DNA from: a virus
Taxonomy: Duplodnaviria; Heunggongvirae; Uroviricota; Caudoviricetes
Length of the DNA stretch: 20,716 nt
IMG/VR virus record: IMGVR_UViG_3300045988_076837
Location: 1 to 20,716 of that record
Strand: one strand, 5' to 3'
Shown: piece by piece, positions 1 through 20,716 of the stretch
Layout: the number at the start of each line of letters is the position of its first letter
Position numbering within the stretch: position 1 is the stretch's first letter
Program-made: the position numbers and the translations under genes
The notes under the pieces: generated by a model
Seen by the model: the letters and a program-made list of their open reading frames with translations, nothing else
What the model was told of the DNA's origin: nothing
Database searches by the model: none

Positions 1-12
1 ATGAAGCGGGCG

Positions 13-31
13 GGCGAGGCGGGGAAAGCAC
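13..31. other. cos: Putative cos cohesive-end sequence (GGCGAGGCGGGGAAAGCAC), P2-type
   Basis: The 19-nt string at 13-31 matches my recollection of the P2 19-nt 5' cohesive end. It lies next to the 3' end of the portal gene Q, as in P2. Recalled from memory, not searched. Confidence 0.5.
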
Positions 32-173
32 TGCGCGCTGGCGGTGGTGCTGATTTTATTTTTTCAGCGTCTGAGCGCGTCGTGATGGCGTTTAGATTGT
101 TCGCCGGGGCGTTGGTTTGTCTGCGGGGTGTTTTGCGCGGAGGTAAGCGTGTGAGGGCGTGATGACGGGGTGT

Positions 174-195
174 AAAAAAGCCGCCCGCAGGCGGC
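174..195 (-). terminator. Rho-independent terminator downstream of Q (minus strand)
   Basis: Perfect 6-bp GC stem gccgcc (180-185) / ggcggc (190-195) with a 4-nt loop, preceded on the plus strand by AAAAAA (174-179), which is a U-run after the hairpin on the minus strand. It sits immediately 3' of the Q stop at 201-203. Confidence 0.6.
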
Positions 196-200
196 GATGT

Positions 201-1235
201 TCAGCCGTTGTCAGTGTCCAGTGAGTAGTTTTTAAAGCGGATGACCTCCTGATCGAGCCAGCCGTTTATCTCGCGGATCCTGTCCTGTAACGGGATAAGC
301 TCATTGCGGACAAAGACCTTTGCCACTTTCTCAATATCTCCCAGCGACCCGACGTTCTCCGGCTTGCCGCCCATCAACTGAAAGGGGATGCGGTGTGCGT
401 CCAGCAGGTCAGCGGCGCTGGCTTTTTTGATATTAAAAAAATCGTCCTTCGTCGCCACTTCACTGAGGGGGATAATTTTAATGCCGTCGGCTTTCCCCTG
501 CGGGGCATAGAGAAACAGATTTTTAAAGTTATTGCGGCCTTTCGACTTAACCATGTTTTCGCGAAGCATTTCGATATCGTTGCGATCCTGCACGGCATCG
601 GTGACGTACATGATGTATCCGGCATGTGCGCCATTTTCGTAATACTTGCGGCGGAACAGCGTGGCCGACTCATTCAGCCAGGCAGAGTTAAGGGCGCTGA
701 GATATTCCGGCAGGCCGTACAGCTCCTGATTAATATCCGGCTCCAGCAGGTGAAACACGGAGCCGGGCGCGAAGGCTGTCGGCTCGTTGAAGGACGGCAC
801 CCACCAGTAAACATCCTCTTCCACACCACGGCGGGTATATTTTGCCGGTGAGGTTTCCAGTCTGATGACCTTACCGGTGGTGCTGTAACGCTTTTCCAGA
901 AACGCATTACCGAACACCAGAAAATCCAGCACAAAGCGGCTGAAATCCTGCTGGGAAAGCCACGGATGCGGGATAAATGTCGAGGCCAGAATATTACGTT
1001 TGACGTAAATCGGGGAGCTGTGATGCACGGCAGCACGCAGGCTTTTTGCCAGACCGGTAAAGCTGACCGGTGGCTCATACCATCTGCCGTTACTGATGCA
1101 CTCAACGTAATCCAGAATGTCACGGCGGTCGAGTACCGGCACCGGCTCACCAAAGGTGAATGCCTCCATTTTCGGGGCGCTGGCGGTCATTTTTTTTGCC
1201 GCAGGTTGCGGTGTTTTCCCTTTTTTCTTGCTCAT
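201..1235 (-). CDS. Q: Portal protein (P2 gpQ-like)
   Basis: 344-aa ORF whose translation I recognise as P2 Q-family portal protein. Adjacent to cos and to the terminase gene. Its start overlaps the stop of P. Confidence 0.92.
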   Translation of the reverse strand: MSKKKGKTPQPAAKKMTASAPKMEAFTFGEPVPVLDRRDILDYVECISNGRWYEPPVSFTGLAKSLRAAVHHSSPIYVKRNILASTFIPHPWLSQQDFSRFVLDFLVFGNAFLEKRYSTTGKVIRLETSPAKYTRRGVEEDVYWWVPSFNEPTAFAPGSVFHLLEPDINQELYGLPEYLSALNSAWLNESATLFRRKYYENGAHAGYIMYVTDAVQDRNDIEMLRENMVKSKGRNNFKNLFLYAPQGKADGIKIIPLSEVATKDDFFNIKKASAADLLDAHRIPFQLMGGKPENVGSLGDIEKVAKVFVRNELIPLQDRIREINGWLDQEVIRFKNYSLDTDNG

Positions 1236-3007
1236 CAGTAAAACTCCAGAATGGTGGATGTCAGCGGGGTGCTGATACCGGCGGTGAGTGGCTCATTTAA
1301 CAGGGCGTGCATGGTCGCCCAGGCGAGGTCGGCGTGGCTGGCTTCCTCGCTGCGGCTGGCCTCATAGGTGGCGCTGCGTCCGCTGCTGGTCATGGTCTTG
1401 CGGATAGCCATAAACGAGCTGGTGATGTCGGTGGCGCTGACGTCATATTCCAGACAGCCACGACGGATAACGTCTTTTGCCTTGAGCACCATTGCGGTTT
1501 TCATTTCCGGCGTGTAGCGGATATCGCGCGCGGCGGGATAGAACGAGCGCACGAGCTGGAACACGCCGATACCGAGGCCGGTGGCATCAATTCCGATGTA
1601 TTCGACGTTGTATTTTTCGGTGAGTTTGCGGATGGATTCAGCCTGGGTGGCAAAGTCCATGCCTTTCCACTGGTGACGCTCAAGTATTCTGAATTTGCCA
1701 CCGGCCACCACCGGCGGTGCCAGTACCACGCATCCGGCGCTGTCGCCACGGTGTGACGGGTCGTAACCAATCCATACCGGACGGGAGCCGAATGGATTCG
1801 CGGCAAACGGCGCATAGTCTTCCCATTCTTCCAGCGTGTCGACCATGCAGCGTTGCAGCTCCTCGAACGGGAACACCGATGCCTTGTCGTCAACAAATTC
1901 ACACATGAACAGGTTTTTAAAATCGTCGGCGCTGTTTTCGCGTTTGAGCTGCTCAATGTCGAACAGCGTGCAGCCACCTTTCAGGGCGTCCTCAATGGTG
2001 ACAATCTGCCGCCACTGGCCGTCCGCACAGAGAAGCCCACCGGCAAGGGCGTTATGACTGACGTCGATTTCCACGCGTTCAGCGGCGCTGGCGCGTCCCC
2101 GGTTAAACAGTTCACCCGACCAGAACGGGTAGGCGTCGTGCGCCAGCGTGGACGGGGTGGAGAAATAGGTCGAGCGCAGGTGACTCTGTGAGGCCATACC
2201 TGATGCCACCTTACGCAGTACCTGAAAATTCGGGATCCAGAAAATCTCGTCGACGTACAGGTCGCCGTTATGGCTCTGTGCGGTGTTGGAGTTGGTGCCG
2301 AGAAAAATCAGTTTTGCGCCGTTATTGCCCAGGACAATCGGGTCACCGGTCAGGTCAACGTCAACCAGCCGGGCAAAGGCGATGATGTATTCGCGGAACA
2401 CATACGCCTGCGTTTTACTGGCCGACAGAAAAATCTGGTTATGACCGGTTTTCAGGGCGCGCAGCAGCGCCTCGCGGGAAAAATAAAACGTCGCGCCAAT
2501 CTGGCGGGATTTCAGGATATCGCGGATGCGGTGCTCAAGCCCGGCGCGATACCAGTGCAACTGATAGTCGAAAGACTGCTCAAAGAAAATCTGCTCCAGC
2601 TTTTCGATGGCCTCGTCACTGAAAAAATTCTTTTTCGGTTTGCGACGCCCGCCTTTGTTGCGGTTAGCGACGTTCGGATTAAGGTCTGCCTCGTTGCCGG
2701 TCTGACTGTAACGGTTGACCCGTGCCAGTCGTTCAATCTGGCGTCCCAGCAGGTCAATTTCCTTGAAGTCACCGCCGGTTTTCTGCGGTTTGATGATGAG
2801 CTGGGTCAGCCGCGCTTCCAGACTCATTTCGACACGGCTGATGGGGGCAACGCTGTCCCAGCCGTCGCGCTGTTTCCAGCTCTGCACCGTCGGGCGTTTC
2901 ATCTGCAACATGGCGGCAATCTGCGGCACGGAAACCCCCTGCCAGTACAGCAGCGCCGCCTGACGACGCGGGTCGTGTAAAAGAGTGGTGTCTGTGGTGA
3001 TGGTCAT
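1235..3007 (-). CDS. P: Terminase large (ATPase) subunit (P2 gpP-like)
   Basis: Long minus-strand ORF 1235-3037. I place the start at the ATG at 3005-3007 (MTITTDTTLL...), which has an upstream GAGG-like RBS and gives about 590 aa, the length I recall for P2 gpP. Transcribed divergently from O. Confidence 0.9.
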   Translation of the reverse strand: MTITTDTTLLHDPRRQAALLYWQGVSVPQIAAMLQMKRPTVQSWKQRDGWDSVAPISRVEMSLEARLTQLIIKPQKTGGDFKEIDLLGRQIERLARVNRYSQTGNEADLNPNVANRNKGGRRKPKKNFFSDEAIEKLEQIFFEQSFDYQLHWYRAGLEHRIRDILKSRQIGATFYFSREALLRALKTGHNQIFLSASKTQAYVFREYIIAFARLVDVDLTGDPIVLGNNGAKLIFLGTNSNTAQSHNGDLYVDEIFWIPNFQVLRKVASGMASQSHLRSTYFSTPSTLAHDAYPFWSGELFNRGRASAAERVEIDVSHNALAGGLLCADGQWRQIVTIEDALKGGCTLFDIEQLKRENSADDFKNLFMCEFVDDKASVFPFEELQRCMVDTLEEWEDYAPFAANPFGSRPVWIGYDPSHRGDSAGCVVLAPPVVAGGKFRILERHQWKGMDFATQAESIRKLTEKYNVEYIGIDATGLGIGVFQLVRSFYPAARDIRYTPEMKTAMVLKAKDVIRRGCLEYDVSATDITSSFMAIRKTMTSSGRSATYEASRSEEASHADLAWATMHALLNEPLTAGISTPLTSTILEFY

Positions 3008-3180
3008 GAATACCTCGCCGTGATGAATACACGGCAAGGCTACTGAGTCGCGTCCCGCGATTCGCTAAGGTGCTGTTGTGTCAGTGATAAGCCATCCGGG
3101 ACTGATGGCGGAGGATGCGCATCGTCGGGAAACTGATGCCGACATGTGACTCCTCTAATCACTATTCAGGACTCCTGACA
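3008..3180. promoter_or_regulatory. Divergent intergenic region expected to hold the late promoters for the P-Q and O-N-M-L operons
   Basis: 173-bp non-coding spacer between divergently transcribed P and O. It contains the motif ctgttgtgtcag at 3073-3084, which recurs upstream of FI and in the cargo-gene leader. I could not verify an exact TGT-N12-ACA Ogr-type dyad. Confidence 0.4.
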
Positions 3181-4035
3181 ATGGCAAAAAAAGTCTCAAA
3201 ATTCTTTCGTATCGGCGTTGAGGGTGACACCTGTGACGGGCGTGTCATCAGTGCGCAGGATATTCAGGAAATGGCCGAAACCTTTGACCCGCGTGTCTAT
3301 GGTTGCCGTATTAACCTGGAACATCTGCGCGGCATCCTGCCTGACGGTATTTTTAAGCGTTATGGCGATGTGGCCGAACTGAAGGCCGAAAAGATTGACG
3401 ATGATTCGGCGCTGAAAGGCAAATGGGCGCTGTTTGCGAAAATCACCCCGACCGATGACCTTATCGCGATGAACAAGGCCGCGCAGAAGGTTTATACCTC
3501 AATGGAAATTCAGCCGAACTTTGCCAACACCGGCAAATGTTATCTGGTGGGTCTGGCCGTCACCGATGACCCGGCAAGCCTCGGTACGGAATACCTGGAA
3601 TTCTGCCGCACGGCAAAACACAACCCCCTGAACCGCTTCAAATTAAGCCCTGAAAACCTGATTTCAGTGGCAACGCCCGTTGAGCTGGAATTTGAAGACC
3701 TGCCTGAAACCGTGTTCACCGCCCTGACTGAAAAGGTGAAATCCATTTTTGGCCGCAAACAGGCCAGCGATGACGCCCGTCTGAATGATGTGCATGAAGC
3801 GGTGACCGCTGTTGCTGAACATGTGCAGGAAAAACTGAGCGCCACTGAGCAGCGCCTCGCGGAGATGGAAACCGCCTTTTCCGCACTTAAGCAGGATGTA
3901 GCTGACAGGGCGGATGAAACCAGCCAGGCATTCACCCGCCTGAAAAACAGTCTCGACCACACCGAAAGTCTGACCCAGCAGCGCCGCAGCAAGGCCACCG
4001 GCGGTGGCGGTGACGCCCTGATGACGAACTGCTGA
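3181..4035 (+). CDS. O: Capsid scaffolding protein (P2 gpO-like)
   Basis: ORF 3115-4035. I prefer the start at 3181 (MAKKVSKFF...), which is preceded by AGGA and gives 284 aa. The central coiled-coil-like region is typical of a scaffold protein. Position is between P and N. Confidence 0.88.
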   Translation: MAKKVSKFFRIGVEGDTCDGRVISAQDIQEMAETFDPRVYGCRINLEHLRGILPDGIFKRYGDVAELKAEKIDDDSALKGKWALFAKITPTDDLIAMNKAAQKVYTSMEIQPNFANTGKCYLVGLAVTDDPASLGTEYLEFCRTAKHNPLNRFKLSPENLISVATPVELEFEDLPETVFTALTEKVKSIFGRKQASDDARLNDVHEAVTAVAEHVQEKLSATEQRLAEMETAFSALKQDVADRADETSQAFTRLKNSLDHTESLTQQRRSKATGGGGDALMTNC

Positions 4036-4093
4036 CCGGCGTCAGCCAGTCCGGGAAAACCTTCACGATTAACCCTTAATTTCAGGAAAAACT

Positions 4094-5167
4094 ATGCGCC
4101 AGGAAACCCGCTTTAAATTTAATGCCTACCTGTCCCGTGTTGCCGAACTGAACGGCATCGACGCCGGTGATGTGTCGAAAAAATTCACCGTTGAACCGTC
4201 GGTCACCCAGACCCTGATGAACACCATGCAGGAGTCCTCTGACTTTCTGACCCGCATCAACATTGTGCCGGTCAGCGAAATGAAAGGGGAAAAAATTGGC
4301 ATCGGTGTCACCGGCTCCATCGCCAGCACCACCGACACCGCCGGTGGCACCGAACGTCAGCCGAAGGACTTCTCGAAGCTGGCGTCAAACAAGTACGAAT
4401 GCGACCAGATTAACTTCGATTTTTATATCCGCTACAAAACGCTGGACCTGTGGGCGCGTTATCAGGATTTCCAGCTCCGTATCCGTAACGCCATTATCAA
4501 ACGCCAGTCCCTTGATTTAATCATGGCCGGTTTTAACGGCGTGAAGCGTGCCGAAACCTCTGACCGCAGCAGTAACCCGATGCTGCAGGATGTGGCGGTC
4601 GGCTGGCTGCAGAAATACCGCAATGAAGCCCCGGCGCGCGTGATGAGCAAGGTTACTGACGAGGAAGGTCACACGACCTCTGAGGTCATCCGCGTGGGTA
4701 AGGGCGGTGATTATGCCAGCCTTGATGCACTGGTGATGGATGCGACCAACAACCTGATTGAACCGTGGTATCAGGAAGACCCTGACCTTGTGGTGATTGT
4801 GGGGCGTCAGCTACTGGCGGACAAGTATTTCCCCATCGTCAACAGGGAGCAGGACAACAGCGAAATGCTGGCCGCTGACGTCATCATCAGCCAGAAACGC
4901 ATCGGTAACCTGCCGGCAGTGCGCGTCCCGTACTTCCCGGCAGATGCGATGCTCATCACGAAGCTGGAAAACCTGTCCATCTACTACATGGATGACAGCC
5001 ATCGCCGCGTGATTGTGGAAAACCCGAAACTCGACCGCGTGGAGAACTACGAGTCAATGAACATTGATTACGTGGTGGAAGACTACGCCGCCGGTTGTCT
5101 GGTGGAAAAAATTAAGGTCGGTGATTTCTCCACACCGGCTAAGGCGACCGCAGAGCCGGGAGCGTAA
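4094..5167 (+). CDS. N: Major capsid protein (P2 gpN-like)
   Basis: 357-aa ORF recognised as P2 N-family major capsid protein. AGGA RBS upstream. Synteny O-N-M. Confidence 0.92.
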   Translation: MRQETRFKFNAYLSRVAELNGIDAGDVSKKFTVEPSVTQTLMNTMQESSDFLTRINIVPVSEMKGEKIGIGVTGSIASTTDTAGGTERQPKDFSKLASNKYECDQINFDFYIRYKTLDLWARYQDFQLRIRNAIIKRQSLDLIMAGFNGVKRAETSDRSSNPMLQDVAVGWLQKYRNEAPARVMSKVTDEEGHTTSEVIRVGKGGDYASLDALVMDATNNLIEPWYQEDPDLVVIVGRQLLADKYFPIVNREQDNSEMLAADVIISQKRIGNLPAVRVPYFPADAMLITKLENLSIYYMDDSHRRVIVENPKLDRVENYESMNIDYVVEDYAAGCLVEKIKVGDFSTPAKATAEPGA

Positions 5168-5170
5168 CCG

Positions 5171-5914
5171 ATGACGAGTCCCGCACAGCGCCACATGATG
5201 CGGGTCTCGGCAGCGATGACCGCGCAGCGGGAAGCCGCCCCGCTGCGACATGCAACTGTCTATGAGCAGATGCTGGTCAAGCTGGCCGCAGACCAGCGCA
5301 CACTGAAAGCGATTTATTCAAAAGAGCTGAAGGCCGCAAAAAAACGCGAACTGCTGCCGTTCTGGTTGCCGTGGGTGAACGGCGTGCTGGAGCAGGGCAA
5401 AGGTGCACAGGATGACATTCTGATGACGGTCATGCTGTGGCGTCTGGATACCGGCGATATTGCCGGTGCGCTGGAGATTGCCCGTTATGCCCTGAAGTAC
5501 GGTCTGACCATGCCGGGTAAACACCGCCGCACCCCGCCGTACATGTTCACCGAGGAGGTGGCGCTCGCGGCCATGCGCGCTCACGCTGCCGGTGAGTCTG
5601 TGGATACCCGCCTGCTGACGGAGACCCTTGAACTGACCGCCACGGCTGACATGCCTGATGAAGTGCGCGCAAAGCTGCACAAAATCACCGGTCTGTTTCT
5701 GCGTGACGCTGGTGATGCCGCCGGTGCGCTGGCTCACCTGCAACGTGCGACACAGCTCGACTGTCAGGCAGGCGTCAAAAAAGAGATTGAACGACTGGAG
5801 CGGGAGCTGAAACCGAAGCCGGAGCCGCAACCCAAAGCGGCCACCCGTGCCACGCGTAAGACCCGGAGCGTGACACCGGCAAAACGTGGACGCCCGAAAA
5901 AGAAAGCCAGTTAA
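5171..5914 (+). CDS. M: Terminase small subunit / endonuclease (P2 gpM-like)
   Basis: 247-aa ORF with a basic, Lys/Arg-rich C-terminus. GGGAG RBS. Position directly after N matches P2 M. Confidence 0.88.
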   Translation: MTSPAQRHMMRVSAAMTAQREAAPLRHATVYEQMLVKLAADQRTLKAIYSKELKAAKKRELLPFWLPWVNGVLEQGKGAQDDILMTVMLWRLDTGDIAGALEIARYALKYGLTMPGKHRRTPPYMFTEEVALAAMRAHAAGESVDTRLLTETLELTATADMPDEVRAKLHKITGLFLRDAGDAAGALAHLQRATQLDCQAGVKKEIERLERELKPKPEPQPKAATRATRKTRSVTPAKRGRPKKKAS

Positions 5915-6013
5915 CAACCGAATGCGCCCCGCGCCAGGGCGGCACGCCGGTCAGTGAGGGTGAATCACCTGACACTACACCGGCGTCCACCGCCCGACTT
6001 TTCAGAGGTAGTC

Positions 6014-6523
6014 ATGATGACGCTGATTATTCCGCGAAAGGAGGCTCCCGTGTCCGGTGAGGGTACGGTGGTCATCCCGCAACCGGCAGGCGACGAGCCG
6101 GTGATTAAAAACACGTTCTTTTTTCCCGATATCGACCCGAAGCGCGTCCGGGAACGTATGCGCCTTGAGCAGACCGTCGCCCCCGCCCGTCTGCGTGAGG
6201 CCATCAAGTCAGGCATGGCTGAAACGAATGCGGAGCTGTACGAGTACCGCGAACAGAAAATTGCTGCCGGTTTTACGCGTCTGGCGGACGTCCCGGCGGA
6301 CGACATCGACGGTGAAAGCATCAAAGTTTTTTACTACGAGCGCGCCGTGTGTGCGATGGCGACCGCGTCGCTTTATGAGCGTTACCGCGGCGTGGATGCC
6401 AGTGCGAAAGGCGACAAGAAGGCCGACAGCATTGACAGCACTATTGATGAGCTGTGGCGGGATATGCGCTGGGCGGTGGCGCGTATCCAGGACAAGCCGC
6501 GCTGCATCGTGAGTCAAATCTGA
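6014..6523 (+). CDS. L: Head completion/stabilisation protein (P2 gpL-like)
   Basis: ORF 5954-6523. I prefer the start at 6014 (MMTLIIPRK...), which has a GAGG RBS and gives 169 aa. Its stop overlaps the X start (ATGA). Confidence 0.85.
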   Translation: MMTLIIPRKEAPVSGEGTVVIPQPAGDEPVIKNTFFFPDIDPKRVRERMRLEQTVAPARLREAIKSGMAETNAELYEYREQKIAAGFTRLADVPADDIDGESIKVFYYERAVCAMATASLYERYRGVDASAKGDKKADSIDSTIDELWRDMRWAVARIQDKPRCIVSQI

Positions 6524-6726
6524 TGAAGACCTTTGCGCTACAGGGCGACACGCTCGACGCCATTTGTGTCCGGTATTACGGGCGCACTGAGGGCGTGGTT
6601 GAGACCGTGCTCGCCGCAAATCCGGGACTGGCTGAACTGGGTGCGGTGCTGCCACACGGCACCGCCGTCGAACTGCCCGACGTTCAGACCGCGCCCGTGG
6701 CTGAAACTGTCAATCTGTGGGAGTAA
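6523..6726 (+). CDS. X: Tail protein X (small LysM-like tail component, P2 gpX-like)
   Basis: 67-aa product (MKTFALQGDTLDAICVRYYG...) taken from the internal ATG of ORF 6454-6726, which overlaps the L stop. Recognised as P2 X-like. Confidence 0.82.
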   Translation: MKTFALQGDTLDAICVRYYGRTEGVVETVLAANPGLAELGAVLPHGTAVELPDVQTAPVAETVNLWE

Positions 6727-6729
6727 CGC

Positions 6730-7011
6730 ATGACAGCAGAAGAAAAAAGCGTCCTGTCGCTTTTCATGATTGGGGTGCTGATTGTTGTCGGCAAGGTGCT
6801 TGCCGGTGGTGAACCCATCACCCCGCGTCTGTTTATCGGGCGCATGTTGCTCGGTGGTTTTGTCTCGATGGTTGCCGGTGTTGTTCTGGTGCAGTTTCCT
6901 GACCTGTCACTGCCTGCGGTGTGCGGCATCGGCTCCATGCTGGGTATCGCCGGTTATCAGGTAATTGAGATTGCCATTCAGCGCCGCTTTAAGGGCAGGG
7001 GGAAACAGTAA
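6730..7011 (+). CDS. Y: Holin (P2 gpY-like)
   Basis: 93 aa with hydrophobic transmembrane segments and a charged C-terminus (RRFKGRGKQ). GGGAG RBS. It immediately precedes the endolysin. Confidence 0.85.
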   Translation: MTAEEKSVLSLFMIGVLIVVGKVLAGGEPITPRLFIGRMLLGGFVSMVAGVVLVQFPDLSLPAVCGIGSMLGIAGYQVIEIAIQRRFKGRGKQ

Positions 7012-7508
7012 TGCCGGTAATTAACACGCATCAGAATATCGCCGCCTTTCTCGACATGCTGGCCGTGTCCGAAGGGACGGCGAATCATCCGCTGACGAAA
7101 AACCGGGGCTATGACGTGATAGTCACCGGACTGGACGGGAAGCCGGAAATTTTCACCGACTACAGTGACCACCCGTTCGCGCATGGCCGACCGGCGAAGG
7201 TGTTTAACCGTCGCGGTGAAAAATCCACGGCCTCCGGTCGCTATCAGCAGCTTTACCTGTTCTGGCCGCATTACCGCAAACAGCTTGCCCTGCCGGATTT
7301 CAGTCCGTTGTCACAGGACAGACTTGCCATTCAGTTGATCCGCGAACGCGGTGCACTGGATGACATCCGGGCGGGACGCATTGAACGCGCCATTTCACGC
7401 TGTCGCAATATCTGGGCGTCCCTGCCGGGAGCCGGTTACGGTCAGCGTGAGCATTCACTGGAAAAACTGGTCACCGTCTGGCGTACCGCCGGCGGCGTAC
7501 CGGCTTAA
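7011..7508 (+). CDS. K: Endolysin / lysozyme (P2 gpK-like)
   Basis: 165-aa ORF recognised as P2 K-family phage lysozyme. Its start overlaps the Y stop (TAATG). Confidence 0.9.
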   Translation: MPVINTHQNIAAFLDMLAVSEGTANHPLTKNRGYDVIVTGLDGKPEIFTDYSDHPFAHGRPAKVFNRRGEKSTASGRYQQLYLFWPHYRKQLALPDFSPLSQDRLAIQLIRERGALDDIRAGRIERAISRCRNIWASLPGAGYGQREHSLEKLVTVWRTAGGVPA

Positions 7509-7522
7509 ACGGAGTAAACACC

Positions 7523-7948
7523 ATGAAGAAATTATCCCTTTCACTGATGCTGAACGTGTCGCTGGCGCTGATGCTGGCACTGTCCCTGATTTACCCGCAG
7601 AGCGTGGCCGTCAGTTTTGTCGCCACCTGGGCGATTCTGGCGACGGTTATCTGTGTGGTTGCCGGTGCTGTCGGCGTGTATGCCACGGAGTATGTGCTGG
7701 AACGCTACGGGCGGGAGCTGCCGCCGGAATCGCTGGCCGTGAAGATTGTCACGTCGCTGTTTTTGCAGCCGGTGCCGTGGCGCAGACGGGCGGCGGCTCT
7801 GGTGGTGATGGTGGCGACGTTTATCTCGCTGGTCGCTGCCGGGTGGATTTTTACCGCGCTGATTTATCTTGTGGCGTCGCTGTTTTTCCGGCTGATACGT
7901 AAAGCCTGTCGTCAGCGTCTTGAGGGGCGGGAACTATGTCAAAGCTGA
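7523..7948 (+). CDS. lysA: Lysis-timing membrane protein LysA
   Basis: 141 aa, strongly hydrophobic with several predicted transmembrane helices. GGAG RBS. Position between K and lysB as in P2. Confidence 0.8.
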   Translation: MKKLSLSLMLNVSLALMLALSLIYPQSVAVSFVATWAILATVICVVAGAVGVYATEYVLERYGRELPPESLAVKIVTSLFLQPVPWRRRAAALVVMVATFISLVAAGWIFTALIYLVASLFFRLIRKACRQRLEGRELCQS

Positions 7949-8361
7949 TGACTGTGCTGGTCGTGTTGTTATCGCTGGCGGTGGCCGGTCTGTTTCTGGT
8001 GAAACACAAAAATGCCAGCCTGCGCGCCTCGCTGGACAGGGCGAACAGCGTCGCCAGCGGGCAGCAGACGACCATCACCATGCTGAAAAATCAGCTTCAT
8101 GTTGCGCTCACCAGGGCAGACAAAAACGAGCTGGCGCAGGTGGCACTGCGTCAGGAACTGGAGAACGCCGCGAAGCGTGAAGCACAGCGCGAGAAAACCA
8201 TCACGAGGTTACTCAATGAAAACGAAGATTTTCGCCGCTGGTATGGCGCTGACCTGCCTGATGCTGTGCGCCGGTTGCACCAGCGTCCGGCCTGCACTGA
8301 CGCCAGTGATTGTCCCCAACGCCTGCCCGAAAGTGAGCCTTTGCCCGATGCCGGGCAGTGA
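7936..8361 (+). CDS. lysB: Inner-membrane spanin (Rz-like) LysB
   Basis: 141 aa with an N-terminal transmembrane helix followed by a charged, coiled-coil-like periplasmic region. Overlaps the lysA end. Confidence 0.8.
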   Translation: MSKLMTVLVVLLSLAVAGLFLVKHKNASLRASLDRANSVASGQQTTITMLKNQLHVALTRADKNELAQVALRQELENAAKREAQREKTITRLLNENEDFRRWYGADLPDAVRRLHQRPACTDASDCPQRLPESEPLPDAGQ

Positions 8362-8506
8362 CCCGCAGACGAACGGCGATTTAAGTGCCGATATCCGGCA
8401 GCTTGAGAACGCGCTGGCACGCTGTGCCAGCCAGGTAAAAATGATTAAACACTGTCAGGACGAAAACGATGCTCAAACCCGACAGCCTGCGCAGGGCACT
8501 GACTGA
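8216..8506 (+). CDS. lysC: Outer-membrane lipoprotein spanin (Rz1-like) LysC, starting inside lysB in another frame
   Basis: Internal ATG at 8216 in ORF 8099-8506, with GAGG upstream. The product starts MKTKIFAAGMALTCLMLCAGC, a lipoprotein signal with a lipobox Cys, and is Pro- and Cys-rich. It extends past the lysB stop and overlaps the R start. Confidence 0.75.
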   Translation: MKTKIFAAGMALTCLMLCAGCTSVRPALTPVIVPNACPKVSLCPMPGSDPQTNGDLSADIRQLENALARCASQVKMIKHCQDENDAQTRQPAQGTD

Positions 8507-8936
8507 TGCCGTCACGGTGCTGAAAACCAGCCCCGAGATGCTGCGGATATTCGTGGATAACGGGAGTATTGCCTCCACACTGGCGACGTCGTTGTCATTC
8601 GAAAAGCGTTACACGCTCAATGTGATTGTGACCGACTTTACCGGTGATTTTGACCTGCTCATTGTGCCGGTGCTGGCGTGGCTGCGGGAAAATCAGCCCG
8701 ACATCATGACCACCGACGAAGGTCAGAAAAAAGGTTTCACGTTTTATGCAGACATCAACAATGACAGCAGCTTTGATATCAGCATCAGCCTGATGCTGAC
8801 CGAGCGCACGCTGGTCAGTGAGGTGGACGGCGCGCTGCATGTGAAGAATATCCCGGAACCCACGCCGCCGGAGCCGGTCACCCGCCCGATGGAGCTTTAT
8901 ATCAATGGCGAACTGGTGAGCAAGTGGGATGAATGA
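8469..8936 (+). CDS. R: Tail completion protein (P2 gpR-like)
   Basis: 155-aa ORF recognised as P2 R-like. Synteny. Confidence 0.87.
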   Translation: MLKPDSLRRALTDAVTVLKTSPEMLRIFVDNGSIASTLATSLSFEKRYTLNVIVTDFTGDFDLLIVPVLAWLRENQPDIMTTDEGQKKGFTFYADINNDSSFDISISLMLTERTLVSEVDGALHVKNIPEPTPPEPVTRPMELYINGELVSKWDE

Positions 8937-9381
8937 GTTTAAGCGTTTTGAAGACCGGCTGACCGGACTGATTGAGTCGCTGTCACCGTCAGGGCGTCGG
9001 CGACTGAGTGCCGAACTGGCGAAACGTCTGCGGCAGAGTCAGCAGCATCGTGTGATGGCACAGAAAGCCCCGGACGGCACCCCCTACGCGCCACGCCAGC
9101 AGCAGAGCGCCAGAAAAAAGACCGGTCGCGTTAAGCGAAAAATGTTTGCGAAACTTATCACCAGTCGTTTTTTGCATATCCGCGCCAGCCCTGAACAGGC
9201 ATCAATGGAGTTTTACGGCGGGAAGTCACCGAAAATAGCCAGTGTGCATCAGTTCGGTCTGTCAGAAGAAAACCGGAAAGACGGTAAGAAAATTGATTAT
9301 CCGGCGCGTCCTCTGCTCGGCTTTACCGGTGAGGATGTGCAGATGATTGAAGAGATTATCCTGACTCACCTCGATCGTTAG
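8929..9381 (+). CDS. S: Tail completion protein (P2 gpS-like)
   Basis: 150-aa ORF overlapping the R end. Recognised as P2 S-like. Confidence 0.87.
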   Translation: MNEFKRFEDRLTGLIESLSPSGRRRLSAELAKRLRQSQQHRVMAQKAPDGTPYAPRQQQSARKKTGRVKRKMFAKLITSRFLHIRASPEQASMEFYGGKSPKIASVHQFGLSEENRKDGKKIDYPARPLLGFTGEDVQMIEEIILTHLDR

Positions 9382-9447
9382 TTGTGCCATTCCCGACACC
9401 TCATCGTCACATTGCCGCCGGTATGACCCGGCGGCATCCTTCCCGTT
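9382..9447 (+). promoter_or_regulatory. Candidate late promoter region upstream of V
   Basis: 66-bp gap between S and V. It contains TGT-N12-ACC (9384-9401), close to the Ogr-type TGT-N12-ACA dyad. P2 has a late promoter at this position. Confidence 0.35.
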
Positions 9448-10089
9448 ATGAACACTCTCGCAAATATTCAGGAACTCGCGCGCGCACTGCGCAACATGAT
9501 CCGCACCGGCCTTGTCGTCGAAACCGACCTTAACGCCGGTCGCTGCCGTGTGCAGACCGGCGGCATGTGCACCGACTGGCTTCAGTGGCTGACCCATCGC
9601 GCCGGACGTTCGCGCACATGGTGGGCGCCTTCCGTGGGGGAACAGGTTCTGATTCTGGCCGTGGGCGGTGAACTCGACACGGCGTTCGTTCTGCCGGGGA
9701 TTTATTCCGGTGATAACCCCGCGCCGTCTGCGTCGGCGGATGCCCTGCATATCCGTTTCCCTGACGGGGCGGTGATTGAGTATGAACCCGAAACCAGTGC
9801 ACTCACGGTAAGCGGAATTAAAACGGCCAGCGTGACGGCTTCTGATTCTGTTACCGCCACGGTGCCGGCGGTCATGGTGAAAGCATCAACCCGCGTCACC
9901 CTGGACACACCAGAGGTGGTCTGCACTAACAAACTGACTACCGGCACGCTGGAAGTGCAGAAGGGCGGGAAGATGCACGGCAACATCGAGCATACCGACG
10001 GGAAATTCACGTCTAACGGCGTTCAGGTGGATGACCACGGTCACGGTGGTGTTAAGTCAGGTGACAACTGGACGCAGGGGACAAAATGA
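9448..10089 (+). CDS. V: Baseplate central spike protein (P2 gpV-like)
   Basis: 213-aa ORF recognised as P2 V-like. The C-terminal HxH (DDHGHGG) is typical of spike tips. Confidence 0.9.
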   Translation: MNTLANIQELARALRNMIRTGLVVETDLNAGRCRVQTGGMCTDWLQWLTHRAGRSRTWWAPSVGEQVLILAVGGELDTAFVLPGIYSGDNPAPSASADALHIRFPDGAVIEYEPETSALTVSGIKTASVTASDSVTATVPAVMVKASTRVTLDTPEVVCTNKLTTGTLEVQKGGKMHGNIEHTDGKFTSNGVQVDDHGHGGVKSGDNWTQGTK

Positions 10090-10433
10090 CAGCGCGTTAT
10101 CTCGGAATGAATCGCAGTGATGGCCTGACTGTCACTGACCTTGAGCATATCAGCCAGAGTATCGGCGATATCCTGCGCACACCGGTCGGCTCGCGGGTGA
10201 TGCGTCGTGATTACGGCTCGTTGCTGGCGTCAATGATTGACCAGCCGCAGACCCCGGCGCTTGAGTTGCAGATTAAGGTCGCCTGTTACATGGCAGTGCT
10301 GAAATGGGAACCCCGCGTCACCCTGGCATCCGTCACCACGGCGCGCAGCTTTGACGGTCGAATGACAGTTACGTTAACCGGCCAGCATAACGACACCGGC
10401 CAGCCACTTTCGTTAACCATCCCTGTGAGTTGA
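10086..10433 (+). CDS. W: Baseplate wedge protein (P2 gpW-like, T4 gp25 family)
   Basis: 115-aa ORF whose start overlaps the V stop. Recognised as P2 W-like. Confidence 0.9.
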   Translation: MTARYLGMNRSDGLTVTDLEHISQSIGDILRTPVGSRVMRRDYGSLLASMIDQPQTPALELQIKVACYMAVLKWEPRVTLASVTTARSFDGRMTVTLTGQHNDTGQPLSLTIPVS

Positions 10434-10437
10434 AACC

Positions 10438-11346
10438 ATGCCGATTATCGACCTGAACCAGCTACCCGCACCGGATGTGGTTGAGGAGCTGGACTTTGAA
10501 ACCATTCTTGCCGAACGCAAGGCGACACTGATTTCCCTTTACCCGGAAGACCAGCAGGAGGCGGTCGCCCGTACCCTGACGCTGGAATCCGAGCCTCTCG
10601 TCAAACTGCTGGAGGAAAATGCTTATCGTGAGCTTATCTGGCGTCAGCGTGTGAATGAGGCCGCACGGGCAGTAATGCTGGCCTGTGCCGCCGGTAATGA
10701 CCTTGATGTGATTGGTGCCAATTACAACACCACGCGCCTGATTATCACCCCGGCAGATGATTCGACCATCCCGCCGACACCGGCAGTGATGGAGTCTGAC
10801 ACCGATTATCGTCTGCGTATTCAGCAGGCGTTTGAGGGCTTAAGCGTCGCCGGGTCGGTGGGAGCATATCAGTATCATGGTCGCAGTGCCGACGGGCGTG
10901 TCGCGGATATCTCTGTCACCAGTCCGTCTCCGGCCTGCGTCACCATCTCTGTGCTGTCACGTGAAAATAACGGCGTCGCATCCGAAGACCTGCTGGCTGT
11001 GGTACGTAACGCCCTGAATGGCGAGGATGTCAGGCCGGTGGCCGACCGCGTGACCGTGCAGTCTGCCGCCATCGTTGAATACCAGATAAACGCCACGCTT
11101 TACCTTTACCCTGGTCCCGAAAGCGAACCCATCCGCGCTGCCGCCGTGAAAAAACTGGAAGCGTATATCACGGCACAGCACCGGCTGGGGCGCGACATCC
11201 GTCTGTCTGCCATTTATGCCGCTTTGCATGTGGAAGGCGTGCAGCGTGTCGAACTGGCTGCACCACTGGCCGACATCGTGCTCAACAGTACGCAGGCGTC
11301 TTTCTGTACAGAATACCGCGTCGTGACCGGAGGCTCGGATGAGTGA
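10438..11346 (+). CDS. J: Baseplate wedge protein (P2 gpJ-like)
   Basis: 302-aa ORF recognised as P2 J-like. Synteny. Confidence 0.9.
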   Translation: MPIIDLNQLPAPDVVEELDFETILAERKATLISLYPEDQQEAVARTLTLESEPLVKLLEENAYRELIWRQRVNEAARAVMLACAAGNDLDVIGANYNTTRLIITPADDSTIPPTPAVMESDTDYRLRIQQAFEGLSVAGSVGAYQYHGRSADGRVADISVTSPSPACVTISVLSRENNGVASEDLLAVVRNALNGEDVRPVADRVTVQSAAIVEYQINATLYLYPGPESEPIRAAAVKKLEAYITAQHRLGRDIRLSAIYAALHVEGVQRVELAAPLADIVLNSTQASFCTEYRVVTGGSDE

Positions 11347-11869
11347 TTCGCGACTGCTGCCGACCGGTTCATCACCGCTTGAGGTTGCTGCTGCAAAAGC
11401 CTGTGCGGAAATTGAAAAAACGCCGGTCAGTATTCGTGAGCTGTGGAACCCGGACACCTGCCCGGCAAATCTGCTGCCGTGGCTGGCGTGGGCGTTTTCG
11501 GTCGACAGGTGGGATGAAAAGTGGCCGGAAGCGACAAAACGCGCCGTTATCCGCGATGCCTATTTCATCCACTGTCATAAAGGCACTATCGGCGCAATCC
11601 GGCGTGTGGTGGAGCCGCTCGGCTATCTCATTAACGTAAAGGAATGGTGGGAGACAAACGACCCGCCCGGAACCTTCCGCCTTGATATCGGCGTACTGGA
11701 AAGCGGCATCACGGAGGAGATGTATCTGGAAATGGAACGGCTGATTGCCGATGCCAAACCCGCAAGTCGCCACCTTATCGGTCTGAACATTATCCAGGAC
11801 ATTCCCGGCTGTCTGTATACAGGCGGTGTGGTCTGTGATGGTGATGTTATTACTGTTTATCCCGGATAA
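11339..11869 (+). CDS. I: Baseplate protein (P2 gpI-like)
   Basis: 176-aa ORF overlapping the J end. GGAGG RBS. Recognised as P2 I-like. Confidence 0.88.
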   Translation: MSDSRLLPTGSSPLEVAAAKACAEIEKTPVSIRELWNPDTCPANLLPWLAWAFSVDRWDEKWPEATKRAVIRDAYFIHCHKGTIGAIRRVVEPLGYLINVKEWWETNDPPGTFRLDIGVLESGITEEMYLEMERLIADAKPASRHLIGLNIIQDIPGCLYTGGVVCDGDVITVYPG

Positions 11870-11879
11870 GTGAGAAACA

Positions 11880-14492
11880 ATGAGCACGAAATTTAAAACC
11901 GTTATCACTACTGCCGGAGCCGCGAAGCTGGCAGCCGCCACTGTTCCCGGCGGGAAAAAAGTAAACCTGTCTGCAATGGCTGTGGGTGACGGTAATGGCC
12001 AATTGCCGGTGCCGGATGCCGGTCAGACGAAACTGGTGCATGAAGTCTGGCGTCATGCCCTGAATAAAGTCAGTGTGGATAACAAGAATAAAAACTATAT
12101 CGTGGCTGAACTGGTTGTTCCGCCAGAAGTGGGCGGCTTCTGGATGCGTGAGCTTGGTCTGTATGACGATGCCGGAACACTGATTGCGGTATCCAACATG
12201 GCAGAAAGCTATAAGCCAGAACTGGCTGAAGGCTCCGGACGTGCGCAGACCTGCCGCATGGTTATTATTCTCAGCAACGTGGCGTCCGTTGAGCTGAGTA
12301 TTGATGCCAGCACAGTGATGGCGACGCAGGATTACGTCGATGACAAAATCGCAGAGCATGAGCAGTCCCGCCGCCATCCTGACGCCACGCTGACAGAAAA
12401 AGGTTTTACTCAGTTAAGCAGTGCAACAACCAGCACCAGTGAGTCATTGGCGGCAACGCCAAAAGCGGTCAAGGCAGCAAATGACAACGCAAATTCACGT
12501 CTGGCGAAAAATCAGAATGGTGCAGATATCCAGGATAAATCAGCTTTTCTGGACAATGTTGGCGTTACCAGCCTGACGTTTATGAAAAACAACGGCGAAA
12601 TGCCGGTTGATGCTGATCTGAATACATTTGGTCCTGTTAAGGCTTATTCAGGTATCTGGTCTAAAGCAACGTCCACCAACGCAACACTGGAGAAAAATTT
12701 CCCGGAAGATAATGCTGTCGGTGTGCTTGAGGTTTTTGCTGGCGGCAATTTTGCAGGCACGCAACGCTATACCACACGTGACGGAAATTTGTATATCCGC
12801 AAACTCATTGGAACATGGAATGGTAATGATGGACCATGGGGAGCATGGCGCCATGTTCAGGCTGTAACGCGTGCTCTAAGTACGACCATTGACCTTAACT
12901 CTCTCGGTGGCGCAGAACATTTAGGTTTATGGAGAAACAGCAGTTCAGCAATAGCTTCTTTTGAACGACATTACCCTGAGCAGGGAGGAGACGCGCAGGG
13001 CATTCTGGAAATTTTCGAAGGTGGGCTATATGGACGCACGCAGCGTTATACAACCCGTAACGGGACTATGTATATTCGCGGCCTGACAGCCAAATGGGAT
13101 GCAGAAAATCCACAGTGGGAAGACTGGATCCAAATTGGTTATCAGACCAGTAGTACCTTCTATGAGGATGACCTGGATGATTTGATGTCTCCGGGTATTT
13201 ACAGTGTGACAGGCAAAGCGACCCACACCCCAATCCAGGGGCAGTCTGGTTTTCTGGAAGTCATCAGGCGCAAGGATGGTGTCTATGTTTTGCAACGTTA
13301 CACGACCACAGGAACCAGCGCAGCTACAAAAGACCGTTTATATGAGCGAGTTTTTCTTGGTGGCTCATTTAACGCGTGGGGGGAGTGGCGACAGATTTAT
13401 AACTCAAACTCTTTGCCGTTAGAGTTGGGTATCGGTGGCGCAGTGGCAAAACTCACCAGCCTGGACTGGCAGACATACGATTTTGTGCCGGGCAGTCTGA
13501 TAACCGTTCGGCTTGATAATATGACCAACATTCCCGACGGTATGGACTGGGGCGTCATTGATGGCAACCTGATAAACATCGCAGTTGGTCCGAGTGATGA
13601 TTCCGGTACGGGGCGCTCAATGCATGTATGGCGCAGCACTGTAAGTAAAGCGAACTACCGCTTTTTTATGGTGCGTATTTCAGGAAATCCGGGAAGCCGC
13701 ACGATCACGACAAGACGTGTGCCAATTATCGACGAAGCTCAGACATGGGGCGCGAAACAGACATTCAGTGCTGGCCTTTCTGGCGAACTGTCCGGCAATG
13801 CGGCTACAGCTACAAAGCTGAAAACGCCAAGGACAATTAACGGCGTAAAATTTGACGGCTCGGCAAATATTGAAGCGTTTCCGCCAGGTGTTCCGCTGCC
13901 GTGGCCATCAGATACACCACCTGCAGGCTATGCGATCATGCAGGGGCAGACGTTTGATAAGGCTGCATATCCGAAACTGGCTATTGCCTATCCTTCTGGT
14001 GTTATTCCTGATATGCGCGGCTGGACAATCAAGGGCAAACCCGCCAGTGGGCGTGCCGTATTGTCACAGGAACAGGACGGGATTAAATCGCATACTCACA
14101 GCGCCAGTGCGTCAAATACGGACTTAGGAACGAAAACGACCAGTTCATTTGATTACGGGACAAAAACAGTCAGTACGTTTAACCACGGCACGAAATCAAC
14201 CAATACTTCTGGCAATCATACACATACCGTCGGTTTTGCTGTGAGCGTGCAATCAGGCGGTGCAGATTATGGTGTTCCGCGAAGTGATAAAGGTGCTACG
14301 ACTACAAGTTCATCAGGCAATCATGCACATACAGTCGACATTGGAGCACATAACCATACTGTTGGTATTGGTGCACATTCACACACTGTTGCTATTGGCT
14401 CACACGGGCATTCCATTACCGTAAATGCTACTGGTAATACCGAAAACACCGTCAAAAACATCGCATTTAACTATATTGTGAGGCTTGCATAA
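11880..14492 (+). CDS. H: Tail fiber protein (P2 gpH-like, mosaic with a long divergent C-terminal part)
   Basis: 870-aa ORF. The N-terminal part ([27 protein letters not shown]...) is recognisably H-like. The distal part contains three tandem repeats of about 45 aa and a His-x-His-rich C-terminus. It is followed by G, whose start overlaps its stop. Confidence 0.9.
12720..13398 (+). repeat. Three tandem, degenerate repeats of about 45 codons inside H (protein-level repeat)
   Basis: [94 protein letters not shown] and [50 protein letters not shown] share the pattern G-x-LE-[VI]-x(6-8)-QRYTT-x(3-12)-Y-x-R-x(6-8)-W-x(3)-W. Confidence 0.6.
14211..14425 (+). repeat. His-x-His repeat tract at the C-terminal tip of H
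   Basis: GNHTHTV...[36 protein letters not shown], with matching near-repeats at the nucleotide level. Such HxH arrays form metal-binding interdigitated tips in phage long tail fibres, for example T4 gp37. Confidence 0.55.
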
Positions 14493-15070
14493 TGGCTTTC
14501 AGAATGAGTGCAGAAGCACAAACTATCCGCGTTTTCAATTTACTTGATGGAACCAATGAGTTTATTGGCGAAAGTGATGCATATATTCCGCCGTATACTG
14601 GCCTGCCTGCAAACAGTACAGATATTGCACCACCTGATATTCCTGCTGGTTATGCAGCCGTTTTCAATGCAGATGAAATGAAATGGGAGTTGATGGAAGA
14701 TCATCGCGGAAAGACTGTCTACGAAACGAAAATGGGAGCAGCCATTTATATTTCTGAACTTGGCGCATTACCTCCAGACGTGACAGCCATTTCCCCGGAG
14801 GGGGATTATCAGAAATGGAACGGAAATGCGTGGGTGAATGATGAGAATGCAGAGCGTGATGCACTTGTCAGAGCGGCTGAGTCTCAGAAGAAAGAGCAGA
14901 TTGCATATGCAGGTGAAATCATTGCCATGCTGCAGGATGCTGTCGATTTAGATATGGCTACCGAGGAAGAAAAGTTAAGCCTGACACACTGGAAAAAATA
15001 CCGTGTGCTGCTTAATCGCGTTCAGCCGGAAAATGCTCCGGATATAGAATGGCCTGAAATGCCGCAATAA
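14492..15070 (+). CDS. G: Tail fiber assembly chaperone (P2 gpG-like)
   Basis: 192-aa ORF whose start overlaps the H stop. Position and size match P2 G. Composition is AT-richer than the backbone, like the distal part of H. Confidence 0.85.
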
Positions 15071-15382
15071 ATTGTATAAGCTCTGATGTGAGTTTATACA
15101 TCTATGGCACAGAGTAAAAACTAATCTGGCAGTCCGCTCTGTGCCAATTGCAGACGTTGTTGCACTGCAAAAATATCTTGTCCGGATCAAGGTATCGCCA
15201 CCACTTGTTAGGTGGATTAATCCGTATTTATAACAAATACAATTCCCGGCTGTACCTATAAGCTGTTGTCAGTTATACAAAAGCGATGTAGTGTTCCACA
15301 CATTAAATTTACAAACGTGGAAAAGTCCGTGTTTAGATACAGATTTTTCCGCTGAATAACCGCATATTTCCAAAGGTTTATC
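15071..15382 (+). promoter_or_regulatory. AT-rich non-coding leader of the cargo gene, with repeated motifs and candidate promoter elements
   Basis: 312 bp with no ORF. It has two copies of TATAAGCT-N-TTATACA (15075-15100 and 15257-15279), a 9-bp inverted repeat (15106-15114 / 15137-15145) and weak sigma70-like hexamers before the ATG at 15383. Exact promoter not determined. Confidence 0.3.
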
Positions 15383-16348
15383 ATGAGTAAGTGGCTATTA
15401 GACAGGCTATTTGAAGCCGGTGATCAGGCAGAGCCCCGGTTTGCGTTTCAGGGGACTGTAAATTGGATGAGGGCCCTTGCCGAAGTCGTTAACGGTGGCG
15501 CTTGTGCCGATGATAAACTAAATGATTTATATGCTCGGGTACAACGTAGACCTGTCAATCGTGAAGCTGATACGCTTGTGTTTGAGAACACAATGATGGC
15601 CTTACATAATCTGTCATCTTTGAAAAGTATGAATAAAGATGTCGAAGATAAATATGACATATGTCGTTCAGCTATTATTTCTTGGTATTACAGTATCTAT
15701 TTTTCCGCTAGCGCGATGGTTGCAGCATCTTCTGGTTCTATTCAAGAGACACATACAGCCACAGCAAAAGTTTGGCAGTCAGATATCGCGGAAAAAGAAC
15801 TTATCCCATATCCATTTAATCTTCTTCTAACTAGTTTAGTTTCAAACACTGCTGATGCCGAGATTGCTGCATATAGAGGTGCTAACCGTTTCGACCTGAA
15901 TGATAGAGCTTATGATAATGAAACTGCTCATGGTGCACTGGTTTCCTATCTAAAGGGGACTCATGGCTACAAAAAGTGGGAAACAGAAGAGAGGGTGAGA
16001 ACTTCTCGTGATTTCAAAGCTCTTGGTGTTGACAACTTTCGCACGAAAGCTGCTCGCGAAGTTCGCGATCACGCACTAGAAAAAGGACAAGTTAATTTCC
16101 TTATTCAGGCATTTAGATACCGTGGTAAAGCGAACTATCGTGACTCTATATTTTTATCCTACGGTGACAACAACGAAGCTATTATAGAAGAATTTATCCA
16201 AGATTTGTATGACGTCGCTATTGGCTTCATTAGGGCTACTTCGCATTATTGCAGTCGAAGAGTCGAGAGAGGTACGTGGGCTGAGTTTGTCGAGGATATT
16301 TCTGATAACTCAAGGTTGTCTATTGACTCTGTCGTGCTTGAAATATAA
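15383..16348 (+). CDS. Hypothetical protein, 321 aa, cargo (moron) gene at the G/FI hotspot; function unknown, candidate anti-phage or exclusion protein
   Basis: Clean 966-nt ORF in a visibly AT-rich island, flanked by non-coding DNA on both sides and followed by terminator hairpins. Its composition and codon usage differ from the flanking phage genes. It occupies the position of P2 Z/fun. I recognise no family. Confidence 0.8.
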   Translation: MSKWLLDRLFEAGDQAEPRFAFQGTVNWMRALAEVVNGGACADDKLNDLYARVQRRPVNREADTLVFENTMMALHNLSSLKSMNKDVEDKYDICRSAIISWYYSIYFSASAMVAASSGSIQETHTATAKVWQSDIAEKELIPYPFNLLLTSLVSNTADAEIAAYRGANRFDLNDRAYDNETAHGALVSYLKGTHGYKKWETEERVRTSRDFKALGVDNFRTKAAREVRDHALEKGQVNFLIQAFRYRGKANYRDSIFLSYGDNNEAIIEEFIQDLYDVAIGFIRATSHYCSRRVERGTWAEFVEDISDNSRLSIDSVVLEI

Positions 16349-16556
16349 CAAACAATTTAAGAATGGCTCAGCACGCTTGGCATTTTCAGTTTGGTTCAAA
16401 TTTAGTGATTAAGGTATTCAAATTGAGTATGGTGAATACGTGCTTCACACTTTAATTGGGCGTTAATGCCCGCTTTTCGCTCAAAGCAGACTGTCAGATT
16501 TAATAGCGTTTTGATTATGTAACTTGTCAGTTGGAAGCTGAGTGAGAACAAATCAA

Positions 16557-16590
16557 GGCAGGCGGGCTGATTGCCCGCCTTTTCTTTATC
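16557..16590 (+). terminator. Rho-independent terminator closing the cargo transcription unit
   Basis: GC-rich hairpin ggcgggc (16561-16567) / gcccgcc (16573-16579) with a 5-nt loop, followed by ttttctttatc. A weaker hairpin plus T-run lies at 16458-16477. Confidence 0.6.
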
Positions 16591-16684
16591 TGTTGTTTCA
16601 TCCACTGGCCAGCCAGGTCAAATAGCGCCTCATGCCCTGCACAACTGAAAATACCACTCACCCATTAACCACGGAGTTAAACGG
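16591..16684 (+). promoter_or_regulatory. Candidate late promoter region upstream of FI
   Basis: Lies between the terminator and the FI start. It contains ctgttgtttca (16590-16600), similar to the motif in the P/O spacer. P2 has a late promoter at this position. Confidence 0.35.
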
Positions 16685-17875
16685 ATGAGTGATTATCATC
16701 ACGGTGTGCAGGTGCTGGAGATTAACGACGGCACCCGCGTCATTTCCACCGTATCCACTGCCATTGTCGGCATGGTCTGCACGGCCAGCGATGCGGATGC
16801 GGAAACCTTCCCCCTCAATAAACCGGTGCTGATTACCAATGTGCAGAGTGCGATTGCAAAGGCCGGTAAAAAAGGCACGCTGGCGGCGTCGTTGCAGGCC
16901 ATCGCTGACCAGTCAAAACCGGTCACCGTTGTTGTGCGCGTGGAAGACGGCACCGGCGACGACGAAGAAACGAAACTTGCGCAGACCGTTTCCAATATCA
17001 TCGGCACCACTGACGAAAACGGTCAGTACACCGGACTGAAAGCCCTGATGGGGGCTGAGTCGGTTACCGGCGTTAAACCGCGCATTCTTGGTGTGCCGGG
17101 GCTGGACACCAAAGAGGTTGCCGTCGCACTGGCATCGGTATGCCAGGAACTGAATGCATTCGGGTATATCAGCGCATGGGGCTGTAAAACCATTTCCGAG
17201 GTGAAAGCCTACCGCCAGAATTTCAGCCAGCGTGAGCTGATGGTCATCTGGCCGGATTTCCTCGCATGGGATACGGTTACCAGTACCACCGCCACCGCGT
17301 ATGCCACCGCCCGTGCGCTGGGGCTGCGCGCTAAAATCGACCAGGAGCAGGGCTGGCATAAAACGCTGTCCAACGTCGGGGTAAACGGTGTTACCGGCAT
17401 CAGCGCATCTGTATTCTGGGATTTGCAGAAGTCTGGCACTGATGCTGACCTGCTGAACGAGGCAGGCGTCACAACGCTGGTTCGCCGCGACGGTTTCCGT
17501 TTCTGGGGTAACCGTACCTGCTCCGATGACCCACTGTTCCTCTTTGAAAGCTACACACGCACCGCGCAGGTACTGGCTGACACGATGGCTGAGGCGCACA
17601 TGTGGGCTATTGATAAGCCCATCACCGCAACACTGATTCGCGACATCATTGATGGCATCAATGCCAAATTCCGCGAACTGAAAAGCAACGGTTATATCGT
17701 GGATGGCACATGCTGGTTCAGTGAAGAATCCAACGATGCGGAAACCCTCAAGGCCGGAAAACTGTATATCGACTACGACTATACCCCGGTGCCTCCCCTC
17801 GAAAACCTGACCCTGCGCCAGCGTATTACTTCTAGATACCTGGCAAGTCTGGTCACCTCGGTTAACAGCAATTAA
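16685..17875 (+). CDS. FI: Tail sheath protein (P2 gpFI-like)
   Basis: 396-aa ORF recognised as contractile tail sheath protein. GGAG RBS. Followed by the tube gene. Confidence 0.93.
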   Translation: MSDYHHGVQVLEINDGTRVISTVSTAIVGMVCTASDADAETFPLNKPVLITNVQSAIAKAGKKGTLAASLQAIADQSKPVTVVVRVEDGTGDDEETKLAQTVSNIIGTTDENGQYTGLKALMGAESVTGVKPRILGVPGLDTKEVAVALASVCQELNAFGYISAWGCKTISEVKAYRQNFSQRELMVIWPDFLAWDTVTSTTATAYATARALGLRAKIDQEQGWHKTLSNVGVNGVTGISASVFWDLQKSGTDADLLNEAGVTTLVRRDGFRFWGNRTCSDDPLFLFESYTRTAQVLADTMAEAHMWAIDKPITATLIRDIIDGINAKFRELKSNGYIVDGTCWFSEESNDAETLKAGKLYIDYDYTPVPPLENLTLRQRITSRYLASLVTSVNSN

Positions 17876-17887
17876 GGAGCCTGACCG

Positions 17888-18406
17888 ATGGCAATGCCGC
17901 GCAAACTCAAATACATGAATGTCTTTCTGAACGGCTACAGCTATCAGGGCGTTGCAAATTCCGTCACGCTGCCAAAACTGACCCGTAAGCTCGAAAATTA
18001 TCGCGGTGCGGGAATGAACGGCAGCGCACCGGTAGACCTCGGCCTTGATGATGATGCGCTGTCAATGGAGTGGTCGCTCGGTGGATTCCCGGATTCGGTT
18101 ATCTGGGAGCTTTACGCTGCAACCAGTGCTGATGCCGTACCGATTCGTTTTGCTGGTTCTTACCAGCGCGACGATACCGGCGAAACGGTGGCCGTCGAAG
18201 TGGTCATGCGTGGGCGTCAGAAAGAAGTCGACACCGGAGAGGGTAAACAGGGAGAGGATACCGAATCGAAACTCCCGGTGATTTGTACTTATTTCCGGCT
18301 GACGATGGACGGTAAGGAGCTGGTCGAAATCGACACCATCAACATGATTGAGAAGGTGAACGGCGTCGACCGGCTGGAGCAACACCGCCGCAATATCGGC
18401 CTGTGA
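17888..18406 (+). CDS. FII: Tail tube protein (P2 gpFII-like)
   Basis: 172-aa ORF with a strong AAGGAG RBS. Position after the sheath gene. Confidence 0.92.
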   Translation: MAMPRKLKYMNVFLNGYSYQGVANSVTLPKLTRKLENYRGAGMNGSAPVDLGLDDDALSMEWSLGGFPDSVIWELYAATSADAVPIRFAGSYQRDDTGETVAVEVVMRGRQKEVDTGEGKQGEDTESKLPVICTYFRLTMDGKELVEIDTINMIEKVNGVDRLEQHRRNIGL

Positions 18407-18462
18407 TTTTCATCCGGTCAGCCTGGCTGACCGGTTAACCCTGATTCAGAAGTGAGAAAACC

Positions 18463-18738
18463 ATGAACAAAGAAAATGTGATTACCCTGGACAATCCGGT
18501 CAAGCGTGGTGAGCAGGTTATCGAACAGGTCACGCTGATGAAACCCAATGCCGGGACGCTGCGCGGTGTCAGTCTGGCAGCGGTCGCGAACTCCGAAGTC
18601 GATGCACTGATTAAGGTGCTGCCGCGCATGACGGCACCGATGCTGACCGAGCAGGAAGTTGCCGCGCTGGAACTGCCTGACCTTGTGGCGCTGGCCGGTA
18701 AGGTGGTCGGTTTTTTGTCGCCGAACTCGGTGCAGTGA
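18463..18738 (+). CDS. E: Tail assembly chaperone (P2 gpE-like)
   Basis: 91-aa ORF between the tube and tape-measure genes. It contains a T-TTT-TTG slippery heptamer near its 3' end. Confidence 0.87.
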   Translation: MNKENVITLDNPVKRGEQVIEQVTLMKPNAGTLRGVSLAAVANSEVDALIKVLPRMTAPMLTEQEVAALELPDLVALAGKVVGFLSPNSVQ

Positions 18739-18890
18739 CGTTTCCGAAAAATCTCTCGGTCGATGACCTGATGGCGGATGTGGCAGTGATATTTCACTGG
18801 CCGCCATCAGAACTGTATCCCATGAGCCTGACCGAACTCATCACATGGCGTGAAAAGGCGCTCCGGCGAAGCGGAAACACGAATGAGTAA
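18463..18890 (+). CDS. E': Tail assembly chaperone frameshift product E+E' (programmed -1 frameshift at TTTTTTG, 18711-18717)
   Basis: The slippery heptamer T_TTT_TTG lies in the E frame at 18711-18717. The -1 frame is open from there to the TAA at 18888-18890, and its end overlaps the T start at 18884. This is the arrangement described for P2 E/E' and the lambda G/GT analogues. Confidence 0.7.
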
Positions 18891-20716
18891 CAATGTAAAA
18901 TTACAGGTATTGCTCAGGGCTGTTGACCAGGCATCCCGCCCGTTTAAATCCATCCGCACAGCGAGTAAGTCGCTGTCGGGGGATATCCGGGAAACACAAA
19001 AATCACTGCGCGAGCTGAACGGTCACGCATCCCGTATTGAGGGATTTCGCAAGACCAGCGCACAGCTCGCCGTGACTGGTCATGCACTTGAAAAGGCACG
19101 GCAGGAAGCCGAAGCCCTTGCCACACAGTTTAAAAACACTGAACGTCCGACCCGTGCTCAGGCGAAAGTGCTGGAATCCGCAAAGCGTGCGGCGGAGGAC
19201 TTACAGGCGAAATATAACCGCCTGACGGATTCTGTTAAACGCCAGCAGCGGGAACTGGCCGCTGTGGGAATTAATACCCGCAATCTTGCACATGATGAGC
19301 AGGGACTGAAAAACCGTATCAGTGAAACCACCGCACAGCTTAACCGTCAGCGCGACGCGCTGGCGCGTGTCAGTGCGCAACAGGCAAAACTTAACGCAGT
19401 AAAACAGCGTTATCAGGCAGGAAAGGAACTGGCCGGAAATATGGCCTCGGTGGGCGCTGCCGGTGTGGGGATTGCGGCGGCGGGAACGATGGCCGGAGTT
19501 AAGCTGCTTATGCCCGGTTATGAGTTTGCGCAGAAAAACTCAGAATTGCAGGCCGTGCTCGGAGTGGCAAAAGACTCCGCCGAAATGACCGCACTACGCA
19601 AACAGGCGCGCCAGCTCGGCGACAATACCGCCGCCTCGGCGGATGATGCGGCCGGTGCACAGATAATCATCGCGAAAGCGGGTGGGGATGTTGATGCCAT
19701 TCAGGCGGCAACGCCGGTCACGCTGAATATGGCGCTGGCGAACCGCCGCACGATGGAAGAAAACGCCGCCCTGCTGATGGGGATGAAATCCGCCTTTCAG
19801 CTTTCAAACGATAAGGTCGCTCATATCGGGGATGTTCTCTCCATGACGATGAACAAAACCGCCGCCGATTTTGACGGCATGAGCGATGCGCTGACCTATG
19901 CCGCACCTGTGGCAAAAAATGCCGGTGTCAGCATTGAAGAAACCGCCGCAATGGTCGGGGCGCTGCATGATGCAAAAATCACAGGCTCAATGGCGGGGAC
20001 GGGAAGCCGTGCCGTGTTAAGCCGCCTGCAGGCACCGACGGGAAAAGCATGGGATGCACTCAAAGAGCTTGGAGTGAAAACCTCAGACAGCAAGGGAAAC
20101 ACCCGGCCAATATTTACCATTCTGAAAGAAATGCAGGCCAGTTTTGAGAAAAACCGGCTCGGTACTGCCCAGCAGGCTGAATACATGAAAACTATTTTCG
20201 GGGAGGAGGCCAGCTCAGCCGCCGCCGTGCTGATGACTGCCGCCTCAACCGGAAAGCTGGACAAACTGACCGCTGCGTTTAAAGCCTCAGACGGGAAGAC
20301 CGCCGAGCTGGTAAATATCATGCAGGACAACCTCGGCGGTGACTTTAAAGAGTTTCAGTCCGCTTATGAGGCAGTGGGGACTGACCTGTTTGACCAGCAG
20401 GAAGGCGCGCTGCGTAAGCTCACGCAGACGGCCACAAAGTATATGTTAAAACTCGACGGCTGGATCCAGAAAAACAAATCACTGGCGTCAACCATCGGCA
20501 TCATTGCCGGTGGCGCGCTGGCGCTGACTGGCATCATCGGTGCCATTGGCCTCGTAGCCTGGCCGGTTATCACCGGCATCAATGCCATCATCGCGGCAGC
20601 AGGCGCAATGGGGGCAGTCTTCACGACGGTTGGCAGTGCTGTTATGACCGCCATCGGGGCTATTAGCTGGCCGGTTGTGGCCGTGGTGGCCGCCATTGTC
20701 GCCGGGGCGTTGCTTA
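18884..20716 (+). CDS. T: Tail tape measure protein (P2 gpT-like), 3'-truncated by the window end
   Basis: ATG at 18884 (MSNNVKLQVLLRAVDQASRPFKSIRT...) opens a frame with no stop through 20716, which is 611 codons. It is Ala/Gln-rich and coiled-coil-like, with a hydrophobic Gly/Ala-rich segment near the end. It is missing from the ORF track, presumably because it has no stop inside the window. Confidence 0.9.

What the first reader, a model, noticed from the sequence alone, without database searches (positions are those of the whole stretch)
12400..15070. Mosaic host-range module: lengthened H with internal tandem repeats and an HxH tip, plus an AT-richer G
H is 870 aa, whereas I recall P2 H as about 669 aa. 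The divergence starts after the conserved N-terminal part, and the distal part of H together with G is compositionally distinct from the backbone. The three roughly 45-aa tandem repeats (12720-13398) and the HxH array (14211-14425) suggest a receptor-binding region acquired by horizontal exchange, as is usual for H/G cassettes.
Basis: partly seen in the sequence, partly recalled or inferred. Interest (0 to 1): 0.5.

Follow-up and report, generated by a model that had tools for sequence, protein, structure and literature searches.

The report
Mosaic P2-type tail fibre and chaperone
This is the host-recognition tail fibre gene of a P2-like E. coli prophage and its assembly chaperone, built by recombination from modules that also occur in P2, T-even phages, lambda and pyocins; it is a clear but ordinary example of how phages shuffle host range.

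Summary
H (11880-14492) encodes 870 aa against 669 in canonical P2. Similarity to P2 H stops at residue 207. The distal part of H (47-53% GC) and G (45.6%) are AT-richer than the backbone (56.9%). The repeats are real, but they are three ~85-90-aa pyocin-type knob domains (aa 243-329, 335-423, 428-510; nt 12606-13409). The HxH array is the iron-binding needle of a T4 gp37-type receptor-binding tip (aa 651-870; PDB 2XGF, E 6e-77). It has six HxH motifs, the first at nt 14091. G is a lambda-Tfa-type chaperone: 65% identical to lambda Tfa, with an N-terminal half unrelated to P2 G. The mosaic is finer than proposed. The gene is ~99% identical to an ST131 prophage allele, except for block 12742-13476 (67% there), which is 99% identical to phage 899. 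Phage 899 carries a P2-type tip and G instead. Synonymous divergence is 2.2 inside the block and 0.07 in the flanks, so this is recombination, not local mutation. The exact protein occurs on 8 gut-metagenome contigs. Every module belongs to a known family, so this is a new recombinant of known parts. Interest is low to moderate.

The parts
11880..14492 (+). Gene H, the tail fibre (870 aa)
   Evidence: ORF. Pfam Phage_tail_fib, Phage_fiber_2 and Collar. Lies between I (11339-11869) and G, as in P2.
11880..12332 (+). P2-type N-terminal baseplate-attachment domain (aa 1-151)
   Evidence: PF12571, E 2.3e-57. 82.6% identical to P2 H over residues 1-207.
12378..12578 (+). Fibre-repeat segment shared with Mu gpS (aa 167-233). 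Holds the end of P2 similarity (nt 12485) and a patch that diverges from phage 899 (12430-12542).
   Evidence: PF03406, E 2.8e-20. PDB 8JU3 and 5YVQ, E 4e-17 and 2e-15. Breakpoints.
12606..12866 (+). Knob domain 1 (aa 243-329)
   Evidence: Knob profile E 7.7e-37. Internal repeat.
12882..13148 (+). Knob domain 2 (aa 335-423)
   Evidence: Knob profile E 1.7e-36.
13161..13409 (+). Knob domain 3 (aa 428-510)
   Evidence: Knob profile E 1.8e-23.
12742..13476 (+). Recombinant block: the second half of knob 1, knobs 2 and 3, and the start of the next domain. It carries a phage-899/GMG73-type allele inside an otherwise ST131-prophage-type gene.
   Evidence: 215 of 217 informative sites are 899-like. 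Maximum chi-square 220.8, against at most 21.7 in 200 permutations. dS is 2.18 inside the block and 0.065-0.10 in the flanks.
13416..13739 (+). Beta-rich domain of unassigned fold (aa 513-620), shared with T-even gp37
   Evidence: AF2 predicts strands at model positions 292-384, which are H aa 522-614. It lies within the 55%-identical block shared with JK23 and RB14 gp37.
13740..13829 (+). Shaft linker with the motif [23 protein letters not shown]. It is the recombination junction to the tip: similarity to phage 899 ends at about nt 13826.
   Evidence: mismatch map. The same motif precedes the knob block in JK23 gp37.
13830..14489 (+). T4 gp37 / lambda Stf-type receptor-binding tip (aa 651-870): collar (aa 670-717, nt 13887-14030), HxH needle and head
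   Evidence: PDB 2XGF, E 6.1e-77. Pfam Collar. 95% identical to Chlobot Stf and 58% to lambda orf314.
14091..14411 (+). Six HxH motifs of the needle, starting at nt 14091, 14217, 14322, 14349, 14376 and 14403
   Evidence: They align with the di-histidine motifs of T4 gp37.
14226..14321 (+). Putative head domain, the hypervariable receptor-contact region (aa ~783-814) between the 2nd and 3rd HxH motifs
   Evidence: It aligns with T4 residues 939-955, which are implicated in OmpC and LPS binding (alignment; PMC5221442). It is only 54% identical to P24A7b, with identical flanks.
14492..15070 (+). Gene G, the tail fibre assembly chaperone (192 aa), lambda-Tfa type. N-domain is aa 1-94 (14492-14773); C-domain is aa 95-192 (14774-15067).
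   Evidence: PF02413, E 2.8e-39. 65% identical to lambda Tfa over its full length. Only aa 95-192 align to P2 G (40%) and to Mu U in 5YVQ_B.

Best explanation
H and G form the host-recognition cassette of a P2-like (Peduovirus) prophage of gut E. coli.

H is predicted to be a homotrimeric fibre made of modules with different ancestries:
1. A P2-type N-terminal domain that docks on the baseplate.
2. A short fibre-repeat segment shared with Mu gpS.
3. Three tandem pyocin-type knob domains followed by a beta-rich domain. T-even phages of the RB14/T6 type carry this same block in the proximal part of gp37.
4. A conserved shaft linker.
5. A T4 gp37 / lambda Stf-type tip: a collar, a needle whose six HxH motifs would each coordinate one metal ion (iron in T4) on the trimer axis, and a small hypervariable head that contacts the receptor.

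G is a Tfa-type chaperone translated by stop-start overlap with H. Its N-terminal half is matched to this type of tip and would bind it. Its conserved C-terminal helical half would drive trimerisation.

The gene arose by homologous recombination at conserved linkers. The tip plus G travel together as one unit. The knob block (12742-13476) was exchanged separately, by a double crossover with a phage-899-like allele.

What is shown: the domain homologies, the breakpoints and the co-inheritance of tip and G. What is inferred: trimerisation, metal binding, chaperone action and the identity of the receptor.
For: - Backbone: the window is 96% identical to Peduovirus genomes over 86-88% of its length.
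- Domains: Pfam; PDB by sequence, with 2XGF at E 6e-77 and Mu S at E 4e-17.
- T-even relationship: 55% identity over aa 226-634 to JK23 and RB14 gp37, with the knobs in one-to-one order.
- Mosaic: sliding identity and mismatch maps; maximum chi-square 220.8 with 0 of 200 permutations reaching it; dS 2.18 in the block against ~0.07 in the flanks, omega ~0.1.
- Tip and chaperone linkage: phage 899 has the same N-terminus and knobs but a P2-type tip and a G 94% identical to P2 G. The window, the ST131 prophage and P24A7b have the T4/lambda-type tip and a G 97-99% identical to each other. G residues 1-50 are 94% identical to Chlobot Tfa and 12% to P2 G, while G residues 141-192 are 50% identical to P2 G.
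- Literature: the Tfa N-domain binds the fibre and the conserved C-domain trimerises (PMC9608196). HxH motifs coordinate iron; T4 has seven motifs; the chain doubles back at the head (PMC6116203; PMC12609058). A T4/lambda RBP family is defined by the last ~215 aa with a 184-207-aa assembly gene directly downstream (PMC9659904).
- Not an assembly artefact: the exact 870-aa protein is on 8 metagenome contigs with the same neighbours.
Against: - No experiment bears on this allele. The receptor, the metal content and the dependence on G are all inferred from homologues.
- The AF2 model is of a monomer and of moderate confidence (pLDDT 73.5, pTM 0.37). Global TM-scores to the pyocin fibres are low (0.25) because the domains are strung like beads, so fold assignment rests on local matches.
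- One of the seven T4 di-histidine sites is reduced to a single His here.
- Most T4 residues implicated in OmpC or LPS contact are not conserved in the alignment (T939->V, V941->S, Y953->R, A955->K). T4's receptor therefore cannot be transferred to this fibre.
- The beta-rich domain at aa 513-620 has no assigned fold or role.
- In T-even gp37 the knob block sits far from the tip. That fits a structural spacer role rather than a role in binding.
Confidence: 0.85

Rival explanations
1. The extra length of H arose by recent tandem duplication inside this phage lineage, not by import of foreign modules.
For: Three similar units lie head to tail in the gene.
Against: The copies are only 33-37% identical to each other and are not detectable as DNA repeats. 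The same three-knob array, in the same order, is present in RB14 and JK23 gp37 at 55% identity, and in a different myovirus, 613R2. The duplication therefore predates the spread of the block. Canonical P2 H shows no knob with the same profile.
Confidence: 0.03
2. The divergent knob block reflects local diversifying mutation (a DGR-like or positively selected hypervariable region), not recombination.
For: The block is 67% identical to the ST131 allele, between flanks that are 99% identical. Receptor-binding proteins are often under diversifying selection.
Against: Synonymous divergence is saturated in the block (dS 2.18) against 0.065-0.10 in the flanks, and omega is 0.10. The block is 99% identical to phage 899. 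There is no template/variable repeat pair and no inverted repeat in 11000-17000. No reverse transcriptase or invertase ORF lies nearby (gene content).
Confidence: 0.02
3. The mosaic is a chimeric assembly of two co-resident P2-like prophages.
For: Tail fibre genes of related prophages share long identical stretches in which assemblers can switch between templates.
Against: The identical 870-aa protein, with the same G, the same 321-aa cargo gene and the same FI neighbours, is found on 8 contigs from independent human-gut samples, one of them 297 kb long.
Confidence: 0.03
4. The knob block is a second, independently exchangeable receptor-binding site that recognises a surface glycan. The fibre would then bind at two separated sites, as proposed for R-type pyocins, and the 12742-13476 swap would itself change host range.
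For: In R1/R2 pyocin fibres the most variable regions, thought to set the killing spectrum, map to Knob2 and the C-terminal lectin domain, ~100 A apart (PMC6116203). Here the knob block exists as deeply diverged alleles (71% aa identity to the ST131 allele; 63% to P24A7b over aa 181-620) that recombine independently of the tip.
Against: Omega in the block is low (0.10). The homologous block in T-even gp37 lies near the knee, far from the receptor-binding end. No ligand site can be seen in a monomer model.
Confidence: 0.25

Closest known systems
H and G of the P2-like prophage in E. coli ST131 strains (for example THO-015: WP_200930500.1 and WP_001516655.1)
   Same: Collinear over the whole of H and G. 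About 99% nt identity in 11880-12700 and 99-100% in 13450-15000. G is 99.5% identical. Same domain order and same T4/lambda-type tip.
   Different: The block 12742-13476 (knobs 1b to 3) is only ~67% nt and 71% aa identical. The cargo gene downstream of G differs.
Escherichia phage 899 / Yersinia phage GMG73 tail fibre
   Same: 95% aa identity over H residues 1-671. 99% nt identity across the knob block 12543-13478.
   Different: Similarity ends at nt ~13826. Phage 899 has a P2-type C-terminal tip and a 174-aa G that is 94% identical to P2 G. It also differs in a patch at 12430-12542.
Canonical phage P2 H (669 aa) and G (175 aa)
   Same: Same locus and operon position. H residues 1-207 are 82.6% identical. 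The C-terminal half of G is 40% identical.
   Different: No detectable similarity beyond H residue 207. No knob domain is found with the knob profile. The N-terminal half of G is unrelated.
T4 gp37 receptor-binding tip (PDB 2XGF) and the T4/lambda RBP family of Magaziner and Salmond (lambda orf314/Stf, PhiNP ORF6)
   Same: The last ~220 aa are homologous (E 6e-77). There is a collar domain, HxH motifs on both sides of a variable head, and an assembly gene of 192 aa directly downstream.
   Different: Six HxH motifs rather than seven. The head residues differ from those T4 uses for OmpC and LPS. The chaperone is of the lambda-Tfa type, not T4 gp38. The tip is mounted on a P2 baseplate fibre.
R1/R2 pyocin fibres (PDB 6CL5, 6CL6, 6CU2) and other knob-bearing fibres (phi11 gp45, phage K gp144, T4 gp34)
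   Same: Tandem knob domains of ~85 aa, matched by sequence profile and by fold. Both are fibres of a P2-type contractile tail. HxH metal sites occur in the shaft.
   Different: Three knobs rather than two. The distal end is a gp37-type needle tip rather than a lectin-like beta-sandwich. Identity is low (12-24%).
gp37 of T-even phages with a gp38 adhesin (RB14, T6-like, JK23)
   Same: A block of ~410 aa (three knobs, the beta-rich domain and the shaft motif) at 55% identity, in the same order.
   Different: In gp37 the block lies in the proximal part of a 981-aa protein, and the receptor is bound by a separate gp38 adhesin. Here the block is followed directly by a self-contained tip.

Membership tests
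P2 gpH-type tail fibre (Peduovirus) | N-terminal baseplate-binding domain (Pfam Phage_tail_fib, PF12571) | tested here: met
   E 2.3e-57 over residues 1-151, full profile length. 82.6% identity to P2 H residues 1-207.
P2 gpH-type tail fibre (Peduovirus) | Position in the V-W-J-I-H-G operon, upstream of FI | tested here: met
   The ORF order matches the P2 annotation and the Pfam labels of the neighbouring genes.
Pyocin knob domain | Sequence similarity to Knob1/Knob2 of R-type pyocin fibres | tested here: met
   A profile of 27 knob sequences hits 6CT8, 6CL5 and 6CL6 at E 3.2e-4 to 3.6e-4 over chain residues ~139-209 of the 323-691 construct, which I place in Knob2 (residues 445-528). It hits Pa193 gp47 at E 1e-5. 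No Pfam or NCBIfam model matched.
Pyocin knob domain | Antiparallel five- or six-stranded beta-sheet knob fold | tested here: met
Pyocin knob domain | Trimeric assembly with a shared hydrophobic core on the fibre axis | not testable with these tools
   Only monomer prediction is available.
T4 gp37 / lambda Stf receptor-binding tip family | Homology confined to the last ~215 aa, including a collar domain | tested here: met
   2XGF, E 6.1e-77 over aa 651-870. Pfam Collar over aa 670-717. Family definition from PMC9659904.
T4 gp37 / lambda Stf receptor-binding tip family | Di-histidine (HxH) motifs lining the needle | tested here: met
   Six motifs, aligned with six of the seven in T4. T4's second site is reduced to one His by a 3-aa deletion. 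Six motifs also occur in the Bas63 long tail fibre.
T4 gp37 / lambda Stf receptor-binding tip family | Iron bound by the HxH motifs; binding to OmpC or LPS | not testable with these tools
   Needs purified protein. The T4 contact residues are mostly not conserved in the alignment.
T4 gp37 / lambda Stf receptor-binding tip family | Assembly gene of 184-207 aa directly downstream | tested here: met
   G is 192 aa and its start overlaps the H stop. 65% identical to lambda Tfa.
Tfa-type tail fibre assembly chaperone (Caudo_TAP) | Caudo_TAP domain, with a variable N-terminal fibre-binding half and a conserved C-terminal half | tested here: met
   PF02413, E 2.8e-39. Caudo_TAP_N and Caudo_TAP are on record for the identical protein. 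The C-terminal half aligns to Mu U (5YVQ_B, E 9e-10) and to P2 G (40%). The N-terminal half is 12-14% identical to P2 G and 80-94% to lambda and Chlobot Tfa.
Tfa-type tail fibre assembly chaperone (Caudo_TAP) | Chaperone activity on the cognate fibre | not testable with these tools
   Needs co-expression experiments.
Programmed host-range switches (Mu/P1 invertible segment; diversity-generating retroelement) | Inverted crossover sites with an invertase, or a template/variable repeat pair with a reverse transcriptase | tested here: not met
   There are no inverted repeats, and only chance-level 18-22-nt direct repeats, in 11000-17000. No such genes appear among the called ORFs.

The most novel reading that the evidence does not exclude
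The three-knob block may be a second specificity determinant that is exchanged as its own cassette (here 12742-13476), independently of the tip+G cassette. P2-like fibres would then carry two separately swappable binding sites: knobs for a surface glycan and the gp37-type head for a porin or the LPS core. This matches the two-site orientation model proposed for R-type pyocins. The present allele would be a natural 'knob-swap' experiment relative to the ST131 prophage fibre.
Probability: 0.25. Interest if true: 0.4.

Novelty: new member of a known kind. Interest (0 to 1): 0.2.

Why it matters
Tail-fibre mosaicism in P2 has been textbook knowledge since the H/G sequences were first compared with Mu, P1, lambda and the T-even phages, so the principle is not new. 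The value of this locus is practical.

It gives a clean natural series with mapped junctions:
- ST131 prophage: same tip and G, different knobs.
- Phage 899: same knobs, different tip and G.
- P24A7b: same tip scaffold, different head.

These junctions could guide engineering of P2-based or R-pyocin-based particles. The series could also test whether knob domains contribute to host range, and it supports the view that a tip and the N-terminal half of its chaperone move as one unit.

Tried and rejected
- NCBIfam gave no hit for H, G or the cargo ORF, although NCBI labels close relatives 'pyocin knob domain-containing'.
- Pfam has no knob model. Single knobs gave only noise hits.
- BLASTP of H against itself did not report the internal repeats. 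They had to be cut out and compared pairwise.
- Tandem Repeats Finder sees no DNA repeat across the knobs, only the 27-nt periodicity in the needle.
- The fold of the beta-rich domain at aa 513-620 could not be assigned.
- In-situ duplication, local hypermutation or a DGR, an invertible segment and an assembly chimera were each considered and rejected. See the rival explanations.
- I first assumed that the G-FI slot was the defence hotspot of Rousset et al. The paper places that hotspot between A and Q, so I do not cite it for this slot.
- For the cargo ORF, PADLOC, PHROGs, Pfam, a PDB sequence-profile search and Foldseek against PDB all came back empty.
Full report
WHAT THE WINDOW IS. The 20.7-kb window is the late (structural) region of a P2-like phage. 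It is 96% identical over 86-88% of its length to Peduovirus genomes such as P24A7b, P22H1 and D8. The gene order is Q ... V-W-J-I-H-G, then a cargo gene, then FI-FII-E-T. The exact H protein is on 8 contigs from human-gut metagenomes, one of them 297 kb long, always with the same neighbours. So this is a circulating prophage of gut E. coli, not an assembly artefact.

CHECK OF THE OBSERVATION. H is at 11880-14492 and encodes 870 aa. G is at 14492-15070 and encodes 192 aa. The H stop and the G start overlap as TAATG. Canonical P2 H is 669 aa. P2 H aligns only to residues 1-207 (82.6% identity), and at the DNA level similarity ends at nt 12485 and resumes at 15047. GC content is 56.9% in the backbone, 47.5% in 12486-13415, 52.7% in 13416-13829, 47.7% in the tip, 45.6% in G and 55.7% in FI.

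Three internal repeats are present, marked by QRYTT at aa 295, 388 and 472. The first two match each other at E 6e-23 and pairwise identities are 33-37%. Their period is 84-93 aa, not 45 aa. A profile delimits them at aa 243-329, 335-423 and 428-510, which is nt 12606-13409. The repeats are invisible at the DNA level.

There are six HxH motifs, at aa 738, 780, 815, 824, 833 and 842.

WHAT THE PARTS ARE.
- Residues 1-151 are the P2-type N-terminal domain (PF12571, E 2e-57).
- Residues 167-233 are a fibre-repeat segment shared with the Mu tail fibre S (PDB 8JU3 and 5YVQ).
- The knobs are followed by a beta-rich domain (aa 513-620) whose fold I could not assign. Then comes a shaft linker carrying the motif [23 protein letters not shown].
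- The whole block aa 226-634 is 55% identical, knob for knob, to the proximal part of gp37 in T-even phages of the RB14/JK23 type. Canonical P2 H has no knob detectable with the same profile.
- Residues 651-870 are a close homologue of the T4 gp37 receptor-binding tip (2XGF, E 6e-77). They are 58% identical to lambda orf314 and 95% identical to the Stf of the lambdoid phage Chlobot.

From the literature, this kind of tip consists of a collar, a six-stranded needle whose HxH motifs coordinate iron on the trimer axis, and a small head where the chain doubles back and which contacts the receptor. T4 has seven motifs and the Bas63 long fibre has six (PMC12609058; PMC6116203). In this H protein the second T4 site is reduced to one histidine by a 3-residue deletion.

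The segment between the second and third motifs (aa ~783-814) aligns with T4 residues 939-955, which genetics implicates in OmpC and LPS binding (PMC5221442). In that alignment T939, V941, Y953 and A955 are replaced by V, S, R and K, while G943 and Y949 are kept. The alignment has gaps there, so this is tentative. T4's receptor cannot be assumed for this fibre.

G is a Caudo_TAP protein and is 65% identical to lambda Tfa over its full length. Only residues 95-192 align to P2 G (40%) and to Mu U (5YVQ_B). Residues 1-50 are 94% identical to Chlobot Tfa and 12% identical to P2 G. This fits the published modular model, in which a variable N-terminal domain binds the fibre and a conserved C-terminal helical domain drives trimerisation (PMC9608196).

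THE MOSAIC. Sliding-window identity and mismatch maps show the following.
- Against an ST131 prophage (strain THO-015): ~99% identity in 11880-12700, ~67% in 12750-13400, and 99-100% in 13450-15000.
- Against phage 899 / GMG73: 94-100% identity up to 12350, a divergent patch at 12430-12542, 99% in 12543-13478, ~94% up to 13811, and no similarity beyond ~13826.
- Against P24A7b: the N-terminus, the tip scaffold and G are 96-100% identical. The region aa 181-620 is 63% identical and the head (aa 751-815) is 54% identical.

In the three-way alignment, informative sites are ST131-like up to 12698, 899-like in 215 of 217 sites between 12742 and 13476, and mostly ST131-like again after that. The maximum chi-square is 220.8, against at most 21.7 in 200 permutations. 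Synonymous divergence from the ST131 allele is 2.18 inside the block and 0.065-0.10 in the flanks, with omega 0.10. The block is therefore an old, purified allele brought in by recombination, not a product of local mutation.

Phage 899 shares the N-terminus and the knobs but has a P2-type tip and a G 94% identical to P2 G. So the tip and G are inherited together, and the knob block assorts independently of them. No complete E. coli genome among the 5,426 searched carries this exact combination; the best match is 93.9% identical.

MECHANISM, AND WHAT IS INFERRED. The shown steps are the domain homologies, the domain order, the breakpoints and the tip-G linkage. The inferred steps, taken from the homologues, are these:
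- H trimerises.
- Its N-terminus docks on the baseplate.
- The HxH needle binds about six metal ions.
- The head binds an outer-membrane receptor, a porin and/or the LPS core by analogy with T4. From my own memory lambda Stf also uses OmpC; I did not check this here.
- G binds the nascent tip through its N-domain and nucleates the trimer.

The role of the knob block is open. It may be a rigid spacer, as its position in T-even gp37 suggests. It may be a second glycan-binding site, as proposed for pyocins.

RIVALS REJECTED. In-situ duplication is rejected because the copies are only 33-37% identical and the same array exists in T-even phages. A DGR, an invertible segment or hypermutation is rejected because there are no repeats, no reverse transcriptase or invertase gene, and the dS pattern points to recombination. 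An assembly chimera is rejected because the protein is on 8 independent contigs.

NOVELTY AND SCORE. Every module belongs to a described family. Horizontal exchange of H/G cassettes among P2, Mu, P1, lambda and the T-even phages is long established. The T4/lambda tip family with its adjacent assembly gene has been catalogued (PMC9659904). What is new is only this particular recombinant and the precise junction map. I rate it a new member of a known kind, with interest 0.2.

IN PASSING. Three things stood out in the slot between G and FI, which in P2 holds fun(Z).
- The ORF. The slot holds a 321-aa ORF (15383-16348, 41.8% GC). It has no Pfam, NCBIfam, PHROG or PADLOC hit. It does have 768 homologues, nearly all of exactly 321 aa and, among the 120 listed, 57-92% identical, in very different bacteria.
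- Its predicted structure. AF2 predicts a confident all-alpha fold (pLDDT 87.5, pTM 0.87), and it has no analogue in the PDB.
- Its genomic neighbours. The same cassette is 99.6% identical in 41 complete E. coli genomes. In one of them it lies beside a type II restriction-modification pair, in the same slot after the tail fibre genes. In Agaribacterium it lies next to Gabija-like and JetD genes.

Noticed in passing
window 15383-16348 (+), cassette about 15132-16491: A 321-aa cargo ORF (41.8% GC) lies between G and FI, where P2 has fun(Z). It has no hit in Pfam, NCBIfam, PHROGs or PADLOC. It has 768 homologues, almost all exactly 321 aa and, among the 120 listed, 57-92% identical, in Aeromonas, Vibrio, Marinomonas, Desulfovibrio, Psychrobacter, Methyloprofundus and others. 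AF2 gives a confident all-alpha fold (pLDDT 87.5, pTM 0.87) with no PDB analogue (best Foldseek E 0.29). The cassette is 99.6% identical in 41 complete E. coli genomes. In strain 190 it sits after the tail fibre genes beside a type II R-M pair and a GIY-YIG gene. In Agaribacterium it sits beside Gabija-like and JetD genes, and in Desulfovibrio beside a HigB-like toxin. It is a candidate for an unnamed single-gene defence or cargo family.
   Followed up: partly
window 15071-16684, compared with L001, L002, L003, L005: The slot between G and FI holds different cargo in each relative. P2 has fun(Z) on the minus strand. The ST131 prophage has one 55-aa ORF. P24A7b has three small ORFs. Phage 899 has a 461-aa ORF and another of ~348 aa. 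Phages 10W and P24C9 have HAD phosphatase and NUDIX genes. Similarity to P2 resumes for ~110 nt just after G (15047-15158) and again from ~16470, before FI.
   Followed up: partly
window 16457-16580: Two terminator-like hairpins lie downstream of the cargo ORF and upstream of FI. The one at 16560-16580 has 8 pairs and is bidirectional; the other is at 16457-16472. None was found directly after G, so G and the cargo gene may not be separated by a terminator.
   Followed up: no
window 9381-9448: Only 66 nt separate S (8929-9381) from V (9448-10089). The minus-strand orf30 that P2, P24A7b and the ST131 prophage carry between S and V is absent here, as it is in phage 899.
   Followed up: no
window 13740-13871 and P0074 (JK23 gp37) residues 63-103: The shaft motif [23 protein letters not shown] lies after the knob block in H but before it in T-even gp37. 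It coincides with the junction at which phage 899 and this H diverge. It looks like a shared linker that serves as a recombination site between fibre modules.
   Followed up: partly

Follow-up and report, generated by a model that had tools for sequence, protein, structure and literature searches.

Between the tail-fibre assembly gene G and the tail sheath gene FI, the window (that is, the whole stretch of 20,716 nucleotides of viral DNA analysed here, from a P2-like prophage) carries an insert with one substantial gene, for which an uncharacterised single-protein defence factor, as the initial annotation had suggested, remains the best reading; defence activity is what we infer from two observations, namely that G and FI flank a hotspot for defence genes and that the neighbours of homologues include defence genes. 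Modelling places the 321-aa product in the HEPN superfamily, closest to the AF0298/UPF0332 type, and the family to which it belongs is nearly always stand-alone, approximately 320 aa long, rare and scattered over many phyla. As to how it might act, we put forward a single-gene abortive-infection RNase as a candidate, with a little less than even confidence. The gene lies in a mobile module that moves between cargo sites of prophages, phage-plasmids, plasmids and defence islands (Table 1).

Table 1 Features of the G/FI junction and its cargo, in coordinates of the window
Feature	Position	Strand	Basis or remark
Backbone gene G (tail-fibre assembly), left border	14492..15070	+	Pfam Caudo_TAP, E 2.8e-39; ORF list
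Whole insert, approximately 1,486 bp	15073..16558	.	Relative to empty P2-like G/FI junctions
Outer left arm	15073..15131	.	Common to P2, P2-EC46 and fiAA91-ss with other cargo
Mobile module, 1,360 bp (palindrome, leader, gene, 3' region, palindrome)	15132..16491	+	Copies with the same ends
Left 24-bp imperfect palindrome GTCCGCTCTGTGCCAATTGCAGAC, module left end	15132..15155	.	Pattern search
Cargo gene leader inside module	15156..15382	+	AAGG 8-11 nt upstream of ATG
Cargo gene, 321-aa stand-alone protein with predicted HEPN fold	15383..16348	+	Sole substantial ORF of insert
His124 codon, candidate catalytic 'alternative' histidine	15752..15754	+	Between helices 90-117 and 124-136
R245-Y-R247-G-K249-A-N-Y252-R-D254 codons, most conserved block	16115..16144	+	Alignment of 54 sequences
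Small GC hairpin and T-run, weak candidate cargo terminator	16457..16472	+	Terminator-like scan
Right 24-bp imperfect palindrome GCCCGCTTTTCGCTCAAAGCAGAC, module right end	16468..16491	.	Pattern search
Outer right arm	16492..16558	.	Common to P2-like phages with other cargo
Backbone terminator, V-G late operon	16559..16590	+	Terminator scan; not cargo
Backbone gene FI (tail sheath), right border	16685..17875	+	Pfam Phage_sheath_1, Phage_sheath_1C, Gp18_domIII_N

The initial annotation had recognized an insert at this junction, and 1,614 bp of non-backbone DNA indeed lie between the G stop (15070) and the FI start (16685). Its size of 1.6 kb holds for this stretch but not for the inserted DNA, which comparison with empty P2-like junctions confines to approximately 15073–16558: in these, the G stop is followed by AT, A and CAGGCGGGC... 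(the terminator), and the window diverges from them past 15072 and matches again from 16559. The insert is nested, with outer arms around a discrete module of 1,360 bp. The left arm, for which blastn matches to the loci L002, L003 and L017 span 15047–15158, is part of the 'left inverted repeat' in the AJ512680 annotation and is included in a hairpin with a 10-bp stem (15105–15114 with 15137–15146; −19.1 kcal/mol, z −2.55); the right arm is the 'right inverted repeat' of the same annotation, and phage matches there begin at 16465–16471. The stem-loop that had been assigned to the cargo as its own terminator exists (16560–16590; stem 16560–16580 followed by a T-run; −18.5 kcal/mol, z −3.06) but belongs to the backbone G operon, because empty P2-like junctions carry the same hairpin directly after the G stop. 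The only candidate for a terminator of the cargo's own is the small hairpin at 16457–16472, which overlaps the right palindrome and folds no better than shuffled sequence (z −0.68). The AT-richness that had been judged by eye is borne out by computation, with 41.2% GC in the module against 55.4% in the rest of the window (other 1,360-bp segments of the same DNA: mean 55.7%, s.d. 3.0, minimum 47.4). The left edge of the insert is not sharp in composition, since GC is low (0.46–0.47) in gene G and towards the 3' end of H as well.

The predicted 321-aa frame is the sole substantial ORF (GC3 of 0.34), its start is backed by an N terminus that is conserved in homologues, and the 312-bp leader given earlier follows arithmetically from the G stop and the ORF start. 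Values of dN/dS of 0.04–0.07 against the Aeromonas, Pseudoalteromonas and Vibrio copies show that the ORF is a genuine gene and that purifying selection on it is strong. A sigma-70 scan of the leader inside the module gave no match at the scan threshold, and a search of the module for a second gene or an antitoxin returned short unconserved ORFs only.

Homologues number 768, nearly all of approximately 321 aa; grouping at 50% identity gives 399 clusters, most of which are full-length and stand-alone, and 93 matches occur in 100,044 species genomes across many phyla. The statement that the protein could not be placed in any family survives for curated collections: searches of Pfam, PADLOC, PHROGs and NCBIfam gave no match (in PADLOC-DB v2.0.0, 0 families at E ≤ 1), precomputed Pfam domains were found on none of the homologues, Foldseek against PDB and BFVD returned nothing significant and no full-length structural match, a PDB sequence search with the full-length profile gave chance matches only (MPP-beta and cytochrome bc1 core subunits), and a literature search by accession (WP_000049501, WP_006326560 and WP_064146273) found no papers. 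It does not survive fold comparison. The AlphaFold2 model (pLDDT 91.2, pTM 0.91) is all-alpha and has the four-helix up-down arrangement of the HEPN fold; a profile of the spliced core has three PDB matches in all, including 9xbd (HEPN) and 2hsb, and in these alignments His124 coincides with the His of AF0298 (KTH; 2hsb) and that of 9xbd. Weaker signals lie in the same direction: JGI names 3 of the 768 homologues 'UPF0332 family', and PF05168 (HEPN) is the most frequent weak Pfam match (5 of 54 family members), although the cargo protein does not match at the gathering threshold and its best relatives reach E 0.019–0.023, or approximately 13–15 bits against a cut-off of 22. The predicted architecture is an AF0298/UPF0332-like core that is extended by 59 aa at the N terminus, interrupted by an insert of approximately 100 aa (residues ~137–238) and followed by a C-terminal tail; the insert contains conserved YLxGT and FRTKxARxxRD blocks of its own. 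Two spliced core sequences also match PF14175 (YaaC-like) weakly (E 0.003–0.004, over 36–81 residues around the WYY...H helix); a YaaC-like link through the divergent member P0175 was dropped, as no Pfam-annotated relatives were found.

Several conserved residues would suit an active site. His124 is more than 90% conserved in alignment A2 and invariant in A1 and A4. Across 54 aligned sequences, the most distant at 25% identity, R245 and K249 do not vary and R247, G248, Y252, R253 and D254 are more than 90% conserved. R247-x4-Y252 stands where HEPN proteins have Rx4-6H, with Y252 in place of the catalytic His; a conserved Rx4-6H before the last core helix is absent from the family, and the REVRDH of the window varies at H230. 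In AF0298-like HEPN-T domains and, on a 2013 reading, in AbiV, a conserved His between helices 2 and 3 accompanies the loss of the one in the motif (PMC3710099); H124 is likewise conserved and lies between two helices. As read from the alignments, the set H124 with R245, R247, K249 and Y252 matches the alternative HEPN site proposed in that study. AbiV has since been shown experimentally to be a metal-independent RNase (bioRxiv 10.1101/2024.05.05.592566), but its mutagenesis used the canonical R91–H97 pair, so the alternative His site remains a 2013 proposal.

The location of the gene is an argument for defence. The claim that the G/FI junction is a variable hotspot is supported by 39 cargo clusters among 47 occupied P2-like junctions, with G–FI spacings from 124 to 4,404 bp and about 13 junctions empty. 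Eight of ten sampled junction cargo proteins match PADLOC models (retron I-B, AriA/PtuA-like ATPase, DarT, TIR, PD-T4-6, PDC-S15 and Shedu), which makes the site a hotspot for defence; according to a 2026 preprint on P2/P4 hotspots, the recombination mechanism there is yet to be worked out. Elsewhere, an identical protein adjoins QatBCD, a KAP NTPase and an integrase at ssrA (L013) or a type II restriction–modification pair (L001), or sits at lambdoid cargo sites. Neighbours of 73 distant homologues (a raw list without a matched background) include Abi_C/AbiJ, HamB, GajA, LmuB, a CAP12 TIR domain, methylases and PDC candidates. Across these 73 loci no partner gene is conserved, and no minimal nucleotidyltransferase (MNT) gene lies beside the cargo gene, nor is NTP_transf_2 recurrent among 137 neighbours.

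Copies of the module with the same ends and 99.1–99.8% identity (L001, L010–L016, L018, L019, L100, L101 and L118) all have different flanks. Copies above 99% identity occupy at least 10 unrelated settings, spread over Escherichia, Klebsiella, Pantoea, Erwinia and Silvania, on plasmids and phage-plasmids too. Its ends are imperfect palindromes with the consensus GTCYGCT-N10-AGCRGAC, for which a pattern search gave five matches where 0.08 would be expected (both sites, each read on either strand, and a weak fifth), and the left palindrome is identically placed in every module copy. Among 46 occupied junctions, 31 have a left-type site +62 or +50 bp past the G stop and 30 a right-type site −215 bp from the FI ATG, and the same palindromes flank dozens of unrelated cargos that lack the 321-aa gene. 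In arrays, units are separated by a right site, an 18-bp linker and a left site, and both ends of a cassette carry a site; the arrays lie within prophages, downstream of either the tail-fibre assembly gene or lambda gene P, and no integrase recurs next to them. The spacer of the left site, GTGCCAAT, resembles the sfx site of the R64 shufflon, which we note as a lead only. An integron cassette was considered and rejected, as the boundary sequences are without RYYYAAC/GTTRRRY cores and no recurrent integrase lies beside the arrays.

Assuming that the cargo gene is a prophage accessory gene ('moron') encoding a stand-alone, enlarged HEPN-domain protein, its action can be envisioned as follows. 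The lysogen would make the protein in a latent form, and an infecting phage would provide a trigger, sensed probably by residues 1–59 and the insert within the core. The HEPN core, probably dimeric, would then cut RNA (for example, tRNA, rRNA or mRNA) without a metal ion, using His124 with Arg247/Arg245 (and Lys249 and Tyr252) where canonical HEPN enzymes use the Rx4-6H pair; translation would halt and the spread of the phage would be blocked. We infer the RNase activity from the fold and the residue conservation, and the trigger and phage protection are likewise presumed. Against a defence RNase stand the missing canonical motif and the lack of a PADLOC model match or a full-length Foldseek match, and conservation as strong as this is less typical of immune sensors, which evolve fast. 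How a constitutive RNase would be silenced is also unexplained, since no antitoxin or regulator is evident.

Several other explanations can be weighed against this one. The protein could be a non-catalytic HEPN-fold protein that binds a nucleotide, RNA or protein and serves as a regulator, sensor, adaptor, anti-defence factor or other lysogenic-conversion factor. The family has no Rx4-6H motif, HEPN domains without catalytic residues serve as binding domains and many motif-less ones are regarded as non-catalytic (PMC3710099), and strong purifying selection suits a binding surface as much as an enzyme; yet the conserved His, Arg, Lys and Tyr match the alternative catalytic site that has been proposed, a protein that stands alone and lacks a conserved partner has no obvious target of regulation, and the genes nearby are defence effectors rather than anti-defence genes, and we regard this explanation as unlikely. 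Less probable again is a toxin-like addiction gene that stabilizes mobile elements, possibly of a type III-like kind with an RNA antitoxin in the leader or 3' region. AbiV does work with an RNA antitoxin next to it, plasmids and phage-plasmids are among the carriers of the module, and a HigB-like toxin adjoins the Desulfovibrio homologue while an MNT-type nucleotidyltransferase lies near, although not adjacent to, the Aeromonas one. However, no neighbouring ORF is conserved, Rfam gave no match for leader or cargo (the island has only a sub-threshold IS009, within gene G), neither leader nor 3' region is conserved with the gene at the Aeromonas, Vibrio and Photobacterium loci, and the 3' region has a two-copy 12-mer as its sole repeat and an unremarkable fold (z −1.8).

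That the 321-aa protein is instead the mobility enzyme (that is, a new recombinase or transposase) of an insertion-sequence-like module is very improbable. The size of the module, its single ORF, the inverted symmetry of its ends, its near-identical copies at unrelated sites in five genera and a conserved Arg, Lys, His, Arg, Tyr set superficially like that of tyrosine recombinases would all suit such an enzyme, but the same palindromes surround other cargos in its absence, the Vibrio, Photobacterium, Pseudoalteromonas and Aeromonas homologues (86–92% nucleotide identity) have no such palindromic ends, and the modelled all-alpha HEPN bundle is unlike any known transposase or recombinase. An insertion sequence as such was rejected on similar grounds: the ends are inverted, but no target-site duplications were found at them, they are common to unrelated cargos and the protein has a predicted HEPN fold. 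We give almost no credence to a phage structural or morphogenetic protein or to a Z/fun homologue, the latter having also been raised in the initial annotation. Position between G and FI is what speaks for either; the protein has no PHROG match, tblastn found no homologue in 50,697 phage records, BLASTP detected no similarity to the larger of the two P2 ORFs at this site (233 and 85 aa) or to fiAA91-ss orf20, and the gene is absent from all 46 other occupied junctions, with some junctions being empty altogether.

If the candidate RNase proves protective, the cargo gene would add a compact system of one gene, 1.36 kb long when the native flanks are counted, and would provide the first functional test of the 2013 'alternative active site' for AF0298-type HEPN proteins, a large group of unclear activity, for which the near-constant length and very strong conservation over many phyla suit structure–function work. 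The palindrome-bounded cassettes, in turn, offer a testable handle on the fast and clean swapping of defence genes at prophage hotspots. A broader proposal links the two as a new single-protein family of abortive-infection RNases on a cassette platform not described as such, which we consider doubtful as a whole. It would have the HEPN core act through His124/Arg247, with the N-terminal extension and the insert of ~100 aa serving as an integral sensor of the phage. The cassettes would reassort defence genes between prophages (P2-like and lambdoid), phage-plasmids, plasmids and islands in the chromosome without a recombinase gene alongside, an integron-like logic without an integron.

Compared with known HEPN systems, the cargo protein would be most similar to AF0298-like HEPN-T (UPF0332/COG2250; PF05168; PDB 2hsb), but these are approximately 120–130 aa and often paired or fused with minimal nucleotidyltransferases, whereas the cargo protein has 321 aa, is sub-threshold for PF05168 and has no MNT partner. 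HepT/MntA (HEPN–MNT, a type VII toxin–antitoxin system) differs in the same respect, as the cargo gene has neither an adjacent MNT nor RX4H and has Tyr (Y252) for His. AbiV of Lactococcus is a HEPN protein in phage defence that has been grouped with AF0298-like domains by the alternative His; it has 201 aa, an RNHKSKH motif (lactococcal) and the RNA antitoxin abiV2, and the cargo protein shows no sequence match to it (PADLOC, E ≤ 1) and no conserved adjacent RNA (Rfam and flank comparison). The single-protein HEPN anti-phage RNases HepS (Gifsy-1), Tha, ApeA and DARNA/PD-T7-3, as well as PrrC, RloC and the toxins RnlA/LsoA, all have the canonical Rx4-6H (R117/H122 in DARNA); the cargo protein has no sequence similarity to them, carries extra parts inserted into its HEPN core and has an activity that is predicted. 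Identity with DARNA/PD-T7-3 in particular was rejected, as DARNA has 456 aa with a canonical RX4H. P2 Z/fun and the Z-region cargos (AJ512680/AJ512681) share with the window the G–FI insertion point, the repeat arms and the 24-bp palindromes, around an unrelated cargo protein. Like integron cassettes, the module is short, promoter-poor and, as most of them are, single-gene, with palindromes that separate tandem units and cargo that is often defensive, for which there is an integron precedent (bioRxiv 10.1101/2024.07.02.601686); whereas attC has a GTTRRRY/RYYYAAC core, the sites of the module lack this core, occur twice per cassette with an 18-bp linker and are borne by prophages.

The gene content of the window is that of a P2-like late region, and the 1,614-bp stretch that separates G from FI has one substantial ORF, which encodes a protein of 321 amino acids; this is the single-gene cargo that the initial annotation had described. 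The AT-richness that this annotation had judged by eye is confirmed by computation: GC content is 41.2% in the 1,360-bp module (GC3 of the cargo ORF, 0.34) versus 55.4% outside it, and, because the module lies below every other 1,360-bp window (mean 55.7%, s.d. 3.0, minimum 47.4%), the difference is real. Foreign DNA does occupy the junction; however, the limits that had been given (15071–16684) were too wide, as empty junctions (about 124–190 bp) in 13 P2-like viral loci place the inserted DNA at approximately 15073–16558. In these loci, the G stop codon is followed directly by a hairpin and then by the region upstream of FI, so the hairpin previously assigned to the cargo as its own terminator belongs to the backbone.

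Features of the G/FI region and of compared loci
Sequence	Feature	Position	Description
Window	H	11880-14492	backbone gene
Window	G	14492-15070	backbone gene; Caudo_TAP
Window	IS009 match	14900-15033 (+)	3' end of G; sub-threshold
Window	outer left arm	15073-15131	common to P2, P2-EC46, fiAA91-ss
Window	mobile module	15132-16491	1,360 bp; 24-bp imperfect palindrome at each end
Window	left palindrome	15132-15155	24 bp, imperfect; GTCCGCTCTGTGCCAATTGCAGAC
Window	left palindrome spacer	15141-15148	includes GTGCCAAT
Window	cargo ORF	15383-16348 (+)	321 aa
Window	right palindrome	16468-16491	24 bp, imperfect; GCCCGCTTTTCGCTCAAAGCAGAC
Window	outer right arm	16492-16558	common to P2, P2-EC46, fiAA91-ss
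Window	hairpin + T-run	16560-16590	backbone terminator; also in empty junctions
Window	FI	16685-17875	sheath gene
Window	FII	17888-18406	backbone gene
Window	third pattern match	20358-20381 (+)	one mismatch; GTCCGCTTATGAGGCAGTGGGGAC
L101	composite junctions	1131-1196, 2509-2574, 3990-4055	
L006	rhodanese genes	7184-7495, 10896-11207	103 aa each
L107	Abi_C/AbiJ-type neighbour	9039-9854	
L130	Abi_C/AbiJ-type neighbour	436-1251	
L117	Abi_C/AbiJ-type neighbour	1447-2187	
L154	Abi_C/AbiJ-type neighbour		two genes upstream of homologue
L129	Abi_C/AbiJ-type neighbour		
L171	Abi_C/AbiJ-type neighbour	7024-7875	

GC content is also low (0.46–0.47 versus 0.55 for the backbone) from the 3' end of H through the whole of G (13900–15070; G GC3, 0.39), which suggests that the tail-fibre tip and its chaperone, too, form a host-range module that has been swapped. 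The Rfam match to IS009 in G (41.5 bits, E = 1e-07; gathering score, 117) most likely arises from coding sequence common to tail-fibre assembly genes and not from an RNA gene.

The insert is nested, with the discrete module enclosed by outer arms that AJ512680 annotates as left and right inverted repeats and that surround other cargo in P2, P2-EC46 and fiAA91-ss. A window search with GYCYGCT-N10-WGCRGAC recovered both module ends on both strands, versus 0.08 matches expected by chance. The third match, in the tail-gene region ~3.7 kb downstream of the island, has neither spacer type and is probably fortuitous. The left spacer contains the first 8 nt of GTGCCAATCC, the sfx sequence used by the Rci recombinase of the R64 shufflon; this likeness may be chance, and would otherwise be a lead to the recombinase only.

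Copies of the module with the same ends (99.1–99.8% identity) occur at unrelated sites. In 41 E. coli genomes the module adjoins a type II restriction–modification pair and an integrase. Other copies lie in a CP4-like island, at the ends of lambdoid prophages next to umuDC-like genes, after lambda O/P, and at ssrA in an island that also contains QatBCD, a KAP NTPase and an integrase. Erwinia and Silvania genomes have the module as well, as do a Pantoea plasmid and a Klebsiella plasmid of ~110 kb (genes mostly hypothetical, typed non-mobilizable) that we take to be an SSU5-like phage-plasmid. The interior is near-identical across contexts, the outermost 8 bp differ, and there is no target-site duplication. 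Over the 2.8 kb compared (14401–17200), contig L009 from a human-gut metagenome is identical to the window, and gene order agrees on either side; the chromosomal flank of this contig (fieF-pfkA-sbp) shares only ~90% identity with E. coli, so that the host is a related enterobacterium and not E. coli itself. No complete E. coli genome has the module at G/FI.

Several copies are incomplete: residues 1–189 in two places per record on Klebsiella plasmids (H65–H68), 239 amino acids in an E. coli homologue (P0017) and residues 180–321 only, a 3' fragment, in Providencia (L134); such copies may stem from disruption by an insertion sequence or from selection against a toxic gene. In another metagenome contig (L006), two copies of a rhodanese gene flank a homologue of 75% identity together with three small ORFs, as though an insertion had occurred within a duplicated target.

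Among 46 occupied junctions, a left-type palindrome lies 62 or 50 bp past the G stop in 31, and 30 have a right-type one ~215 bp upstream of the FI start codon; the halves toward the backbone are constant and the arms toward the cargo vary with it. The bounding 24-bp palindrome is GTCYGCT-N10-AGCRGAC, and in tandem arrays (L101, L054 and L020) cassettes meet at composite junctions (right site, 18-bp linker, left site). An exact search for the 47-nt composite found 57 viral contigs (L180–L236), many of 40–70 kb and many not P2-sized, with 27 complete cassettes (0.5–4.2 kb) whose ORFs include DarTG, a DRT reverse transcriptase, PDC-S06 and PDC-S33; arrays mostly follow tail-fibre assembly genes or lambda P. 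One array, L101 (USAV01000131.1, 4,103 bp; labelled 'uncultured Veillonella sp.' and probably mis-binned enterobacterial DNA), has three cassettes: a GNAT-like acetyltransferase (by sequence), the 321-aa gene in a module of 99.3% identity, and a 390-aa ORF.

That unplaced single-gene cargo sits at a defence hotspot, the main idea of the initial annotation, is borne out by a survey of 80 P2-like viral loci taken through FI. G–FI spacing ranges from 124 to 4,404 bp, the 47 occupied junctions (window counted) hold 39 cargo clusters, and eight of ten sampled cargo proteins match PADLOC models (retron I-B ATPase-Toprim and RT, AriA/PtuA-like ATPase, DarT, TIR, PD-T4-6, PDC-S15 and Shedu SduA). The 321-aa family is in none of the other occupied junctions.

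The protein has no match in Pfam, PADLOC, PHROGs or NCBIfam and no homologue in 50,697 phage records. It resembles neither the 233-aa ORF, the larger of the two that P2 has at G/FI (the other has 85 aa), nor fiAA91-ss orf20, and we reject a structural protein or the Z/fun homologue previously proposed. Its 768 relatives (399 clusters at 50% identity) are almost all of 317–323 amino acids and stand-alone in nearly every case, and no member has a precomputed Pfam domain; 93 matches in 100,044 species genomes span Gamma-, Alpha- and Betaproteobacteria, Campylobacterota, Nitrospirota, Cyanobacteria, Bacteroidota, Elusimicrobia, Verrucomicrobia and others. The dN/dS against three diverged copies is 0.04–0.07. 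Support for a HEPN placement is weak but consistent at the sequence level: three homologues are named 'UPF0332 family' by JGI, PF05168 is the commonest sub-threshold Pfam match among relatives, and a core profile, built with the insert spliced out, matched only three PDB entries (an SMN-like protein, the HEPN protein 9xbd and AF0298), the latter two aligning on the WYYxxYxxAxAM helix and the His after it.

The immediate neighbours of homologues form, qualitatively, a typical defence-island mix (integrases, AAA_21 and SMC-type ATPases, a CAP12/Pycsar TIR domain, DNA methylases, ResIII helicases, Hachiman HamB, Gabija GajA, Lamassu LmuB, several PDC candidates and Abi_C/AbiJ-type proteins). One Abi_C/AbiJ-type family (motif SAHGRG) recurs beside distant homologues, adjacent in 4–6 loci, and in two loci a CAP12-type TIR domain is joined to an N-terminal region related to this family; this is an occasional association. 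No conserved partner gene accompanies the 73 homologues analysed, and the leader and 3' region do not follow the gene in Aeromonas, Vibrio and Photobacterium; the conserved unit is the gene alone, and we regard an addiction toxin as distinctly unlikely. No recombinase recurs beside the arrays, the palindromes suggesting exchange by an enzyme that would be supplied in trans, and there is very little chance that the cargo protein is the module's own mobility enzyme.

The family lacks the canonical Rx4-6H motif (REVRDH in the window is unconserved), and the least improbable rival, albeit an unlikely one, is a HEPN binder without catalytic activity or some other accessory role. The strongest conserved block is F-R245-Y-R247-G-K249-A-N-Y252-R-D254, in which R245 and K249 are invariant in 54 sequences (down to 25% identity), R247, G248, Y252, R253 and D254 are kept in >90% of these, and Tyr252 occupies the place of the motif His; His124, between predicted helices 90–117 and 124–136, is near-invariant. 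In AF0298-like HEPN-T domains and, on a 2013 reading, AbiV, the motif His is lost and the Arg kept, and a second conserved His in the helix 2–3 segment could rebuild an RNase site (Anantharaman et al., PMC3710099). AbiV has since proved to be a metal-independent RNase, although lactococcal AbiV itself carries an R-x5-H stretch (bioRxiv 10.1101/2024.05.05.592566). An RNase with an alternative site is therefore a plausible inference. A stand-alone, HEPN-T-derived abortive-infection RNase is our best explanation, at slightly under even chances, and a defence role of any kind, other mechanisms included, is somewhat favoured.

Candidate defence proteins built on HEPN domains are familiar, but neither this family nor its architecture is described.
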